Shown here piece by piece: positions 1 through 64,000 of a DNA stretch of 64,000 nucleotides. The notes below the pieces were generated by a model, which made no database searches, was not told where the DNA came from, and saw nothing but the letters and a program-made list of their open reading frames with translations. Numbering within the stretch: position 1 is the first letter of the stretch; every line of letters starts with the position of its first letter. A program made the position numbers and the translations under genes. Source of the stretch: Terriglobales bacterium (GTDB taxonomy: Bacteria; Acidobacteriota; Terriglobia; Terriglobales; Acidobacteriaceae); assembly GCA_035457425.1 (NCBI GenBank), contig DATIBR010000030.1, positions 15,991-79,990 of the forward strand, read 5' to 3'.

Positions 1-1587
1 CTGCAATTGCGGCGTGGGCAGCAGGTGCATCGCTTGCCGGAGTCCGAGGAGGAGCAGCGCAGCGTGGCGCGCTCGGTCAGTGGGGAGAACCCGACCGCCG
101 AGGATTTCCGCGACCTGGTGGAGCGGCGGATGGCCGCAGTCGCCGACATCTATGAGCGCGTCATCCACAGTCAGCAGCAGCACCAGGACAGGGCCAAGGA
201 GGACGAATTCCGCCTGGCAGCCACGCTGGAAGCCAGCGGCGACCAGTCGTACCACCAGATGCTCGAGCGGCTGGCCGTGGATTCCCCGGCGGTGTATGCC
301 ATTGCTGCGCGGCGCGAACTGCCCAGCCACACGCGCAAGAATCTGCACCGCTTCCTGAGCGCGGCCTTCACCGGCTCGGACCGGTACGCGGCGGTGCTGC
401 GCGAGCCGCAAGCGCTCGAGCGGGCACTGCGGCTGTTCAGCACCAGCGACTTCCTGACGGAGATCCTGCTGCGTCATCCGGAGGAGATCGCGACGCTGGC
501 GGGCATGGGTGAGCCGGCCGCGGCCGGCTCGCTGCTGTTCGACGATGAGACGGTCGGAAGGGTTCCCGACCCGATCTTCGACTACGTAGCGCAGGCGGGC
601 ATGGCCCGCCCGGAGCGACTGGCGCTGTTGCGGCGGCACTATCGCCATCGGCTGTTCGCGACGGCGGCACGCGACGTGATGGAGCTACGCGGCGTGTACG
701 AGTCGCTTGCTGAGATGACCGCGACCGCGGACGACGCGCTGCGCGCGGCGGTCGCGATGGCCGGCGCGCCGGATGGGTTCGCTGTCATCGCACTGGGAAG
801 GCTGGGCACGGAAGAGTTCGACGTGGCGTCGGACGCCGACCTGCTGTTCGTGCGCGAGGAAGACGTGCACCCGAAGGCCGCGACGCGCGCGGCGGAACTG
901 GTGGTCGAAGCGCTGGCTGCCTACACCCGTGATGGAACGGTTTTCGCCGTGGACCCACGGCTGCGTCCGCGCGGGGCAGAAGGCGAGCTGGTGACGACGC
1001 CGGCGGCGTTGCGGCAGTACTTCCAGGGCGAAGCGCATGCGTGGGAGGCGCTGACCTACACCAAGCTGCGTGCAGTCGCGGGAAGCGGGCCGTTGGGCGC
1101 AAAGGCGGCGGAGGTGGTGCGCGGCGAGCTGGAGCGGTTCGCGCGCGACGGCCGCCTGGCGGATGAGGTCCGGGCGATGCGCTTCAAGCTCGAGAGTTCC
1201 GACAACGGTGCGAACTTCAAGTTGGCGCCGGGCGGCTTTTACGACATCGACTTCATCGTCAGCTATCTCCTGGTGCGGCATGGGCTGCGCGATACGCGGG
1301 GGAACATCCGCGAACGGTTGTACGGGCTGGCGGAGCGGCGGCTGCTGTCGGACGCGGACTGCGCGACGCTGGACCTCGCCGCGGAGCTGCTGCGAACGGT
1401 AGAGCACGTCATCCGGCTGGCGCTGGGACGAGCGCGGAAATCGTTGCCGGTGGCGGAACACGCGCGCGAGGTCACCGAGCGGCTGACGGCGAAGATGCTG
1501 GACCGGCAACTTGCCGGCGGACTGGAGCAGGAACTGGCGCAATCGTCCGCGAAAGTCAGGGAGATCTACGAGCGGGTCGTGCGTTAG
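1..1587 (+). CDS. glnE: Glutamine synthetase adenylyltransferase/adenylyl-removing enzyme, C-terminal part (5' end outside window)
   Basis: Frame is open to the left window edge. Translation carries a GlnE-type nucleotidyltransferase core (ALGRLGTEEFDVASDADLLFV, DPRLRPRG, WEALTYTKLR) plus the C-terminal helical domain. Confidence 0.85.
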   Translation: MQLRRGQQVHRLPESEEEQRSVARSVSGENPTAEDFRDLVERRMAAVADIYERVIHSQQQHQDRAKEDEFRLAATLEASGDQSYHQMLERLAVDSPAVYAIAARRELPSHTRKNLHRFLSAAFTGSDRYAAVLREPQALERALRLFSTSDFLTEILLRHPEEIATLAGMGEPAAAGSLLFDDETVGRVPDPIFDYVAQAGMARPERLALLRRHYRHRLFATAARDVMELRGVYESLAEMTATADDALRAAVAMAGAPDGFAVIALGRLGTEEFDVASDADLLFVREEDVHPKAATRAAELVVEALAAYTRDGTVFAVDPRLRPRGAEGELVTTPAALRQYFQGEAHAWEALTYTKLRAVAGSGPLGAKAAEVVRGELERFARDGRLADEVRAMRFKLESSDNGANFKLAPGGFYDIDFIVSYLLVRHGLRDTRGNIRERLYGLAERRLLSDADCATLDLAAELLRTVEHVIRLALGRARKSLPVAEHAREVTERLTAKMLDRQLAGGLEQELAQSSAKVREIYERVVR

Positions 1588-1649
1588 GGCAACCGCTTTT
1601 CGTCTTTCCGAACCCCCGGCGGCTATAATCAAAGGTTTTCGGAGGCCCC

Positions 1650-3089
1650 ATGTCTTCTTCCTATAACGGCGTCCCGCTGCCGCCGGACGGCGCGCGCATC
1701 GACTACGCGGGCGGACGCTTCGTCATACCGGAGAACCCCATCATCCCGTTCATCGAGGGCGACGGGACCGGGCGCGACATCTGGAAGGCGTCGCGACGCG
1801 TGTTCGATGCGGCGGTGCAAAAGGCCTACGCCGGCAAGCGCAAGGTCGCGTGGTATGAGGTGTTCGCGGGCGAGAAGGCGTTCACGCGATTCAAGACGTG
1901 GTTGCCGGACGATACGGTGCACGCCATCCGCGACCTGCGCGTCTCCATCAAGGGGCCGCTGACGACGCCGGTGGGCGGCGGCATCCGCTCGCTCAACGTC
2001 ACGCTGCGGCAGACGCTTGATCTCTATTCCTGCGTGCGCCCGGTGCGCTACTACCAGGGCGTGCCGTCGCCGGTGAAGCATCCGGAGCGCATGAACGTGG
2101 TCATCTTCCGCGAGAACACCGAGGATGTGTACGCGGGCGTGGAGTGGAAGCAGGGCACGCCCGACGCAAAGAAGCTCATCGACTTCCTCAACAACGAGAT
2201 GCTGAAGGGGACGAAGAAGCGGATCCGCGAGGATTCCGGCGTCGGCATCAAGCCGATCTCCGTGACGGGCACGAAACGCCTGGTGCGGATGGCCATCCAA
2301 TACGCGCTGGCGAACGGACGCAAGAGCGTCACGCTGATGCACAAAGGCAACATCCAGAAGTTCACCGAGGGCGCCTTTCGCGAGTGGGGCTACGAGGTCG
2401 CGACCGAGGAGTTCCGCGCCCAAGTCATCACCGAGCGCGAGAGCTGGATCGTCGGCAACAAGGACAAGGACGCCGGGCTGACGGTCGAGCAGAACGCCGC
2501 CATGATCGAGCCCGGACTGGAACTGGCAGCGGAAGACTTCCGCCAGCAGGTGTATGCGGAAGTTAAGAGCGTGCTCGACAAGATCTATGCCAGCCACGGC
2601 AAGGGCGCGTGGAAGAAGAAGTTGATGATCAACGACCGCATCGCGGATTCGATCTTCCAACAGGTCATCACGCGGCCCGAGGAGTACGCGGTGCTGGCCA
2701 CCCCCAACCTGAACGGCGATTACATCTCCGACGCGTGCGCGGCGCAGGTCGGCGGGCTGGGCATCGCTCCGGGAGCGAACATCGGCGACCAGCATGCGAT
2801 CTTCGAGGCGACGCATGGCACGGCGCCGAAGTACGCGGACAAGGACGTCATCAATCCCGGTTCGGTGATCCTCTCGGGCGTGATGATGTTCGAGTTCCTC
2901 GGCTGGACCGAGGCGGCGCGGATGATCGAGGACGCGATGGAGCGGACCATCCAGCAGAAGAAGGTGACGTACGATTTCGAGCGCCTGATGGAAGGCGCGA
3001 CCAAGGTGAAGACGAGTGAGTTTGCCGACTACATCATCCGGAACATGGAGACACCGAAGCGGACGAGCTCGAGCTCGGCGGCGGATTAA
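1650..3089 (+). CDS. icd: NADP-dependent isocitrate dehydrogenase (prokaryotic homodimeric type, with an internal insertion and short C-terminal tail)
   Basis: Motifs [57 protein letters not shown] start 62 nt after the glnE stop. Confidence 0.95.
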
Positions 3090-3110
3090 TACGAGAGGAA
3101 GGATTCATAC

Positions 3111-4037
3111 ATGCGCAAGAAAGTAACCATCGTAGGGAGCGGCAACGTCGGAGCGACGGCGGCGCATTGGATCGCGTCGAAGGAACTGGCCGACGTCGTG
3201 CTGATCGACATCGTGGAAGGCGTGCCGCAGGGCAAGGGACTCGACCTGCTGGAAGCGATGCCGATCGAGAAGAAGGACTCGCACATCCTCGGCACCAACG
3301 ACTACGCCGATACGGCAAACTCCGACATCGTGGTCATCACGGCCGGCATCCCGCGCAAGCCGGGCATGAGCCGCGACGACCTGCTCAACACCAACTACAA
3401 GATCATGCAGGACGTGGTCGGCAAAGTGGTGGCGAACTCGCCGAACTGCATCCTTATCATCGTCTCGAATCCGCTGGACGCGATGGCGCAGGCCGCCTAC
3501 CGCATCTCGAAGTTCAATCGCGAGCGCGTGATCGGCATGGCGGGCGTGCTCGACTCGGCGCGCTTCCGCACCTTCGTCGCCGAGGAACTGAAAGTGTCGG
3601 TGGAGAACGTGACCGCTTTCGTGCTCGGCGGCCACGGCGACACCATGGTGCCGCTCGTCCGCTACTCGACGGTCGCAGGCATCCCGCTGCCGGAGCTGAT
3701 CGCCAAGGACCGCCTCGATGCCCTGGTGCAGCGCACGCGCGATGGCGGCGCCGAGATCGTGAAGTACCTGAAGACCGGCTCGGCCTATTACGCGCCCTCG
3801 GCTGCGGTGTGCGAGATGGTGGAAGCCATTCTGAAGGACAAGAAGAAGATCCTGCCGTGCGCGGCGTATCTCGAGGGCGAGTACGGGATCAAGGGCTTGT
3901 TCGTCGGCGTGCCGTGCAAGCTGGGGGCCGCGGGCCTGGAGCAGATCATCCAGATCAAGCTGACTCCGGAAGAGCAGGCCGCGCTGCAAAAGAGCGCGGA
4001 CGCGGTGAAGGAACTCGTGGCGGTGATCGGGGCCTAG
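3111..4037 (+). CDS. mdh: Malate dehydrogenase (LDH-like family)
   Basis: Motifs [10 protein letters not shown] Rossmann loop, [49 protein letters not shown] region upstream. Confidence 0.95.
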
Positions 4038-4106
4038 GAACACCGCCCGGCCGAGGGTGGGCGGGCTACGACCCCGTTGATCTGGGGCGGCGCTGCGGCG
4101 TCGCCC

Positions 4107-4355
4107 TTATTTCTTGCCCAGGTGGGTGTCGAGCTTGGAGTAGAGGCGCTGGCTGAAGCCGTGGGGCACGTCGAAAGCCTTGCCGTCGCCGACGAGCTGC
4201 ACGACGTTGCGGGAGCCGTCGAGCACCGCGGTGCAATGCGCGCACACCTTGAAGTGGGCTTCCATCTTCGCGCGGACCTCGGGCGCGATGTCGCCCTCGA
4301 GATAGTTGGAGATCTCGCGGAACACCTGCAGGCAATCGACCGGGATCTTCACCAT
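4107..4355 (-). CDS. Zinc-binding (ZAS-type) anti-sigma factor, 82 aa
   Basis: H-x3-C-x2-C motif (HFKVCAHC). Its start overlaps the stop of the upstream ECF sigma gene by 7 nt. Confidence 0.75.
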   Translation of the reverse strand: MVKIPVDCLQVFREISNYLEGDIAPEVRAKMEAHFKVCAHCTAVLDGSRNVVQLVGDGKAFDVPHGFSQRLYSKLDTHLGKK

Positions 4356-5089
4356 GAGCGCACCTTCCGATAGGGTTCACCACTGGTCCAGGCGCCATCG
4401 AAGCCGGGCGCGAGCTGGTCGCGCATCTGCAGCCGCGCGCGCAGCAGCCGGACCTTCACGTTCGCTTGCGAAATGCCGAGGATGGCGGCCGTCTCCTCGA
4501 TGTTGAAGCCCTCCACATCGCGCAGGATGAGGACGCTGCGGTACTTTTCGTCGAGGCGCAGGAGCGCGGCCTGGAGCGCCTCGCGCAGCTCGCGCCGGGC
4601 GAGCGTCTCGCTCGGGATCTCGCGCCAGTCCGCTACGTCCTTTGGGATGTAGTCGGCGGCAGGGTCTTCGTCCGCGGGCGCGTCGAGCGATTCCTCGCCG
4701 CGGCGGTTGGCGCGACGGCGGCGGGCGAGCGCCTCGTTGATGACGATCTGCACCAGCCAGGTCTTGAAGCTCGATTCGCGCCGGAACTGCTTGAGGTTGA
4801 GGAAAGCCTTGAGCACGGCGTCCTGGGCCGCGTCTTCGGCGTCGGCCTCGCTGCGCAGGATGCCCCAGGCGGTGAGGTAAAGCGTGCGCTCGTGTGGCCG
4901 CACGAGGTCGTAGAAGGCCTCGTTGTCGCCGGCGAGCACGCGCGCGATGAGCGCCAGCTCTTCGGAGTGCGACTTGGCGGCGGTGGTCAAGGGGGTGAAT
5001 GTACCGCAAACCGCGGCCTCCGCGGTACGGTGCAGCCAGTCGAGGGTGCCGGCCGGCGGGTCAGGCTCGGGAGTGCAGCAGCGAGACAT
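4349..5089 (-). CDS. ECF-type RNA polymerase sigma-70 family factor
   Basis: Region 2 (DAEDAAQDAVLKAF, FKTWLVQIVINEA) and region 4 (YRSVLILRDVEGFNIEETAAILGISQANVKVRLLRAR). The exact start is uncertain; only one ATG is available. Confidence 0.9.
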   Translation of the reverse strand: MSRCCTPEPDPPAGTLDWLHRTAEAAVCGTFTPLTTAAKSHSEELALIARVLAGDNEAFYDLVRPHERTLYLTAWGILRSEADAEDAAQDAVLKAFLNLKQFRRESSFKTWLVQIVINEALARRRRANRRGEESLDAPADEDPAADYIPKDVADWREIPSETLARRELREALQAALLRLDEKYRSVLILRDVEGFNIEETAAILGISQANVKVRLLRARLQMRDQLAPGFDGAWTSGEPYRKVRSW

Positions 5090-5167
5090 CGCGTCAGGGG
5101 TCTGACGCCACGAGGGCCAGGAAGGTTACAGCGGTACGGCGGGCGAGTCGCCCGCCTCCACAACCAT

Positions 5168-5205
5168 GAGTGAAGGCCACGGCCGAGGGCGGCCGCGGTA
5201 CCCGT
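5168..5205. repeat. REP-like GC-rich hairpin element, copy A (abuts the cyclophilin stop codon)
   Basis: AGTGAAGGCCACGGCCGAGGGCGGCCGCGGTACCCG is nearly identical to 26131-26167. On the minus strand it folds as CCGCGGCCG-CCCT-CGGCCGTGG followed by CCTTCAC. Confidence 0.6.
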
Positions 5206-5733
5206 TCACGAGCGCTCGATGGTCACCGAGTTGATGTGGACTTCCTTGGCCGGCTTGTCGTTGGCCGCGGTCTTCACGCGCGAGATCTTGTTCACGACCT
5301 CCATACCCTCGACCACTTCGCCGAAGATGGTGTGCTTGCCGGTGAGCCACACGGTGGGGGCCACGGTGATGAAGAACTGCGAGCCATTGGTGTTGGGGCC
5401 CGCGTTGGCCATGGCGAGCTTGCCGGGCTTGTCGAACTTGTGCGGCGAGCCGGAGGTCTCGTCCTGGAACTGGTAGCCCGGGCCGCCGTAGCCGGTGCCG
5501 GCGGGGTCGCCGCCCTGGATCATGAAGTCGGGGATGACGCGGTGGAAGATGGAGCCGTCGTAGAGCTTCTCCTTGGACTTCTGGCGGGTGACCGGGTGGG
5601 TCCATTCGCGCTTGCCCTCGGCGAGGTCGGTGAAGTTCTTCACCGTGATGGGTGCTTCCTTCTCGAACAGGCGGCAGACGATCTTGCCTTCGGTAGTATC
5701 GAACGTGGCGTAGGTACCGGCGGGACGTGCCAT
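5206..5733 (-). CDS. Peptidyl-prolyl cis-trans isomerase, cyclophilin type (cytoplasmic)
   Basis: Motifs [45 protein letters not shown]. Confidence 0.95.
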   Translation of the reverse strand: MARPAGTYATFDTTEGKIVCRLFEKEAPITVKNFTDLAEGKREWTHPVTRQKSKEKLYDGSIFHRVIPDFMIQGGDPAGTGYGGPGYQFQDETSGSPHKFDKPGKLAMANAGPNTNGSQFFITVAPTVWLTGKHTIFGEVVEGMEVVNKISRVKTAANDKPAKEVHINSVTIERS

Positions 5734-5799
5734 GTGTTTCCTTTCGATTACAGCAAATATCTAACGTAGTACTTGAGACGGCCAGAAGGCCGTCTCTAC

Positions 5800-6528
5800 T
5801 TATGGATTCTTCGGCGGCTTGGTGGCCGACTTCGGCTTAGCCTTGGTCTTCGGGGCGGCGGGCCGTGCGGCCGCCGGCATGCCCGTGATGGTGATGCTGG
5901 TGACCTTCACGGGATTGAACGGCCGGTTGCTGTTCGGGCGCTCGTCGCGGGGCATGCGCGCGATCTTGCCGACCAGGTCGACCGACGCCTGGTCGCACTG
6001 GCCGAAGATGGTGTGGCCGAAGCCGTTGGGGACGACGCCCATGCCCGGCCGGACGCAGCCGTTCGGGTCCTTGCAGAAGTTCAGGTGCGGCGTCGGGACC
6101 TCGGTGATGAAGAACTGGGAGCCGTTGGTCTTCGGACCCGAGTTGGCCATCGCCAGGCGGCCCGGGCGATCGAAGGTCAGGCCTTCGACGAACTCGTCCT
6201 CGAAGGTGTAGCCGACGCCGCCGGAGCCGTTGCCGAGCGGGTCGCCGCCCTGGATCATGAAGTTCGGGATCACGCGGTGGAAGATGGTGCCGCTATAGAG
6301 CGACACACCATGCATCGTCTTGCCGCTCTTGGGATCCTTCCAGTCCTTGGTGCCCTGAGCGAGCCCTACGAAGTTGGCGACGGTCTTCGGCGCTTTGTCA
6401 GGGAAGAGTTCGCAGGTCAGGTCACCGGCGGTGGTGTGGAACACGGCGGTGGGCTTCGCGGGCGCGGACTGGGCCGCCATCGGCAGCGCGGACAGCAGCA
6501 GGACGAACGACGACACGATGGAAAGCAT
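5800..6528 (-). CDS. Secreted cyclophilin-type peptidyl-prolyl isomerase with a Lys/Pro/Ala-rich C-terminal tail
   Basis: Internal ATG at 6528 is preceded by AGGAGA and gives signal peptide [24 protein letters not shown]. Cyclophilin motifs [15 protein letters not shown] and [16 protein letters not shown]. The upstream part of the 381-aa track ORF is Arg/Pro-rich junk. Confidence 0.85.
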
Positions 6529-6536
6529 GAACTCTC

Positions 6537-7847
6537 CTATTTCTTGGGCTCGGGCTGGGGCTTGTCGTCCAGGGCCGGATCGCGGCGGAAGCCGGAAGCC
6601 TCCTCCTGCTTGATCTGCTGCGAGATCCGCTCCACTTCGCGGAACACGCGCAGCAGGTTGCCGCCGAGGATCTTCTTCACGTCGCCTGGGCTGTAGCCGC
6701 GCTTCATCAGTTCGGCGGTGATCTTCGGCAGGTCGGCAGCGCTGTCGATGCCCTCGGGCAGGCACGGCACGCCGTCGAAGTCGGAGCCAAGGCCGACGTG
6801 GTCCACGCCCGCGACCTTGGCGATGTGATCGATGTGGTCGATGAGCGACTTGAGCGGTGGCCGCGGGATCTTCGCCGCCCACTCTTTGCCGGTGCGGTCG
6901 GAGACCCACCACGGCACCTGCTGGCCCGGATGCTCGGCCGCCCACTTCTTCTCGGCGGCTTCGACCGCGGCGTTGCGCTCCTTGGACTGCGCGGTGAAGG
7001 CCTTGCGGTACTCCTCGTCGATGAAAGCGGGGAAGAAGTTGACCATCACGACGCCGCCGTTGCGTTCGACCGCGCGCAGCATGTCGTCGGTCATGTTGCG
7101 CGGGTGGTTGGTGAGGGCGCGCGCCGACGAGTGCGAGGCGATCACGGGCGCGCGGCTCATGAGCACCGCCTTGTAGAAGGTCCGGTCGGAGACGTGCGAG
7201 ATGTCGACCATCATGCCGAGCTTGTTCATCTCGCGCACGACCTCCTTGCCGAAGGGCGTGAGGCCGTCGTGATGCTGGATCTTTTCGTCGTTGATGTCGC
7301 CGGAGGAATCCGCCCAGTCGTTGGTGTTGGACCAGGTAAGCGTCATGTATCGGACGCCGAGGCGATAGAAGTCGCGCAGGATCGGCAGCGAGTTCTCGAT
7401 GGCGTGCCCGCCCTCGACGCCCATCAGGGCAGCCAACTTCTTCTTCGGCCCACGGCGCGCCTTTTCGATGTCCGCGGCCGAGTACGCCATCGTCATCTCG
7501 CCGGGGTGCCTCTGGGCTTGCTGAAGCACGCTGTCAATGAGTTCGAACGCGCGCTTGGCGTAGTGGCCCTTGTTCGCGTCGGGCTCCACCCAGATGGAGA
7601 AGAACTCGGCGCCGAGGTTGCCCTTCTTGACCTTGCCGAAATCGATGTGGCCCTCGCTGATGGGCGTGTCCGTGGCCAGGTCGAAGCCTTCATCGAGAAA
7701 GCGCTGCGGCGTGTCGGCGTGCGTGTCCACCACGATGGCCGAAGTGTGGACCGCGGCGGGGTCGGCGGCCTTCTTCTTGGAGGGCGCGGTCTGAGCCATC
7801 AGGGAAGTGACAAGGAAAGCGGTAGAGAGCAGCAGAAGATTGCGCAT
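6537..7847 (-). CDS. Membrane dipeptidase (peptidase family M19), secreted
   Basis: Signal peptide, [33 protein letters not shown] metal-ligand motifs. Charged C-terminal extension. Confidence 0.9.
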
Positions 7848-7896
7848 GGTCGTTTGTGCCTTGCGCCGCGGGTCGCCGGCGCTGAACCCACATCGA

Positions 7897-8646
7897 TCAG
7901 GTGGTGAAGAAATCCTTGAAAGCCTGCTTCATGACGGAGCGGCCGACGTCGGCGATGGCCTTGGTCAGCGGGATGTCTTTGGGGCAGATCTCCACGCAGT
8001 TCTGCGCGTAGCCACACTCGTGGATGCCGCCGTCGCCCATCAGCGCGCGCAGGCGCTCCGGCGCCTGCATCGCGCCGGTCGGGTTGGTGTTGAACAGCCG
8101 CACCTGGCCGATGGTGGCCGCGCCGACGAAACCGGTGTTCTGGTTGAACTGCGGACAGACCTCCATGCAGCAGGTGCACGAGATGCAGCGCGAGTAGGGA
8201 TATTCCTCGCCCTGCTGCTCCTCCGACTGCCGCGGGCCCGGACCGAGGTCGTAGGTGCCGTCGATCGGGATCCACGCCTTGACGCGCTTCAGGTTCTCGA
8301 ACAGCACGCTGCGGTCGACGGCGAGGTCGCGCACGACGGGGAACTTGGAGAGCGGTTCCAGCTTGATGGGCTGGTCGAGTTGGTCGATGAGCGCCGAGCA
8401 CGCCATGCGCGCCTTGCCGTTGATGAGCATCGCGCAGGAGCCGCAGACTTCCTCGAGGCAGTTGGAGTCGTAGGTGACGGGCGTGGTCGCCTTGCCGTCT
8501 TTCGTCTTCGGATTGAGCGCGATCTCCATCATCACGGAGATGACGTTCATGTTCGGCTTCCAGGGAAGCAGGAAGTCTTCCCAGTAGGCGGAGACGTCTG
8601 GGTTGGGCTGGCGCTTGATGCGGATGTGGATCGTCTTGTCAGCCAT
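7897..8646 (-). CDS. sdhB: Succinate dehydrogenase/fumarate reductase iron-sulfur subunit
   Basis: Three Cys clusters: CLEEVCGSCAMLINGKARMAC, CISCTCCMEVCP, CGYAQNCVEICP. Confidence 0.95.
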   Translation of the reverse strand: MADKTIHIRIKRQPNPDVSAYWEDFLLPWKPNMNVISVMMEIALNPKTKDGKATTPVTYDSNCLEEVCGSCAMLINGKARMACSALIDQLDQPIKLEPLSKFPVVRDLAVDRSVLFENLKRVKAWIPIDGTYDLGPGPRQSEEQQGEEYPYSRCISCTCCMEVCPQFNQNTGFVGAATIGQVRLFNTNPTGAMQAPERLRALMGDGGIHECGYAQNCVEICPKDIPLTKAIADVGRSVMKQAFKDFFTT

Positions 8647-8810
8647 CAGAAAACCCGTCCTCTAAGTCCTGCCACGACCAGCAAAGCTCCCACGAGGATG
8701 CCCAGGATCAGTTCCCAACCTGGGATGACGTCGTGCGCATAGGCGACCACTGCCAGGATAAGCAACCCGACGATCGCGAAAACTGTACGCCATGCCTTGT
8801 TTGTCATCAT
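8646..8810 (-). CDS. Unannotated 54-aa two-helix membrane microprotein between sdhA and sdhB
   Basis: Hand translation gives MMTNKAWRTVFAIVGLLILAVVAYAHDVIPGWELILGILVGALLVVAGLRGRVF. Its ATG overlaps the sdhA TGA (ATGA) and its TGA overlaps the sdhB ATG (TGATG). It is below the length cut-off of the ORF track. Confidence 0.5.
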   Translation of the reverse strand: MMTNKAWRTVFAIVGLLILAVVAYAHDVIPGWELILGILVGALLVVAGLRGRVF

Positions 8811-10597
8811 GTCGCCATGTCATACCGCCGTGGACGCGGCGGGAGGAGCGAAATATCTACCGGCTCGAACTCGAACTTGGGCTCATCGGCGTCGGGCGCG
8901 AAGGACGCCTTGGTCGTCTTGAGCCAGTTCTTGTCGTCGCGCTCGGGGAAATCGGGCTTGTAGTGCGCGCCGCGGGATTCGTCGCGCATCGCGGCCCCCT
9001 GCGCGATCACGCGCGAGAGCTGCAGCATGTTGTAGAGCTGGCGCGCGAAGACCACCGTGGTGTTGGCCCACATCGTGCGGTCGCTCAGGTTGATGTGGCG
9101 GAAGCGCTCCAGCAGCTCAACCAGCTTCTCGTCGGTCGCGCGGATGTTCTTGTTGTAGCGGATGACCGTGACGTTCTTGGTCATGATCTCACCCAGCTCG
9201 CGCCAGATGCGGAAGGGGTTCTCCGCGCCGTCGGACGACATGAGCCGCCCATTGATCTCTTCCTGCCGCCTCTTCTCGGCCTCGAAGACGGTGCTCGAGA
9301 CCTCGTCGTGCTTCCTCTTCAGGCCCTTGGCGTATTTCACCGCCTCGGGCCCGGAGACAAAGCCTCCCCAGATGCAGGAGACGAGCGAGTTCGCGCCCAG
9401 GCGATTGGCGCCGTGGTACTGGTACTCGCATTCGCCGGCGGAGAGGATGCCCGGGATGTTGGTGTGCTGTTTGAAGTCAACCCAGAGCCCGCCCATGGTG
9501 TAGTGCATGCCGGGGAAGATCTTCATGGGGACTTCGCGCGGGTCGTCGCCCACGAACTTCTCGTAGATCTCGAGGATGCCTTCCAGCTTCTTGTCCAGGA
9601 TGGCGCGGTCGATGTGCGTGAGGTCGAGGTAGACCATGGGCTGGCCGTCGACGCCGAGGTTGTGCTCGTAGACGACCTTGTGGATGGCGCGCGTGGCGAC
9701 GTCGCGCGGCACCAGGTTGCCGTACTTCGGATACCACTCCTCGAGGAAGTACCAGCGCTCGTTCGTCGGGATGGAGAGCGGCTCGCGCTTGTCGCCGGGA
9801 TTCTTCGGGACCCAGACGCGGCCGCCTTCGCCGCGGGCCGATTCCGACATCAGGCGCAGCTTGTCTTCGCCCGGGATCGAGGTCGGGTGCACCTGGATGA
9901 ACTCGCCGTTGGCGTAGTAGCAGCCCTGCTGGTAGAGCGCGGACTGCGCCGAGCCGGTGCACACGACCGAGTTGGTGGACTTGCCGAAGATGGCGCCGAT
10001 ACCGCCGGTGCAGATGATGATGGCGTCGGCGGGGAAGGTGCGCACCTCCATCGTGCGCAGGTCCATGGCGCAGATGCCGCGGCAGATCTTCTCTTCGTCG
10101 AGCACGGCGGAGAGGAACTCCCAGTGCTCGTACTTCTTCACCCGGCCTTCGGCCTCGTGACGGCGCACCTGCTCGTCGAGCGCGTAGAGCAGTTGCTGGC
10201 CGGTAGTGGCGCCGGCGAAGGCGGTGCGGTGATAGAGCGTGCCGCCAAAGCGGCGAAAGTCGAGCAGCCCCTCGGGAGTGCGGTTGAACGGGACGCCCAT
10301 GCGGTCGAGCAGGTCGATGATGCCGGGCGCGGCTTCGCACATCTCCTTCACCGGCGGTTGGTTGGCGAGGAAGTCGCCGCCGTAGATGGTGTCGTCGAAG
10401 TGCTTCCAGGTGGAATCGCCCTCGCCCTTCAGGTTCTTGGCGGCGTTGATGCCGCCCTGCGCGCACACCGAGTGCGACCGCTTGACGGGGACGATGGAGA
10501 AAAGGTCGACGTGTCCGCCGGCCTCGGCGATCTTGATGACGGCAGCCAGTCCCGCCAGGCCGCCTCCCACCACGATGACTTTCGGAGCAGTGGCCAT
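8807..10597 (-). CDS. sdhA: Succinate dehydrogenase/fumarate reductase flavoprotein subunit
   Basis: Start MATAPKVIVVGGGLAGLAA (FAD dinucleotide fold). Motifs RSHSVCAQGGINAA and HPTSIPGEDKLRLMSESARGEGGRVW. The upstream extension of the track ORF was rejected. Confidence 0.95.
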   Translation of the reverse strand: MATAPKVIVVGGGLAGLAAVIKIAEAGGHVDLFSIVPVKRSHSVCAQGGINAAKNLKGEGDSTWKHFDDTIYGGDFLANQPPVKEMCEAAPGIIDLLDRMGVPFNRTPEGLLDFRRFGGTLYHRTAFAGATTGQQLLYALDEQVRRHEAEGRVKKYEHWEFLSAVLDEEKICRGICAMDLRTMEVRTFPADAIIICTGGIGAIFGKSTNSVVCTGSAQSALYQQGCYYANGEFIQVHPTSIPGEDKLRLMSESARGEGGRVWVPKNPGDKREPLSIPTNERWYFLEEWYPKYGNLVPRDVATRAIHKVVYEHNLGVDGQPMVYLDLTHIDRAILDKKLEGILEIYEKFVGDDPREVPMKIFPGMHYTMGGLWVDFKQHTNIPGILSAGECEYQYHGANRLGANSLVSCIWGGFVSGPEAVKYAKGLKRKHDEVSSTVFEAEKRRQEEINGRLMSSDGAENPFRIWRELGEIMTKNVTVIRYNKNIRATDEKLVELLERFRHINLSDRTMWANTTVVFARQLYNMLQLSRVIAQGAAMRDESRGAHYKPDFPERDDKNWLKTTKASFAPDADEPKFEFEPVDISLLPPRPRRYDMAT

Positions 10598-10599
10598 AG

Positions 10600-11370
10600 T
10601 TATCTGTTGTCCACCGGTTTGGTGGGCGGAGCAGGTTCGGTGCGGAGCTGATCGGCGGATTCGTCGGCCGGCTGCATCGGCGTGACGCGGAAGGTGCGGA
10701 TGCTCGCGAGCCCGACGCCGGCGATCAGAAGAAACAGGCCCAGGCAGGGCACGAGCAGGCGGCGGCGCGCCTTCTCGCCGACGGCGATGCCCCACTTGGC
10801 GCAGAACAGCCAGATGCCGTAGGCGAAATGCCACGAGGCGGCGAGCAGCCCGACGATGTAGAACGCGAGCTGCCAGGCGATGACCAGCTCACCCTGCACC
10901 TTGCCGAACGATGCGCCGGGATGCGCGTGCAGGTCGATGCCGGCAAAGCGCAGGTGCCAGACGTGCCAGCCGATGTAGGCGAAGGCGATGGCGCCGGTCC
11001 AGCGCTGCAGGGTGTACATCCAGTTGCCCTGCCAGGGATAGTCGGCCACGTTGGTCTCGCCGCGGTACCAGATGTAGAAGCCGTACAAGCCATGGAAGGC
11101 GATGGGCAGCCAGATGCCGAAGGCCTCCAGCGCTAGAACCAGGGGCAGCGAGCCGAGGAACTTGACCTGGTTGGCGTACGCCTCGGGGCCATTCATGGCC
11201 ACCGCGTTCGAGTACAGGATGTGCTCGGCGAGGAAGGCGCCGACCGGCACGATGCCGCTGAGCGAATGCAACCGGCGGAGGAGAAAGGAGCGTCCCTGGC
11301 CGGCGCGGAGCGGCGCCACGCCGGGACGGATGCGGTGCGTCTCCGGCGCGGGGCTTACGGTGGATGCCAT
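10600..11370 (-). CDS. sdhC: Succinate dehydrogenase cytochrome b subunit (single large b558-type membrane anchor)
   Basis: Multi-helix hydrophobic protein with conserved His residues. Start chosen at MASTV because AAGGAGAG lies 3 nt upstream. Directly upstream of sdhA. Confidence 0.85.
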   Translation of the reverse strand: MASTVSPAPETHRIRPGVAPLRAGQGRSFLLRRLHSLSGIVPVGAFLAEHILYSNAVAMNGPEAYANQVKFLGSLPLVLALEAFGIWLPIAFHGLYGFYIWYRGETNVADYPWQGNWMYTLQRWTGAIAFAYIGWHVWHLRFAGIDLHAHPGASFGKVQGELVIAWQLAFYIVGLLAASWHFAYGIWLFCAKWGIAVGEKARRRLLVPCLGLFLLIAGVGLASIRTFRVTPMQPADESADQLRTEPAPPTKPVDNR

Positions 11371-11466
11371 TGCTCTCCTTTTGCGAGTGGCGCGGATGAG
11401 CGAACCTTGCATTATCGAAGCTACGTGAGCGACCCGTCAAGAAAGCGTTTTCGCAGCGCGTCCGGC

Positions 11467-11494
11467 TTGTCTAGCCGAAGCGGCTGGTTATAAT
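11467..11494 (+). promoter_or_regulatory. Candidate sigma-70 promoter for the GAF gene
   Basis: TTGTCT, a 16-nt spacer, then TATAAT (11489-11494), about 34 nt upstream of the ATG. Confidence 0.35.
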
Positions 11495-11527
11495 GACCGG
11501 CGCACGCCCCGAGAGCAGGAGTCCCTG

Positions 11528-12067
11528 ATGGCCACACCGGTATTGGCTTTCACGCAGCTCGCCAACGAATGCGAGGCGGAGGGCCTCGCGCACAAGAACG
11601 CGGAGAAGATCGGCGCCGAGCTGGCAAAGACCTTCCAGGTGCAGCCCGACGAGGTCGCCGTCCTCAAGGTCGACAAGTTGACGCTGCAGTTCGCGTATCC
11701 GACCAAGCTGGGACACATCGGGACGATCCCCATCAACGCGTCGTCGTCGGTGGCGGGGCGCACCGCGACCACCAAGCGCGCCGAGATCATCAACAACTTC
11801 GCGCAGACCAAGCACGCCAGCGTCTTCGAGTCGGTGGACCTGGGTCAGAAGCCGAAGGGCGGCATCCCGGGCGAGAAGGTGGACAAGCACACCCACGTCA
11901 TCCAGAAGCTGATGTCGGCGCCGGTTGTGACACCGGCGGGCGTGGTGGGCGTGATCCAGATCTCGCGTAAGGGGACCAGCGCGCCGGCGGCCGGAGCGGA
12001 TTTCACGCCCGCGGACCTGCAGAAGCTGGTGACGATCGCGACCTCGCTGGGAAAAGTCTTCAAGTAG
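11528..12067 (+). CDS. Stand-alone GAF domain protein
   Basis: Single-domain, roughly 180-aa protein with a GAF-like pattern (SSVAGRTATTKRAEIINNF, VIQISRKG). Assigned by resemblance only. Confidence 0.7.
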   Translation: MATPVLAFTQLANECEAEGLAHKNAEKIGAELAKTFQVQPDEVAVLKVDKLTLQFAYPTKLGHIGTIPINASSSVAGRTATTKRAEIINNFAQTKHASVFESVDLGQKPKGGIPGEKVDKHTHVIQKLMSAPVVTPAGVVGVIQISRKGTSAPAAGADFTPADLQKLVTIATSLGKVFK

Positions 12068-12068
12068 C

Positions 12069-12707
12069 TCAGACGTCCGCCGGATGCCGGCGGCGATACC
12101 AATCGAGAAATCGAGCGAAGGCACGGCCGCGGTGCGAGACCGCGGCCTTTTCTTCCGGCGCCAGCTCGGCGAAGGTCTTCTTCAGCCGCTCGAAGAAGAA
12201 CAGCGGATCGTAGCCGAATCCGCGAGTCCCGCGCGCCTCGTGCAAGATGTGACCTTCCGCTTCGCCACGGAACGTGGCGAGCGTGCGGCCGTCCTGGGCG
12301 ACGGCGAGCACGCAGACGAAGCGCGCCGCGCGCTTCTCGTCGGGGACGGCAGCGAGCTCGCGCAGCAGCCGCGCGTTGTTGTCGGCATCGGGGGAATTCG
12401 ACGTGGCGCGGGGATCGTGCTCGCGCGCGGCGTAGAGCGCGGAGTGCACGCCGGGGGCACCGTCGAGCGCGGCCACTTCCAGGCCGGAGTCGTCCGCCAG
12501 CACGAGAGCGCCGGGAGCGCTGCGGCTATAGGCCTCCGCCTTCTTGCGGGCGTTCTCCTCGAACGTCGGGCCGTCTTCCACGACGGGCGGCAGTTGCGCG
12601 AAGCCCGGCAGCGCTGCGATCTCGATGCCGTACATCGCGGCAGCGCCCGCGAAATCGCGTACCTTGCCGGGATTGGACGTCGCCAGATAGATGGGCTGCG
12701 CGGGCAT
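12069..12707 (-). CDS. rdgB: Non-canonical purine NTP pyrophosphatase (dITP/XTP pyrophosphatase, RdgB/HAM1 family)
   Basis: Motifs ATSNPGKVRDF, EENARKKA, DDSGLEVAALDGAPGVHSA, RGTRGFGYDPLF, SHRGRA. Internal start MPAQPIY chosen. Confidence 0.9.
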   Translation of the reverse strand: MPAQPIYLATSNPGKVRDFAGAAAMYGIEIAALPGFAQLPPVVEDGPTFEENARKKAEAYSRSAPGALVLADDSGLEVAALDGAPGVHSALYAAREHDPRATSNSPDADNNARLLRELAAVPDEKRAARFVCVLAVAQDGRTLATFRGEAEGHILHEARGTRGFGYDPLFFFERLKKTFAELAPEEKAAVSHRGRAFARFLDWYRRRHPADV

Positions 12708-12708
12708 G

Positions 12709-12858
12709 CTATTCGAACCAGCCGCTGCGGTAGGCGAACCACCAGCTTCCGAGCGCGATCGGGATGGTTGCAAGCAATCCCCAGAGCAAGGGGAGCGCAA
12801 CGTCGGCGATGAGGGAGAGAAGGATGAACGTGACCCAGAAGATGCGCTTTTGCATCAT
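12709..12858 (-). CDS. Possible 49-aa membrane microprotein between the Kef-type antiporter and rdgB
   Basis: Hand translation gives MMQKRIFWVTFILLSLIADVALPLLWGLLATIPIALGSWWFAYRSGWFE. Its ATG overlaps the antiporter TGA (ATGA), and its stop lies 1 nt before the rdgB ATG. Confidence 0.4.
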   Translation of the reverse strand: MMQKRIFWVTFILLSLIADVALPLLWGLLATIPIALGSWWFAYRSGWFE

Positions 12859-14555
12859 GCGTTCCCGGGCGCGGCGTGCTTGCGCATCGCGGCGAGATAG
12901 GCCGAGGTCTTCTGCTCGGGCTGTTTGAGGAGCTGGAGGGCGTCGCGCACCAGGGTAGCGGCGGCTTCCATCTCGGGCTGCACGACGATGGTCGCGCCGG
13001 CGTCGAGCAGGAAAGCGTAGTCGCGCTGGCGGTGGGCGCGCGCCAGCACGGGCACCGCGGGCGCCAGCTTGCGGACCTGGCGCAGGATGGCCTCGGCACG
13101 GCTGGGCTGCGGCAGTGTGATCACGACGGCGGCGGCGTGGTCGGCGCGCGCGTGCTCCAGGATGCGGGCCTGCGCGGCGTCACCGAAGACGCAGGGCACG
13201 CCGCGCTTGCGGAGCGACCGGATGTGGTCGGGGTCGAGGTCGATGACCGCGTATGCGATGCCGAATTGTTCAAAGGCCTGTGCCGCCATCTGTCCGATCT
13301 CGCTGTAGCCGCACAGCACGACGTGGCCGTGCAGCTTGCCCGCGTCGGGCACGGCGACCTCGATGGGAGTGGCGTGTTTGCGCGTGCGCAGCCGCGCGGC
13401 CCAGTCGGGCGCGTACCTTACCAGCGCCGCGTTCACGACGATGGAGACCAGCGAGGCGGCAAGCGTCGCGTTGTAGACGTCGTCGCCCACCACGCCGGCG
13501 CCTCGCGCCACCTGCACCAGTACGTAGGAGAACTCGCCGATCTGCGTGAGCCCGATGGCGACCATCAGGGCCGTCCAGATGGGATAGCGGAAGAGCCGGA
13601 CGACGACCAGCCAGAGCAGGAACTTCCCGACGAGCACCAGGCCGATCATCGCGGCGACCATCTTCAGCATGTCGGGACTGGAGAACACGGACTGCGGGTC
13701 CATCAGCAGCCCGATGGTGACGAAGAAGAGGGCGACGAACATGTCGCGCAAGGGGAACAGCTGCGTCAGGCTCTGGTGCGCGTACTCCGAGCTCGAGATG
13801 AGCAGGCCACCGACGAACGCGCCCAGCGCGAGCGACAGGCCGACCGCCTGTGTGAGCGCTGCCGCGCCCAGGCAGATGGCGATCACGACCACGAAGAACA
13901 GCTCCTGGTCGTGGGTGCGCGCGACACGCCGCATCAGCGGAGGCACGACTTTCGCGGCGAGAAAGAATGCCGGGACAAGGATGAGGGCGGCTTTCCCGAA
14001 CGCGAGGCCCAAGGCCTCAAAGGCGTGCGTGTCGAGTTCCTTGAAGCTGGGCACGAGCACGATGAGGACTACGGCTGCCAGGTCTTCGACGAGTGTGATG
14101 GCGACGGTGATGCGGCCGTGCTCGGTCTGGACCTCGCCGCGGTCCATGAGCAGCCGCATCAGCACCATGGTGCTGGTGATGGAGATGACCGCGCCGATGA
14201 CCAGGCCGGAAGAAAGCGGCCAGCCCAGCAGGCGCGCCGTGCCGGCGCCCATCAGGACGGCGAGCAGGATGCCGACGGGCGCGCCGGCGATGGCGACCCA
14301 CTTCACCTTCATCAGCTCTTCGATCGAGAATTCCAGGCCGACGGAGAACATGAGGAAGATGACGCCGAGCTCGGCGAAGGTCTCGAGCGCGCGCGTGTCG
14401 TGGACGGAGGGTCCGGGCGTCAGTGGGCTGAGTGCGATGCCCGCCAGCACGTAGCCGAGGATGAGCGGTTGCCGAAGCCGCCACGCCAGCATGCCGCCGA
14501 CAATGGCCGCGACGAAGACGTAGGCGAGGTCCCGATAGAGGTAGGTGTGCTCCAT
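12855..14555 (-). CDS. Monovalent cation:proton antiporter-2 (Kef-type) with C-terminal RCK/TrkA-N domain
   Basis: About 12 hydrophobic helices followed by HVVLCGYSEIGQMAAQAF, a Rossmann-like RCK domain. Start at MEHTYLY. Confidence 0.9.
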   Translation of the reverse strand: MEHTYLYRDLAYVFVAAIVGGMLAWRLRQPLILGYVLAGIALSPLTPGPSVHDTRALETFAELGVIFLMFSVGLEFSIEELMKVKWVAIAGAPVGILLAVLMGAGTARLLGWPLSSGLVIGAVISITSTMVLMRLLMDRGEVQTEHGRITVAITLVEDLAAVVLIVLVPSFKELDTHAFEALGLAFGKAALILVPAFFLAAKVVPPLMRRVARTHDQELFFVVVIAICLGAAALTQAVGLSLALGAFVGGLLISSSEYAHQSLTQLFPLRDMFVALFFVTIGLLMDPQSVFSSPDMLKMVAAMIGLVLVGKFLLWLVVVRLFRYPIWTALMVAIGLTQIGEFSYVLVQVARGAGVVGDDVYNATLAASLVSIVVNAALVRYAPDWAARLRTRKHATPIEVAVPDAGKLHGHVVLCGYSEIGQMAAQAFEQFGIAYAVIDLDPDHIRSLRKRGVPCVFGDAAQARILEHARADHAAAVVITLPQPSRAEAILRQVRKLAPAVPVLARAHRQRDYAFLLDAGATIVVQPEMEAAATLVRDALQLLKQPEQKTSAYLAAMRKHAAPGNA

Positions 14556-14652
14556 GCGGCGGAGAAGGCAATCTATCGGGGAAGGGCCGCAGCGGTCAAC
14601 GAAACGATTGCGAGTCGCGCCGCCGTGTGAGACCCTGCCGCCACACTCGCTC

Positions 14653-15786
14653 ATGCCCGGACCCCAACAACGGCTTGCCTACATCGACTGGATGCGCGGG
14701 CTGGCGTGCGTCCTGATGTTCCAGACGCATTGCTACGACGCGTGGCTCTCGCCCGCGGCGCGCAAGTCCACGTTCTTCATGTACTCGCAGCTGCTGGGCA
14801 CGTTCCCGGCGCCGCTCTTCCTTTTCCTCGCGGGTATCTCGTTTGCCCTGGTGACCGACCGCATGCGCGCGAAGGGCGCGACCGCGAACGAGGTGGCGAA
14901 GGCGACCATCCGGCGCGGGGCGGAGATCTACGCGCTGGGCCTCGCGTTCCGCGCGCAGGAGTACCTGATCGCCTTTCCGTGGGCGCCCTGGACCGACCTG
15001 CTGCGCATGGACGTGCTCAACTGCATCGGGCTCTCGATGATGCTGATGGGTGTCGTGTGCCGGATGACCGCTGCGCCAGGAGTAGCGAGCGCTCGCACAC
15101 GCGGCGTTGTCGGCGGCGCTGTCGTGGCGCTGGCGGTGGCGATGGCCTCGCCGCTGGTGTGGACCACGTTCCGCCCGAGTTGGCTGCCGTGGCCGCTGGA
15201 GACCGTGCTCGACGGTGTGCATGACCTGGGAGCGCCGCAGGCATGGCTGTTTCCGGTATTCCCGTGGAGCGCGTTCGCGTTCGCGGGACTGGCGGTGGGG
15301 TTCGTCCTGATGGGGGACCGCGCGAAGCAGCGCCTCGGCGTGGTGCTGGCTGGAGTCGCCGCTACCGGGGTGGCGATCTTCTTGGTCGCGCGCTGGCTCG
15401 ATCGCTCTCCGTGGCAGCTCTATGCCGTCTACGACTTCTGGCACACCAGCCCGAACTTCTTCCTGATGCGGCTGGGGATGCTGATGGTGATCCTGCTCGC
15501 GTGCTACGTGTGGTGCCGCTGGGGAGCGGGGCAGTGGGGCTTCAGCCCCGTCGCGCAGCTCGGGCAGACCTCGCTGCTGGTCTACTGGGTGCACATCGAG
15601 TTCGTCTATGGACGGTTCTCGATCATGAAGAAGGGCGAGCAGACGCTCGCCGGGGCGTCGCTCGGCCTGGCGACCATCACGCTGGCAATGTTGGTGCTCT
15701 CGTTGCTGCGGACGCGGATGACGGAGAAGAAGATAAGCCTGCCGGGTCTCTTCCGCCGGAAGGCCGCGTCGGCCGGGGCGGTATGA
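14653..15786 (+). CDS. DUF1624/heparan-alpha-glucosaminide N-acetyltransferase-like integral membrane acyltransferase
   Basis: N-terminal RLAYIDWMRGLACVLMFQTHCYD signature followed by about 9 helices. Confidence 0.7.
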   Translation: MPGPQQRLAYIDWMRGLACVLMFQTHCYDAWLSPAARKSTFFMYSQLLGTFPAPLFLFLAGISFALVTDRMRAKGATANEVAKATIRRGAEIYALGLAFRAQEYLIAFPWAPWTDLLRMDVLNCIGLSMMLMGVVCRMTAAPGVASARTRGVVGGAVVALAVAMASPLVWTTFRPSWLPWPLETVLDGVHDLGAPQAWLFPVFPWSAFAFAGLAVGFVLMGDRAKQRLGVVLAGVAATGVAIFLVARWLDRSPWQLYAVYDFWHTSPNFFLMRLGMLMVILLACYVWCRWGAGQWGFSPVAQLGQTSLLVYWVHIEFVYGRFSIMKKGEQTLAGASLGLATITLAMLVLSLLRTRMTEKKISLPGLFRRKAASAGAV

Positions 15787-15893
15787 TGCAGGTCGCGGTG
15801 CGGCGCGCGCAGGCAAGCGATGCGCCCGCCATCCTGCACTGCCTGGCGGTGGCGTTCGGGATGCCGCTCTACCAGTACGTCAAAGAGCTGTAG
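15783..15893 (+). pseudogene. 36-codon remnant resembling a GNAT acetyltransferase N-terminus
   Basis: MMQVAVRRAQASDAPAILHCLAVAFGMPLYQYVKEL then stop. The ATG overlaps the preceding TGA. The ORF ends exactly where a convergent gene ends (TAG then CTA). Confidence 0.3.
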
Positions 15894-16286
15894 CTACGCG
15901 TTGGGATCGGGGACCATGGTCTTCAAGTGCCGCGCCAGGGAACGGACCTCGCGGGCCAGATCGCGGATGTTGGGAGTCTCGAGTTCCAGGTCGCATGCCT
16001 CGGCGTCGATCACCAGTTCGTGGATGACCTGCGAGGCGACGCGCACGCGCTCGGCGACGAAGACGTTGACCAGTGCGAAGGGGTCTTGCTTCCGGTCGCG
16101 GCGCTCGATCCACTGTTGTACCGCCCAAGTGGTGTGCCGGATGTGGTTCACGGCCTCGCGAAACTCCAGCAGGACGCGAGGGTCAATGTCGCCGCGGCTC
16201 ATGGCGGCCTCAAGATCTTTCAGGTCAGCGCTGGTGCGCTGCAAGCGGGCCGAAATGCCGTCCGGTGGGACACCCTGTGTTGACAT
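15894..16286 (-). CDS. Hypothetical protein (about 130 aa), no recognisable domain
   Basis: Natural amino-acid composition. AGGAG lies 8 nt upstream of the MSTQGVPP start. The track ORF extends to 16325. Confidence 0.55.
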   Translation of the reverse strand: MSTQGVPPDGISARLQRTSADLKDLEAAMSRGDIDPRVLLEFREAVNHIRHTTWAVQQWIERRDRKQDPFALVNVFVAERVRVASQVIHELVIDAEACDLELETPNIRDLAREVRSLARHLKTMVPDPNA

Positions 16287-16424
16287 CCTCACACTCCTGG
16301 GAGACAGATTGAGCGGATGGTACACCGGACGGTGGACCGCGCAAGCGGGTTTTCGCGAGCAGAAGTAACCGGGGTAACGGTACGAGGGTCACGGGCTCGG
16401 AAGGCGCCGGAAGGCGGAAGGAAG

Positions 16425-16500
16425 TGGCGCGCCCAAGAGGAGTCGAACCTCTAACCTTTCGGTTCGTAGCCGAATGCTCTATCCATTGAGCTATGGGCGC
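16425..16500 (-). tRNA. tRNA-Arg (anticodon ACG)
   Basis: Manual cloverleaf: GCGCCCA acceptor, GCTC/GAGC D stem, TTCGG-CTACGAA-CCGAA anticodon arm, AGAGG-TTCGACT-CCTCT T arm, encoded CCA. 76 nt. Confidence 0.9.
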
Positions 16501-16592
16501 GCGGAGTAAAACGCGGCGGGTGTATCCAGTCTAACAAAGGTCGAGGGAACTGGCGAGGGCGGGAAGCCGCCAGCGGACGACGGATTGTGGCC

Positions 16593-16654
16593 AAAAAATG
16601 TAAAACGGACGCTCCAGAAAACCTCTGGCCGAAGTTATCTTCAAGAGCGTCCGT
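16593..16654 (-). terminator. Intrinsic terminator-like structure (second of two in tandem)
   Basis: On the minus strand, ACGGACGCTC pairs with GAGCGTCCGT (10-bp stem, inner CCAGA/TCTGG hairpin), followed by TTTTACATTTTTTGG. Confidence 0.5.
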
Positions 16655-16742
16655 CTTACGCGCCACTTCGTCTGGCGGGGAGTAGAGCATTCGCGATGCC
16701 AGCCGTGGCTGATTGAAAACAAGGGACTTACGGGAAGCAGGG

Positions 16743-16769
16743 AAAAAGGTGCAGGAAGGAATTTCCTGC
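16743..16769 (-). terminator. Intrinsic terminator of the 75-aa HMA-like gene
   Basis: GCAGGAA-ATTCC-TTCCTGC hairpin followed by ACCTTTTTCC on the minus strand. Confidence 0.55.
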
Positions 16770-16809
16770 CGCAAGAAACTTTTACTTCCGTGACCCTGAA
16801 GGAGGCGGC

Positions 16810-17037
16810 TCAGACGAGCTGCACTTTTTCCCGTAGATCGAGGCCGGCTCCCCGCAGCAGCGACGCGACCGCGGCGTCGTTGAGGCGAGTGGCGTCGTAT
16901 TCCACGGTGACCGTGCGAGCCTGCTCGTTGAAGCCGAGGCGGCGGATGCCGTAGACCTCGCGCACCGAGTTGATTGCGCGGAGCTCGCGCTCCCCGGGCG
17001 CGGTCCCGTAGCGGAAGCAGACGTCTAAAGCAGTCAT
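16810..17037 (-). CDS. Small HMA-fold-like protein lacking the CxxC metal site (75 aa)
   Basis: GIRRLGFNEQARTVTVEYDATRLNDAAVASLLRGAGLDL matches the C-terminal two-thirds of a heavy-metal-associated domain. The position of GMTCxxC reads YGTAPGER. Divergent from csoR-copA. Confidence 0.55.
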   Translation of the reverse strand: MTALDVCFRYGTAPGERELRAINSVREVYGIRRLGFNEQARTVTVEYDATRLNDAAVASLLRGAGLDLREKVQLV

Positions 17038-17127
17038 GGATCCTCGGTCTTCATGCAGCCGCCCAACTATAAATCTTCAACGCCGCCGGAGGAAATGAAT
17101 CGTCCGAGCCCGGGCCGGCATCCAAGC

Positions 17128-17156
17128 TTGACATATACCCCCATGGGGTATATACG
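17128..17156 (+). promoter_or_regulatory. csoR-copA promoter overlapped by a CsoR-type operator
   Basis: TTGACA at 17128-17133. Inverted repeat ATATACCCC-CAT-GGGGTATAT at 17133-17153 contains TATATA/TATACG -10 candidates. The ATG is only about 7-10 nt downstream. Confidence 0.55.
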
Positions 17157-17162
17157 GGATCC

Positions 17163-17465
17163 ATGAAGACGAGAAGGAAGGCGGCCGGGGTCGACCCGGC
17201 TATCAAGACGGCGAACTTGAAGCGGCTGCGCCGGATCGAAGGCCAGGTGCGCGGCCTCCAGAAGATGGTGGAGGAAGACCGCTACTGCGCCGACATCCTG
17301 GTGCAGCTCTCGAGCGTGCAGGAGGCCTTGCGCGCGGTGGGGCGCGAACTGATGCGCAACCACCTGCGGCACTGCGCCCACCAGGCGCTGGCGCGGGGCG
17401 ACTCGGCGCAGGCGAACGCGATGCACGATGAGCTGCTCGACCTCATGTACAAGCACATCCGGTAA
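17163..17465 (+). CDS. csoR: Copper-sensing transcriptional repressor, CsoR/RcnR (DUF156) family
   Basis: LKRLRRIEGQVRGLQKM, with C-H-C ligand pattern (RYCADIL, HLRHC). Confidence 0.9.
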   Translation: MKTRRKAAGVDPAIKTANLKRLRRIEGQVRGLQKMVEEDRYCADILVQLSSVQEALRAVGRELMRNHLRHCAHQALARGDSAQANAMHDELLDLMYKHIR

Positions 17466-17474
17466 AGGGGACAG

Positions 17475-19976
17475 ATGACCAGCAAGCCTGTGATCGATCC
17501 GGTCTGCGGGATGAGCGTGATCCCCGAGCTCTCGCGCGGCTCGGTGGACTACCAGGGAACGACCTATCACTTCTGCAGCCCGCACTGCGTGAAGAAGTTC
17601 CAGGAGAACCCGGCGAAATATCTGAAGCCGCTGGGCGTGCCGCTGGTGACGCTCGGGGGGATGGCGCCGGCTACGAAGACGACGGAAGGCCACGGGGGAT
17701 GCTGCCCGCCACCGGTGGCAGCGCCCGCGCCCGCGACGCCGGCCGGGGCGAAGTACGTGTGCCCGATGGACCCGGAGGTCGAAAGCGACCGGCCGGGCGC
17801 GTGTCCTAAGTGCGGCATGGCGCTGGAACCGGCCATGCCCGTGATTGCCTCCACGAAGACCGAGTACACGTGCCCAATGCATCCGGAGATCGTGCGCGAC
17901 GCGCCCGGCACCTGCCCGATCTGCGGCATGGCGCTGGAGCCACGCACCGTCACTGCGGCGGTCGAAGAAGACCCCGAGCTCCGCAGCATGACCCGGCGGT
18001 TCTGGGTGTCGCTCGCTTTTGTCGCCCCGCTGCTCGCCATCATGGTCGCCGACGTTGTTCGCGGCATGTGGCTCCCACACCTGCTCGGCGTCCGGACGCT
18101 GGCCTGGGTCCAACTGGTTCTGGCGACGGTGCCCGTCCTCTGGGGTGGCTGGCCCTTCTTCGAGCGCGCGGCGGCCTCGCTGCGAACGCGCCACTTCAAC
18201 ATGTTCACGCTGATCGGGCTCGGCGTGGCGGTCGCTTTCGGTTACAGCGTGGTCGCGACACTCGCCCCCGGCATCTTTCCGCCGGCGCTGCGCGGCGAGA
18301 TGGGGCAGCCCGCGGTCTACTTCGAGGTCGCGGCGACGATCGTGGTCCTGGTCCTGCTGGGCCAGGTCCTGGAACTGCGCGCCCGTTCGCAGACGGGCAC
18401 GGCCATCCGGGCGCTGCTCGACCTCGCACCGAAGATGGCGACCCGCTTGCGCGCGGACGGCGGCGAGGAATCCATCCCGCTCGAGCACGTGCAGGTGGGA
18501 GACAAGCTGCGCGTGAAGCCGGGCGAGAAGATCCCGGTAGACGGCGCCGTCGTGGAAGGAGCGAGCGCCGTGGACGAATCGATGGTGACCGGTGAGCCGA
18601 TGCCGGTGGAGAAGGCCGCGGGCGCGCGCGTCATCGGAGCGACGGTGAACGGCACCGGCTCGCTCGTCATGCGCGCCGAGCGCGTCGGGTCCGAGACCCT
18701 GCTGGCGCAGATCGTGAAGATGGTGGCAGAGGCGCAGCGCAGCCGCGCGCCCATCCAGCGGCTGGCGGACAAGGTCTCCGGCTACTTCGTGCCGGCGGTC
18801 GTCGTGGCCGCGGCGCTCGCGTTCGTCGGATGGCTGGTGTGGGGCCCGGAGCCGCGGCTGGCACATGCCATCGTGAGCGCGGTGGCGGTGCTCATCATCG
18901 CGTGCCCGTGCGCGCTGGGCTTGGCAACGCCGATGGCCATCATGGTCGGCACGGGCCGCGGCGCGCGCGCCGGCGTGCTGATCCGCAACGCCGAGGCGCT
19001 GGAGACGATGGAGAAGGTGGACACGCTGGTCGTGGACAAGACCGGTACGTTGACGGAAGGGAAGCCGCGGCTGACCGAGGTGGTGGCCGCGGGCGTCAGC
19101 GAAGCCGATCTGCTGCGGCTGGCGGGGAGCGTGGAGCGGGTGAGCGAGCATCCGCTGGCGGCGGCGATCGCGCGCGGCGCCGAAGAGCGCGGCGCGAAGC
19201 TGTCGGCACCGGGGGATTTCCGTTCTTATACCGGCAAGGGCGTCAGTGGGCGGCTCGACGGCCGCGAGATCGCAGTCGGCAACCGAGCACTGATGGATGA
19301 CCTGCGCGTGGAGGTCGGTGCCGTCGAGCAGCGCGCCGAGGAGTTGCGCCGCCAGGGCGCCACCGTGATGTTTGCGGCGGTCGAGGGTCGCTTCGCGGGA
19401 TTGCTTGCGGTGGCGGACCCGGTGAAGGAGTCCACGCCCGAAGCGTTGCGCATGCTGCGCGACCACGACGTGAAGGTCGTGATGCTCACCGGCGACAGCA
19501 AGACAACAGCGGCCGCCATCGCGAACAAGCTTGGCATCGAGGAGTTCCACGCCGAGGTCCTGCCGCAGCAGAAGCTGGAGATCGTGAAGCAGCTGCAGGC
19601 GCACGGGCAGCGGGTGGCGATGGCGGGTGACGGGATCAACGACGCACCGGCGCTCGCTCAGGCCGACGTGGGGATCGCGATGGGCACCGGCACCGATGTC
19701 GCGATGGAGTCGGGCGGCGTGACGCTGGTAAAGGGAGACCTGCGGGGGATCGCGCGGGCGCGCGCGCTCAGCCGCGCGACCATGCGCAACATCCGGCAGA
19801 ACCTCTTCTTCGCCTTCGTCTACAACGCGCTCGGCGTGCCGTTGGCGGCGGGCGTGCTGTATCCGCTGTTCGGGACCGCGGCGCTGCTCAATCCGATGAT
19901 CGCGGCGGCGGCGATGAGCTTCAGCTCGGTCAGCGTCATCGGGAATTCGCTGCGCTTGCGGCGGGCGCGGCTTTAG
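17475..19976 (+). CDS. copA: Copper-translocating P1B-type ATPase with TRASH/YHS plus two CPxC-type N-terminal metal-binding modules
   Basis: Motifs CPC ([13 protein letters not shown]), [21 protein letters not shown]-terminus has CGMSV...[17 protein letters not shown]...CPKCGMAL and YTCPMHPEI...CPICGMAL. Confidence 0.95.
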
Positions 19977-20469
19977 TCCCCGCGACGCTCAGCAGGTAGT
20001 TCGTCATGTCGGGGCTGGTCCAGTTGATGGGCCCGACCAGCTTGCGCTGCACCACGCCCTGGCGGTCGATGATGAAGGTCTCGGGGTAGCCGGTGGTGCC
20101 GTAGAGCTTGGCGCCGACCTGTTCCGGGTCGCGGACGGTGAGCAGCTCCTTGGCGTTGTAGTCGTTCAGAAACTTCTTGTAGATGGCTTCGTCGACGTCG
20201 ACCGAGACGGCGAAGACCACGATGTCGCTGGCGCGCAGGTTCTGCTGCATGCGAACGAGCGACGGCATCTCTTCGACGCAGGGCGGGCACCACGTCGCCC
20301 AGAAGTTCAGGACGACGACCTTGCCCTTCAGGTCGCTGAGCGCGACGCGCCGGTCGGAGTCCTGCACGGTGAAGTCGGGTGCGGGTTTGGCGACAAAGCG
20401 CGGCTGCGCGCCGCGGTCGCAGGCGGTCAGCACGGCAAAGAGGGCAAGCGAGCAGGCCAGGCGTTTCAC
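19936..20469 (-). CDS. TlpA/ResA-like periplasmic thiol:disulfide oxidoreductase (thioredoxin fold)
   Basis: [19 protein letters not shown] active site. GTG start gives lipoprotein-like [17 protein letters not shown]. The 3' end overlaps copA by 41 nt (convergent). Confidence 0.8.
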
Positions 20470-20493
20470 GCCGCTATAATAAATGTTTCCCTC

Positions 20494-21552
20494 ATGAGCG
20501 CTACAGCCAATGGCGGGACGGGCCCGCAGTCGCGGCCGGAGGTGTCGGTGATCGTGCCCGCGCGCAATGAAGAGGCGTGCTTGGGCGCGTGCCTGGAGTC
20601 GCTGGTCGGGCAGACGGGCGTGACCAAAGAGCTCATCGTGGTCGACGACGGTTCGACCGACCGCACGCGGGAGATCGCACGGAACTTCGCGGGCGTGTGC
20701 GTGATGGACGCCGGCGAGCGCAAGGACGGCTGGGGCGGGAAGTCGAACGCGGTGTGGAGCGGCGCGCAGCAGGCCGGGGGTCGCTGGCTCCTGTTCACCG
20801 ATGCCGACACGGTACACGCTCCGGGCTCGCTGGCCAGCGCGCTCCGGGAGGCGGAGGAGCACCGGGCCGCGCTGCTCTCCTACTCGCCCGCGCAAGACGT
20901 GCACGGATTCTGGGAGCGGGCCGTGATGCCGGTGGTGTTTGCGGAATTGGCGAACACATACCGTCCGGCGGACGTTTGCGATCCGGCCAGCGCGTGCGCG
21001 GCCGCTAATGGGCAGTACCTGCTGATCGAGCGCGCGGCGTACTTCGCCATCGGCGGGCATGCGGCGGTCGCGAAGAGCCTGCTGGAGGACGTCGAGCTGG
21101 CGCGGCTGGTGAAGCAGGGCGGCCGGCGCATCCGCTTCCGCATGGCGGCCGAGGCGGTGCGCACGCGGATGTACCGCAGCTTCGCGCAGCTGTGCGAGGG
21201 CTGGACGAAGAACCTGGCGCTGCTCTTTCCGTCCACCGTCATGCTTGCGCTGCTCCGCCTGGCGGAGTTCCTGTTAATCGTTGCGACAGCGGCGGTCGCC
21301 GCGTTCGAGCTGGTTCGCGGACACGTGGCCGCGGCTGCGTTGCTGGCAGTGGTCGCGGCGCTGTTCTATTCGCTGTTCCTGGCGCGCATCCGCAAGGCGC
21401 ACTTCGGTGCGCTGTCTGACCTGTTCGCGTTGTTCGGGCTGCCCATCTTTGTGACACTTTTGCTGCGCTCGCACATCCATTACAAGGTGCGCAGGAGTGT
21501 GACCTGGAAGGGCCGGGAATACGAAGTGAAGCCGGCGGTGGAGCGAAGCTGA
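20494..21552 (+). CDS. Family 2 glycosyltransferase with C-terminal multi-helix membrane domain
   Basis: VSVIVPARNEE, VVDDGSTDRT, FTDADT (DxD) motifs, then about 4 hydrophobic helices. The stop overlaps the next ATG (TGATG). Confidence 0.85.
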   Translation: MSATANGGTGPQSRPEVSVIVPARNEEACLGACLESLVGQTGVTKELIVVDDGSTDRTREIARNFAGVCVMDAGERKDGWGGKSNAVWSGAQQAGGRWLLFTDADTVHAPGSLASALREAEEHRAALLSYSPAQDVHGFWERAVMPVVFAELANTYRPADVCDPASACAAANGQYLLIERAAYFAIGGHAAVAKSLLEDVELARLVKQGGRRIRFRMAAEAVRTRMYRSFAQLCEGWTKNLALLFPSTVMLALLRLAEFLLIVATAAVAAFELVRGHVAAAALLAVVAALFYSLFLARIRKAHFGALSDLFALFGLPIFVTLLLRSHIHYKVRRSVTWKGREYEVKPAVERS

Positions 21553-21962
21553 TGGTCTATCTCACGCGCAAGGCCGAGTTCTCGGCGTCGCACTTCTACC
21601 ATTCGGATAAGCTCTCGCCGGAGGAGAACCGGCGCCTCTTCGGCAAGTGCAACAACCCGAACGGCCATGGGCACAATTACACGCTCGAGGTCACGGTGAA
21701 GGGCGACGTCGACCCCAGGTCGGGATTCGTGGTCGACCTGAAGGACCTGAAGGAGACGATGAACCGCGAGGTCATCGACGCGCTCGACCACCGGCATCTG
21801 AACAAGGAAGTCCCGGAGTTCAAGAACGCGATCCCGACCACCGAGAACCTGGCCATCGCCATCTGGCAGCGGCTGGAAGGGAAGCTGCGCGTGGCGCGTC
21901 TGCACCGCGTGCGCGTCTATGAGACCCCGGATCTGTTCGTGGATTTCTACGGAGAAGCATGA
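21552..21962 (+). CDS. 6-pyruvoyl-tetrahydropterin synthase, mammalian-type (PTPS-II, Cx5HGH), paralog 1
   Basis: FSASHFY, GKCNNPNGHGHNY (C-x5-HGH), LDHRHLN. Confidence 0.85.
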   Translation: MVYLTRKAEFSASHFYHSDKLSPEENRRLFGKCNNPNGHGHNYTLEVTVKGDVDPRSGFVVDLKDLKETMNREVIDALDHRHLNKEVPEFKNAIPTTENLAIAIWQRLEGKLRVARLHRVRVYETPDLFVDFYGEA

Positions 21963-22381
21963 AAGCGCACCTGACGCGGCGGTACTGGTTCTCGGCGTCG
22001 CACCGGCTGCACTCGGACGCGATGACCGACGACGAGAACCGGAAGACGTACGGCAAGTGCAACAACCCGTACGGCCACGGGCACAACTACGCGCTCGAGG
22101 TCACGGTGAGCGGCGCGGTGGACGCGACCACGGGGATGGTCTGCAACCTGGTGGACCTCGATGAGTTCGTCCGGCAGCAGGTGCTGGAGAGGTTCGAGCA
22201 CGTGAATCTGAACACGCTGGCGGAGTTCCGCGGCGTGGTGCCCACGACCGAGAACCTGTGCACCACGATCTATGACGTCCTGGACAAGGGATTCAAGCCG
22301 GCACGAGTGGAGAAGGTCCGGTTGGAAGAGACCATGCTCAACTCGTTCGAGTACGCCGGCGGAAGGGAAGTGAGGGTCTGA
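21959..22381 (+). CDS. 6-pyruvoyl-tetrahydropterin synthase family protein, paralog 2 (Cx5HGH)
   Basis: [27 protein letters not shown] (Asp replaced by Glu). ATGA overlap with paralog 1. Confidence 0.85.
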
Positions 22382-22983
22382 TGCCGAGAACGACGGAACC
22401 CGCAACGCTCACCAGCGCGAGCTTCGAGGAACTGACACGCGAGATGCTCGTGCGGTTGGGCGAGGATCCGAACCGCGAGGGCCTGGTACGCACGCCCGAG
22501 CGCTTCGCCAAGGCGCTGCAGTACTTGACCAAGGGGTACAACGAGGACCCGAAGACGATCCTGAACGACGCGCTCTTCACGGTGAACTACGACGAGATGG
22601 TCATCGTGAAGGACGTGGAGATGTTCTCGCTGTGCGAGCACCACGTGCTGCCGTTCTACGGCAAGGTACACGTGGCCTACGTGCCGAACGGCAAGGTGAT
22701 CGGGCTGAGCAAGATCCCGCGCCTGATCGACGTCTTCGCGCGCCGACTGCAGGTGCAGGAGCGCCTGACCACGCAGATCGCCGAGACCATCATGGACGCC
22801 ATCCAGCCGCAGGGCGTGGGCGTGGTGATCGAGGCGCGCCACCTGTGCATGATGATGCGCGGCGTGGAGAAGCAACATTCCGCCGCGCTGACGTCGTCGA
22901 TGCAGGGCCTGTTCCGCGACTGCGCGGAGACGCGCGCCGAGTTCCTCTCACTCATCCGCGGGAAGAACGGGAACGGGAGCTAG
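22381..22983 (+). CDS. folE: GTP cyclohydrolase I
   Basis: [56 protein letters not shown] overlap with the upstream gene. Confidence 0.95.
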
Positions 22984-23772
22984 ATGGCGAAGAAGAAAGC
23001 GCTGATGCCGGAGCCGACGCCCGCGAAAAAGCGCGGCACGAAATTCGTGCTCTCCGGTAAACCGGGGCTCGAGGGGCAGATCGCGCTGGTCACGGGCGGC
23101 AACAAGGGCATCGGCCTCGCCATCGCCGAGGCGCTGGCCGCCGAAGGCTGCAAGGTCGTGATCGCTGGGCGCGACCGCGCCGCGCTGCGGCATGCGACTA
23201 CCGTGCTCTCGAAGTACGGCCATGCGGTCGTGCCGGTGGAGGCGGACGTCACGCAGGAGATCTCCGTCGTAAGGATGTTCGAAGAGGTGCGCCGCAGGTT
23301 CGGACGGCTCGACATCCTCATCAACAACGCCGGGATCGCACCCGGCGCCAGCATCGCCGATACCCATCTCGATGTCTGGCGCAAGACGCTCGACACCAAC
23401 CTCACCGGAACGTTCCTCTGCACGCGTGCCGCGCTGCCGCTGATGAAGGCGGGCGGCACGATCGTCAACAACCTTTCCGTGGCCGCGGAGAACGCCTATC
23501 CCAGCCTCGCGGCCTATTGCGCTTCGAAGCACGGAGCGCTCGGCTTCACGCGCGCGCTGCGGATGGAGACCAAGCCCATGGGCATCCGGGTGATCGCGCT
23601 GCTGCCCGGCCCGACGGAGACTGACATCTGGGACCAGTTCTACCCGGACGCGCCGCGCGGGAAGATGATGGCGCCGGAGAGCGTCGCGTCGGCTTTGATC
23701 GCGGCGATACGGCTTCCTGCCAACAGCACGGTGGAAGAGGTCCGGATCGTGCCGACCGTGGACCTGACGTGA
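22984..23772 (+). CDS. Short-chain dehydrogenase/reductase (candidate sepiapterin/pteridine reductase)
   Basis: VTGGNKGIG, NNAG, YCASK (YxxxK). Starts immediately after the folE stop. Lys-rich N-terminal extension of about 30 aa. Confidence 0.85.
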   Translation: MAKKKALMPEPTPAKKRGTKFVLSGKPGLEGQIALVTGGNKGIGLAIAEALAAEGCKVVIAGRDRAALRHATTVLSKYGHAVVPVEADVTQEISVVRMFEEVRRRFGRLDILINNAGIAPGASIADTHLDVWRKTLDTNLTGTFLCTRAALPLMKAGGTIVNNLSVAAENAYPSLAAYCASKHGALGFTRALRMETKPMGIRVIALLPGPTETDIWDQFYPDAPRGKMMAPESVASALIAAIRLPANSTVEEVRIVPTVDLT

Positions 23773-24477
23773 TCACTCCCAATTCGCGTAGGTGTAGCGG
23801 CGAGCGCGCTGCGGAAAGAGCTTGATCAGTGCGACGCCCGCGAGAAACCCGCCGACGTGCGCCCAGAAGGCGATGCCGCCCGAGGTCTGGCTCGACGGCG
23901 TGATCGCGGTCGCGGCGCCGCTCAGGAACTGCACGACGAACCAGTAGCCCAACACCAGCCACGCCGGCAGCCAGAAGAAGAACACAAGAGGGAAGTACGT
24001 GAGGACGCGGGAAGAAGGGAAGAGCAGGAAATACGCGCCCATCACGCCCGCGATGGCGCCCGAGGCGCCGACGCTCGGGACGTCGGACCGCGTGTTGAAC
24101 GCGATGTGCGCCAGCGAAGCCGCGACGCCGCAGGCGAGGTAGAGGACCAGATAGCGGAAGTGTCCGAGGTGGTCCTCGATGTTGTCGCCGAAGATCCAGA
24201 GAGCCCACATGTTTGCGATGAGGTGGAGCCAGGAGGCGTGCAGGAACATCGAGGTCACGATGGGCAGCAGGTTGAGCAGGCCGGCGCCGGTCGCGTCGGC
24301 GCCGCGCGCCAGCGCGGTGACGTGCGAAGGCACGACGCCGAACTGGAAGACGAACTCGAAGCGTGGCCGCGGCGAGAGCGAGACTTCGAAAAGAAAGACG
24401 ATGATGTTGAGCGCCAGCAGGAAGTACGTGACGTAGGGAACGGTGGAGCGCGGCGCGTCGTCGCGAAGCGGGATCAT
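23773..24477 (-). CDS. Rhomboid family intramembrane serine protease
   Basis: Motifs HASWLHLIANM and GASGAIAGVMGAY (GxSG), with 6-7 helices. Internal start MIPLRDD chosen. Confidence 0.9.
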   Translation of the reverse strand: MIPLRDDAPRSTVPYVTYFLLALNIIVFLFEVSLSPRPRFEFVFQFGVVPSHVTALARGADATGAGLLNLLPIVTSMFLHASWLHLIANMWALWIFGDNIEDHLGHFRYLVLYLACGVAASLAHIAFNTRSDVPSVGASGAIAGVMGAYFLLFPSSRVLTYFPLVFFFWLPAWLVLGYWFVVQFLSGAATAITPSSQTSGGIAFWAHVGGFLAGVALIKLFPQRARRYTYANWE

Positions 24478-24546
24478 CGCTGATGAGGAAGTGCCCGGCG
24501 CGCGGAAGAAGTTGACCGCAACGCCGGCACCATTGACGATAGCAGA

Positions 24547-25425
24547 GTGAACGGCGTCCTGATAATCGACAAGCCTGCGGGCATGACCTCGCACGACGTG
24601 GTGTACCGCGTGCGCAAGCTCACGGGCGAACGGTCCGTCGGACACCTCGGGACGCTGGACCCGATGGCGACCGGCGTGCTGCCGCTGGTGCTGGGAAAGA
24701 TGACGCGCCTGGCGCAGTTCTACCTGAAGAGCGACAAGCGCTACGAAGGCGTCATCCGGCTCGGCCAGGCGACCGACACCTACGACGCCGAAGGCGAACC
24801 GGTAGGCGAGCCGCAGCCAGTGAACGTCACCGTGGATCGGCTGCGGGAGCTGGCCAAGCGGTTCACCGGCAAGATCCAGCAGACGCCGCCGCCGTTCTCA
24901 GCCAAGAAGGTCGCCGGCGTGCCTGCATACAAGCTGGCGCGCAAGAAGAAGGATGTGGAACTGGCGGCGGTCGAGGTAGACGTGAAGGAACTGGAGATCG
25001 TCTCGCAGACCGGCAAGGACGTGACGTTCCGGTCGCTGGTGAGCGGCGGGACGTATCTGCGGTGCATCGCGCACGACTTGGGGCAGCTGCTCGGCGTCGG
25101 CGCGCACCTGGCCGGGCTCCGGCGGACCGCCGTGGCGGAGTTCACGCTGGAGGAGGCGCGGACGTTAGAGCAGTTGGAGGAGACCGCGCGAGCCGGGCGA
25201 GTCGAGGAGCTGCTGGTGCATCCGCGTCGGATCCTGCCGGCGATGCCGGCGGTCACGGCCGATCCGGAGAGCGCCGCCCGGATGCGGAACGGCATGGCGG
25301 TGAACCTGCCGGAGATGTCGAAGGCGGGGCTGGTGAAGGTCTTCGCAGGGCAGAGCGAGCTATTGGGAATCGCCTCGCGGGTAGCGGGGACGCTGTTCCA
25401 GCCCAAGATCGTGCTGGCAGGCTGA
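24547..25425 (+). CDS. truB: tRNA pseudouridine(55) synthase
   Basis: GVLIIDKPAGMTSHDVV, GHLGTLDPMATGVLPL, PPPFSAKKV. GTG start. Confidence 0.95.
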   Translation: MNGVLIIDKPAGMTSHDVVYRVRKLTGERSVGHLGTLDPMATGVLPLVLGKMTRLAQFYLKSDKRYEGVIRLGQATDTYDAEGEPVGEPQPVNVTVDRLRELAKRFTGKIQQTPPPFSAKKVAGVPAYKLARKKKDVELAAVEVDVKELEIVSQTGKDVTFRSLVSGGTYLRCIAHDLGQLLGVGAHLAGLRRTAVAEFTLEEARTLEQLEETARAGRVEELLVHPRRILPAMPAVTADPESAARMRNGMAVNLPEMSKAGLVKVFAGQSELLGIASRVAGTLFQPKIVLAG

Positions 25426-25548
25426 CGTTACTAGGACATCCGTAACGTCCGATAACAGATATTATGTTAACTAACGAATCCGCATAGGAACCATGCGGGC
25501 CTGGCGACTAGCTGGCTGCGCTCCTTCGGCGCGTCGGAGCGGCTTCCC

Positions 25549-26034
25549 TTACATCTTGTAGCGGCCCAGGTCCTCGTCGTTGAGGCCCTCGAGCCATTTG
25601 CGAAGCTCGTCGGAGGAGATGCGGTCGGAGGCGGCGCTTGCCTGCTTGGAGGTCTTCAGCACCTGCTCCTCGACGTAGATGGGGCAATCGAGGCGCAGGG
25701 CGAGCGCCAGGGCGTCCGAGGGCCGCGAGTCGATGGAGATGATGTGGCCGTCCCGCTCCAGCCAGATGACGGCGTAGAAGGTGTCCTCGCGCAAATCGCT
25801 GACCACGACCTTGTGGACGCGGGTGTCCAGGCCCATGAGGAGGTTCTTGATGAGGTCGTGGGTCATGGGCCGGGGCGTGGCGACCTTCTCGATCTCCAGG
25901 GCGATGGCGTTGGCCTCGTAGATGCCGACCCAGATGGGCAGGACGGCGTCGGAGCCGGGATCCTTGAGGATGACGATGGGCATGTTGGTCACGGGGTCCA
26001 TCATGAGACCGCGGATCTTCATCTCGACTTCCAT
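25549..26034 (-). CDS. Bifunctional nuclease family (DUF151) protein
   Basis: MPIVILKD...LPIWVGIYEANAI and RPMTHDL motifs. The start is ambiguous (candidates at 26034, 26022 or up to 26130). Confidence 0.75.
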   Translation of the reverse strand: MEVEMKIRGLMMDPVTNMPIVILKDPGSDAVLPIWVGIYEANAIALEIEKVATPRPMTHDLIKNLLMGLDTRVHKVVVSDLREDTFYAVIWLERDGHIISIDSRPSDALALALRLDCPIYVEEQVLKTSKQASAASDRISSDELRKWLEGLNDEDLGRYKM

Positions 26035-26130
26035 CGGCGTGGGCCTCCCCCGAAAAGCTTCCCTGCGGCACATCATACTCCGGATTCGCTGGAGCGATGC
26101 GGGCGAGGTCGCCGGCTTCTGCAACGTCAA

Positions 26131-26167
26131 AGTGAAAGGCCGCGGCCGAGGGCGGCCGCGGTACCCG
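26131..26167. repeat. REP-like GC-rich hairpin element, copy B (abuts the miaB stop codon)
   Basis: AGTGAAAGGCCGCGGCCGAGGGCGGCCGCGGTACCCG. On the minus strand it folds as CCGCGGCCG-CCCT-CGGCCGCGG followed by CCTTTCACTTT. About 35 of 38 nt match 5168-5205. Confidence 0.6.
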
Positions 26168-27490
26168 CTACACCATCACTCCGACCAAGCTGTTCGGGAA
26201 GCTCTGCGTGATGTGCACGTGCACGTAGCTTCCGGTCGCGGGGGCGATGGGCTGCGCGGTGGTGAAGTTGACGGTCTTGTTCTGGGAGCTGCGGCCGACG
26301 AGCTGGCCGCGCTGCGGGTTCGACCCTTCAACCATCACTTCAACCATGGAGCCGACGTGCCGGGCGTAGTTGGCGCGCTGGATCTCGCGCTGGCGGTCCA
26401 TCAGGAGCTGAAGGCGGAGCGACTTCTCCTCGTCGGAGATGGGGTCGGCGAGCGAGAGCGCCGGCGTATTGGGCCGCGGTGAGTACTTAAAGCTGAAGAC
26501 GCCGTCGTACTGGACCTCGTGCAAGAGGGTCATGGTCTGCTCGAAATCGGCGCGCGTCTCGCCGGGGAAGCCGACGATGACGTCGGTGGTGATGGAGAGC
26601 GGGCGCTTGGCCGCCTTCATCCAGGCGATGCGCTCGAGGTACTGCTCGCGGGTGTACTCGCGCAGCATGGCCTTCAGCACCGAGTCGGAACCGCTCTGCA
26701 CCGGCAGGTGGACGTGGTCGCAGAGAGACGGCACGGCGTCGATGGCCTGCACGATATCGGGGGTGAAGTCGCGGGGGTGCGAGGTGGTGAAGCGGACGCG
26801 GCGGATGCCGGGGACTTCCCCGACCGCGGCCAGCAATGCGGCGAACGACTTCTGGCCGAGCGGATCGCGATACGAGTTCACGTTCTGGCCGAGGAGCTGG
26901 ATGTCGGTGAAACCCTGATCGGCCATGCGGCGCGCTTCGGCGAGCACCGACTCGGAGGTGCGGCTGCGCTCCTGGCCGCGCGTGTAGGGCACGACGCAGT
27001 AAGCGCAGAACTTGTCGCAGCCTTCGATGATGGTGATGTAACCGCGATGGGCGTTGGAGCGCGCGGTGAACTCGGTCTCGAAGGTCTCGGTGGTCCGGCG
27101 GTCGTCGAGGCCGGTGACGCGATGGTTCCCTGCCTCGATCTGGACGAGCATCTCGGGCAGCTTGCGGTAGGAGGCGGAGCCGGCGACGAGCGAGACGTGC
27201 GGCGCGCGCTCGAAGATCTTCTCGCCTTCCTGCTGGGCGACGCAGCCGAGGACGCCGAAGCGCTTCCCTTCCGCGACCAGCTTCTTGTAGTCGGCGAGGC
27301 GATGGAAGACCTTCTGCTCGGCTTTGTCGCGGATGGAGCAGGTGTTGTAGAGGATGAGGTCCGCGTCGGCCTCGTGCTCGACCTGGCGATAACCCTGCGA
27401 CTGGAGCGTGCCGATGACTTTTTCGGAGTCATGGACGTTCATCTGGCAGCCGAAAGTCTCGAGGTAGAAGGTTTTTTCAGGCGACGACAT
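26168..27490 (-). CDS. miaB: tRNA-i6A37 methylthiotransferase
   Basis: FYLETFGCQMNVHDSE, radical-SAM CDKFCAYCVVP, C-terminal TRAM domain. Start at MSSPEK. Confidence 0.95.
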   Translation of the reverse strand: MSSPEKTFYLETFGCQMNVHDSEKVIGTLQSQGYRQVEHEADADLILYNTCSIRDKAEQKVFHRLADYKKLVAEGKRFGVLGCVAQQEGEKIFERAPHVSLVAGSASYRKLPEMLVQIEAGNHRVTGLDDRRTTETFETEFTARSNAHRGYITIIEGCDKFCAYCVVPYTRGQERSRTSESVLAEARRMADQGFTDIQLLGQNVNSYRDPLGQKSFAALLAAVGEVPGIRRVRFTTSHPRDFTPDIVQAIDAVPSLCDHVHLPVQSGSDSVLKAMLREYTREQYLERIAWMKAAKRPLSITTDVIVGFPGETRADFEQTMTLLHEVQYDGVFSFKYSPRPNTPALSLADPISDEEKSLRLQLLMDRQREIQRANYARHVGSMVEVMVEGSNPQRGQLVGRSSQNKTVNFTTAQPIAPATGSYVHVHITQSFPNSLVGVMV

Positions 27491-27573
27491 TTGCCTAACT
27501 AGTATACGGCGAGGCCCCCACCCCCCTTGCTTCCGGGCCTCTTGCTTTGTTTGCAAGGGGATGGCGGAAAAAC

Positions 27574-27627
27574 TACCGTGGTTTCTACCGTGGTTTACCG
27601 TGGTTGTACCGTGGTTGGAACACGGTA
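27574..27627. repeat. Four phased direct repeats of TACCGTGGTT plus one inverted half copy
   Basis: Units start at 27574, 27586, 27596 and 27607 (spacing 12, 10, 11 nt). CACGGTA at 27621-27627 is the reverse complement of TACCGTG. Confidence 0.8.
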
Positions 27628-27739
27628 AGCGAAGGTTGGGAGGCGCGGAGGGAGAGCGCGGAGAGTTTATAAAGTTGTCAATGAGCTAAACTTGGTAGAT
27701 ACATTATATCGCGAGTGTCAACTGCCCTGCCGGCGCTCC

Positions 27740-28570
27740 TTATCTCCCGGCGCTGGGTTCGTGGGACCAGCCGGGGCGGCCGAAGATGTAGCGCAGCTTG
27801 TTGGCGAGGCCGGGAGCGCGGCGGACGTCGCGCGCGATGTCGAGCCACTCGTGGAAGGCGATGCGGACGGGGTTGTAGCTATGGATGTTCTTCGTGAGGC
27901 CGAAGTGGACGCGCTCGCGCTCCGGTTCAAAGCTGCCGAAGAGCCGGTCCCAGAGGATGAGCGTGCCGCCGTGGTTGCGGTCGATGTACTGCGGGTTGGA
28001 GCCGTGATGGACGCGATGGTGCGAGGGGGTGTTGAGGACGGCCTCGAGGGGGCCGAGCGAGCGGACCATCTCGGTGTGGATCCAGAACTGGTAGAGCAGA
28101 TTGAGCGCCTGCGCGGTCATGATCATGACCGGGGTGAAGCCGGCAAGCGGCATCCAGAGCCAGAAGAGGAAGCCCATGAAGCTGCCGGTCCAGGTCTGGC
28201 GGAGCGCGGTGGAGAGGTTGTACTTCTGGGAGGAGTGATGCACGACGTGCGAGGCCCAGAAGAGGCGGCACTCGTGGCTGGTGCGGTGGAACCAGTAGTA
28301 GCTGAACTCGTCGGCGAAGAACAACAGCAGCCAGGTCCACCAGACGGTCGGCAGGGTGAACAGGCGGAACTGGTAGAGCCAGGCGTAGATGCCGAACTGA
28401 AGGCCCTTGGCGACGAGGTTGACGAGCACGTTGCCGATGCCCATGGTGAGCGAGGCGAAGGTGTCGCGGCGCTCGTAGAAGCCGGTGCGCATGCGCGCGT
28501 CGGCGATGGCTTCCAGCGCGAGCAGCAGCAGGAAGGCCGGGATCGCCAGGTGGATGAGGTTCGGGGGCAT
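27740..28570 (-). CDS. Fatty acid hydroxylase/sterol desaturase superfamily membrane protein
   Basis: His boxes HRTSH, HVVHH and HHRVHH, with 4 or more helices. Confidence 0.85.
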   Translation of the reverse strand: MPPNLIHLAIPAFLLLLALEAIADARMRTGFYERRDTFASLTMGIGNVLVNLVAKGLQFGIYAWLYQFRLFTLPTVWWTWLLLFFADEFSYYWFHRTSHECRLFWASHVVHHSSQKYNLSTALRQTWTGSFMGFLFWLWMPLAGFTPVMIMTAQALNLLYQFWIHTEMVRSLGPLEAVLNTPSHHRVHHGSNPQYIDRNHGGTLILWDRLFGSFEPERERVHFGLTKNIHSYNPVRIAFHEWLDIARDVRRAPGLANKLRYIFGRPGWSHEPSAGR

Positions 28571-28619
28571 CGAGTGGATTTTACGGGGAAAGGTTAGCTG
28601 CTAAACTGGAATGCAGCGA

Positions 28620-28694
28620 GCGGGAGTAGTTCAGCGGTAGAACGCCAGCTTCCCAAGCTGGATGTCGCGGGTTCGATCCCCGTCTCCCGCTCCA
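28620..28694 (+). tRNA. tRNA-Gly (anticodon CCC)
   Basis: Manual cloverleaf: GCGGGAG acceptor, CCAGC-TTCCCAA-GCTGG anticodon arm, GCGGG-TTCGATC-CCCGT T arm, encoded CCA. 75 nt. Confidence 0.9.
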
Positions 28695-28919
28695 AGTCTT
28701 ATTCCCTGGCGTCTCTCCGGGACTGATCGTCTTTTGAGCTACAGCCAGCGCTCAAGCGCTGGGCTATGACCTACCGCGCCTCCGGCGCGCACATCCGGCA
28801 GGCCGCTTCCAGCAGCGCGAACGAGCGCGCTACGCCGGCGTTACCAGCGCCGCGGCGAGCCGAGGGCGGCCAGCCTGAATCCCTCGCATCCCCAACCAGA
28901 TACGGCCGTCACGCGGAAA

Positions 28920-28935
28920 TGTGACCGGTGTCACA
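28920..28935 (+). promoter_or_regulatory. Crp/Fnr-family binding-site candidate upstream of hemerythrin-PFOR
   Basis: TGTGAC-CGGT-GTCACA fits TGTGA-N6-TCACA. TACTAT at 28957-28962 places the box centre at about -41.5. Confidence 0.55.
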
Positions 28936-29001
28936 GGCGGCGTCGACAGGCAGACCTACTATCCGGACAGCAGCAGCAGGCGCAGTAGATGGGAGGACGC
29001 G

Positions 29002-29490
29002 ATGGCATCGGCAGCGATCCTGGAACACGCGAAGGAGATCCGGCAGGAGCACGACCACCTGCTAGGCGAGCTGGAGAAGCTGGATACAGCGTTGGGGCGC
29101 GTCCAGTGTTACAGCGAGGTGTACGCGAACCTGGAAGGCACGGGGGAAGCGAGTGAGATCGCGACCCGGCTGCTGGAGACGGTGATGCGGCACTTCGAGC
29201 ACGAGGAGCGGACGATCCTGCCGGCGCTGAGCCGGCACTATCCGGCGTTCGTGCGCGAGATGCAGCGGCAGCACGACGGAATCCGGCGGCTGCTGCAGCA
29301 CTTCACCACCGACCTGTTGTACCTCGGGCAGGCCGAGGATGTGGACGAGGCGGTGAAGAACCTGAAGGACGAGGGCGAAGACCTCGCGCGGAAGATGGTG
29401 GCGCACATGGAAGCGGAAGAGCGCCGCTATTACCTGCTCAACGAGAATCCGGAAGCGGACTGGGGGAAATGTGAGCGTCTCAACGTTTGA
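29002..29490 (+). CDS. Hemerythrin (HHE cation-binding) domain protein
   Basis: His/Glu ligand pattern (EHDHLLGE, HFEHEE, QHDGIRR, HMEAEE). GGGAGGA RBS before MASAAILEH. Confidence 0.8.
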   Translation: MASAAILEHAKEIRQEHDHLLGELEKLDTALGRVQCYSEVYANLEGTGEASEIATRLLETVMRHFEHEERTILPALSRHYPAFVREMQRQHDGIRRLLQHFTTDLLYLGQAEDVDEAVKNLKDEGEDLARKMVAHMEAEERRYYLLNENPEADWGKCERLNV

Positions 29491-32400
29491 TCGGGCAAAC
29501 GTAGAAGAAAAGATCAAGGCGGAGAAGCCGAAGTACACGGGCATCCGCAGCACCGTCGACGGATCGGGCGCGGTGGTGTGGGTGGAATCGCACATTTCGC
29601 AGGGGGCGTGCGCGTATCCCATCACGCCTTCGACGCCGATGGGCGACGGGTTCGCCGCGGAGTGGTCGAACGGCAAGAAGAACGTGTGGGGCGAGACGAT
29701 CCAGTTCCTGGAGCCGGAATCGGAGCACAGCTCGGCCTCGGCGTGCGAAGGCTACGCGCTGGCGGGCGGGCGAGTGACGAACTTCACCTCGGGCCAGGGC
29801 CTCATCCTGATGAAGGAAGTGCTGTACGTGATCAGCGGCAAGCGGCTGCCGATCGTGTTCCACATCGGAGCGCGGGCGCTGACCTCGCACTCGCTGAACG
29901 TGCACTGCGGCCACGACGACGTGATGGGCGTGGCGGACGTAGGGTGGGGGACGCTGTGGGCGCGCAACGCGCAGGAGTGCGCGGACCTGACGCTGATCGC
30001 GCGGCGCGCGGCGGAGGCGAGCGAGACGCCGTACTTCGTCTCGCAAGACGGCTTCCTGACGACGCACACGCTGGAGACGATCCAGCTGCCGGAGCCGGAG
30101 CTGATGAAGGAGTTCGTGGGACGCCCGCAGGACAAGCTGCGGAAGCTGTTCGATCCGGCGGCGCCGGGAGTAAGCGGCTGCGTGCAGAACCAGGACAGCT
30201 ACATGAAGGGCAAGATCGGCCAGCGCTATTTCTACGCGCAGGTGCAGCCGGACCTGGAGCAGGCGATGGAGGAATTCGGCCGCCTGACGGGCCGGCGTTA
30301 CGGGCTGATCAAGCCGTACAAGATGCAGAAGGCGGAATACGCGTTCGTGGGCATGGGCTCGATGATGGAGACGTGCGAAGCCGCGGTGGACTACCTGCGG
30401 GCGCGCGGACACAACGTGGGGTGCGTGAGCATCACCAGCTTCCGCCCCTTCCCTTCTCGCGAGCTGGCGGAGGCGCTGCGCGACTGCCGCGCGGTCTCGG
30501 TGATCGAGCGCGCGGACGTTCCGCTGGCGCAGTCGAACCCGCTGTCGACGGAAGTCAAGGCAGCGCTGGCGGACGCGCAGACGGGACTCGAGGGTCCGGC
30601 GCAGGAGTGGATCCCGGCGGTGTACTCGGGCGTGGCGGGACTGGGGGGGCGCGACCTGCGCGCCGGCCACTTCGTGGCTGCCCTGGAGAACATGGAGCAG
30701 CTCTATCCGAAGAAGAACTTCGTGCTGGGCGTGAAGCATCCGGACGCGGTCGAGGCGAAGACGGATCCGGACGTGCGGCCGGCGGGGGCGTTCTCGCTGC
30801 GCGGGCACTCGATCGGCGGATTCGGCTCGGTCACGACGAACAAGGTGATCGCGTCAGTGGCATCGGAGCTGTTCGGGCTGTACGCGCAGGCCTTCCCGAA
30901 ATATGGCTCGGAGAAGAAGGGCCTGCCGACCAACTACTACCTGACGCTGGCGCCGGAGCAGGTGCGGCTGCACTGCGAGCTGAACCAAGTGGAGTTTGTG
31001 GCCATCCAGGATGAGAACGCCTTTCTGTCCGGCGATCCCCTGCAGGGCCTGTCCGAGGGCGGGATCGTCTACTGGCAATCGCCGCTCCCGCCCTCACAAA
31101 TCTGGGAGAGCCTGCCGGCGAAGACGCGGCGCACGCTGGCGGAGCGGAAGCAGCGGCTGTTCGCGCTGGACGCGAAGAAGATCGCGCGGGAGAGCTCGAG
31201 CCGCGCCGACCTGCAGGTGAGGATGCAAGGCATCGTGCTGCTGGGGGCGTTCCTGCGGCTGGCGCCGTTCGCGGAACAGGCGGGGCTGGACGAGAGCACG
31301 CTGTTCGCCTCGCTGGAAAAGACGCTGACCAAGTACTTCGGCAAGCGCGGCGGACGCGTGGTGGCCGACAACCTGGAAGCCGCCCGCCGTGGGTATCGCG
31401 AAGTCGCGGAAGTGGCGCACGGGGCCGTGCCCGCGGCGGAACCCTTGAACGTGGTCAACGGCAACGGCCACCGGGAGCTGGCCGGCAATTCGTGCGTCAT
31501 CCCGCCGGACTTCTGCGAGAACATCATCGGGGGATACGCGCGCGGCCGCGAGGCAGCGCTGGAAGCCGACGAATTCGTGGGACGCAGCCTGATCCCGGCC
31601 TCGACCGGGCGGGAGCGCAGCTTCCGCACCCTGGCGCCGGACATTCCCGCGTTCCTGGCGAGCGCGTGCGTGGGCTGCATGGAGTGCGTGAACGTCTGCC
31701 CGGATACGGCGATCCTCGGCAAGGTGGTGGAGAAGACGCGTTACGACGGCGGCATCGCGACCGACGGCGTGCTCTCGAAAGCCTTCTGCCAGACGAGCAA
31801 GTACTACGAGATCCCGCAGCGCAAGGGCGAAGAGCCGGGGATGTTCGGCATCTTCGTGGACCCGGACAAGTGCAAGGGCTGCGGCGAGTGCGTGACGGCG
31901 TGCGGCAAGCACGACGCGCTGAAGATGGTGAGCAAGGCGGCGATCAGCCTGGCGGAGTACGACGCGACGATGGAGCTGTACCGCGCGCTGCCGGACACGC
32001 CGAAGCGCTACCTGAACGAGAAGGCGCTGGGCGACATGATGCTGGGAGCGGACTCGCAGCTGTTCGCGGGCGGCGCCGGGTCGTGCATGGGATGCGGCGA
32101 AGCGACGGCGATCCGGCTGATGCTGGCGGCGACCGGCATGGTGTACGGGGCGGACAAGATCGGCATCGTGGCGGCGACGGGGTGCAACACGGTCTACGGC
32201 TCGACGTATCCGTTCAACCCGTACGCGGTGCCGTGGACGAATTCCCTGTTCGAGAACGCGCCAGCGGATGCGATGGGCATCCGGCTGCGCTGGGACCAGG
32301 AAGGCCACACCGACCGCAAGCTGTGGGTGCTGGGCGGGGACGGCGCGATGTACGACATCGGGTTCCAGTCGCTGTCGCGCATGGTGACTTCTGGCATGGA

Positions 32401-33010
32401 CATCAAGGTCCTGGTGCTGGACACGCAGGTGTACTCGAACACCGGCGGCCAGACCTCGACGGCGACTTTCACTTCACAAGATTCCAAGATGGCTGCGGTG
32501 GGAACTGCGCTGCCAGGCAAGCGAGAGCATCGGAAAGAGCTGGGGAGAATCCTGCTGATGCATCCGAATGTCTTCGTAGCGCAGACCACCGCGGCCCACC
32601 TCAACCATTTCTACAAGACGATCATGGCGGCCAACGAGTACCCGGGCCCGGCCGTGGTGATCGTGTACTCGACTTGCCAGCCTGAGCACGGCGTGCCCGA
32701 CGATGCGTCGATCACTCAGGCGAAGCTGGCGGTCGAGTCGCGCGCATTCCCGCTGCTCGTGTTCGATCCGAGAAAGGGTGAACGGCTGCGCGATTGCCTC
32801 AGCCTGCAAGGCAATCCCGCGATGAAGGAGGACTGGTACGTGGATCCCCGAACCACGGAGCCGGTCGACTTCATCACCTTCGCAAAGAGCGAAGGCCGGT
32901 TCGCCCGCCACTTCTCGGCGGACGGCGTCCCCGACGAGCACCTGAAGGCAGCGCGACTCGACCGCTTGGAGAACTGGCGACGCTTGCAAGAGCTCGCCGG
33001 TCTGCGGTAA
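29471..33010 (+). CDS. nifJ: Pyruvate:ferredoxin (flavodoxin) oxidoreductase, single-polypeptide type
   Basis: 1179 aa. AYPITPSTPMG, two 4Fe-4S ferredoxin motifs (CVGCMECVNVCP, CKGCGECVTACG), TPP motif GGDGAMYDIGFQSL and VYSNTGGQ. GTG start after GGGGGAAA overlaps the hemerythrin gene by 20 nt. Confidence 0.95.
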   Translation: MSVSTFDRANVEEKIKAEKPKYTGIRSTVDGSGAVVWVESHISQGACAYPITPSTPMGDGFAAEWSNGKKNVWGETIQFLEPESEHSSASACEGYALAGGRVTNFTSGQGLILMKEVLYVISGKRLPIVFHIGARALTSHSLNVHCGHDDVMGVADVGWGTLWARNAQECADLTLIARRAAEASETPYFVSQDGFLTTHTLETIQLPEPELMKEFVGRPQDKLRKLFDPAAPGVSGCVQNQDSYMKGKIGQRYFYAQVQPDLEQAMEEFGRLTGRRYGLIKPYKMQKAEYAFVGMGSMMETCEAAVDYLRARGHNVGCVSITSFRPFPSRELAEALRDCRAVSVIERADVPLAQSNPLSTEVKAALADAQTGLEGPAQEWIPAVYSGVAGLGGRDLRAGHFVAALENMEQLYPKKNFVLGVKHPDAVEAKTDPDVRPAGAFSLRGHSIGGFGSVTTNKVIASVASELFGLYAQAFPKYGSEKKGLPTNYYLTLAPEQVRLHCELNQVEFVAIQDENAFLSGDPLQGLSEGGIVYWQSPLPPSQIWESLPAKTRRTLAERKQRLFALDAKKIARESSSRADLQVRMQGIVLLGAFLRLAPFAEQAGLDESTLFASLEKTLTKYFGKRGGRVVADNLEAARRGYREVAEVAHGAVPAAEPLNVVNGNGHRELAGNSCVIPPDFCENIIGGYARGREAALEADEFVGRSLIPASTGRERSFRTLAPDIPAFLASACVGCMECVNVCPDTAILGKVVEKTRYDGGIATDGVLSKAFCQTSKYYEIPQRKGEEPGMFGIFVDPDKCKGCGECVTACGKHDALKMVSKAAISLAEYDATMELYRALPDTPKRYLNEKALGDMMLGADSQLFAGGAGSCMGCGEATAIRLMLAATGMVYGADKIGIVAATGCNTVYGSTYPFNPYAVPWTNSLFENAPADAMGIRLRWDQEGHTDRKLWVLGGDGAMYDIGFQSLSRMVTSGMDIKVLVLDTQVYSNTGGQTSTATFTSQDSKMAAVGTALPGKREHRKELGRILLMHPNVFVAQTTAAHLNHFYKTIMAANEYPGPAVVIVYSTCQPEHGVPDDASITQAKLAVESRAFPLLVFDPRKGERLRDCLSLQGNPAMKEDWYVDPRTTEPVDFITFAKSEGRFARHFSADGVPDEHLKAARLDRLENWRRLQELAGLR

Positions 33011-33035
33011 GGGCCCTGCTCTATTCCTCCAAGAG

Positions 33036-33068
33036 AACGGGGCGCCCTTAGCCCAAGGGCGCCCCGTT
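33036..33068. terminator. Bidirectional GC-rich hairpin between convergent genes
   Basis: AACGGGGCGCCCTT-AGCCC-AAGGGCGCCCCGTT, a perfect 14-bp stem with a weak T tract. Confidence 0.6.
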
Positions 33069-33084
33069 CGACGTTCGCGAGAGA

Positions 33085-33639
33085 CTACTCGGAACTTTCC
33101 TTCAGCGACTTCAGGTTCACGTGGCCGACGGACTGGGCGATGCTGGACGCGCCGGTCGGGATCCTGGAGCCGTGCGGCCAGAGGTCGAAGATGAGGCCGT
33201 CGGTGTGGGAGACGGTCTCGGCGATCTTGGCGCCCTCCTCAGGCGTGACGTCGAGGACCTGGACGCGCTTGGTGGCGATCTCCTGCTTGTGGTCGTGCCA
33301 ATCGCGGTTCCACTGCTTGAGCGTGAGGACGTCGCCCTTGCGGGTGATGCTCTTGGCGACGATGTACTCGATCTGGGTGAGGGGCGCGTTGGCGTCGGTG
33401 GAGTTGTAGATCTGGCACTGGATGATGGGCTCGGGCGAGATGATCTTGCAGTAGTGATGGAAGGGGCCCATCACCTTGCCCTTCACGACGTGGGGAGCGA
33501 GGACGTGGACGGTGTAGCCGTCGGTGGGACGGCTGGTGGCGGCCATGGACGTTTCGCCCTGTGGCTGGAAAGGCTGCGCGCTGACGCCGTAGACCACAAG
33601 GAGCGCAGCGAGCGCGAGGCCCAAAAGCTTGAGTCGCAT
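33085..33639 (-). CDS. Secreted DUF1264-like protein
   Basis: Signal peptide MRLKLLGLALAALLVVYGVSAQP. HHYCK and DWHDH motifs recalled as DUF1264-like; this is a family call from memory. Confidence 0.55.
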   Translation of the reverse strand: MRLKLLGLALAALLVVYGVSAQPFQPQGETSMAATSRPTDGYTVHVLAPHVVKGKVMGPFHHYCKIISPEPIIQCQIYNSTDANAPLTQIEYIVAKSITRKGDVLTLKQWNRDWHDHKQEIATKRVQVLDVTPEEGAKIAETVSHTDGLIFDLWPHGSRIPTGASSIAQSVGHVNLKSLKESSE

Positions 33640-33752
33640 TGGGAGAATCCTCCGGGGTGAGATGACGGGCGTCTAGCTTACGCGCCGGAGGAGCGTAGTC
33701 AAGGGCGGTCTCCCCGGAGTGTAGCGATGGGAGCCCGCGGAGGCGTGTTGCG

Positions 33753-34139
33753 TCAGGCGATGGTGTTCTGCAACTGCTCCAGGTTGGCGATCACCTTGCG
33801 AAGCCAATCGGCGACCGCTTCCTGAGTGCGGAGGTCGTCGCCCTTCTCGGCGAGCTTCGCGATGGTGTCGCCCCTGGCGTTGAGCGGGATGTGATGGCAC
33901 GGGCGCTCCTCGCCCATCTTCTCAGCCGGCACCATGCGGGTGAGCAGGCACTGGTCGCATTCGTGGACCCGCTGCGGCTCCCCGAAGTTCAAGCACGTCG
34001 GCGAATCCTGGAAAACGATGGTCGGGTCGTGGGGCTTGTGCACCGAGCGTCCGTAACCGCCCTGCTCGACAAACAACAGCTCCTGCTTGAGCAGCTCGAT
34101 GAGCTCGCGTCCGTAGGGGTCCTGGCTAGGTGTTCTCAT
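33753..34139 (-). CDS. Hypothetical 128-aa Cys/His-containing protein
   Basis: AAGGAGG RBS. Cys at PTCLNF, HECDQC and RPCHH. No recognisable family. Confidence 0.6.
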   Translation of the reverse strand: MRTPSQDPYGRELIELLKQELLFVEQGGYGRSVHKPHDPTIVFQDSPTCLNFGEPQRVHECDQCLLTRMVPAEKMGEERPCHHIPLNARGDTIAKLAEKGDDLRTQEAVADWLRKVIANLEQLQNTIA

Positions 34140-34188
34140 GGCGTCCCCCTCCTTGCAGGTGATTGTCGGACTAAGGGCCCGGGGCGGC

Positions 34189-34204
34189 TGTGACGGGAGT
34201 CACA
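34189..34204. promoter_or_regulatory. Second Crp/Fnr-family binding-site candidate in a divergent intergenic region
   Basis: TGTGAC-GGGA-GTCACA. On the minus strand, GACAAT at 34167-34162 has the same 29.5-nt offset as at the hemerythrin promoter. Confidence 0.55.
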
Positions 34205-34205
34205 A

Positions 34206-35861
34206 TTGGCGGTGCGGGGGTCACAGGAGGAGGTTTGGGGAGGTGGCTATAATCGTCCTATCTTGAAGGGATTCCAGCGAATCGCGGTGGTGATGGCGCT
34301 GCTGTGCTCCGCCGTGGCGGGGGCGCAGGAGCTGGCCGGCGGCCAGACGGTCGTGGTCCTGCCGTTCGAGAACTCGTCGAAGGCGCCGGGGCTGGAGTGG
34401 ATCGGGGAGTCGTTCCCGGAGATCGTGGGGTCGCGGCTCGCCGCCGGAGGGACGCTGTACGTGGTCTCGCGCGACGTGCGGCGGTACGCCTTCGACCGGT
34501 TGGGGATCCCGAGCGGGGCGCGGCCGTCGTTGGCGACGCTCATCAAGCTGGGCGAGTCGATGGACGCGGACTACCTGGTGGTGGGGCGGTACACCTACGA
34601 CGGGCAGACGTTCAGCGCGAGCGCGCAACTGCTCGACCTGCGCAAGCTGCGGCTCACTCCGGAGATGCGCGCGGCCGGGCCGCTGCCGCAGCTGCTCGAC
34701 CTGGAGCTGGCGCTCACCTGGGACCTGCTGCGGAAGATGAACCCGAACCAGATCATGTCGCGCAACGAGTTCGTGGCGGCGGGTCCGACAGTGCGGCTGG
34801 ACGCGCTGGAGAAGTACATCCGCGGAGTGATGGCGAGCGACCGGGCGGAGCGGCTGCAGCTGCTGAAAGATGCGGTGCGCATCAACGCCGGCTACACGCC
34901 GGCGATCCTGCAACTGGCCAAGACGTATTACGCGGGGCGGGACTATGCGCAAGCGGCGACGTGGTTCGCGCGCGTCCCGCAGAAGGAGCCGGCGGCGCGC
35001 GAGGCGCAGTTCTACCTGGGGATGTCGTCGTACTACACGGGCGACTACGGGCGGGCGCAGGCGGCGTTCGAGTTCGTGGCGACGCGGCTGCCGCTGACGG
35101 AGGTCTACAACAACCTGGGAGTCGTGGCGGGGCGACGGGGCTCGAAGGCCGCGGTCGAGTACTTCCAGCGCGCGGTGCGGACCGACCCCAGCGATCCGGA
35201 CTATCACTTCAACCTGGCGGTGGCGCTCTACAAGGCGGGCGACGCCGCGGGCGCGGCCAAGCAGCTGCGCGAGATGCTGGCGCTGCGCTCGGACGCGGAA
35301 GCGAAGGCGTTCCTGGAGCAGGCGAATGCCGGGCCGCCGCCGACGGTGAAGGGTCAGGCGCCGGTCAAGGTGCCGCTGGAGCGCGTCAAGCCGAACTACG
35401 ACGAGAGCTCGTTCCGGCAGCTGGCGATGGAGATCGAGAGCTTTAACGAGCAGCGCATGGCGGAGGCGGAGCCGAAGGTGCATGCCGCGTTCCACGTGCA
35501 GCACGGCAGAGAGATGCTGGCGCAGGAACTGCTGGTGGTGGCAGAACGCGACTTCCGCGAGGCGCTGGTGCTCGATCCGACGAATGCGGGAGCGCACGCG
35601 GGGCTGGCGCGCTTCCTGGAGCTGACGAGCGACCCGAAGGCGGCGCGCAGCGAAGCGCAGGCTGCGCTGAAGCTAGGGCCCAACGCCGACGCATTTCTAG
35701 TACTGGCGCGACTCGATCTGGACGAGAATAAGCCGGAGGCCGCGAGCGCCAGCGTAGAGCAGGCCCTGAAGCTCGAGCCGGCGAACGCGGCGGCCCAGAC
35801 GCTGAAAAGCGCGATTGCAGCCAAGCTTGCGGAGAAGGGGCAGCCGCTGCGCAACCCATGA
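34206..35861 (+). CDS. Secreted tetratricopeptide-repeat protein
   Basis: Multiple TPR units (for example AQFYLGMSSYYTGDYGRAQAAFE, YHFNLAVALYKAGDAAGA). The true start is probably downstream (TTG 34263 or ATG 34293), giving a signal peptide. The stop overlaps the nfeD ATG. Confidence 0.8.
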   Translation: MAVRGSQEEVWGGGYNRPILKGFQRIAVVMALLCSAVAGAQELAGGQTVVVLPFENSSKAPGLEWIGESFPEIVGSRLAAGGTLYVVSRDVRRYAFDRLGIPSGARPSLATLIKLGESMDADYLVVGRYTYDGQTFSASAQLLDLRKLRLTPEMRAAGPLPQLLDLELALTWDLLRKMNPNQIMSRNEFVAAGPTVRLDALEKYIRGVMASDRAERLQLLKDAVRINAGYTPAILQLAKTYYAGRDYAQAATWFARVPQKEPAAREAQFYLGMSSYYTGDYGRAQAAFEFVATRLPLTEVYNNLGVVAGRRGSKAAVEYFQRAVRTDPSDPDYHFNLAVALYKAGDAAGAAKQLREMLALRSDAEAKAFLEQANAGPPPTVKGQAPVKVPLERVKPNYDESSFRQLAMEIESFNEQRMAEAEPKVHAAFHVQHGREMLAQELLVVAERDFREALVLDPTNAGAHAGLARFLELTSDPKAARSEAQAALKLGPNADAFLVLARLDLDENKPEAASASVEQALKLEPANAAAQTLKSAIAAKLAEKGQPLRNP

Positions 35862-37156
35862 CCCGACTCGTCCGTTCCCTGGCACTTCTGCTACTCATCG
35901 CTTCCCTGCCCGCGCTGGCGGACATCGTGCGAGTAAGAGTGGACGACACGATCCAGCCTATCTCGGAGGAGTACATCGCGCGCGGGATCGACGAAGCGGC
36001 GCGCGTGAAAGCCGACGCGCTGCTGATCGAGTTGCGCACACCGGGAGGGCTGGGTGAATCCATGCGCCGGATCGTGGAGAAGATGCTGGCCTCGCCGGTG
36101 CCGGTGATCGTCTACGTGACGCCGAGCGGGTCGCGCGCGGCGTCGGCAGGGTTCTTCATCCTGGTGGCGGCGGACGTGGCGGCGATGGCGCCGGGAACGA
36201 ACACGGGCGCGGCGCACCCGGTGGTGATGGGCATCAAGATCGACGAAGTGATGTCGAAGAAGCTGGAGAACGACGCGGCGGCATTCCTGCGGAGCTACGT
36301 CTCGAAGCGCGGCCGGAACGTGGAGGTCGCGGAGACGGCGGTGCGCGAGTCGAAATCGTGGACCGACCAGGAGGCGCTCGACCAGAAACTGATCGACATC
36401 GTGGCACCCACGACCGAGGAGTTGCTGAAGCGACTCGACGGGCGCGAGGTCACGCGCTTCGACGGCAAGAAGACCATGCTGCGGGTCGCAGGCAAGCGCA
36501 TCGTGGATTGGGACATGACGCTGCGGGAGCGGGTCCTGAGCGTGATCCTGGACCCGAACGTGGCGTTCGCGCTGTTCATCGTGGGGATGCTGCTGGTGTT
36601 CATCGAGATGAAGGCGCCCGGGACGATCGCGCCGGGCGCGGTGGGGGTGGCGTTGATCCTAACGTCGATCTTCGCGTTCCAACTGCTGCCGCTGCGCTAC
36701 GCGGGCGTAGGGCTGATCGTGCTCGGTGTCGCGCTGTTCATCCTGGAGGCGAAGTTCACCTCGCACGGGTTGCTGGGCGCGGGCGGCACGGTGGCGATGG
36801 TGCTGGGCGCGCTGCTGCTGGTGGACGCGCCCATCCCGGAGATGCGCATCAAGCTCGCGACCGCGCTGGCGGTGACGCTTCCCTTCGCGGTGATCTCGGT
36901 GCTGCTGGCGACGCTGGTCTTCCGCGCGCACCACAACAAAGTCACGACCGGGGAGCAGGGGCTGATCGGGGAGGTGGGAGTGGCGCGGACGCAACTGGCG
37001 CCCGCGGGCAAGGTGTTCGTGCACGGCGAGCTGTGGGACGCTTCCTCGCACGCTCCGGTCGCGACGGGCGAGTACGTGGTGGTGCGGCACGTGGACGGCC
37101 TGCGGCTGGAGGTGGAGCCGGTCGGAACGGCGCCGGAGCGCACCGGACGGAGTTGA
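35858..37156 (+). CDS. NfeD-family membrane-bound ClpP-class serine protease
   Basis: Signal peptide, ClpP-like domain (LIELRTPGGL, SRAASAGFFI), 4-5 helices, and a C-terminal NfeD OB domain (VFVHGELWDA). Confidence 0.9.
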   Translation: MTRLVRSLALLLLIASLPALADIVRVRVDDTIQPISEEYIARGIDEAARVKADALLIELRTPGGLGESMRRIVEKMLASPVPVIVYVTPSGSRAASAGFFILVAADVAAMAPGTNTGAAHPVVMGIKIDEVMSKKLENDAAAFLRSYVSKRGRNVEVAETAVRESKSWTDQEALDQKLIDIVAPTTEELLKRLDGREVTRFDGKKTMLRVAGKRIVDWDMTLRERVLSVILDPNVAFALFIVGMLLVFIEMKAPGTIAPGAVGVALILTSIFAFQLLPLRYAGVGLIVLGVALFILEAKFTSHGLLGAGGTVAMVLGALLLVDAPIPEMRIKLATALAVTLPFAVISVLLATLVFRAHHNKVTTGEQGLIGEVGVARTQLAPAGKVFVHGELWDASSHAPVATGEYVVVRHVDGLRLEVEPVGTAPERTGRS

Positions 37157-37258
37157 GGGCGGCGGATTTCCACAGGCGTTCGGCGGCTGCGTTGCGGAAG
37201 GGCTGATATACAATCGCGCCCCAGCACAGCCTTTCATCTCAGCGCCGGAGGTCCAGCT

Positions 37259-38023
37259 ATGGGAGTCCTACTGGTTGCGGGCGTCATCTTCGTCATCTGG
37301 CTTCTTTCCTGCGTCAACATCCTGGCCGAGTACGAGCGCGGCGTGATCTTCCGCCTGGGCCGCTTGCTCGACGAACCGAAGGGGCCGGGGCTCATCTTCG
37401 TGTTCAAGCCGGTGGACCGGATCGTGCGCGTGTCGCTGCGGCAAGAGGCGCTGGAAGTGCCGCCGCAGGACATCATCACGCACGACAACGTGACGCTGAA
37501 GGTGAATGCCGTCATCTTCATGCGCGTGGTGCAGCCGCGCCAGGCCGTGGTCGAAGTCTCGAACTACCTCTACCAGACGTCGCAGTTCGCGCAGACGACG
37601 CTGCGCTCGGTGCTGGGCGAGGTGGAGCTCGACGAGCTGCTGGCGCATCGCGACAAGCTGAATACGCGCATCCAGTCGATCCTGGACCAGCACACCGCGC
37701 CCTGGGGCGTGAAGGTGGTGAACGTCGAGGTGAAGCAGGTCGACCTGCCGGAGAGCATGCTGCGCGCGATGGCGAAGCAGGCGGAGGCGGAGCGCGAGAA
37801 GCGGTCGAAGATCATCCACGCGGAGGGCGAGTTCTCGGCGGCGCAGCGGCTCACGGACGCGGCGAACGTGCTCGCAACCAACTCGACCGCGCTGCAACTG
37901 CGCTACCTGCAGACGCTGACCGAGATCGGCGTAGAGAAGAACACCACCATCGTATTCCCCATCCCCATCGACATCATCTCGGGGCTGACGAAGGTGCTGG
38001 ACAAAGCGAACAGCAAAGGCTGA
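37259..38023 (+). CDS. SPFH/band 7 (stomatin-like) protein
   Basis: [44 protein letters not shown]. Confidence 0.95.
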
Positions 38024-38038
38024 ACACGGGAGTGACCC

Positions 38039-38632
38039 ATGACGGAATGGAACGACGAGCCGGGTAGCCACGAAGAGCACGGGCACGACGAACTCGAGGC
38101 GCCACGCAACACGACCGGCAGCATGTTGTTCTACTTTTTCGCGGTCGTGATCCTGTGCGCGATCTCGCTGGGCGTGGGATACATGATGGGCAAGAGGTCG
38201 GCGCCGCCGAGCGTCGATGCCGCGCAGGTCTCACAACCCGCGCCGGTGAGCGGCGCACCCAAGCCGGGCGCGTCGCGCAGCGAGGAGGCCGCACCCGTCG
38301 AGACTACGACGCCGGAGACCGAAGCGGCGCCTTCCCCGAAACCGGCGGCCCCGAAGCCGGCGACGACCAAGGCGGCGGTGAAGACGCCGGAGATGGCCAC
38401 CAATCCCGCGAAGGGGTTCATGGTGCAGGTGGCAGCGGTCACGCGCTCGGAAGACGCCGACACGCTGGCGGGGGCGCTGCGGAAGAAGAAGTATCCGGTG
38501 TTCGTGGTGCCGCCCGCGGGCGCGGACAAGTTCTACCGGGTACAGGTGGGGCCGTTCGCGGAGCTGAAGGACGCGGATGCGATGAAATCGAAACTCGCAG
38601 GCGATGGATATAACGCCATCGTCAAGAAATGA
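38039..38632 (+). CDS. SPOR domain protein with a single membrane helix and Pro/Ala-rich linker
   Basis: C-terminal GFMVQVAAVTRSEDADTLAGALRKKKYPVFVVP...FYRVQVGPF. Confidence 0.85.
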   Translation: MTEWNDEPGSHEEHGHDELEAPRNTTGSMLFYFFAVVILCAISLGVGYMMGKRSAPPSVDAAQVSQPAPVSGAPKPGASRSEEAAPVETTTPETEAAPSPKPAAPKPATTKAAVKTPEMATNPAKGFMVQVAAVTRSEDADTLAGALRKKKYPVFVVPPAGADKFYRVQVGPFAELKDADAMKSKLAGDGYNAIVKK

Positions 38633-38653
38633 GCGCCGGCGAGTCGCCGGCGC
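38633..38653. terminator. GC hairpin between convergent genes
   Basis: GCGCCGGCGA-G-TCGCCGGCGC palindrome. No clear T tract. Confidence 0.4.
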
Positions 38654-38661
38654 CAGCCGAG

Positions 38662-39273
38662 CTACTCGTCGGTATCGAAGCGCTGCTCCTGGAACGGGTC
38701 ACCGTACATGTGATAGCCGTTGCGCTCCCAGAACCCGGGGACGTCATGGTCGAGGAACTCCAGGCCGCGGACCCACTTCACTGACTTCCATGCATAGAGA
38801 TGCGGCACGACGAGCCGCAGGGGATAGCCGTGTTCGGGCGTGAGGGGCTGGCCGTCGTGATGCGTCGCGAAGAGCACGTCTTCCCTGTCCAGGTCCGCCA
38901 GCGGGACGTTGGCGGTGAAGTCCTGCTCGGCGTGGACCAGCACGTGGGTGGCGGAGGGCCTGGGTCGCGCGATCTTCAGGAGCTCGCGGAAGGCGACGCC
39001 GGTCCAGCGGTTGTCGAAGCGGCTCCAGCGGGTGACGCAGTGGAAGTCGCGGGTGACGTCGAAGCGCGGGAGAGCGTTGAAGCCCTCCCAGGACATCTTG
39101 AAGGGGCGCTCGACCTGTCCCCAGACCTTGAAGTCCCATTGCGCGGGGTCGAAGCGCGGCACGGAGCCATAGTGCAGGACCGGCCACTTGATGGTGGCAG
39201 ACTGGCCGGGAGGCAAGCGGCCCTCCTGGCGCATGCGGACTTCCAGTTGCTTGCGTTCGTCGCCTTCGAACAT
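38662..39273 (-). CDS. Sulfite-oxidase-family molybdopterin-binding oxidoreductase (small, single-domain)
   Basis: FHCVTRWS (Mo-ligand Cys context), GYPLRLVVPHLYAWKSVKWV. Confidence 0.85.
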   Translation of the reverse strand: MFEGDERKQLEVRMRQEGRLPPGQSATIKWPVLHYGSVPRFDPAQWDFKVWGQVERPFKMSWEGFNALPRFDVTRDFHCVTRWSRFDNRWTGVAFRELLKIARPRPSATHVLVHAEQDFTANVPLADLDREDVLFATHHDGQPLTPEHGYPLRLVVPHLYAWKSVKWVRGLEFLDHDVPGFWERNGYHMYGDPFQEQRFDTDE

Positions 39274-39347
39274 GGCCTGATTCTAACCTCCGGAGAGCCG
39301 GGTTCCCTGCTGGGATGACCGGGCAAGAAAAAAGTGACATTTCAGTA

Positions 39348-39391
39348 TTGACAGGCATCGATATGCTGGCGTATAGATAGGTATCGATATG
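39348..39391 (+). promoter_or_regulatory. arsR promoter candidate with two ATCGATATG palindromic boxes
   Basis: TTGACA (39348-39353), an 18-nt spacer, then TATAGA. CATCGATATG at 39356-39365 and TATCGATATG at 39382-39391, the second overlapping the ATG. Confidence 0.35.
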
Positions 39392-39700
39392 GCGACTGCG
39401 ACCAAAGTCACGGAAGAGCGGCTCTCGGAGCTGCTGCACGCGATCAGCGACCCGGCGCGCCGGCGGATCCTGAAGGCACTGAAGCAGAAGGGGTGCTGCT
39501 CGATCGGGCGGCCGTCGGGGATGTGCGCGTGCGACATCGAGCAGAAGGTGGGGCTGTCGCAGCCGACCATCTCGCACCACATGGGGATCCTGCGCAAGGC
39601 GGGGCTGGTGTCGAGCGAGAAGGTCGGGCCGTGGATGTGGTACCAGCGGAATGAAAAGGCGCTGCAAGAGCTGGCGGAGGCGCTGGAAGAGGGCCTGTAG
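39389..39700 (+). CDS. arsR: ArsR/SmtB-family metalloregulator with a four-Cys cluster
   Basis: DPARRRILKAL and QPTISHHMGILRKAGLV helix-turn-helix. GCCSIGRPSGMCACD precedes the recognition helix. Confidence 0.85.
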   Translation: MATATKVTEERLSELLHAISDPARRRILKALKQKGCCSIGRPSGMCACDIEQKVGLSQPTISHHMGILRKAGLVSSEKVGPWMWYQRNEKALQELAEALEEGL

Positions 39701-39722
39701 GGTTCTTTTTTGCGGTTGTGAC

Positions 39723-39738
39723 ATTGATGGATATCAAT
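39723..39738. promoter_or_regulatory. Palindrome ATTGAT-GGAT-ATCAAT (Fnr-consensus-like) just upstream of the arsM RBS
   Basis: TTGAT-N4-ATCAA at 39724-39737, followed directly by the AAGGAG RBS. Confidence 0.35.
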
Positions 39739-39750
39739 AAGGAGCGTGTC

Positions 39751-40593
39751 ATGAGCAGGGTTGCGGAAAAGGATGTGCGAGCGGCAGTGCAGGAGAAGTA
39801 CGGGGCGATCGCGCGGGGAGAGCGCGGCGGTTGCTGTGGCGACGTAGCGAAGAACACACCGGCGATCGGCTATACGGCCGAGGACCTGGCCATCGCGGGC
39901 GAGGCGAACCTTGGCCTGGGGTGCGGCAATCCGCTGGCGCTGGCGGAGATCCGGCCCGGCATGACGGTGGTCGACCTGGGCAGCGGCGCGGGCTTCGACG
40001 CGTTCCTGGCGTGGCGGCGCGTGGGGCCTACGGGGCGGGTGATCGGCGTGGACATGACGGACGACATGCTGGCGCTGGCGCGGGAGAACGCCGCGCGCCT
40101 GGGCGCGACGAATGTCGAGTTTCGAAAGGGGTCGATCGAGAAGCTGCCGGTCGAGGACGGCAGCGTGGACCTGGTGATCAGCAACTGCGTGGTGAACCTG
40201 AGCCCCGACAAGCCGGCGGTGTTCCGCGAACTGGCGCGCGTCCTGAAGGCGGGCGGGCAGTTTGCGCTGAGCGACATCGTGCTGCTGAAGCCGCTGCCGA
40301 AGGAGGTCGCGGCGGACCTGGAAGCGTACGTGGGCTGCGTGGCGGGGGCGAGCCTGCTCTCGGATTACCTGGCGATGGCGCTGGCGGCGGGGTTGGGAGA
40401 GCTGTCGGTCCCGCAGATCACGCCGGGCAAACAGCTGACCGAGGCGCTGGCGCCGAGCGCGTCGAACGCGTTGAAAGACCTGCGCCAGGGATGCGGCTGC
40501 GAAACGTTCGACGCGGCGGTGGCGGGAATCGTCTCGGCGAAGATCCACGGGCGGAAGGCGGCGCCGAGCGGCACCGCTGCCTGCTGCGCGTAA
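39751..40593 (+). CDS. arsM: Arsenite S-adenosylmethionine methyltransferase
   Basis: GGCCGD Cys pair, VVDLGSGAGFD SAM motif, VISNCVVNLSPDK, YVGCVAGA. Start at MSRVAEK after AAGGAG. Confidence 0.9.
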   Translation: MSRVAEKDVRAAVQEKYGAIARGERGGCCGDVAKNTPAIGYTAEDLAIAGEANLGLGCGNPLALAEIRPGMTVVDLGSGAGFDAFLAWRRVGPTGRVIGVDMTDDMLALARENAARLGATNVEFRKGSIEKLPVEDGSVDLVISNCVVNLSPDKPAVFRELARVLKAGGQFALSDIVLLKPLPKEVAADLEAYVGCVAGASLLSDYLAMALAAGLGELSVPQITPGKQLTEALAPSASNALKDLRQGCGCETFDAAVAGIVSAKIHGRKAAPSGTAACCA

Positions 40594-40597
40594 GGAG

Positions 40598-41530
40598 CTA
40601 GCGCGAGACGGCGGCGAAGAGGTCGGAGTTCAGGAGCGACTGGAAGCGCTTGTCGTCGGCCTTGAAGTGGAGCTTAAGCTTGTCGCTGTCGGATTCCACC
40701 TTGGTGGACTCGAGCGCCATCTTCTCTGCCCCGCTGGCGGAGGTCTTCTGGCGCCACCACATGCCGGCCTGCACGACCGAGGAGAGCGTGGTGGCGGTCA
40801 TGGAGTCGGCGGTGAGGACGGTGAGGTCGAAGTCCACGCCGCGGTCGAAGTCGGCGGTGTAGTAGGAGCCGTGGATGCGCTTCCTGATGGTCTCGTAGTC
40901 GCCGAGCTTGGAGGCGTCGCCGAGGGCCTGGCGCATCATGTGCTGCGTGCCGGCGGTGTCGAGCACCGACCAGACGGTGCCGGAGTCGACGTTGGCGACC
41001 AGGTTAGTGACCTGGGTATTGGTGCTGAGACCGGGCTGTTCGCCGTCGCGGGTGTCGAGGGCGATGCGCAGCGCGGAGTCGTCGCCGAACAGCAGGGTGT
41101 TGTCGTCGAGGAAGGTCATCTGCATGCCGCTGACCATCGGGTAGACGACCGAGCCGCGGTACCTTTCGCCCTTCACCTTCTTGGCCCGCAGCTTCTTCAG
41201 GACCTTGGCGCGCGAGAAGTTCCCTTGCGCGACGCCGACGACGCGCAGGCCCTGCTTGCCGGAGGCGAAGGCGGCAAAGGTGAGGGTCTCGACGTCGGAC
41301 TCGGGATCAATGTTGACGCCCTTCAACGCCTGCTCGAACTGCTTGAGCGGCTCGGGCAGGACGCGCTGCTTCAACGCCAGGGCGCTGGGCGCGTTGTTCA
41401 TCTTGCGGTAGTCAACATTGATGATCTGCTGCGTGCTGGCGGGAATGACGGTGGAGGCGGCGGTGCCGAGCGTCGCGGCCTGGGCCGAGGCAGCAAGAGC
41501 CAGGAGACAGAAGGCGAGACTGCGTTTCAT
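40598..41530 (-). CDS. Secreted hypothetical protein (about 310 aa)
   Basis: Signal peptide MKRSLAFCLLALAASAQA. Natural composition. No family recognised. Confidence 0.6.
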   Translation of the reverse strand: MKRSLAFCLLALAASAQAATLGTAASTVIPASTQQIINVDYRKMNNAPSALALKQRVLPEPLKQFEQALKGVNIDPESDVETLTFAAFASGKQGLRVVGVAQGNFSRAKVLKKLRAKKVKGERYRGSVVYPMVSGMQMTFLDDNTLLFGDDSALRIALDTRDGEQPGLSTNTQVTNLVANVDSGTVWSVLDTAGTQHMMRQALGDASKLGDYETIRKRIHGSYYTADFDRGVDFDLTVLTADSMTATTLSSVVQAGMWWRQKTSASGAEKMALESTKVESDSDKLKLHFKADDKRFQSLLNSDLFAAVSR

Positions 41531-41608
41531 GGAACCTCGATGAGTGCGGTTATGCAATCAGATGAAGCAGCGGGAACTTTGGTTGTTGAAGCCCTATTGT
41601 AGCGGGGT

Positions 41609-43081
41609 TCAGGGCTTGAGGGCGGCGGTCTTGCGGCGGATGTCGGCGACGAAGGCGGGGTCTTCGAGGCCGTCGAGGTTGATCTCGACGTTGGCGAGGG
41701 CGCCGTCGATGGCGGCGCGGCCGAGCGAGGCGGCGACGGTGAGGTCGGAGGCCATCTTCGGATTGGTGATGGGCTTGAGGCGGTCGACCATGGCGAGAAG
41801 CTCGGCAGCCTGCTGGGCGACGGAGAGCGGGACGCTGGTGGCGCCCTTGAGCGCGGCGGTGATGCCGGACGAGCCGTTGGGCGAGTCCTTGGCGGCCTTG
41901 AAGGCCTGCATGACGACGTTGTAGGACTCGGCGTCGGCGTCGATGGCAGCCTTGAAGTCCTCGCGCAGCGTGGCGAGGCGGGCGATGGCCTCGCCCAGCT
42001 CCTTGTCGAATCGCAGGTAGGCCTTCTTGCCGCGCGACATCGCGGCGACCATGTGCGCGAGTCCGGCAGCCATGGCGCCGGCGGCTGCGGCGGCGCTGCC
42101 GCCACCCGGGGTCGCGGTCGGCGCGGCGAGCTGCTCGACGAAGGGCTCGACGCCGGCGCGGAGTCCGCCGACGGCCGCCTTGCCCCCCATGATGGCGGAG
42201 AGGCGATTCTCGAGGATGAGCGAGGAGTCGAAGTTCTCGACCTGGAGGAACCACTCGGCGGCGTCTTCAAGCGCCTTCTTGGGGATGAGGCCGACGATCT
42301 CGCTGGAGAGCGGCTGGACGCCGTAGCGGGCGGCTTCGCGCTTCACGTACTCGAAGACGCGCGCGATGGGCGTCTGCTCGAAGTCGGTGAGGTTCATGGA
42401 GACCTGCGCCAGGCCGCGCACGCTGAAGCCGGCGCCCTTGACGAAGCGCAGGCCGCCGGAGGAGAAGCGCACGGCCTTGGCGACCTTCTTGGCGATGTCG
42501 ACGTCGGGCGTGTTGAGGAAGACGTTGTAGGCGATGAGGAACTTGCGCGCGCCGACGACGACGGCGCCGGCGGTGGGATGCACGCGCGGTTCGCCCACGT
42601 CGGGCTTGCGCTCGGGCTTGGTGGCGATCTCGTCGCGAATGGCCTCGAACTGGCCGCGGCGGATGTTCTCGAGGCCGACGCGTTCGGGGCGTGTGGCGGC
42701 GGCTTCATAGAAGTAGACCGGGATCTGGTAGCGTTTCCAGATCTCTTCGCCGACCTTGCGGGCGATGGTGACGCAGTCGTCGAGGGTCACGCCCTCGATG
42801 GGGATGAAGGGGACGACGTCGGCGGCGCCGAGGCGCGGGTGCGCGCCCTGGTGCTTGGTGAGGTCGATGAGCTCGGCGGCCTTCCCTACCCCGCGAATGG
42901 CGGCTTCGGCGATGGCTTCGCGGTCGCCGACCAGCGTGATGACGCAGCGATTGTGGTCGGCGTCCATCTCGCGGTCGAGCAGCCAGACGCCCGGGACCTT
43001 CATGGCGTCGACGATGGCCTGGACCCTGGCGGGGTCGCGGCCTTCCGAAAAGTTAGGGACGCACTCGACGAGAGTCGACAT
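41609..43081 (-). CDS. Glutamate formimidoyltransferase fused to formiminotetrahydrofolate cyclodeaminase
   Basis: N-terminal LVECVPNFSEGRD and HNRCVITLVG. C-terminal cyclodeaminase segment PTATPGGGSAAAAAGAMAAGL. Confidence 0.9.
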   Translation of the reverse strand: MSTLVECVPNFSEGRDPARVQAIVDAMKVPGVWLLDREMDADHNRCVITLVGDREAIAEAAIRGVGKAAELIDLTKHQGAHPRLGAADVVPFIPIEGVTLDDCVTIARKVGEEIWKRYQIPVYFYEAAATRPERVGLENIRRGQFEAIRDEIATKPERKPDVGEPRVHPTAGAVVVGARKFLIAYNVFLNTPDVDIAKKVAKAVRFSSGGLRFVKGAGFSVRGLAQVSMNLTDFEQTPIARVFEYVKREAARYGVQPLSSEIVGLIPKKALEDAAEWFLQVENFDSSLILENRLSAIMGGKAAVGGLRAGVEPFVEQLAAPTATPGGGSAAAAAGAMAAGLAHMVAAMSRGKKAYLRFDKELGEAIARLATLREDFKAAIDADAESYNVVMQAFKAAKDSPNGSSGITAALKGATSVPLSVAQQAAELLAMVDRLKPITNPKMASDLTVAASLGRAAIDGALANVEINLDGLEDPAFVADIRRKTAALKP

Positions 43082-43155
43082 GGCTGGAGGAGACAAGGAT
43101 ATCAGCCCAGTACCGAGTACCGGGTGGTGAGTACCGAGTCGGTCAATCGCCAGGG

Positions 43156-43746
43156 CTACTTGAACCAGTTGTAGCCAACGGTGAACTGCAGGGTGTTCAT
43201 GCCGGGGTTGAGGTTCCCCAAACCGGCCGAGGAAATGTGCTGGTACTTGAACTCGCCCGTCCAAGCGCGCTTCTCGCGGTGGAAGAAATGGAAGCCGATG
43301 CCCACGCTGGACTGGAAGTTGACCTCGGAGGTGTTGGGGAACGGCAAGTCGTGGTTGGTGAAGAGCACGCCGGAACCGAACTGGATGTAGGGCGCGATGC
43401 GCTTGCCGCTGGTGAAGGTCCACTTTCCGTTCAACGGGGTGATGCTGGCGCCGTAGGTGGTCTCGATGGGGGTGAAGTAGAGGTTGACGGGGTGGAAGTC
43501 GAAGGCCCACTCGAGGTTGCCGCGGTACCAGCCCGAGCCGTGCTCGTTGGTCAAGATCCTGCCGGCGCGCAGGCCGACGCTGAAGATCTGGATGTCTTCC
43601 ACGCCGCCGGAGACGGTGGTGCCGCCGGTGGCGGAGACGCCGAAGTCCCAAGTCCCCTTTTTGAGCGAGTCGGAGGGCAGGCCTTGAGCGGTGGCGAAGG
43701 CGCAGACGCAGAGCAGCACGAGCAGACTGGCGATGTGGCGCATCAT
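43156..43746 (-). CDS. Outer-membrane beta-barrel protein, acyloxyacyl hydrolase/PagL-like
   Basis: Signal peptide MMRHIASLLVLLCVCAFATAQ. Alternating beta-strand pattern, C-terminal aromatic residues (YNWFK), HISSAG motif. Confidence 0.65.
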   Translation of the reverse strand: MMRHIASLLVLLCVCAFATAQGLPSDSLKKGTWDFGVSATGGTTVSGGVEDIQIFSVGLRAGRILTNEHGSGWYRGNLEWAFDFHPVNLYFTPIETTYGASITPLNGKWTFTSGKRIAPYIQFGSGVLFTNHDLPFPNTSEVNFQSSVGIGFHFFHREKRAWTGEFKYQHISSAGLGNLNPGMNTLQFTVGYNWFK

Positions 43747-43821
43747 TTTCCCCTGGGAGAAGGTCGGGAAAAAGGTAACAGGCGAGAGCGGAATCAGGCG
43801 AGAGAAAAACTGCGGCGGTAT

Positions 43822-43854
43822 CCAAAAGCGAACGGCCGGCGGGCCGCCGGCCGT
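43822..43854 (-). terminator. Intrinsic terminator downstream of yebC
   Basis: ACGGCCGGCGG-C-CCGCCGGCCGT palindrome followed by TCGCTTTTGG on the minus strand. Confidence 0.55.
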
Positions 43855-43871
43855 CACCCTTGCAAACGGGA

Positions 43872-44618
43872 CTAGGACGCGACTTCTTCGAGGGCCTTGG
43901 TGTCCATGTCGAAGTTCGACCAAACGTGCTGGACGTCGTCGTGCTCTTCGAGCGCCTCGAGCAGGCGGATCATGGTCTTGGCGGCCTGGCTCTCGAGCTT
44001 CACGTAATTCTGCGGCAACATGCCGACCTCGGCGTGCTCGGGCTTGATGCCGGCCTTCGCGAGGGCTTCCTTGACGGTCTCGAAGGCATTGGGGTCGGTG
44101 ATGAGCTCCCAGCTCTCTCCGTCGTCGCGCAGGTCTTCGCCGCCGGCTTCGAGGACGAGCTCGGTGAGCTTGTCTTCGCTGCCTGCGGACTTAGGAACGA
44201 CGATGGAGCCCTTCTTGTGGAACATCCAGGCGACCGAGCCGGCCTCGCCCATGTTGCCGCCGTTCTTGCTGAAGGCATTGCGGATCTCGCTGACGGTGCG
44301 GTTGCGGTTGTCGGTGGAAACCTCGACCAGCAGGGCGACGCCGCCCGGCCCGTATCCCTCGAACGTCACCTCTTCGTAGGTGACGCCGGGCAGCTCGCCG
44401 GTGCCGCGCTGGATGGCGCGCTTGATGTTGTCGGCGGGCATGTTCTCGGCCTTGGCGGCCGCGACGGCGGTGCGCAGGCGGGGGTTCTTCTCGGGATCAC
44501 CGCCGCCCTTGGCGGCCATGGTGATCTCCTTGATCAAGCGGGTGAAGATCTTGCCGCGCTTGGCGTCGAGCGCGCCCTTCTTATGCTTGATGGTGGCCCA
44601 TTTTGAGTGGCCAGACAT
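43872..44618 (-). CDS. yebC: YebC/PmpR-family DNA-binding regulatory protein
   Basis: [32 protein letters not shown]. Confidence 0.95.
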
Positions 44619-44688
44619 GACGACCTCAGCTTCTGAAAGATTTCCGGCGGCAGATATGGGCCGCAACTGGATGAGAACCAATCAAAAA

Positions 44689-45216
44689 TTATAGCAGAGG
44701 CCTTCTCTGTTCCGAATCGCCGATTGCCGATCGCCGATCGCCGATTTGAGCCACGGCGGTGCTCTTCTTGGCGCGGAAGGCATAGATCACCGCCAGCACC
44801 GGCGGCGCCAGCAGCACGCCCCAGAACGGCAACACGACAGCGCAGACGATGGGGACGACGATCGATGCCCAGACGGGCACGCGGGCGGTCCGCTTCATGA
44901 AGTAGGGCTGGAGCACCAGGCCATCGACCACGGCGATGACCGCGTAGAGGATGAGCAGGTAAAGCAGCGGCATCAGGTTCTCGGGGTCCTTGAAGAACAG
45001 GAACAGCGCCGGTCCGATGAGGGCAAGGATGGCGCCGATGCCGGGGATGAACTGGAATGCAGCGCCGAGGAAGGCCCAGAAGGGCGCCCACGGCACCCCG
45101 ATGATGAGCAGGCCGACCAGCCAGATGGCGCCGACGGCAAGCGCGTCCTGCGTGGTGGCAATGAACCACTGTTTGATCGCGGAGCCAGCGGTCTTGAAGT
45201 GAGGATGGACTTCCAT
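44689..45216 (-). pseudogene. AI-2E (PerM/YhhT) family transporter, C-terminal half only
   Basis: Only about 175 aa, covering the last 4 helices (FQFIPGIGAILALIGP, VDGLVLQPYFM). Only 70 nt separate it from divergent purQ, so no room remains for the N-terminal half. Confidence 0.5.
44716..44743. repeat. Heptanucleotide tandem repeat (ATCGCCG x4, one mismatch) inside the 3' end of the AI-2E fragment
   Basis: ATCGCCG ATTGCCG ATCGCCG ATCGCCG. Confidence 0.7.
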
Positions 45217-45286
45217 CAGAGATGAGATGCGCTTGCAAGGCCATGCTACTCTTGAATGTGGACTCCTCCACACGCAGGCGGACGCG

Positions 45287-45991
45287 ATGAAGTTCGGAGT
45301 CATCACCTTCCCCGGGTCGAACTGCGACCACGACGCCTTCTACGTGGCCGGCCAGGTAGCCAAGCAGCCGGTCGTCTCCCTGTGGCACGATTCGCACGAT
45401 CTGCAAGGCGTGGACTGCGTCATTGTGCCGGGCGGCTTCGCCTATGGCGACTACCTGCGCACCGGCGCCATCGCGAAATTCGCGCCCATCATGGACGAGG
45501 TGCGGAAGCACGCGGCCCAAGGCGGGCTGGTGCTGGGCATCTGCAACGGCTTCCAGATCCTGTGCGAAGCCGGCCTGCTGCCGGGCGCGCTGATGCGCAA
45601 CTCCGGACTCAAGTACGTCTGCAAGCACATCTACCTGCGCGTCGAGAACGCCGAGACGCCGTTCACCGGCGCCTGCCGCGAGGGCGAAGTGCTGAAAATC
45701 CCCATCGGGCACATGGAAGGCAATTACGTGTGCGACGAGCAGACGCTGGCGGCGCTCAAGCGCGACCAACGCATCGTGTTCCGGTACTCGACGCCGGACG
45801 GCAAGCTCACGCCCGAGGCGAACCCCAACGGGTCGCTGGAGAACATCGCGGGCATCTGCAGCGAAGGGCGGAACGTGCTGGGGATGATGCCGCACCCGGA
45901 GCGCGCGGCGGAGCCTGAGCTGGGGTGCACCGACGGGTACAAGGTGTTCGAGTCGCTGGTGCGGGCGATGGTGCCCGCGAGCCGGGGCTAA
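45287..45991 (+). CDS. purQ: Phosphoribosylformylglycinamidine synthase, glutaminase subunit
   Basis: MKFGVITFPGSNCDHD, GGFAYGDYLR, GICNGFQIL, MMPHPER. Confidence 0.95.
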   Translation: MKFGVITFPGSNCDHDAFYVAGQVAKQPVVSLWHDSHDLQGVDCVIVPGGFAYGDYLRTGAIAKFAPIMDEVRKHAAQGGLVLGICNGFQILCEAGLLPGALMRNSGLKYVCKHIYLRVENAETPFTGACREGEVLKIPIGHMEGNYVCDEQTLAALKRDQRIVFRYSTPDGKLTPEANPNGSLENIAGICSEGRNVLGMMPHPERAAEPELGCTDGYKVFESLVRAMVPASRG

Positions 45992-46158
45992 AGCCCCTTT
46001 GCAGAACGCGCCGTGACGCGGCCCTGAAGGGCCGCTCTTCCACCAGCCGCAACCCTGGGCAGCAGCTCTGCTTTCTCTCGGAAAGCGGCCCTCCCGCTCC
46101 GCGGGTGAGGCATCTGAGTCCTGTGTTCCCCCAGAACAACTTTGACACAGGAGCGTGT

Positions 46159-46689
46159 ATGCGTACGAACCTTATCGCACTCCTGACGGCGCTGATCCTG
46201 GCCCTCGCCGTCATGGTCGGCTGCTCACAGAACCGCGCGAATCAACCTTCAGTGAAAGAGAACGTGGAACGGTCGCTCGACCAAGCGAACCTCAAGGACG
46301 TGAACGTGGATGAGGACCGCGACAAGGGCGTCGTGACACTGAAGGGCGAAGTGAAGTCGGAAGCCGACAAGGCGCAGGCTGAAGAGATCGCCAAGGCCGC
46401 GGCCGGGAACCTGATCGTCGCGAACGAGATCTCGGTTCGCCCGGAAGGGATGGAAAGCGAGGCGCGCTCGATGGAGAACGACCTGGATGACGGCATCAAG
46501 AACAACCTCCAGGCGGCGTTCACGGCGAACAAGCTCGACAACCAGCACATCAACATCGACGTGAACAACGGCGTGGTCACGCTGAAGGGCGATGTTGACA
46601 CGGCGGCGCAGCGCAAGGAGGCCGAGAAAGTGGCGGCCAAGGTGCCCAACGTGAAGCAGGTCGTGAACGAGCTAGAAGTGAAAAAGTAG
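46159..46689 (+). CDS. Lipoprotein with two BON domains (OsmY-like)
   Basis: Lipobox LAVMVGC. Two BON-like units VVTLKGEV...A and VVTLKGDV...A. AGGAG RBS. Confidence 0.85.
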   Translation: MRTNLIALLTALILALAVMVGCSQNRANQPSVKENVERSLDQANLKDVNVDEDRDKGVVTLKGEVKSEADKAQAEEIAKAAAGNLIVANEISVRPEGMESEARSMENDLDDGIKNNLQAAFTANKLDNQHINIDVNNGVVTLKGDVDTAAQRKEAEKVAAKVPNVKQVVNELEVKK

Positions 46690-46723
46690 TCTTCGGACGT
46701 CAGTCTTCAGACTTCAGCAAAAA

Positions 46724-46754
46724 GCCTCGCGGACTCCGCGAGGCTTTCTGCTTT
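46724..46754. terminator. Bidirectional intrinsic terminator
   Basis: AAAA-GCCTCGCGG-ACT-CCGCGAGGC-TTTCTGCTTT. Confidence 0.75.
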
Positions 46755-46785
46755 GCCCGCAAGATTGAAGTCTGGAGACGGAGGA

Positions 46786-47898
46786 CTAGAACGCTTCCTT
46801 ATTCACCACGTACGGCATCTTCTTCGGATCTCCGCCGTAGTTCCCTTCCAGGACGTCGATGAGGCCCTGGGCGGTGCGGCCGGCCATACCCTTGTCGGGG
46901 TCGGCGTGCAGGCGGGTGATCTTCGCGCCGGAGGCGAAGTGATGGAAGAGGCGGATGCGGTCGGCGATGGCGGGATCGAGCAGCGGCGAATCGGCGGGCA
47001 GCGGCTCTTTCTCGAAGACGTCGAGGGCGGCGCCGGCGATCCATTTCTCGCGCAGCGCCTGGGCGAGCGCCTTCTCGTCGACCACCGGCCCGCGCGAGGT
47101 GTTGATGAGATACGAGGTCGGCCGCATCCAGCGCAGGGTGGTGACGTTGATGAGGTGATAGGTGGGTACGTCGGTCTCGCCCTCGCGCAGCAACGGCACG
47201 TGCAGCGAGACGTAGTCGGCGTCGCGCAGCGCCTCCATCAACTGGACGTAGCGGATGGTGGTCTTCTCTTTTTGCAGGCCGAGCCGGTGGCGCAACTCCA
47301 TGAGCTCCTGGATGCCGGCGATGAACTTCTCGTTCTGATAGGCCGGGTCGAAGCACAGGATGTTCATGTCGAAGCCGGTGGCCTTCTTGATGAGCGCTTG
47401 CCCGATGCGGCCGGTGCCGATGACGGCGAGCGTCTTGCCGGTGACTTCGTCGCCGAGGAACGGCAGGAACGGGTGCCAGGAGGGCCACGTGAGCTCGCGC
47501 ACCAGCTTCTCGCTCGCCCACATCTTGCGCGCCATCACACCCATCATGAAGAAGGCGAACTCGGCGGTGGCCTCGGTCAGGACGTCGGCGGTGTGTGTGA
47601 ACGGGACCTTGTACTTGTTGGCGTCGGCGCGGTTGATGTTGTCGAAGCCGACGGCGATCTGCGCGACGACCTTGAGCGTGCCCTTCCCCGCTTCGAACAC
47701 TTCCGCGTCGATCTGGTCGCGCAGCGTCGTGATGAGGCCGTCGATGCCGGCCTTAACTTTTTCGATGATGAGTGCTTTCGGTGGCGCTTCGGGGCCCTGG
47801 TAGACCTCGAGGTCGTAGCCGCGCTCGCGCAGGCGGTTCTCGGCGGGGTCGCCGATGCGGGACGTGGCAAAGACGCGGAACTTCTTCTTGTCGGCCAT
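46786..47898 (-). CDS. D-isomer-specific 2-hydroxyacid dehydrogenase family protein
   Basis: GKTLAVIGTGRIGQAL NAD fold. Catalytic-region pattern NTSRGPVVDE and DVFEKEP. Start at MADKKKF. Confidence 0.85.
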   Translation of the reverse strand: MADKKKFRVFATSRIGDPAENRLRERGYDLEVYQGPEAPPKALIIEKVKAGIDGLITTLRDQIDAEVFEAGKGTLKVVAQIAVGFDNINRADANKYKVPFTHTADVLTEATAEFAFFMMGVMARKMWASEKLVRELTWPSWHPFLPFLGDEVTGKTLAVIGTGRIGQALIKKATGFDMNILCFDPAYQNEKFIAGIQELMELRHRLGLQKEKTTIRYVQLMEALRDADYVSLHVPLLREGETDVPTYHLINVTTLRWMRPTSYLINTSRGPVVDEKALAQALREKWIAGAALDVFEKEPLPADSPLLDPAIADRIRLFHHFASGAKITRLHADPDKGMAGRTAQGLIDVLEGNYGGDPKKMPYVVNKEAF

Positions 47899-47968
47899 AA
47901 GAGCCGAAACAATATAAAAGAAAACGATTGAAACGCAGAGCGCGCGGAGAAAAACAGAGGCCGCGGAG

Positions 47969-49159
47969 CTACAGGTTCTTCTTCGCCCAGTCGCCGACGC
48001 GGTCGAGGGCTTTCTGGATGTTCTCGATCGAATTGGCGACGCTGAAGCGCAGGTAGCCTTCGCCGAAGTCACCGAAGGCGGTGCCGGAGAGCGCGGCGAC
48101 GCCGGCGTCGTCGAGCAGCGCGTCGGCCAGCGGCTTGGACTTCCAGCCCGTGTTCTTGATGTTCGGGAACACATAGAAGGCGCCCTTGGGCTTGAGGCAC
48201 GAGAAGCCCTTGATGGAGTTGAGGCCGGCGACCATGAGGTCGCGGCGGCGCTTGAACTCTTCGTTCATCGCGTCCACCGAGGCCTGCGGGCCGCGCAGGG
48301 CTTCGATGCCGGCGACCTGGGTGAAGCTGGCGGTGCAGGAGTTGGAGTTGGTCATCAGGCGCGCGATGTGGGTGGCGAGGTCGGCGCGCATGACGCCGTA
48401 GCCCATGCGCCAGCCGGTCATGGCGTAGGTCTTGGAGAAGCCGTCGAGCAGGATGGTGCGCTCCTTCATGCCGTCGACCGACATGATGGAGTGGTGCTCG
48501 CCCTCGAAGATGAGGCGGCTGTAGATCTCGTCGGAGAGGACCATGATGTCGCGGTCGCCGATGGCGCGCGCGACGGCTTCCACGTCCTTCTTGTCCATCA
48601 TGCCGCCGGTGGGGTTCTGCGGCGAGTTCAGGATGATGAGCTTGGTGCGGTCGGTGATGAGCGCGGCGAGCTCGGCGGTGTCGAGCGAGAAGGCGCGCTC
48701 CTCGCGCAGCTTGATGGGGACAGCCTTGGCGCCGAGGAAGTTGATCATCGATTCGTAGATGGGGAAGCCGGGGTTCGGGTAGATGACCTCATCCCCTTCC
48801 TCAACTAACGCCAATATCGAGAAGAAAATAATCGGCTTACCACCAGGGACAACAACAACTTCTTCGGGCGCGGCTTGGACGTGGCGCGTCTCCGAGACGT
48901 ATTGCGCGATAGTCTCGCGCAGCGGCGGCAGGCCGGCCGAGGGCCCGTAGTGGGTGAAGCCCTTGTGGAGGGCGTCGGTGGCGGCCTCGATGATGTTGCC
49001 CGGAGTGTCGAAGTCGGGCTCGCCGATCTCGAGGTGGACGATGTCGCGGCCCTTGGCTTCCAGGGCGCGGGCTTTGACCAGGACTTCGAAGGCCGTCTCG
49101 GTGCCGAGGCGGGCCATGCGCTTCGCCAGGCGGAGTTCGCTCATAACCGCTTTTGTCAT
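47969..49159 (-). CDS. Class I/II pyridoxal-phosphate aminotransferase (aspartate aminotransferase-like)
   Basis: HLEIGEPDFDTP, NPQNPTGG, FSKTYAMTGWRMGY (PLP Lys). The start could be 49159 or 49144. Confidence 0.9.
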   Translation of the reverse strand: MTKAVMSELRLAKRMARLGTETAFEVLVKARALEAKGRDIVHLEIGEPDFDTPGNIIEAATDALHKGFTHYGPSAGLPPLRETIAQYVSETRHVQAAPEEVVVVPGGKPIIFFSILALVEEGDEVIYPNPGFPIYESMINFLGAKAVPIKLREERAFSLDTAELAALITDRTKLIILNSPQNPTGGMMDKKDVEAVARAIGDRDIMVLSDEIYSRLIFEGEHHSIMSVDGMKERTILLDGFSKTYAMTGWRMGYGVMRADLATHIARLMTNSNSCTASFTQVAGIEALRGPQASVDAMNEEFKRRRDLMVAGLNSIKGFSCLKPKGAFYVFPNIKNTGWKSKPLADALLDDAGVAALSGTAFGDFGEGYLRFSVANSIENIQKALDRVGDWAKKNL

Positions 49160-49267
49160 AAGAGGTACCGCTTTCAGGACGTTATGAAACTCTAGATTAT
49201 AGCTCCCGGCGGAGGCCGCCAATGTGACCGGAATCACCCAGGGCACGTACGCTCAGCACCCCGTGAT

Positions 49268-50236
49268 ATGTTGGGCCGCATGGCCTTATACGTGATCACG
49301 GGAGTGGCGGGATTCATTGGGTCGTCGCTGGCGCGGGCGGTGCTGGCGCAGGGCGACCAGGTGGTGGGCGTCGACAACCTGGCGACCGGACGGCGCGAGA
49401 ACATCGCCGACCTGACCAACAAGATGGATTTCCGCGAGTTCGACATCAACGACATGGGCAAGATGTCGGCGGCGTGCCGCGGGGCGGACGTCGTGCTGCA
49501 CCAGGCAGCGATCGCGAGCGTGCCGCGCTCGGTGCGCGACCCGGGGACCACCAACCGCGCGAACATCGATGGAACGCTGGCCGTGCTGATGGCGGCACGC
49601 GACGCCGGCGTGAAGCGCGTGGTCTATGCGTCGTCGTCGTCGGCCTATGGCGACACCCCTACCCTGCCGAAGCGCGAGGACATGAACCCCAATCCGCGCT
49701 CGCCCTATGCGGTGAGCAAGCTGGCGGGCGAGCTGTACATGAGCGTGTTCGCGAAATGCTATGGGATGGAGACGGTGTCGCTGCGGTACTTCAACATCTT
49801 CGGGCCGCGGCAGGATGCGACGTCACCGTACTCGGCAGTGCTGGCGAAGTTCATTCCGGCGATGCTGCGGGGCGAGGCGCCGACGATCTTCGGCGACGGC
49901 GAGCAGTCGCGCGACTTCAACTACATCGACAACTGCGTGCAGGCGAACCTGGCCGCGCGCAAGGCGCCGGCGGAGAAGGTCGCTGGGCGCGTGTTCAACG
50001 TGGCACGCGGGGAGCGGTTCACGCTCAACCAGTTGTTCGAGATGCTGAAGCCGCTCACCGGGTACAAGGGTGAGGCGACGTACGGTCCGGAGCGCGAAGG
50101 CGACGTAAAGCACTCGCTGGCCGATATTTCTGCCGCGCAGGCGGCGTTCGGGTACGACCCGAAGGTCAGCTTTCAAGAGGGGCTTCGTCGAACCGTCGAG
50201 TGGTATCGCGCGGAGGCAAAGGCTGCCAATGCGTAA
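49268..50236 (+). CDS. NAD-dependent nucleotide-sugar epimerase/dehydratase (extended SDR)
   Basis: ITGVAGFIGSSL, SSSSAYG, YAVSKLAGE (YxxxK). Confidence 0.9.
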   Translation: MLGRMALYVITGVAGFIGSSLARAVLAQGDQVVGVDNLATGRRENIADLTNKMDFREFDINDMGKMSAACRGADVVLHQAAIASVPRSVRDPGTTNRANIDGTLAVLMAARDAGVKRVVYASSSSAYGDTPTLPKREDMNPNPRSPYAVSKLAGELYMSVFAKCYGMETVSLRYFNIFGPRQDATSPYSAVLAKFIPAMLRGEAPTIFGDGEQSRDFNYIDNCVQANLAARKAPAEKVAGRVFNVARGERFTLNQLFEMLKPLTGYKGEATYGPEREGDVKHSLADISAAQAAFGYDPKVSFQEGLRRTVEWYRAEAKAANA

Positions 50237-50269
50237 CCGGGAGCAGGGAGTCAGGAGTTGGCAAGGACA

Positions 50270-50291
50270 AAGGCCGCCCGCGGGCGGCCTT
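50270..50291. terminator. GC palindrome between convergent genes
   Basis: AAGGCCGCCCG/CGGGCGGCCTT, a perfect 22-nt palindrome. Confidence 0.45.
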
Positions 50292-50306
50292 GCTCACTCC
50301 CTACAC

Positions 50307-51275
50307 CTAACTGCTGACTTCTTCCTTGGTGCGGATGACCTTGGCCACGGAGTAGGGCGTGGCTTCGAAGGCCGTGTAGTAGTGGCGGACCTGCATCTCT
50401 CCCAGCAATCCCAGCGCGAGCAACTGGACGCCGGCGACGATGAGGACGGCGGCGAAGATCATCAGGGGACCGTGGTGCTCCATGAGCTGGACGCCGCGGA
50501 AAAACTTGACGTACGCCAGCCAGAGAGCGATGCCGCAGCCGGACATGCCGCTGAGGATGCCGAGGCGTCCGAAGAAGTGCAGCGGGCGCGTGAGGTAGCG
50601 CAGCAGGAAGCGGATGGTCATCAGGTCGAACAGGACGCGGAAGGTGCGCGAGATGCCGTAGTGCGACTTGCGGGTCGCCACGATGTTCTTGATGGGGATC
50701 TCGCAGATGGAAGCGCCGTGGAACGAGGCGAGCGCCGGGATGAAGCGGTGCATCTCGCCGTAGAGCGGGACTTCGGCGAGCAGTTCCCTGCGGTACGCCT
50801 TGAAGGTGGTGCCGAAGTCATGGATGTCGACGCCGGAGAGCTTGGCCATCAGCCAGTTGGCGATGCGCGACGGGAAGCGGCGCATGACGAAGTTGTCGAC
50901 GCGCTCCTTGCGCCATCCGCTGACGACGTCGTAGCCCTCTTCGAGTTTCTCGAGGAATGCGGGGATGTCGGCGGGGTCGTGCTGGAGGTCGCCGTCCATG
51001 GCGATGACGAACTCGCCCTGGGCGTGATCGAAGCCGGCGGCGAGGGCGGAGGTCTGGCCGAAGTTGCGGCGCAGCTTGACGACCACGACGCGGCTGTCGA
51101 CCGCGGCGATGTCCTGGAGCAGGCGGAAGGTGTGGTCGCGCGAGCCGTCGTCGACGAAGACGAACTCGAAGGGCTCGCCCGAGGCCTCCATCACCGCCTT
51201 GAGGCGGGAGTAGAGCTCGGTGACGGAGTCTTCCTCGTCGTGGAACGGGACGACGATGGAGTATTTGAGGGACAT
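50307..51275 (-). CDS. Polyprenyl-phosphate glycosyltransferase (GT2; DPM1/ArnC/GtrB-like) with two C-terminal helices
   Basis: YSIVVPFHDEE, FVDDGSRD, MDGDLQHDP. Confidence 0.9.
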   Translation of the reverse strand: MSLKYSIVVPFHDEEDSVTELYSRLKAVMEASGEPFEFVFVDDGSRDHTFRLLQDIAAVDSRVVVVKLRRNFGQTSALAAGFDHAQGEFVIAMDGDLQHDPADIPAFLEKLEEGYDVVSGWRKERVDNFVMRRFPSRIANWLMAKLSGVDIHDFGTTFKAYRRELLAEVPLYGEMHRFIPALASFHGASICEIPIKNIVATRKSHYGISRTFRVLFDLMTIRFLLRYLTRPLHFFGRLGILSGMSGCGIALWLAYVKFFRGVQLMEHHGPLMIFAAVLIVAGVQLLALGLLGEMQVRHYYTAFEATPYSVAKVIRTKEEVSS

Positions 51276-51365
51276 CGCTGGGACTGATTATATCGTGCGA
51301 GAGGGCGCGGCAGGCGGTGGCGGGAGAGGTTCCCGCGCGGTTTTCGTGGGCTAGAATGGTGGCAA

Positions 51366-51442
51366 GGCCCCGTAGCTCAGATGGATAGAGCAGCGGTTTC
51401 CTAAACCGTAGGTCGGCAGTTCGACTCTGCCCGGGGCCTCCA
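51366..51442 (+). tRNA. tRNA-Arg (anticodon CCT)
   Basis: Manual cloverleaf: GGCCCCG acceptor, GCGGT-TTCCTAA-ACCGT anticodon arm, GGCAG-TTCGACT-CTGCC T arm, encoded CCA. 77 nt. Confidence 0.9.
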
Positions 51443-51534
51443 CATTCGACCGTTTTCCGGCAAAGGCATCGCGACCTTAGTTCGGGCGCATAATAACTAG
51501 ATTCGGCGCTGCTGCGTGCAGCCAGGAGAGCTTT

Positions 51535-51999
51535 ATGATCAGACGCTGGTTGGCAGTATGCGCGCTGGTCTGCGGCTTGTTCCTCACGCCCAGCCTGATG
51601 GCCGACCCGCCACAGGGCCAGGGCAAGGGCAAGAACAAGCCGGAACCAAGCGCGATGAAGGACAAGGACAAAGGCAAGTCCCACGACGTCGCGAAAGACG
51701 ACAAGGGCAAGGACGGGAAGGACAAGTCGAAGGGCAAAGAGAACAAAGCCAAGGACGACGACAAGTGGGAGCGCAAGGGCGGCTTCGAGACGCGGACCTA
51801 CGGTGCGAACGAAGGCAATCCGCCGGGTTGGAGCCGCGGGAAGAAGACCGGGTGGGACAACTGCGGCGTCCCGCCGGGACAGGCGAAGCAGGGCGACTGC
51901 CGCACGTACACGTACCAGAGGCGTCGCTATTACTACTATCGCGACGACCAGGGGCGGGTGGTCGTGCGGCGGCCGGAGATCAGGATCCAGCCGCGCTAG
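51535..51999 (+). CDS. Secreted Lys/Asp-rich low-complexity protein with Cys-containing C-terminal module
   Basis: Signal peptide MIRRWLAVCALVCGLFLTPSLMA, then a KGK/KDK-rich stretch, then GWSRGKKTGWDNCGVPPGQAKQGDC and RRRYYYYRDDQGRVVV. Followed by a strong terminator. Confidence 0.6.
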   Translation: MIRRWLAVCALVCGLFLTPSLMADPPQGQGKGKNKPEPSAMKDKDKGKSHDVAKDDKGKDGKDKSKGKENKAKDDDKWERKGGFETRTYGANEGNPPGWSRGKKTGWDNCGVPPGQAKQGDCRTYTYQRRRYYYYRDDQGRVVVRRPEIRIQPR

Positions 52000-52011
52000 T
52001 GCACAGCAAGG

Positions 52012-52046
52012 AACGCGCTGCACCGGGAGTGGTGCAGCGCGTTTTT
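52012..52046 (+). terminator. Intrinsic terminator
   Basis: AACGCGCTGCACC-GGGAGT-GGTGCAGCGCGTT followed by TTT. Confidence 0.75.
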
Positions 52047-52241
52047 CGTGCTATACTGATCGTGCGTTGATATCGCACGTGAGCGTGCGGTGGGCAATTC
52101 AAGTCACTGACTGAACCTCCTACCTCTTCTTTCCTCCCGTCTAAGCGTTACGCGAGATCAGCCGAGACAGGCGTCCCGCGCCCAGCAAACAGCGGAATCA
52201 CGTTTGCAGCCGCCACGCCGTCCAGGAAAGCAACAAGACAA

Positions 52242-53471
<1,230 letters not shown>

Positions 53472-53488
53472 TCGCAAGGAACCAGCAG

Positions 53489-53516
53489 CGCGGCACGCGA
53501 GAGCGTGCCGCGTTTT
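53489..53516 (+). terminator. Intrinsic terminator of the helicase gene
   Basis: CGCGGCACGC-GAGA-GCGTGCCGCG followed by TTTTCTT. Confidence 0.7.
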
Positions 53517-53520
53517 CTTG

Positions 53521-53838
53521 CTACCAGCGATTGCCCTTGCCGCTGAACTCGCGGCGGCGCCCGCCGCGGTCACCACCACCGCCGCCGCGGGGCGCGCCGG
53601 TCTTGGGGCGCGACTCGTTGACGGTGAGGGCGCGGCCGCGCAGGTCCTGCGCATTGAGGGCGGCGATGGCGTTGGTGGCTTCGCCGTCGCTCATCTCGAC
53701 GAACGCGAAGCCGCGAAAGCGTCCCGTCATGTTGTCGTTGACGAGGCTGACCGACTCCAGCTTGCCGAACGGCTCGAACATCTGGCGGAGCTCGGCTTCG
53801 GTGGCATCGAACGGCAGATTGCCGACGTAGATCTTCAT
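53521..53838 (-). CDS. RRM-type RNA-binding protein with Gly/Arg-rich tail
   Basis: RNP2 KIYVGNL and RNP1 RGFAFVEM. C-terminal GGGGGDRGGRRR. Confidence 0.9.
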   Translation of the reverse strand: MKIYVGNLPFDATEAELRQMFEPFGKLESVSLVNDNMTGRFRGFAFVEMSDGEATNAIAALNAQDLRGRALTVNESRPKTGAPRGGGGGDRGGRRREFSGKGNRW

Positions 53839-54401
53839 GAACTTTCCTCCGACGTTGAAATGGGGACGACAGCAGCAGCCGCGTGGTCGGCGGCAGCCTG
53901 CTCAGCCGCGCGGACGGCAGCGGCGAACGAGCCCGGCGCCGAGGGCGAGGCTTCGCGGCGGGTGCGACTCAGCGCGCGCTTGGCCGCGATCTGCTCGGTA
54001 GCTGCAGCGAGCGAGGTGGACTGTGCCGCCGGGTTCGCGGCAGGCCGAGACTCGCGACGTCCGGAACGGCCCGCATGCTGCTGCGGGCTGGCCGCCAGGT
54101 ACGGCGGCCCTTCCACGTAGAAGCCGAAGGCCTGGGTCGCGCTGAGGTTGCGCGCGTAATCGTAGAACTGGCGGAACTCGGGGCCGCCGCCCTGGAATTC
54201 GATGAGGACAAGCTGGTACGCGCCGGGCTTCCAGGCCTTGCGGGCGGCTTCTGCCGAGGTGGCGCACTGGACGGTGGCGCCAACGGAGCGCATGGCAGCC
54301 GCGCGGGCGAGCTGGCGAGCTTCGGCGGCGTCGAGCAGGAGCACGTTGCGTTCGAAGTTGGAAGGGAGCGCGGGAAGCTCGCGACGGGGGCTAGACGACA
54401 T
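53835..54401 (-). CDS. Hypothetical protein with a degenerate receiver-like N-terminal domain and disordered tail
   Basis: NVLLLDAAEARQLA...YQLVLIEFQGG resembles a CheY-like fold with Glu where the phospho-acceptor Asp would sit. The stop overlaps the RRM gene ATG (ATGA). Confidence 0.5.
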   Translation of the reverse strand: MSSSPRRELPALPSNFERNVLLLDAAEARQLARAAAMRSVGATVQCATSAEAARKAWKPGAYQLVLIEFQGGGPEFRQFYDYARNLSATQAFGFYVEGPPYLAASPQQHAGRSGRRESRPAANPAAQSTSLAAATEQIAAKRALSRTRREASPSAPGSFAAAVRAAEQAAADHAAAAVVPISTSEESS

Positions 54402-54588
54402 TGTCACCGCCCGGGGTATCCTCGTTCTCCTGCGGCTCGGCCTGGTGCATGGCGCTGAAATCGATGGGCGGACCACCGGCGGGGGAATCCTGTTTTTCGC
54501 GTTTGCGCTCGAGGCGGCGCTCCGCCTTCATGCGCTGCTTTTCCTGGCGCGCTCGTTCCTTCTGGCGCTTATTGAAAGTGGATGCCAT
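54391..54588 (-). CDS. 65-aa highly basic small protein
   Basis: GGAGGTG RBS. MASTFNKRQKERARQEKQRMKAERRLERKREKQ followed by an acidic tail. Overlaps the next gene by 11 nt. Confidence 0.5.
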   Translation of the reverse strand: MASTFNKRQKERARQEKQRMKAERRLERKREKQDSPAGGPPIDFSAMHQAEPQENEDTPGGDNVV

Positions 54589-54846
54589 GGCACCTCCGCG
54601 GTGCGGGAGTCGTTGCAGTTCGCTGACTGAGAGATTGGGTCGCGCAAGCGACCGCTCGGTGAGGAGGCGGAAGGATGCGATACGAGACTCTTCCAGTATA
54701 CGCCCGGCAGCGAGGGGGACGCCGGCGGCGGAGAAATAAACCTGAGGAAGTCGACAACAACTCTCGATTTCGACGGCGGGGCGAGCAAACCCACGACAAT
54801 CCACGCCATCGCAGGAACGTCGGCGCGATTCCGGGAGGGACCTCAC

Positions 54847-55284
54847 ATGACCAAGGACCGCGTGATCGCGAGCTTGCAACGGCTGGCGGAGCTATGCCGC
54901 GCAGGCCAGCAGGGATACCAGGAGGCTGCCGAGCACATCGGGGACTCACAGCTGCGCTCCTATTTCAATGACGAGAGCATGGAGCGAGCGCGCTACGCCT
55001 CGGAGCTGCATCACGCGCTGCACCAGATGGGAGTCGAACTGGAGAATGAAGCTGCGGCGCCGGAGCTGCACCGCGGCTGGGAGGTGAGCGGGACGATCCC
55101 GGGTGATGACGGGGTGCTGGCCGCCGTGGAGGAAGGCGAAGACGTCGCGCGCAAAGCCTACGAGGAGGCGCTGCAAGAGCCCCTGCCGGAGACCATCGAG
55201 GGGCCGGTGCGGAGCCAGGCGCAAGCCGTGATCGCGGCACATGACCACGTGAAGTTGCTGCGGGAGAAGAAGCAGGCGGCCTAA
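54847..55284 (+). CDS. DUF2383/PA2169-like four-helix-bundle (ferritin-like) protein
   Basis: LQRLAELCRAGQQGYQEAAEHI and EEGEDVARKAYEEAL pattern. Family call from memory. Confidence 0.7.
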   Translation: MTKDRVIASLQRLAELCRAGQQGYQEAAEHIGDSQLRSYFNDESMERARYASELHHALHQMGVELENEAAAPELHRGWEVSGTIPGDDGVLAAVEEGEDVARKAYEEALQEPLPETIEGPVRSQAQAVIAAHDHVKLLREKKQAA

Positions 55285-55310
55285 CGCGCTCGGAGGCGAA
55301 GGCGCCAGAG

Positions 55311-56561
55311 TCAGTTCTGGCTTCCGAGCACGACGCGGGCCACAGCGAGCATGCTGATCGCCTGGGCCGACGGGTCGGCCAGCTTCTGGGCGCGACGCAG
55401 GGCGGCGACGGCGTCTACGTGCGCGGCGGCTTCGCTCACTTCTTCCACCACCGCGGGGACATTCTTTTCGGGCGTGCGCGCCGACCAGACCTCGTCGAGC
55501 GCGGAGTACGCGATGTCGAAGTAACGGTCGGCCTGTTTACGGTCGCCGGCGGTGCCGGTCGCAAAACCGTGAGCGGCCGCTTCCCTTGCCCGCAGCGACG
55601 ACGGCAACTTCTCCAGTCGCTCACTCTGGTCGCCCTTGGCATCCATGGCTTCGAGGACGGAGACGCTCTCCTCTTCCGGGTGCTCGATCTCGCCGGGCTG
55701 GCCCTCGGTGCGCGCGACGCCTTGCGCGACGACGTTCGACTGGAGAGCTTCCTGCAGCTTCTGCTCGCCGAGCGTGTCGCGCAGGACTCCCATCGCCATG
55801 TTGACGGCGAGATTGCGCTGGTTTCCCGGTTCGAACTGGCCAAGCCACTCGAGGAAGTTAATGCCGGCGTCCTGCGCGATGTCCTTGTCTACGTGCGGGG
55901 CCATCTGGATGAGCATGGCGGCGTAGTTCGGCGCCTCGGAGAGCTGCTCGGGGCCCTTCGGGAGCGAGCCGAACATTTTGGCGAAGGTGTCCTGGGACCA
56001 GCGCGTGGACGGGCCGAAGGACTCCATCAGGGCGAGGAGCGGCCGAGCGGAGACGACGCCGATGTCGAGGGCGGCGTCGAGCTTGCGGCGGAGCGGCTCG
56101 CGCGTGGTCTGCGGGCAGACGGAAACGGCGGCGAGCAGTGAATCCTCGGCGCGCGCCACGGCGTCTTGCGGGACGGTGTCGATGAACTGAGCCGCGACGG
56201 CGCAATCCACCGAACCGGTAGAGAAGATGGAGACTGCCGGGCGCCCACCGGAGGCGATGAGCTCAGCCTCGAGCCGCGCCCCCTCCGCGGTGAACTGCCG
56301 GGCCATCCTGCTGCTGAGGGGCGAGACGACGGAGGTCGCGGAGCTGAGGACGCGCAGGCGGTCCTGCGGATCGGGTTGCGGCAGCGCGACCGCCATCTGG
56401 ACTACGTCGAGCGCGAACTTACGCTTGGCCTGCTGGCGGGAGGCGGAAGCCCCCGGCGCGGCCTTCTTGGCGGACGCCCCCCTGGGCGCCGGGTTCGTCT
56501 GCGCCGAAAGCGAGCCGCCGGCCAGAGTCAGCAGCAGCACGATGGAGAGTGTCCTATTCAA
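55311..56561 (-). CDS. Secreted hypothetical protein (416 aa, helical-repeat-like)
   Basis: Signal peptide MNRTLSIVLLLTLAGGSLSAQ. Natural composition. No family recognised. Confidence 0.6.
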   Translation of the reverse strand: MNRTLSIVLLLTLAGGSLSAQTNPAPRGASAKKAAPGASASRQQAKRKFALDVVQMAVALPQPDPQDRLRVLSSATSVVSPLSSRMARQFTAEGARLEAELIASGGRPAVSIFSTGSVDCAVAAQFIDTVPQDAVARAEDSLLAAVSVCPQTTREPLRRKLDAALDIGVVSARPLLALMESFGPSTRWSQDTFAKMFGSLPKGPEQLSEAPNYAAMLIQMAPHVDKDIAQDAGINFLEWLGQFEPGNQRNLAVNMAMGVLRDTLGEQKLQEALQSNVVAQGVARTEGQPGEIEHPEEESVSVLEAMDAKGDQSERLEKLPSSLRAREAAAHGFATGTAGDRKQADRYFDIAYSALDEVWSARTPEKNVPAVVEEVSEAAAHVDAVAALRRAQKLADPSAQAISMLAVARVVLGSQN

Positions 56562-56642
56562 ACCGCGGCCTTTCGAAGTGATGGGGAGACGCGATTGCGT
56601 CTCCCCGGTTGGATGCGTACACCGGCACCGCCGAGCGCCTGA

Positions 56643-57368
56643 CTACCAGATCGAGAGCTTCACGCTGTCGAGCCAGACGGTGTAGTCGGTCTGGTACTTG
56701 TTGCCGTCCATCTGGAAGGCGACGTTGATCTCGCGGGCGGAAGTGCTGCGCGGCGCGTAGGAGCGATTGAAGTAGTGCTTGGAGCCGTTGATGGTGACCG
56801 AGAGGAACCCAGTCTTGCCGTCGTCCCGGCGCTTGAACTCCAGCACCACATGGTGCCAGGTGTAGGCCTTGGGGACGTTGCAGGCGATGCTGGTCGTCTT
56901 CCACGCCCGGTTGTAGGGGTCGTAGACGTGCCAGGTCTTCGTGCCCTTGAAATCACACTCGGTGCCGAAGATGTACTTCTTGCCGTTGACAGACTGGTTG
57001 ACGTCGAACTCGAGAGCCTGCGCGGCGCTGGGGTTCTTGATGTAGTAGTAGAGGTCATACTTGAAGCTGCGGACGCCGCTGTTGGGGCCGAGCTGCTTCC
57101 ACCAGAGAGCGTTGGAGTAGGGGGTGCTGCCCCCGAGGAAGAACCTGCGCGAGTTGCCATCCCGCGAGGGTGACTTCACGCCGCTGGCGGTGGTGTGGTA
57201 GGCCGACGGCCCACTGCCACCGGCGCCGGCGCAGACCGAGCACGACTGCCAGCCCGTCTTCTGGTCGATGTTGTAATAGGTCGTTCCGGCAAAAGCGGAC
57301 GACACGAGCAGCGCGAAGGCGGCCAGGACCAGCGCGCGCAGGACACTCTTAAGATTCCGGGACTGCAA
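56643..57368 (-). CDS. Secreted hypothetical protein, beta-rich (lectin/jelly-roll-like impression)
   Basis: Signal peptide. Aromatic-rich beta-strand pattern (WHVYDPYNRAWK, TWHHVVLEFKR, YTVWLDSVKLSIW). Fold assignment is speculative. Confidence 0.55.
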   Translation of the reverse strand: MQSRNLKSVLRALVLAAFALLVSSAFAGTTYYNIDQKTGWQSCSVCAGAGGSGPSAYHTTASGVKSPSRDGNSRRFFLGGSTPYSNALWWKQLGPNSGVRSFKYDLYYYIKNPSAAQALEFDVNQSVNGKKYIFGTECDFKGTKTWHVYDPYNRAWKTTSIACNVPKAYTWHHVVLEFKRRDDGKTGFLSVTINGSKHYFNRSYAPRSTSAREINVAFQMDGNKYQTDYTVWLDSVKLSIW

Positions 57369-57578
57369 AGCTCTAACTCCTTGTGCGATTCAGAATGCCC
57401 CTATCGCACGAACACTCACGACGATGTCCACCGTGCGCACCGTACGAGAGTGATCCAGGGGATGTTGTGAAGGTACGGAAGCATCTACTCTGGTGCAATG
57501 GCCCGGAAGAGAAAGGCGGAAACGGGTAGTAGGCGGAGGTTAAGAGCGGGCCTTAGTCCCTGAAATCGCCTAAGGTGG

Positions 57579-58553
57579 TTACTGGGCGGGGTTGCGGAAG
57601 CTGGCGCGCAGCTCGGCGACGATCTCGCGGGCAGCGACGCGCGCGCGCTCGGTCTGGCCGGGCTCGAACGAGATGGCGCCGACCCGAGCGTGCCCGCCGC
57701 CGCCGTAGCGCTCACAGATGTGCGCGAGGTTCACCATCTTGGGCGATTTCGTCCAGGGGTTGGAGCCAACCGAGACCTTAGTCCGGAAGGAACTCTTGCT
57801 CAGCCCGACGGAATAGACGCATTCCGGGTGGAGATAGTAGGGGATGAACTTGTTGTAGCCCTCGAGTTCCTGGTCGGTGACGTCGAAGAAGACGGTGCCG
57901 TCCTTGCACTCGGTGCGGTCGCGCAGCAGGTCGATGGAGCGGCGGTGGCGCTCGAGCAGCGGCGGCAGCAGAGCGGCGATGAAGGGCTCCTCGAGGACCT
58001 CGGCCAGGGATTTGGAGACGAGCAGCGGGATGAGGCGGGGCGTGAAGGTGTGGTCCTGGCTGGCCTCGATGACCATAGTGAGGCGCATGGCCGGCTCCTT
58101 CATCTCGACGGCGATCCTGGGATCCTTGAACTGGGCGCCGTCGATGATGTCGGCCCACTCGACCAGCTCGGCGACGGGCTTGGGGTCGAAGCCGAACTGG
58201 CGCTGGGCGATGTCGGCAATGAACTTGGTGCAGGACTTGTAGTCGGGGTCGAAGAACTTCTTGTTGCTCTGCTGGCGCTCGTAGTGCGAGGCGTCGTCGG
58301 GGGTGAGGAAGGCGCTCTGGTGGTGGTCGAACCACCAGGTGATCCGGGGCGAGGGGGAGTACTTGAAGTCGACGATGGCATTCTCGTCGCCGTCGAAGGT
58401 CTTCTCGTCGAACAGGGCGCCGGCGCGGTGGACCAGGCCGTGGTAGACGAACTCGACGTCCTCGCGGATGCGCTCGCGGTAGAAGCGGGAGAAGAGGCCG
58501 GCGGAGGCGGCGCCGTCAAAGCACTTGTCGTGGTAGAAGACCTTGACCTTCAA
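57579..58553 (-). CDS. DHH-superfamily phosphoesterase with DHHA1-like C-terminus
   Basis: N-terminal YHDKCFDGAAS, FDHHQS, C-terminal GGGGHARVGA. Confidence 0.75.
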   Translation of the reverse strand: MKVKVFYHDKCFDGAASAGLFSRFYRERIREDVEFVYHGLVHRAGALFDEKTFDGDENAIVDFKYSPSPRITWWFDHHQSAFLTPDDASHYERQQSNKKFFDPDYKSCTKFIADIAQRQFGFDPKPVAELVEWADIIDGAQFKDPRIAVEMKEPAMRLTMVIEASQDHTFTPRLIPLLVSKSLAEVLEEPFIAALLPPLLERHRRSIDLLRDRTECKDGTVFFDVTDQELEGYNKFIPYYLHPECVYSVGLSKSSFRTKVSVGSNPWTKSPKMVNLAHICERYGGGGHARVGAISFEPGQTERARVAAREIVAELRASFRNPAQ

Positions 58554-58688
58554 TCAGACCCCATCTCTTCCCCGTCCGGCGCGCGCGAGAGAAGTGGATA
58601 GGAATCTCATTCCGGGGAGAATGTGTCAAGGCGCAAAAGAAAACGCGGCCCCGCCGAACGGGACCGCGCCGGTAGAACTCAAGACGTT

Positions 58689-59072
58689 CTAGGCGTACTT
58701 CTCAGCCAGATTGCCGATGACCGGCAGCTTCCACTGCTGACCCTGGTATGCCTTCACCATCAGCATGATCCAGGCGACCATGTAAGCCAGCGGGAAGACC
58801 AGCCACAGAATGCCGGCGACGGCTGCCAGCGCACTGCTGATCATGCCCAAGGCCATGGAGACGATCATCAGGCCGATGTTCAAGGCGATCACGCCGACCC
58901 AGAAGAAGATGCACTGGAAACAGTGAAAGCGAACGAACTTGTTCTTGTTATACGGCTCGATGAGCAAGAACACGATCGCGAGAACTCCGATCAGGTAGAC
59001 CAACAGTCCGGCCACATTGTCAGCCAATCCACCGGTCGATGGCGCCGGCGCTGCTCCCGTACCCTCTGCCAT
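58689..59072 (-). CDS. DUF4870-like small membrane protein
   Basis: VRFHCFQCIFF motif and 3-4 helices. Confidence 0.7.
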   Translation of the reverse strand: MAEGTGAAPAPSTGGLADNVAGLLVYLIGVLAIVFLLIEPYNKNKFVRFHCFQCIFFWVGVIALNIGLMIVSMALGMISSALAAVAGILWLVFPLAYMVAWIMLMVKAYQGQQWKLPVIGNLAEKYA

Positions 59073-59232
59073 GTTGCTTCCTCCTCAACGCTGCGTGAAT
59101 ATGCCGCGCGATCTCGAGTGAAACCGTGGTTGGGCCGCGCTGGCTTTGGTGGTTCGCGGGGACGTTATCAAAATCCGGTGTCACAGGGAAGGAAAAAGCG
59201 CACAAAAAGACCTTAGCGGGCGGCCTGGGCAG

Positions 59233-59730
59233 CTACACGACGCTACTGGACGACTTCTTGCGACAGTCCTGGCAGAGCCCGTAGATCTGGAAAGTGTGGC
59301 GGGTGGTGAGGTAGTGGTGCTTGCGGCCGATCTCCTGCTCCAGCTTCCCTACCTCGGGCGAGAAGAACTCGACCGAGCTGCCGCACTCGGTGCAGACCAT
59401 GTGGTGGTGGCTGCGGCGATTGTACTGGTGCTCGAAGCGCGCGACGCCATCGTGAAAGGCGACCTCGCTGGCGAGGCCGCAGTCGGCGAGGAGCTTGAGC
59501 GTGCGGTAGACGGTGGTGAAGCCGATGCGCGGGTCGCGCTTCTTGACGAGGCGGTGGAGCTCGTCGGTCGAGAGATGGTCGCGCGTCTCGAGGAAGGTAC
59601 GCAGGATGGTGTCGCGCTGGTCGGTGTGCTTCAGGCCGACGCGCTTGAGGTGCTTGTAGAAGAGATCTTGGGCCTCGCGGACCTGCTCGCGGGAGATGGT
59701 CGGCTGGTCGTCGATGCGCTTCTGGAGCAT
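59233..59730 (-). CDS. Fur-family transcriptional regulator
   Basis: TDQRDTILRTF winged helix, HHHMVCTECG and CQDC zinc sites. The metal specificity (Fur, Zur or PerR) is not determinable. Confidence 0.9.
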   Translation of the reverse strand: MLQKRIDDQPTISREQVREAQDLFYKHLKRVGLKHTDQRDTILRTFLETRDHLSTDELHRLVKKRDPRIGFTTVYRTLKLLADCGLASEVAFHDGVARFEHQYNRRSHHHMVCTECGSSVEFFSPEVGKLEQEIGRKHHYLTTRHTFQIYGLCQDCRKKSSSSVV

Positions 59731-59831
59731 GCGGAGGGACAGGATACCATCGGCTCGGCGGGCGGGCGGATACGAGGTTCGCCCGATTGCTGGGCGGCGC
59801 GGCTCCCCATACAATCTTGCTTCCTTCCCAC

Positions 59832-62357
59832 ATGGCCACACCGATGCTCGCTCCCACTCGCCCACGCTCTCGCCGGATCGCGGCGCGGATCACGATTGCC
59901 CTGCTGCTCGTTGTGTTGGTCGCGGTCGCTGGAGCCGGCGGTTGGTTCTACGCGACCGCGCGGGCGGCGCTGCCGCAGCTCGAGGGGTCGATCGGGTTGC
60001 GCGGATTGTCGGCGCCGGTCACGGTCGCACGGGACAGCCAGGGCGTGCCGCACATCGCCGCCGCGAGTCCGGAAGACCTCTTCTTCGCGCAAGGATTCGT
60101 GACGGCGCAGGACCGGCTGTGGCAGATGGACATCAACCGCCGCTTTGCCGCAGGCGAGCTGAGCGAGATCTTCGGGGCCGACTTCTTCGGCAGCGACATG
60201 CTCAAGGTGGACCGCGGGCAGCGGACGCTGCTGCTTCGTCCCGTGGCGCAGCGAGCGGTGGCGGCGTTGCCGGCACGCGAGCGGGCGCATCTCGAAGCTT
60301 ACGCGCGGGGCGTGAATGCTGCCATCGAGCAGCAGCGCGGGCATCTGCCCATCGAGTTCCGGCTGCTGAGGTATGAGCCGAAGCAGTGGACGGCGGAAGA
60401 CACGATGCTCGTGGTGCTGAACATCGTGGAGTCGCTGAATCACGGGACGTACGCCGACGACCTGGCGCGCGAGAAGGTGGCGGCGCGCGTGCCGGCGGAG
60501 CTGATGGCGGACCTCTACCCGACGACCTCGTGGCGCGACCAGCCTCCGACCGACAAGCCGAAGCGGCTTTCCGCCGACGATCCCACGCCGGAAGAAGAGG
60601 AGGAGATGACGGATGAGGATTCGGCGGTCACGCGGCTGCGGCGCTGGCGCGAGCTGCTTCCCTTGGCGGCGCCGCTGGGCGACGAGGAGCGGCCGCGCGC
60701 GGGCTCGAACAACTGGGTGGTGTCGGGTGCGCATTCGGTGTCGGGCAAGCCGCTGCTCTCGAACGACATGCACCTCGGCCACCACATCCCGAACGTCTGG
60801 TATGAGGCGCATCTCAAGCTGACGCAGCCGGTAGAGGGCAAGACGTTCGACGTCGCGGGCGTCACGCTGCCGGGCTTTCCGTACGTGATCGCCGGGCACA
60901 ACGGGCGCGTTGCGTGGGGGTTCACGAACCTCGGTCCCGACGTCGAGGACGTGTACGTCGAGGAATTCAACGGCAAGGGGGAATACAAGACGCCGCAGGG
61001 CTGGGCCAAGGCCGAGCATCGGCAAGAGGTCATCAAGGTGAAGAAGGGCGGCGACGTCACGCTCGACATCGTGGTGACGCGGCATGGCCCGATCATCAGC
61101 GACCTGGTCCCCGGCGAGACGCGGAAGGTCGCGCTGCGGTGGAACGTCTACGACGAGAAGCAGCCGCCCGCGCTCGTGTACTGGGACGTGAACACGGCGA
61201 CGGACTGGTCGAGCTTCCGCGCGGCATGGTCGCGGCACGTCGCTCCGGCGCTGAACGTGGTGTACGCGGACGTGGACGGGCACATCGGCTACCAGGCGAC
61301 GGGGATGATCCCCATCCGCAAGGGCTGGGAAGGAAACCTTCCGGTCGCGGGCGGCGACGACGCGCACGAGTGGGCTGGGAACATCCCGTTCGAGGAGCTG
61401 CCGCAGGTGTTCGACCCGGCGAGCGGGGTGCTGGCGACTGCGAACGCGCGCATCACGCCGAACGGATACAGGTACATGGCCGGCAATCAATGGTTCCCGC
61501 CGTACCGGCAGGAGCGCATCTATCGCATGCTGGGCAGCGGGCGGAAGTTCGCGCCCGCCGACATGCTGGCGCTCGAGATGGACGTGTACTCGGAGTTCGA
61601 TCGCTTCGTCGCGGAGCGCATCGTCTACGCGGTGGACCACGCCAAGCAGCCGTCCGAGAAGGCGCGGAAGGCGGCGGACATCCTGCGCACCTGGGACGGC
61701 CGGGTTCTTCCGGATGCGGTCGCGCCGGTGCTGACCAGCGTGACGCGGCGGTATCTGTGGCAGCTGCTGCTGGAGGGATATCTTGGTGCGCCGGATCCGC
61801 CGGGCCAGGGCGAGCCGACGCGGCGGGTGGTGAGCGGCGTTTACAAGGAGTACTCGTGGGGGATGCAGTCGGTGGCGCTGGAGAACCTGCTCGCGCGGCA
61901 ACCGCAGCGCTGGCTGCCGAAAGGCACGGCAAACTGGGACGAGTTGATCACGGCAGCGGTCGAGCGCGCCGTGACCGACAAAGAGGCGCCGCGCAACCTG
62001 GATGACTGGACGTGGGGGAAGTTCCTGCCGCTGACGCTGGCGCACCCGCTGCTCGGTCCCGTGCCGGGCGTCGGACGCTTCGTCGGGCCGGGCACGGTCC
62101 CGCAAGCCGGCAACAGCTTTACGGTGAAGGCGGCGGGGCGGAGCTTCGGCGCGTCGCAGCGTTTCACCATCGACCTGGGAAAGCTGGACGATTCGCTGTC
62201 GAACATCGTGACGGGCCAGTCGGGCCAGATCTTCAGCGCGCACGCGATGGACCAGTGGAGCGCGTGGTACGAAGGCGGCAGCTTCCCGCTTCCCTTCACC
62301 GATGAAGCGGTGCGTAAGGCGACGGTGCACACCCTCACGCTGAAACCCGCGAACTAA
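59832..62357 (+). CDS. Penicillin/AHL-acylase-family Ntn hydrolase
   Basis: GVPHIAA, AQDRLWQMD, processing-site context GSNNWVVSG, single N-terminal helix. Confidence 0.9.
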   Translation: MATPMLAPTRPRSRRIAARITIALLLVVLVAVAGAGGWFYATARAALPQLEGSIGLRGLSAPVTVARDSQGVPHIAAASPEDLFFAQGFVTAQDRLWQMDINRRFAAGELSEIFGADFFGSDMLKVDRGQRTLLLRPVAQRAVAALPARERAHLEAYARGVNAAIEQQRGHLPIEFRLLRYEPKQWTAEDTMLVVLNIVESLNHGTYADDLAREKVAARVPAELMADLYPTTSWRDQPPTDKPKRLSADDPTPEEEEEMTDEDSAVTRLRRWRELLPLAAPLGDEERPRAGSNNWVVSGAHSVSGKPLLSNDMHLGHHIPNVWYEAHLKLTQPVEGKTFDVAGVTLPGFPYVIAGHNGRVAWGFTNLGPDVEDVYVEEFNGKGEYKTPQGWAKAEHRQEVIKVKKGGDVTLDIVVTRHGPIISDLVPGETRKVALRWNVYDEKQPPALVYWDVNTATDWSSFRAAWSRHVAPALNVVYADVDGHIGYQATGMIPIRKGWEGNLPVAGGDDAHEWAGNIPFEELPQVFDPASGVLATANARITPNGYRYMAGNQWFPPYRQERIYRMLGSGRKFAPADMLALEMDVYSEFDRFVAERIVYAVDHAKQPSEKARKAADILRTWDGRVLPDAVAPVLTSVTRRYLWQLLLEGYLGAPDPPGQGEPTRRVVSGVYKEYSWGMQSVALENLLARQPQRWLPKGTANWDELITAAVERAVTDKEAPRNLDDWTWGKFLPLTLAHPLLGPVPGVGRFVGPGTVPQAGNSFTVKAAGRSFGASQRFTIDLGKLDDSLSNIVTGQSGQIFSAHAMDQWSAWYEGGSFPLPFTDEAVRKATVHTLTLKPAN

Positions 62358-62371
62358 GAAGGGAAAAAACA

Positions 62372-62391
62372 GGCCGCGCCGAGGCGCGGCC
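62372..62391. terminator. Bidirectional hairpin between convergent genes
   Basis: GAAAAAACA-GGCCGCGCC-GA-GGCGCGGCC-CTATCGCTTT. Confidence 0.55.
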
Positions 62392-62409
62392 CTATCGCTT
62401 TGCGCGGCA

Positions 62410-63642
62410 CTAGTCTGGGGAGATCACATCCCAGGAGCGTCCGACGGTATCGACCTGCTTGCTCTGGAGGGCATCGGTGGCGGAGTCGTAGATGCGCAAC
62501 TCGCCGCCTTCGACCACATACACGACGTTGCGGCCGGTGATAGTGGTCATGCCGCTGATGTCGTTCAAGCTGTTGCAGGCGGAGCCGCAGGGCGGAACGA
62601 TCACCACCGCGCTCGAGGAAGTATTGAAGATGGAGAGGCACCCGTTGGGAGCGACGGCGGCGCAGGTGAACTCGGCGCCGATGTACAGCCGATTATTGGC
62701 GGCGAGCAGCATGTGATCGTGATAGCCGTCGGAGATCTCGGCGGTCGGCGGATACGAGGGGTTGAGCGCACCGGAGACGTCGACCTTGGTGAGCGCGCCA
62801 CAACGCAGGCTGGTATTGGGCGCGGCGCAGGGCGTCGCGGGCGCGGTGCCTGCGACGTAGAGAGTGTTGCCGCTCAGGAGCGCGTACGTCGCGCCCCCCG
62901 GCACGCCGGCAGCCGCACCCATGACTGCGCCGGGGAAGGTCAAAACCTGGACCCCCGCAGAGGCTCCGCCGCATTCCGGGCCACAGTTCAGCACCCAGGC
63001 CTTGCTGCTGTCGCTCGAGAACACTGCCCACACGGGGCGGTCGAATAGACCGGGGGCGCCGCCCACCCGGACGGGGGTGAGAGTGGAGGCGGTGGTGTCG
63101 ATGTACCACACGGTATCGGTCGAGTCCTCGGGAAAGACGAGGATGTGTTTTCCGTCCGGGCTGCGCACCATGCGGCGGGCATTGGGGATGGAGACGCTGG
63201 TGACGGAATTGGTCGCGGTGGAAGTATCCCAGCGAAAAACCTGGCCGCTATTGCGCACGGCGACGAAGACGATCTTGCTGTCGGGCTGATAGAAGAAGCT
63301 GATGGACTCGTCGGGCAGCGACAAGGAACCGAGGACGGCTTCGCTGGCGGTGCCGATGGCGTCGATGCGGCTGCCGCTGCCCGTCCCGGTCGCTACCAGG
63401 ATGATGGACTTATCCGGCGAGAGCGACATGATGGTGGGGCCGGGATCGGTGCCGATGCGGTGCGCACTGACGATGTCGTCGGTGGCGTTGATAATGTCGA
63501 GCGCGCCGGTGAACTGATTGGAGACAAAGGCGCGGCGCGTGAGGCCGCTGGTGACAGGACCGGTGTTGGTGTTACTGCCACCACCGCAGCCCCACACGAA
63601 AACGACAGAGAGCAGGATGATTGCGCAAGCCAGACGGCGCAA
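62410..63642 (-). CDS. Lipoprotein with beta-propeller (YVTN/lactonase-like) repeats
   Basis: TTG start 6 nt after AAGGAG gives the lipobox LLSVVFVWGC. Repeated V..S/D..I.V.D-type blades. Confidence 0.7.
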   Translation of the reverse strand: MRRLACAIILLSVVFVWGCGGGSNTNTGPVTSGLTRRAFVSNQFTGALDIINATDDIVSAHRIGTDPGPTIMSLSPDKSIILVATGTGSGSRIDAIGTASEAVLGSLSLPDESISFFYQPDSKIVFVAVRNSGQVFRWDTSTATNSVTSVSIPNARRMVRSPDGKHILVFPEDSTDTVWYIDTTASTLTPVRVGGAPGLFDRPVWAVFSSDSSKAWVLNCGPECGGASAGVQVLTFPGAVMGAAAGVPGGATYALLSGNTLYVAGTAPATPCAAPNTSLRCGALTKVDVSGALNPSYPPTAEISDGYHDHMLLAANNRLYIGAEFTCAAVAPNGCLSIFNTSSSAVVIVPPCGSACNSLNDISGMTTITGRNVVYVVEGGELRIYDSATDALQSKQVDTVGRSWDVISPD

Positions 63643-63809
63643 AACGGGCTCCTTAAGGAATTGGGTCGAGGGAGTAAAAAGCGGATTATAGCAGACCGCC
63701 TGCTGCCCCCCCGTCCCACTCGACCGCAGTTTCCGCGCGCTCGCTGCGCCCTTGTTCCGCTCGCCAGCGGTTGCTCCGCGGCGCAACGCCACGCTGCTAT
63801 GCTGATTGG

Positions 63810-64000
63810 ATGAGCCACCCCTTCCTTCGGCGACTGGAGCAGCGCCCCATCCTGTGCGATGGCGCGATGGGCACGCTGCTGTACGCCAAAGGGGTGTTCA
63901 TCAACCGCTGCTACGACGAGCTGAACGAATCGCAGCCGCAGCTGATCCGCGGGATCCACCGGGAATACGCAGAAGCGGGCGCCGAGGTGATCGAGACCAA
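63810..64000 (+). CDS. Homocysteine S-methyltransferase-domain protein (MetH / bifunctional Hcy-methyltransferase N-terminus), 3' end outside window
   Basis: Hand translation gives MSHPFLRRLEQRPILCDGAMGTLLYAKGV...IHREYAEAGAEVIET. The frame is open to the window end and is not in the ORF track. Confidence 0.8.
   Translation, partial: MSHPFLRRLEQRPILCDGAMGTLLYAKGVFINRCYDELNESQPQLIRGIHREYAEAGAEVIET

Follow-up and report, generated by a model that had tools for sequence, protein, structure and literature searches.

Positions 20494-23772 on the + strand of the window (the whole stretch of DNA analysed, 64 kb in length) hold a compact five-gene operon, in the order GT2, PTPS-a, PTPS-b, FolE and SDR, and the synthesis of a BH4-type pterin by this operon is well supported. 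In the explanation that we tentatively favour, to which as a whole we give a probability of roughly 0.35, a module vertically inherited in Terriglobia would make the pterin from GTP and then convert it into a membrane glycoside. Such an operon suggests that these common soil Acidobacteria make a pterin derivative not described before, or have an envelope function linked to a pterin.

Organization and conservation of the locus

Gene families were assigned by Pfam and NCBIfam profile models. The leading gene (20494..21552, +, 352 aa; PF00535, 98.9 bits) encodes a membrane glycosyltransferase, GT2, and is followed on the same strand by PTPS-a, a canonical PTPS-II-type 6-pyruvoyl-tetrahydropterin synthase (21552..21962, 136 aa; PF01242, 133.5 bits), PTPS-b, a diverged PTPS-II paralogue (21959..22381, 140 aa; PF01242, 107.2 bits), the GTP cyclohydrolase I FolE (22381..22983, 200 aa; TIGR00063, 251.7 bits, cut-off 181.6) and a classical NADP-type SDR (22984..23772, 262 aa; PF00106, 193.4 bits). 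Successive genes overlap by 1, 4, 1 and 0 bases (cTGATGg, gcATGAaa, cTGATGc and TAGATG, respectively), in agreement with the zero or negative spacing reported in a previous sequence-only reading of this DNA. A GGAG/GAGG-like stretch lies within the upstream gene before every downstream start, and GC3 is 0.88-0.94 across all five genes. A TlpA/ResA-like thioredoxin-fold lipoprotein, hereafter the redoxin, is encoded divergently (19936..20469, -, 177 aa; Pfam AhpC-TSA/Redoxin, 2.5e-26), and the 3' end of its gene overlaps the end of copA; CopA and a CsoR/RicR-like repressor are encoded directly upstream of the module in the window. At the other end the SDR gene is convergent with a rhomboid gene (23773-24477, -), the stop codons of the two abutting.

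The arrangement was compared across 149 loci encoding a GT2 at least 37.5% identical, nearly all from Acidobacteriota of the class Terriglobia. PTPS comes after GT2 in 116 of 119 loci, a pair of PTPS genes precedes FolE in 102 of 105, and a divergent TlpA-like redoxin lies upstream of GT2 in 129 of the 132 loci with enough upstream sequence. Only 33 of ~105 loci have an SDR gene immediately behind FolE. The conserved core is redoxin, GT2, PTPS and FolE, with the SDR outside it. A single compact unit with the order GT2-PTPS-PTPS-folE-SDR had been proposed; the compact, co-conserved unit and the GT2/PTPS/FolE part of that order stand across Terriglobia, GT2 staying with both PTPS and FolE, but the SDR part does not, and the conserved redoxin partner had been missed. 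The operon is retained in about 97% of the Terriglobia loci examined. The gap between GT2 and PTPS-a has a median of 19 bp and is usually within 30 bp or an overlap, and the linkage of GT2, PTPS, FolE and redoxin persists while the flanks vary (CopA/rhomboid/TruB to IleRS-LspA/TruB-ABC to MacB/RpsO-PNPase-MurA). With more than 100 independent loci sharing it, the gene order is conserved far beyond chance, with the proviso that the linkage was found in one class only, so that shared ancestry adds to the locus counts. GT2 homologues from other phyla, at most 38% identical, do not show the linkage. Three Terriglobia loci (L061, L095 and L144) encode the redoxin and GT2 with no PTPS within 3.6-8 kb, demonstrating that GT2 is separable from the pterin genes.

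Two PTPS-II paralogues with FolE and an accessory SDR

The motifs C-x5-HGH, C-x3-HGH and E-x-x-HGH are published diagnostics for PTPS-II, QueD and PTPS-III, respectively (PMC5041015), and by this criterion both COG0720 paralogues are PTPS-II. C-x5-HGH is present in 77/78 PTPS-a and 79/79 PTPS-b orthologues, and the string GKCNNPNGHGHNY was verified in the window proteins. The QueD and PTPS-III motifs are absent from both copies, and all eight sequences in the PTPS alignment have Pro three positions ahead of HGH. PTPS-a matches rat PTPS (1b66) with an E value of 8.8e-42 and E. coli QueD with 7e-10, while the corresponding values for PTPS-b are 6.1e-33 against human PTPS (3i2b) and 3e-4 against E. 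coli QueD. These data uphold the earlier assignment of both copies to the eukaryote-type class.

In rat numbering, PTPS-a keeps His23, Cys42, His48, His50, Asp88, His89, Thr105, Glu107 and Glu133, each in 75-78 of 78 orthologues. PTPS-b, which is 49% identical to PTPS-a, strictly retains the Zn ligands, Cys42 and the pterin-binding residues including the Glu. At its dyad, Asp88 is found in 64 and His89 in 58 of 79 orthologues, and at least 12 different replacement pairs occur across all clades (the variants include DH, GH, DL, DQ, DR and HL); mean column entropy is 1.28 for PTPS-b compared with 0.96 for PTPS-a. The replacement of Asp by Glu that had been remarked on is indeed present in the window, where PTPS-b carries FEHVNLN (Glu-His) at the dyad, but it is not fixed. 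As the pairs vary among the 79 orthologues, the constraint on the PTPS-b dyad is judged to be relaxed rather than redirected. The active site of PTPS has an 'intersubunit catalytic triad', and the hexameric enzyme places its six Zn sites between subunits (Burgisser 1995). Because the triad is built across subunits, PTPS-b could borrow the dyad from PTPS-a, and such a supply would explain why only the PTPS-b dyad drifts.

FolE is of the Zn-dependent type IA, with CEHH and HLCMMMRG motifs (NF006825, 269.3 bits), and may be just the housekeeping copy of the cell. The SDR contains TGxxxGIG and Asn139-Ser165-Tyr178-Lys182, the YxxxK motif noted previously being Y178-x3-K182. Among NCBIfam models its highest scores are to generic SDR families, none of which reaches its cut-off. 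Chlorobium tepidum sepiapterin reductase (SR; 2bd0) matches the SDR family profile over its full length (171 bits, rank 17), and mammalian SR is absent among the 60 matches listed. We regard the protein as a candidate sepiapterin or pyruvoyl-pterin reductase that is accessory to the cluster. With a generic classical SDR, and with about two thirds of clusters encoding no reductase, the 'complete three-step BH4 route' claimed earlier is not supported as a property of the conserved operon.

The membrane glycosyltransferase

GT2 displays a GT-A fold with a DxD motif (D103-A-D105) and matches the Pfam families GT2, GT2_3 and GT21. Its proposed membrane association is borne out by hydropathy peaks at 241-328, in a C-terminal hydrophobic domain, and by the AlphaFold model (pLDDT 86.5), which contains three long helices at 248-333; the C-terminal WKGRxY hairpin is conserved. 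On profile evidence the enzyme is a member of the HpnB/CruG superfamily. Like the hopene-associated GT2 HpnB and the carotenoid 2'-O-glycosyltransferase CruG, it combines a GT-A domain with C-terminal membrane helices, and nearly the whole protein aligns, but it lacks the ~40-aa N-terminal helix of these proteins and scores 162.7 bits against the NCBIfam HpnB model (cut-off 379) and 112.4 bits against CruG (cut-off 600). HpnB is hopanoid-associated, its function being still unknown (PMC12583986). The best full-length Foldseek match of GT2 is the membrane mannosyltransferase PcManGT (6yv7; TM 0.54-0.55), and no pterin site is indicated by the model or by the Foldseek hits. Among the recurrent neighbours examined, hopanoid, carotenoid and polysaccharide genes do not recur near GT2.

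Pterin glycosides are an established class of bacterial products, and the known pterin glycosyltransferases, including BGluT/PgtA and CtPGT, are soluble, adopt the GT-B fold and belong to the GT-1/AviGT4-like family (PMC5683033), consistent with the earlier statement that they are of another type. The GT2 described here, a GT-A enzyme with a transmembrane domain, is unrelated to them. Glycosylation of a pterin by GT2, as put forward in the sequence-only reading, is plausible, the one line of evidence for it being operon linkage; against it, CruG uses a lipid, and the three loci described above keep redoxin and GT2 without PTPS.

The redoxin and the shared intergenic region

The redoxin has a GTG start, a signal peptide with an LTAC lipobox and a WCPPC active site. 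Like TlpA, ResA and CcmG it has a thioredoxin fold, a CxxC motif (CPPC) and a lipoprotein signal, and it scores 95 and 93.5 bits against the NCBIfam TlpA and ResA models, respectively, both below the cut-offs; in contrast to these proteins, it adjoins the GT2-pterin operon and not cytochrome-c maturation or cox genes. The 24-bp region between redoxin and GT2 contains the heptamer TATAATA (20475..20481, no strand), providing TATAAT on the + strand, 13 nt ahead of the GT2 start codon ATG, and TATTAT on the - strand, 6 nt before the redoxin GTG. An exact TATAAT is found around the GT2 match start (a 330-nt region, from 300 nt upstream to 30 nt inside the match) in 123 of 149 loci, compared with 2.4% of shuffled regions. 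In 79 of 115 loci a spacing of 3-5 nt separates it from the closest CAC/CAT on its upstream side, which we take to be the minus-strand start codon of the redoxin, giving the intergenic consensus CAC-N(3-5)-TATAATA. We infer that TATAATA is a shared, back-to-back -10 element of a putative promoter, for which no -35 element was found; with TATTAT only 6 nt before the GTG, the redoxin mRNA would be leaderless.

Proposed pathway and its alternatives

In the pathway that we propose, FolE, assigned by family membership, would convert GTP to 7,8-dihydroneopterin triphosphate, from which PTPS-a, to judge from its motif and conserved catalytic residues, would generate 6-pyruvoyl-tetrahydropterin. PTPS-b is most likely a partner subunit of a mixed PTPS hexamer, with a Zn site, Cys and pterin pocket of its own but with Asp-His borrowed from PTPS-a. 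Where present, the SDR might reduce the side-chain keto groups to yield a biopterin-type diol; clusters without it would require an unlinked reductase. GT2, on the basis of its position in the operon, would use a nucleotide sugar to glycosylate a hydroxyl on the pterin side chain, creating a membrane-proximal glycoside. The TlpA-like oxidoreductase is probably co-regulated with the operon through the shared 24-bp region and might, speculatively, connect the product with redox processes in the envelope or with the handling of copper.

A different division of labour is a genuine possibility, in which FolE, PTPS-a/b and, if present, the SDR supply a free BH4-type cofactor to pterin-dependent oxygenases whose genes lie elsewhere, while GT2 and the redoxin form a separate, co-transcribed or co-regulated envelope unit consisting of a lipid or polyprenyl-phosphate glycosyltransferase and a periplasmic reductase. 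The three loci with redoxin and GT2 alone fit this view, as do the membrane mannosyltransferase that best matches the full-length structure of GT2 and the lipid acceptor (a carotenoid) of CruG, the only characterized member of its superfamily. Candidate users of the cofactor are an aromatic amino-acid hydroxylase or an AGMO-like ether-lipid monooxygenase; the window encodes an FA-hydroxylase (27740-28570) that shares 50% identity with the core of human AGMO (176 aa aligned, E 1e-61) and retains all but one of 15 listed essential residues; the family is abundant in Terriglobales. This abundance, and the position of the window copy 4 kb from the operon, also speak for the favoured pathway, in which the hydroxylase is a candidate BH4 user. 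AGMO-like genes, however, are not placed near pterin genes, and GT2-PTPS adjacency that survives rearrangement of the flanks is unusual for functionally unrelated genes; the non-recurrence of hopanoid, carotenoid and polysaccharide genes also weighs against a separate envelope unit. It is unlikely that a reduced pterin, glycosylated or not, works with the redoxin and CsoR-CopA, for example by reducing Cu(II) or delivering reducing power to the periplasm. Of the 92 loci fetched with at least 4 kb upstream, 40 include CopA, and its occurrence in both orientations (28 +, 20 -) shows that proximity has outlasted rearrangement; the position of the repressor and CopA in the window and the near-universal redoxin also suit a copper role. 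According to a 2025 study (PMC12685090), binding of pteridines, BH4 among them, increases the affinity of CutA for copper, and cyanobacteria induce pts when copper and iron are perturbed. The link is nevertheless entirely positional: Acidobacteriaceae-type loci have no CopA nearby, cutA was not seen in the loci, and no CsoR operator or other regulatory element was identified.

A role in 7-deazaguanine (queuosine/preQ0) synthesis, in which at least one PTPS copy acts as QueD (6-carboxy-tetrahydropterin synthase) with FolE, queC and queE lie elsewhere and the nearby tRNA-modification genes truB and miaB mirror the function, appears very unlikely. QueD (PTPS-I) shares the COG0720 T-fold superfamily and the adjacency to folE; FolE-PTPS clustering is common in que loci, and likeness to rat PTPS can mislead (PMC5041015). 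Both copies match the NCBIfam QueD model (75 and 69 bits), but below its cut-off of 89, and the gene immediately after FolE is TruB in many Acidobacteriaceae loci, although truB-rpsO-pnp is an ordinary housekeeping block. The C-x5-HGH signature argues against QueD, as does the distance of both copies from the solved QueDs, which is ~30 or more orders of magnitude greater than that from animal PTPS. The reported lack of nearby queC and queE was also substantiated, as queC, queE, queF, tgt and folB were found neither in the 64-kb window nor in 165 related and comparison loci from GT2-based searches. The missing folB, together with a FolE common to folate synthesis, would fit a housekeeping folate cluster in which a paralogue replaces FolB, as PTPS-III does in diverse bacteria (PMC5041015). 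This is extremely improbable, as both copies contain the PTPS-II Cys and have Pro in place of the PTPS-III Glu, and folK, folP and other folate genes were not recognized among the recurrent neighbours examined.

The favoured pathway, synthesis of a BH4-type pterin followed by glycosylation at the membrane, resembles the animal BH4 route (GCH1, PTPS, sepiapterin reductase) in its canonical FolE, the end-to-end alignment of PTPS-a with the rat and human enzymes, all catalytic, Zn-binding and pterin-binding residues being retained, and the NADP-type SDR that follows. It differs in that PTPS is duplicated and the Asp-His dyad of one paralogue is relaxed, in that the SDR shows no specific relationship to mammalian SR and most clusters lack it, and in the inclusion of a membrane GT2 and a periplasmic redoxin in the conserved unit. 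As proposed, it shares with the pterin glycoside pathways of cyanobacteria and Chlorobium the sequence of PTPS-II-dependent BH4 synthesis and side-chain glycosylation, and the window SDR and the Chlorobium reductase can be aligned from end to end.

Organization of the operon

The pterin locus comprises five plus-strand genes that, in Pfam and NCBIfam searches, encode a glycosyltransferase (GT2, 20494-21552; Glycos_transf_2, 98.9 bits), two 6-pyruvoyl-tetrahydropterin synthase homologues, PTPS-a (21552-21962; PTPS, 133.5 bits) and PTPS-b (21959-22381; PTPS, 107.2 bits), the GTP cyclohydrolase I FolE (22381-22983) and an SDR protein (22984-23772; adh_short, 193.4 bits). The junctions TGATG, ATGA, TGATG and TAGATG correspond to overlaps of 1, 4, 1 and 0 bases, respectively; a GGAG-like stretch lies 6-12 nt before every downstream start, and GC3 is 0.88-0.94 across all five genes in a window whose GC content is ∼0.65. 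These data confirm the gapless five-gene operon proposed by the sequence-only reading, all of whose sequence details were found to be present. A scan for promoters and terminators revealed neither a sigma-70 pair nor a convincing internal plus-strand terminator, and no riboswitch or leader was detected 5′ of the operon by an Rfam scan of 15-30 kb (E up to 1), in which only two tRNAs and Acido-Lenti-1 were matched. The stop codon of the SDR gene (TGA, 23770-23772) touches that of a convergent rhomboid protease gene (23773-24477, minus strand). Because the stop codons abut, there is no space for a terminator between the two transcription units.

Conservation of the cluster in Terriglobia

Conservation was assessed in 165 related and comparison loci fetched through GT2-based searches, which included three long contigs reached via close GT2 matches, 80 GTDB-species genome loci found with an alignment of representative GT2s (sharing 37-61% identity with the query) and 80 metagenome loci. 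Genes were mapped by tblastn with the window proteins as queries. Calling genes by the rule GC3>GC1>GC2 misses genes in loci of 55-60% GC, and all locus counts were therefore taken from tblastn. The counts refer to the 149 loci in which GT2 shares at least 37.5% identity with that of the window, 147 of which contain a usable GT2 ORF. PTPS is located 3′ of GT2 in 116 of the 119 loci that extend 1.5 kb or more downstream, the median gap between GT2 and PTPS-a being 19 bp, and FolE is 3′ in 102 of the 105 that extend 3 kb or more. Where 700 bp or more of upstream sequence is available (132 loci), a divergent thioredoxin-fold gene, the redoxin, precedes GT2 in 129. The GT2 homologues derive from sources named Terriglobales, Candidatus Koribacter and Acidobacteriota, and the loci span Terriglobales, Acidoferrales, Solibacter-type MAGs and MAGs labelled subdivision gp1, gp2 and gp13. 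The flanks, all of which are housekeeping genes, vary by clade: CsoR-CopA upstream with SDR-rhomboid-TruB downstream, IleRS-LspA-TonB upstream with TruB-GDSL-ABC downstream, or a MacB-like ABC gene upstream with RpsO-PNPase-MurA downstream. Together with the counts for PTPS, FolE and the redoxin, these variable flanks therefore define the conserved unit as a minus-strand redoxin gene followed by plus-strand GT2-PTPSa-PTPSb-FolE.

Outside this group the linkage was not recovered. No PTPS, FolE or redoxin gene was found near the GT2s of other phyla (38% identity or less) in 16 loci; in the few examined for their neighbours, these were unrelated genes (MreBC, HisG, LarC and a PEP-mutase-like gene). 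In one locus from Chloroherpetonaceae (L149; Chlorobiota, 3786-5422) a 413-residue HpnB/CruG-like GT2 with an N-terminal helix overlaps a PTPS-family ORF by 4 bp. This ORF is divergent (Pfam, 53.5 bits), with HLH instead of HGH and the Cys missing, and a lumazine synthase gene adjoins it. Its relatives (60-65% identity) are located beside RsmG and a SIS-domain gene and without GT2; the pairing was thus rejected as a cross-phylum linkage and is regarded as a lineage-specific coincidence. Two further MAGs, labelled Chlamydiota (L013) and Verrucomicrobiia (L075), are probably misbinned contigs, since in both the cluster genes are of a typical acidobacterial kind (GT2 is 63% identical in the former) and the latter also has Acidoferrales-like flanks, its upstream genes being those of another locus, L067. 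As far as seen, the GT2-pterin cluster is confined to Terriglobia. The gene order of the sequence-only reading, GT2-PTPS-PTPS-folE-SDR, is thus retained in part: GT2-PTPS-FolE is kept in Terriglobia, while the SDR gene lies directly 3′ of FolE in only 33 of the ∼105 loci with enough downstream sequence (copies elsewhere in the genome are possible).

Probable pterin synthesis and the two PTPS proteins

FolE belongs to GTP cyclohydrolase I type IA: it scored 251.7 bits against TIGR00063, above the curated equivalog cut-off of 181.6, and its translation contains an 11-residue motif with the Zn-binding CEHH and the C-terminal Cys motif HLCMMMRG. The class of the PTPS proteins was read from motifs because resemblance alone may mislead when these enzymes are classed; the diagnostic motifs are C-x5-HGH for PTPS-II, the tetrahydrobiopterin (BH4) branch of COG0720, C-x3-HGH for QueD (PTPS-I) and E-x-x-HGH for PTPS-III (PMC5041015). 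PTPS-a contains GKCNNPNGHGH and PTPS-b a corresponding 11-residue motif, both of the C-x5-HGH type, in agreement with the initial assignment of both paralogs to PTPS-II. Cys42, His48 and His50 are present in 77-78 of 78 PTPS-a and in 79/79 PTPS-b orthologues. PTPS-a and PTPS-b matched rat/human PTPS with E values of 8.8e-42 and 6.1e-33, respectively, and E. coli QueD with values of 7e-10 and 3e-4.

Two other roles, as QueD or as a bypass of FolB, were considered for the cluster. An E. coli QueD sequence, which served as the positive control, matched both PTPS genes by tblastn. The two proteins scored 75.4 and 68.6 bits against the QueD model (cut-off 89.25), and their Cys-HGH spacing is five residues, not three. 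The PTPS-III motif is likewise absent, as Pro occupies the position three before HGH in all eight aligned sequences (four orthologue pairs). With respect to context, tblastn with the sequences of E. coli QueC, QueE, FolB and Tgt, B. subtilis QueF and P. aeruginosa PhhB returned no match in the window or the 165 loci, which upholds the earlier statement that queC and queE are not nearby. Motif and context thus speak against both a QueD and a FolB-bypass role, either of which is unlikely. Instead, FolE and PTPS-a would make 6-pyruvoyl-tetrahydropterin and then a BH4-type pterin, a well-supported reading to which we assign a probability of about 0.7.

The reductive step is less clearly assigned. 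The SDR is a classical NADP-type enzyme in which Asn139, Ser165, Tyr178, Lys182, the glycine-rich motif (Gly38/Gly42/Gly44) and Arg63 are invariant in 33 orthologues; it thus displays the catalytic set of sepiapterin reductase (SR), a feature that is not SR specific. Chlorobium tepidum SR (2bd0) was matched with an E value of 2.4e-28 at approximately rank 57 by the single sequence, and over its full length with 171 bits at rank 17 by the family profile, generic SDRs scoring higher in both searches; mammalian SR was not among the 60 matches listed for the SDR. As generic SDRs outscore the C. tepidum enzyme, the protein is not demonstrably a specific sepiapterin reductase, and its position makes it a candidate pathway reductase. 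The complete BH4 route envisaged by the sequence-only reading is supported for FolE and PTPS-a and overstated for the SDR, which is not demonstrably SR specific and does not adjoin FolE in most loci.

The catalytic residues (rat numbering) were tallied in 78 PTPS-a and 79 PTPS-b orthologues. In PTPS-a, His23, Cys42, His48, His50, Asp88, His89, Thr105, Glu107 and Glu133 are present in 75-78 of the 78 sequences. In PTPS-b the Zn ligands His23/His48/His50, Cys42 of the catalytic triad (Cys42-Asp88-His89), the TTE segment with Thr105/Thr106 and the pterin anchor Glu133 are retained in 76-79 of 79, and the catalytic dyad is relaxed, Asp88 occurring in only 64 and His89 in only 58 sequences. The replacements (GH, DL, DQ, DR, DE, DV, DM, DY, HL, NL, GY and, in the window copy, EH) are spread through all clades, and loss of the dyad does not correlate with the presence of the SDR in this tally. 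Given these many scattered pairs, the Glu-for-Asp substitution, previously taken as a possible sign of diverged activity, is one instance of a relaxed dyad and not a defined new specificity. PTPS assembles as a dimer of trimers whose six Zn sites are located between subunits, and the title of Burgisser et al. (1995) describes an ‘intersubunit catalytic triad’. The simplest reading would be a mixed PTPS-a/PTPS-b hexamer, in which PTPS-a could lend its Asp-His pair to the Cys/Zn site of PTPS-b.

The membrane glycosyltransferase

An AlphaFold model of GT2, built from a 35-sequence alignment (pLDDT 86.5, pTM 0.83), displays a GT-A domain (residues 17-225), an interface helix (230-244) and three long hydrophobic helices (248-333), followed by a conserved C-terminal hairpin, WKGRxY. 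Foldseek searches of the PDB returned generic GT-A enzymes only and gave no clue to the acceptor, with full-length similarity highest for PcManGT, a membrane mannosyltransferase (TM 0.54-0.55), followed by hyaluronan synthases at TM 0.50-0.52. GT2 scored 162.7 bits against HpnB, below the TIGR03469 cut-off of 379.25, and 112.4 bits against CruG, below the NF045692 cut-off of 600; neither hpn nor crt genes were recognised among its recurrent neighbours. The remoter representatives, which carry a 40-residue N-terminal extension, also fall under both cut-offs. On these scores GT2 falls within an HpnB/CruG-like superfamily that is large (1399 representatives with E below 1e-30) and uncharacterised; the pterin-linked enzymes make up its short-N-terminus part in a neighbour-joining tree. 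The function of HpnB itself is still unknown (PMC12583986).

Known pterin glycosyltransferases, such as BGluT, PgtA and CtPGT, are soluble GT-1/AviGT4-like enzymes with a GT-B fold (PMC5683033), in contrast to the window protein, which belongs to Pfam GT2 and combines a GT-A fold with a membrane domain; the difference in type noted from the sequence is thus borne out. No PGT entry occurred among the PDB sequence matches to GT2. If GT2 does glycosylate a pterin, it would do so with a fold different from that of the known enzymes, pointing to an independent invention of pterin glycosylation, and would open a way into the HpnB-like GT2 superfamily, which is uncharacterised. In that case the duplicated PTPS with its drifting intersubunit dyad would also offer a clean natural case of hetero-oligomeric subfunctionalisation in T-fold enzymes.

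The divergent redoxin and copper genes

The redoxin gene (19936-20469, minus strand) encodes a lipoprotein of the TlpA/ResA-like type that contains a CPPC site, and its GTG start is only 24 bp from the GT2 ATG. The gap contains a TATAATA heptamer (20475-20481). Of the 149 loci, 123 have an exact TATAAT close to the start of GT2, compared with 2.4% of shuffled controls; it lies mostly 3-5 nt from the redoxin start codon, with the consensus CAC-N(3-5)-TATAATA (window 20467-20496). On the plus strand the sequence is a perfect -10 element 13 nt before the GT2 ATG; on the minus strand it reads TATTAT, 6 nt before the redoxin GTG. This placement suggests that one heptamer acts as the -10 of both divergent genes and that the redoxin and the operon are regulated together. 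As TATTAT lies only 6 nt before the GTG, the redoxin mRNA would be leaderless.

Beyond the redoxin are genes for a CsoR/RicR-like repressor (100 aa), a YHS/HMBD-type CopA (833 aa) and a conserved 75-aa protein (17163-19976, plus strand, and 16810-17037, minus strand); the 3′ end of copA overlaps that of the redoxin gene by 41 bp (19936-19976). Among the 92 fetched loci with at least 4 kb upstream, 40 have CopA no farther than 7 kb from the cluster, in both orientations. Pteridines, BH4 among them, are reported in a 2025 paper to bind CutA and raise its copper affinity (PMC12685090). The position of these genes is consistent with a possible copper or envelope-redox role for the pterin module.

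Possible roles of the pterin module

The linkage described above suggests that GT2 glycosylates the BH4-type pterin, that PTPS-b is a hetero-oligomeric partner of PTPS-a and that the redoxin has a functional connection with the operon. These proposals may each be correct, and their combination with pterin synthesis by FolE and PTPS-a into a single model is advanced tentatively, the odds being somewhat against all of its parts holding together. An alternative, considered nearly as likely, is that the pterin is a free cofactor, with GT2 and the redoxin forming a separate envelope pair. In three Terriglobia contigs (L061, L095 and L144) the redoxin and GT2 genes are intact in loci that contain no PTPS-family ORF, and no FolE follows; downstream are an FtsX-type ABC permease, an SCO4226-like nickel-responsive protein with a response regulator, and a Zn-dependent phospholipase C-like gene, respectively. 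The operon is kept in ∼97% of the related loci examined, and an undescribed pterin derivative or a pterin-dependent envelope process is therefore implied.

A more specific form of the glycosylation model, which we consider unlikely, would make GT2 a new, non-homologous pterin glycosyltransferase and PTPS-a/PTPS-b a hetero-hexamer, together generating a membrane glyco-BH4-type pterin that acts with the co-regulated redoxin, and often CopA, in envelope redox or copper homeostasis. Were this so, neither the pterin function nor the acceptor class of the GT2 would have been described before, and the orphan HpnB-like clade would gain its first functional clue. The operon joins animal-type BH4 enzymes both to a thiol reductase of the periplasm and to a membrane glycosyltransferase; it differs from known BH4 and pterin-glycoside pathways in its transferase class, its duplicated synthase and its periplasmic redox partner. 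Terriglobia rank among the most abundant bacteria in soil. In the literature searched, no account of pterin metabolism in Terriglobia and no paper linking Acidobacteria with BH4 genes or AGMO was found.

Neighbouring genes

An AGMO-like gene of the fatty-acid-hydroxylase family (PF04116; 27740-28570, minus strand) is located 4 kb downstream of the operon. AGMO is a BH4-dependent enzyme, and the window protein, at 276 aa, is shorter than human AGMO, at 445 aa. The Acidobacteria phylum is known for ether lipids and is a proposed source of branched GDGTs. Alignment of the AGMO-like protein with the core of human AGMO, for which the sequence used agrees in numbering with PMC7911779, shows 50% identity across 176 aa (E 1e-61). 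The window protein keeps 14 of the 15 residues essential in the human enzyme, namely nine conserved His together with Q162, D233, N235, Y236, W243 and D244 (PMC7911779); the exception is Y236, which is replaced by His. The family contains at least 8000 homologues at E below 1e-20, and the few top matches with named sources are from Terriglobales. The gene is absent from all 165 loci and three contexts of AGMO-like homologues contain no pterin genes, leading to its rejection as a positional partner of the operon. The protein is a plausible candidate client of the cofactor, outside the conserved unit, and the presence of the gene near a pterin operon would render BH4-dependent ether-lipid cleavage testable in Acidobacteria.

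The window also encodes a folate-dependent enzyme of 738 aa (41609-43825, minus strand), in which FTCD_N/FTCD formiminotransferase and FTCD_C cyclodeaminase domains are preceded by an N-terminal extension of ∼250 aa without a Pfam match. The Acido-Lenti-1 sRNA match (28744-28789, plus strand; 47.8 bits, gathering score 37) is just 3′ of a tRNA gene (28620-28691, plus strand), and the second tRNA gene is at 16428-16500 on the minus strand.

Follow-up and report, generated by a model that had tools for sequence, protein, structure and literature searches.

A gene for a small hemerythrin-like protein runs into the start of a gene for a large, oxygen-sensitive pyruvate:ferredoxin oxidoreductase (PFOR)-type enzyme in a soil acidobacterium of the Terriglobales, behind a palindrome of the kind bound by Crp/Fnr proteins, which raises the question of what controls the pair and what the hemerythrin does for its neighbour. 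We addressed this in a window of 64,000 nucleotides, the whole stretch of DNA analysed, and in the rest of the genome and its relatives. The hemerythrin-PFOR pair probably lies behind the operator of a genome-wide FNR-type regulator that responds to low oxygen or NO; to the full explanation, FNR-type activation of PFOR together with a hemerythrin partner, we assign a probability of a little over 60%.

The first gene (29002..29490, plus strand) encodes a hemerythrin-like HHE di-iron protein, as a sequence-only reading of this DNA had described; the 162-aa product matches PF01814 over residues 11-144 (41.3 bits, cut-off 25.3; E 2.6e-10) and no NCBIfam model. That reading left its start codon unstated; we assigned it to the ATG at 29002, in frame with the open reading frame 28921..29490. 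A Shine-Dalgarno sequence, GGGAGGA (28990..28996, plus strand), serves this gene. The second gene (29471..33010, plus strand) was also correctly described: it encodes 1179 aa, starts with GTG at 29471 and shares its first 20 nt with the hemerythrin gene. No alternative in-frame start exists 5' of the conserved N-terminal block of its product. The putative Shine-Dalgarno sequence of the GTG, GGGGG (29462..29466, plus strand), lies within the 3' end of the hemerythrin gene, which supports translational coupling of the two genes. Downstream, where the PFOR and DUF1264 genes converge, a 15-bp GC-rich hairpin (33035..33069) is likely a bidirectional terminator closing a two-gene operon; the region 33011-33085 folds with -37.4 kcal/mol (z -3.5), and the hairpin lacks a T-run and hence went unlisted by a simple terminator scan.

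The large enzyme is a single chain with the domain order POR_N, PFOR_II, POR(gamma), two [4Fe-4S] and TPP_enzyme_C, and is, judged by these Pfam domains, a fused (alpha-gamma-delta-beta) member of the 2-oxoacid:ferredoxin oxidoreductase superfamily. Its earlier naming as PFOR thus stands as far as the five domain types go, but the NifJ-type model TIGR02176 aligned in two stretches with 565 bits, below its cut-off of 911, and the EKR domain (PF10371) found no match in the product of 29471..33010. Together, the low score and the missing EKR domain point to a divergent PFOR type, whose substrate would be pyruvate. A hemerythrin-linked PFOR of another relative (L046) scores 1855 bits on the same model, and orthologues at 71-82% identity occur in four genomes (G001, G008, G019 and G030).

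Upstream of the pair lies TGTGACCGGTGTCACA (28920..28935; centre 28927.5), a perfect 16-bp palindrome of the CRP type (TGTGA-N6-TCACA) and not, by its letters, of the FNR type (TTGAT-N4-ATCAA). The sequence-only reading had pointed out this box and suggested a genome search for its kind. We found 12 perfect copies of TGTGAC-N4-GTCACA in the 3.14-Mb genome against about 0.09 expected (a palindrome with 12 specified bases, whole genome, 66.7% GC), two of them inside the window, and 19 one-mismatch copies against 3.9 expected. All 12 perfect copies are placed as in promoters, and perfect and one-mismatch sites together are nearly all intergenic. On these statistics TGTGACCGGTGTCACA is a genuine operator. 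A degenerate box, AGATACGGCCGTCACG (28898..28913), lies 22 nt 5' of it; relatives carry two boxes spaced exactly 22 nt, and AGATACGGCCGTCACG is possibly a faint remnant of such a tandem layout.

The -10 hexamer TACTAT (28957..28962, plus strand) starts 29.5 nt from the centre of TGTGACCGGTGTCACA, as had been claimed. At 17 ± 1 nt from it there is no -35 hexamer (CAGGCG stands there), and a simple sigma-70 scan of 28600-33200 found no full -35/-10 promoter, which fits an activator-dependent promoter. In class II geometry the activator site replaces the -35 element and is centred near -41.5, which puts its centre 29.5 nt before the start of the -10 hexamer. This spacing recurs across the genome: the mean -10 score, taken over 12 or over 22 sites, peaks sharply 29.5-30.5 nt from the box centre, and 11 of the 12 perfect-box promoters have nAnnnT (background 0.027 per position) starting at 29.5 nt (8 sites) or 30.5 nt (3 sites). 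The orthologous hemerythrin-PFOR promoter of a same-genus relative (L008) has TACCAT, also at 29.5. In silico, then, the hemerythrin-PFOR promoter and all but one of the 11 others with a perfect box have class II geometry, with TGTGACCGGTGTCACA predicted to bind a four-cysteine Crp/Fnr regulator centred near -41.5. Counting from the -10 hexamer would put the transcription start near 28969 and give the hemerythrin mRNA a predicted 5' untranslated region of about 33 nt.

Since the box overlies the -35 region, the same protein might instead be a repressor that occludes this region and is released when O2 or NO damages its cluster, so that the genes would be induced by stress and not by anoxia. 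Fixed spacing between a box and a -10 element without a -35 element is typical of class II activation, whereas repressor sites usually vary in position. In all but one of the 12 promoters the distance is rigidly 29.5-30.5 nt, and no -35 hexamer lies at 17 ± 1 nt; both features argue against repression.

The genes behind the boxes bear on the same choice. Named by NCBIfam and Pfam, the genes behind perfect boxes include nirK, qNor, RIC, hemA, hemE, ccmE and ccmF, a cytochrome bc cluster, an NfnAB-like pair and a Crp/Fnr gene; we saw no hcp gene among the targets in this genome. These names place the box in a regulon that extends over the genome and serves respiration, denitrification, haem and Fe-S functions. 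The other perfect box of the window, TGTGACGGGAGTCACA (34189..34204), has GACAAT (34167-34162, minus strand) 29.5 nt from its centre, the same offset as in the main promoter. The box is predicted to serve a regulon member encoded by an open reading frame at 33753..34139 (minus strand), a 128-aa Cys/His-rich protein that matches no Pfam or NCBIfam model. For qNor, RIC and nirK, which handle NO, induction by stress would be biologically sensible, and it parallels the model for D. desulfuricans HcpR2, in which NO damage to an Fe-S cluster relieves repression (PMC5701242). NO-detoxifying genes under an NO-labile activator are an awkward design, so that the signal of the regulator may be a different one. 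Anaerobic activators, however, typically target genes for haem synthesis, ccm and the bc complex. Taking promoter geometry and gene content together, we favour activation and regard repression as improbable.

The cognate regulator had been said to lie outside the window, and a search of the genome for Crp/Fnr-family genes bore this out. The likely regulator is encoded on another contig (C74:43157-43867) by a gene with a perfect box 65 nt 5' of its ATG and another just 3' of it. The protein has a cNMP-binding-like beta-roll and the genome's top match to HTH_Crp_2 (PF13545, 71 bits), and aligns over its full length with M. tuberculosis CRP and with GlxR (E 5e-19), which places it in the Crp/Fnr family. 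Its recognition helix, SRETVTR (R-E-x3-R), is invariant in 14 orthologues and paralogues. In this family the residues R180 and E181 covary with the G and A in TGTGA (PMC1274295); by this rule the helix residues R180, E181 and R185 fit the observed half-site, and the CRP-type helix would account for it. Four cysteines are invariant in the orthologues, C-x2-C-x8-C in an FNR-like N-terminal extension preceding the CRP core and C63 in the beta-roll, and by analogy with FNR they may hold an O2- and NO-labile Fe-S cluster. Their spacing and the position of the fourth cysteine differ from FNR and from every characterised FNR; the NCBIfam FNR model gives 41 bits (cut-off 228), FNR, FnrL and FixK are all far below their cut-offs, and the top NCBIfam match, FtrB, reaches 82.8 bits (cut-off 211).

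We surveyed 61 relatives for co-occurrence of this regulator and the motif. The 26 genomes with an orthologue hold 113 perfect boxes, with at least one in 24 of them; the 27 genomes without a homologue hold two in total. The whole sister family has neither regulator nor motif, so that the co-occurrence is partly confounded by phylogeny; within the family, the box occurs in one of six genomes without a homologue versus 24 of 26 with an orthologue. In addition, in three other genera the orthologue is the divergent neighbour of a PFOR gene, with two boxes between them.

Another regulator with TGTGA-N6-TCACA specificity, either the redox sensor Rex or a cAMP-type CRP paralogue encoded on contig C181 or C102, would make the response one to NADH/NAD+ or carbon status. 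Rex operators share this core, and their usual targets are haem, fermentation and ferredoxin-linked genes (PMC5355995); Rex and HcpR1 sites are identical (PMC5701242). However, neither this genome nor any of six relatives that carry the motif, two of which are 100% complete, contains the Rex DNA-binding domain PF06971, although control genomes gave hits; this speaks against Rex as the box-binding factor. Both paralogues have R-E-x3-R helices too, and may bind the sites alongside the C74 protein or in competition with it, but no box adjoins their genes while two flank the C74 gene. The motif follows the C74 orthologue across relatives, and the regulon is respiratory and denitrifying, not catabolic. 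A different regulator is thus very unlikely, and we retain the C74 protein.

The sequence-only reading had made its proposal depend on hemerythrin-PFOR adjacency in relatives. The adjacency is kept: all 12 hemerythrin homologues examined lie directly 5' of a PFOR gene, and at each locus the 200 nt upstream contain a box that is perfect or has a single mismatch. Their PFOR partners form two clades with a mutual identity of only 33%, and their outer neighbour genes are unrelated. The 20-nt overlap is confined to this genome; a same-genus relative has a 4-nt start/stop overlap (GTGA), and more distant relatives have gaps of 60-300 nt, one with an internal box. The PFOR orthologues in G019 and G030 have the box without a hemerythrin, indicating that PFOR is the core regulon member and the hemerythrin a lineage-restricted partner, dispensable in some lineages.

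The ligand motif of this partner, H17...H64xxxE68...H91...H135xxxE139, is invariant in 34 homologues and constitutes a di-iron signature. Its AF2 model (pLDDT 91) is a four-helix bundle of four long helices, with 3cax as the top PDB fold match (TMq 0.75), and no other domain is fused to it. Shielding is the role we favour for the hemerythrin; less probably, though this is a serious competitor, it might donate iron to damaged PFOR clusters or repair them in the manner of RIC/YtfE, sense O2 or NO and so switch PFOR activity, or act as a terminal acceptor through which PFOR electrons are burned to reduce O2, H2O2 or NO. The HHE signature is the same as in RIC, and Cys36, the sequence neighbour of the invariant E39, is nearly invariant (at least 90% of the 34 homologues). 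In some relatives the pair adjoins the suf Fe-S assembly operon. The resemblance to the genome's RIC is nevertheless a weak profile alignment (hhalign probability 15%), and a canonical RIC is already in the same regulon. Sensors of the hemerythrin type normally carry a fused output domain, while this protein stands alone. In C. jejuni, HerA prevented damage and did not speed up repair (PMC4257069).

In the mechanism that we propose, at low oxygen a holo-dimer of the C74 regulator would bind the box near -41.5, stand in for the absent -35 element and turn transcription on, yielding one hemerythrin-PFOR mRNA whose two genes are translationally coupled. This regulator would likewise switch on nirK, qNor, RIC, haem synthesis, cytochrome c maturation, the bc complex and the NfnAB-like ferredoxin:NAD(P) enzyme. 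The hemerythrin, as a dedicated partner of PFOR, would most probably shield or maintain the exposed [4Fe-4S] clusters of the enzyme, both against O2 transients and against NO from the co-induced nitrite reductase.

Several known systems resemble parts of this arrangement. The repair proteins RIC, YtfE and ScdA are likewise HHE di-iron four-helix bundles with a part in keeping Fe-S enzymes intact; the PFOR-linked hemerythrin lacks the ScdA_N domain. Like E. coli FNR and the related [4Fe-4S] O2 sensors FnrP and ANR, which act at class II promoters, the C74 protein combines a Crp/Fnr fold with a cysteine-rich N-terminal extension and one internal cysteine. The 16-bp palindrome near -41.5, the autoregulatory site and the targets in anaerobic respiration, haem synthesis and cytochrome maturation are FNR-like too. 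The C74 protein differs in its cysteines (C-x2-C-x8-C plus a beta-roll cysteine, versus C-x2-C-x5-C plus C122) and in its helix, R-E-x3-R versus E-x2-S-R, with TGTGA-N6-TCACA versus TTGAT-N4-ATCAA as the site. B. subtilis Fnr uses TGTGA-N6-TCACA sites, and its cluster is held by C-terminal cysteines. D. desulfuricans HcpR1 also uses such sites (PMC5701242). B. subtilis Fnr and Desulfovibrio HcpR/HcpR1 are, as proposed for C74, redox- or NO-responsive proteins that read a CRP-like site through R-E-x3-R (PMC1274295, PMC5701242), and genes of the ferredoxin, hemerythrin and cytochrome c kinds are frequent in HcpR regulons, as here. HcpR1 sensing is thought to go through haem, unlike that proposed for C74, whose N-terminal C-x2-C-x8-C is in neither B. 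subtilis Fnr nor HcpR1.

The nearest functional precedent is the C. jejuni pair HerA (Cj0241) and HerB, which protects Por and Oor against O2 and for which two-hybrid data point to contact (Kendall et al. 2013, PMC4257069). There, too, small di-iron hemerythrin-family proteins are tied to a pyruvate:acceptor oxidoreductase with a labile [4Fe-4S] cluster and protect it in a micro-oxic lifestyle, the role that we propose by analogy here. The hemerythrin here has a signature of the HHE type (H...HxxxE...H...HxxxE). Direct contact with the enzyme is suggested by the two-hybrid data in C. jejuni and by the obligate gene pairing here. In C. jejuni, herA lies apart from por, upstream of iscS and nifU, whereas here hemerythrin and PFOR genes form one operon, which is translationally coupled in this genus and is kept with PFORs of two clades. 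The arrangement is thus no new kind of system but a clean, conserved version of known biology.

In the window, the box TGTGACCGGTGTCACA (28920-28935) is followed by the -10 hexamer TACTAT (28957-28962), the first base of which lies 29.5 nt from the palindrome centre, and then by a hemerythrin gene with a GGGAGGA ribosome-binding site and an ATG start at 29002, whose 162-aa product matches PF01814 (hemerythrin/HHE). This gene overlaps by 20 nt a 1179-aa ORF of the pyruvate:ferredoxin oxidoreductase (PFOR) type, which runs from a GTG at 29471 to 33010; other start codons are absent upstream of its conserved N-terminal block. The box, the hexamer, the gene overlap and the 1179-aa ORF are as the sequence-only reading had described them. 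Its naming of the ORF as a PFOR held for the domain order (POR_N, PFOR_II, POR-gamma, two [4Fe-4S] motifs, TPP_enzyme_C), but not for the NifJ-type equivalog TIGR02176, on which the protein scores 565 bits against a cut-off of 911, and a domain search found no EKR domain. The enzyme is a divergent fused PFOR-type 2-oxoacid:ferredoxin oxidoreductase. Folding detected a 15-bp GC hairpin without a T-run 3' of the PFOR stop codon (33035-33069; -37 kcal/mol, z -3.5), whereas a scan of 28600-33200 for simple terminators gave no match. Since a convergent DUF1264 gene lies beyond the hairpin, the operon consists of the two genes only.

The box had been taken for a Crp/Fnr-type operator, and we searched the whole assembly (3.14 Mb in 192 contigs, 66.7% GC, 96% complete; the window maps to contig C30) for TGTGAC-N4-GTCACA. 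Base composition predicts 0.09 perfect sites and 3.9 sites with one mismatch; we found 12 and 19, respectively. Every perfect site is intergenic and lies 35-90 nt upstream of a gene start. The box is more than a chance occurrence. Two sites of sequence TGTGACGTACGTCACA, on contigs C4 and C73, might have been a single locus split by contig ends; their flanks are unlike, however, and they are two loci.

The genes behind the perfect boxes, besides the hemerythrin-PFOR pair, encode a 128-aa Cys/His protein, a ccmF/nrfE-type haem lyase, HemA, HemE, CcmE-CcmA, a Crp/Fnr regulator, a YifB/ComM-type Mg-chelatase-like ATPase, a cytochrome c with a Rieske protein and cytochrome b, an NfnAB/SudAB-like ferredoxin:NAD(P) oxidoreductase pair, and a small Cys protein followed by a TolC-like outer-membrane efflux protein. 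A further perfect box precedes a long cluster for a YwiC-like membrane protein, the YtfE-type di-iron protein RIC, a TIGR04053 (AhbD-like) radical-SAM protein, the copper nitrite reductase NirK and a quinol NO reductase (qNor). One-mismatch sites precede genes for multihaem cytochromes, a DmsE-type decahaem cytochrome with an outer-membrane barrel, a cupredoxin-like (CoxB-like) protein, a transketolase and an AhpC-like protein, names which, the DmsE-type decahaem excepted, were assigned by eye. The theme of this regulon is anaerobic respiration, denitrification, haem and Fe-S. Elsewhere, such gene sets are targets of FNR/ANR/DNR-type factors.

The long cluster occupies one strand of contig C74 (43979-54874), outside the window; its NirK carries a fused C-terminal cupredoxin. 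Beyond qNor, a separate one-mismatch box (C74:51288) precedes the decahaem cytochrome of the DmsE family and a predicted outer-membrane barrel of 795 aa, which together resemble a porin-cytochrome module controlled by the same regulator. The NfnAB/SudAB-like pair lies on contig C119 (39557-42027), also outside the window, next to a gene for a 795-aa fused E1-type 2-oxoacid dehydrogenase. As this pair has a perfect box, the ferredoxin-producing PFOR and the ferredoxin-consuming Nfn-like enzyme appear to be co-regulated.

The sequence-only reading had placed the hemerythrin box in the class II position. We aligned the 12 perfect-box promoters by their boxes, each read in the direction of its target gene. 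Hexamers resembling a -10 element recur at a fixed distance (TACTAT, GACAAT, TATCGT, TATAAT, TAGGAT, GAGTAT, CAAACT, GAAAAT, TACACT, TACAAT and TAGTCT), and at 29.5 and 30.5 nt the -10 weight matrix scores +1.3 and -0.6 bits on average, where most offsets give about -5.5. The pattern nAnnnT, with a genome-wide frequency of 0.027 per position, starts at 29.5 nt in 8 of the 12 promoters and at 30.5 nt in 3; no other offset has more than 2. If transcription starts about 7 nt beyond the -10, the box would be centred at -41.5 or -42.5, and this fixed distance makes class II placement, in silico, a predicted property of the whole regulon. The proposed spacing, to within 1 nt, was recovered in 11 of the 12 promoters. 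No -35 hexamer is present 17 ± 1 nt upstream of TACTAT, and a simple sigma-70 scan of 28600-33200 returned zero complete promoters. The half-site GTCACA was rejected as a -35 element, because its 21-nt spacer to the -10 exceeds the usable length.

The window holds a second perfect box (34189-34204). It serves the minus-strand gene for the 128-aa Cys/His-rich protein (33753-34139), with GACAAT at the identical 29.5-nt offset; Pfam and NCBIfam searches gave no match for this protein. Toward the plus strand, 51.5 nt from the centre of this box, there is a perfect TATAAT (34248-34253), immediately before a TPR gene, the true start of which is probably near 34264, almost leaderless.

A search of the genome for Crp/Fnr-family genes, the cognate regulator having been noted as missing from the window, returned seven HTH_Crp_2 matches, the best candidate being C74:43157-43867. 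Perfect boxes flank this gene: one, with class II-like geometry, has its centre 65 nt before the ATG, and the other follows the gene immediately, before the ywiC-RIC-nirK-qnor cluster. Its recognition helix, SRETVTR, has the R-E-x3-R pattern of CRP, which specifies the G and A of TGTGA (Rodionov et al., PMC1274295). By sequence, the solved structures nearest to it are those of two TGTGA-binding proteins, M. tuberculosis CRP and C. glutamicum GlxR. An N-terminal extension precedes the CRP core, and four Cys (C-x2-C-x8-C and one in the beta-roll) are invariant in all orthologues and paralogues examined. The layout is FNR-like, but the Cys spacing is not, and the protein falls below the cut-off of every NCBIfam FNR, FnrL, FixK and FtrB model. 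Judged by these features, it would be a sensor of the FNR kind that recognises CRP-type sites and has a Cys motif of its own, and it is predicted to be autoregulated. Paralogues on contigs C181 and C102 also have R-E-x3-R helices and lack neighbouring boxes. At C102:4182-5747, outside the window, the C102 paralogue, the third (helix VRELVSR), is cut by the contig end and followed immediately, in the same orientation, by two more genes with the PF01814 hemerythrin domain. This is the genome's second association of a Crp/Fnr gene with hemerythrin genes.

Orthologues of the C74 regulator, 62-68% identical, were present in all eight relatives first tested; the motif was enriched in each, and the reversed-pattern control gave 0. 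We extended the comparison to 61 relatives, with an orthologue threshold of E <= 1e-70. The 26 genomes with an orthologue carry 113 perfect boxes in total, at least one in 24 of them, versus 2 boxes in total in the 27 genomes that lack a homologue altogether. When only the family is counted, the box is found in 24/26 genomes with an orthologue versus 1/6 without a homologue. Local synteny of regulator and box is retained in two relatives (G002 and G019). In three others (G012, G017 and G018), a 57-58% identical regulator orthologue is the divergent neighbour of a NifJ-type PFOR, and two TGTGA-N6-TCACA boxes lie in the intergenic region common to both genes. This arrangement ties the regulator subfamily to PFOR independently. 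As the binding factor, Rex had to be considered seriously, because its operators share the TGTGA-N6-TCACA core (PMC5355995, PMC5701242). The Rex DNA-binding domain PF06971 was, however, absent from all seven genomes tested, namely this one and six motif-bearing relatives, two of them 100% complete, while controls were positive, and Rex was rejected. A literature search on an acidobacterial FNR regulon found nothing relevant.

We then turn from the C74 regulator to the gene pair, whose absence in relatives would have spoken against a functional unit. In a same-genus relative, a groundwater MAG labelled Candidatus Korobacter versatilis, the hemerythrin is 74% and the PFOR 82% identical, and the two genes overlap by a 4-nt GTGA. 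There TGTGACGCGAGTCACA precedes the hemerythrin gene, and the hexamer at the 29.5-nt offset is TACCAT; half-sites and -10 are kept and the spacer is changed, a clear phylogenetic footprint. A tRNA-Gly(CCC) gene lies upstream of the promoter in both the window (28620-28694) and this relative's locus (L008, 4700-4775), inverted in the latter, which implies a small local inversion adjoining the conserved promoter.

More distant hemerythrin homologues (35-42% identity) came from two further genera and ten metagenomic or MAG loci. The hemerythrin gene is directly upstream of a PFOR gene in 12 of 12 loci traced, and the outer neighbours vary (tRNA-Gly, iron permease, suf operon, nitrilase, PIN gene, racemase). 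The partner belongs either to the ~1180-aa EKR-less clade, as in the window, or to the ~1200-aa canonical NifJ clade. The two clades share only about 33% identity, and pairing with both speaks for a functional tie that is not merely inherited. At NifJ-type loci L046-L048, L071 and L072, a dihydroorotate dehydrogenase-like gene (PF01180) follows the pair and overlaps the PFOR stop; a suf Fe-S assembly operon lies ahead of the pair in L046-L048. No pair locus lacks a box: one with 0-1 mismatches occurs in the 200 nt upstream of each. Among the ten more distant loci, seven (L011, L012, L045, L046, L049, L070 and L071) have a second, weaker box exactly 22 nt, or two helical turns, downstream of the first, and a -10-like GACCAT or GAGCAT about 30 nt from this proximal box, an arrangement that points to dimers bound in tandem near -41.5 and -63.5. 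The window has a degenerate copy 22 nt upstream of its main box; it and the same-genus relative may have reduced the tandem to a single strong box.

The box also precedes orthologous PFOR genes without a hemerythrin gene in G019 and G030 (75% and 72% identical). Hemerythrin of this kind occurs in only 4 of 61 relatives, and a phylum-wide profile search of about 400 sampled genomes (2 of 401 with it) gave a single further, distant match. The subfamily is rare in the sampled species set and seen mostly in metagenomes. PFOR is thus the core member, and the hemerythrin a lineage-restricted add-on.

Homologue searches gave 12 close matches with the single hemerythrin sequence and 115 with a four-sequence profile. 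In 34 homologues H17, E39, H64, E68, E69, Q90, H91, H135, E139 and E140 are invariant, including the HHE di-iron signature H...HxxxE...H...HxxxE, and C36 is nearly so. The AlphaFold model is a confident four-helix bundle (pLDDT 91). A PDB sequence search with the profile had no significant match; fold search alone gave one, 3cax (TMq 0.75; P. furiosus PF0695, deposited as an uncharacterised protein). An NCBIfam search gave no match. The genome encodes six PF01814 proteins, and the hemerythrin is only remotely like its RIC.

Although PFOR is the textbook example of an oxygen-sensitive enzyme from anaerobes, it occurs widely among soil Acidobacteria that live at shifting oxygen levels. This genome also encodes 2-oxoacid dehydrogenase E1 components, so PFOR is plausibly a conditional, low-oxygen route. 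Overall, the operator statistics, class II geometry and adjacency support the O2- or redox-responsive operon proposed by the sequence-only reading. We suggest that the regulator may hold an O2/NO-labile Fe-S cluster and activate transcription at low oxygen; that the hemerythrin would be made together with PFOR, in this genus by translational coupling; and that it would probably protect or maintain the exposed PFOR clusters against O2 transients and NO from co-induced NirK. A more specific reading, to which we give a probability of roughly 15%, is that the hemerythrin binds to acidobacterial PFORs as an accessory subunit, docked over the solvent-exposed distal [4Fe-4S] cluster and reducing O2, H2O2 or NO at its di-iron site with PFOR electrons, under control of a new 4-Cys FNR subfamily with CRP-type DNA specificity. 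If so, a self-protecting PFOR would allow ferredoxin-dependent pyruvate oxidation by abundant soil Terriglobales in fluctuating micro-oxic, denitrifying niches.

Always found beside a PFOR gene, of one clade or the other, the hemerythrin gene is a testable genetic handle on PFOR upkeep in micro-oxic soil, and its product could be a portable protective partner for engineered ferredoxin-dependent pathways in oxygen-exposed hosts. The regulon provides the first concrete candidate, with its operator, for a global low-oxygen/denitrification regulator in Terriglobales, and a first handle on low-oxygen control in this abundant, poorly studied soil lineage. A literature search on the hemerythrin-PFOR pair found nothing relevant. 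The system is within known biology, and the pairing is clean, conserved and directly testable. The nearest functional precedent is C. jejuni HerA/HerB, which keep Por and Oor from being damaged by O2 and show an interaction with these enzymes in a two-hybrid screen (PMC4257069). The hemerythrin and PFOR genes are unlinked in C. jejuni, whereas here they form an obligate pair, which may represent a genomically hard-wired version of the same protective relationship.
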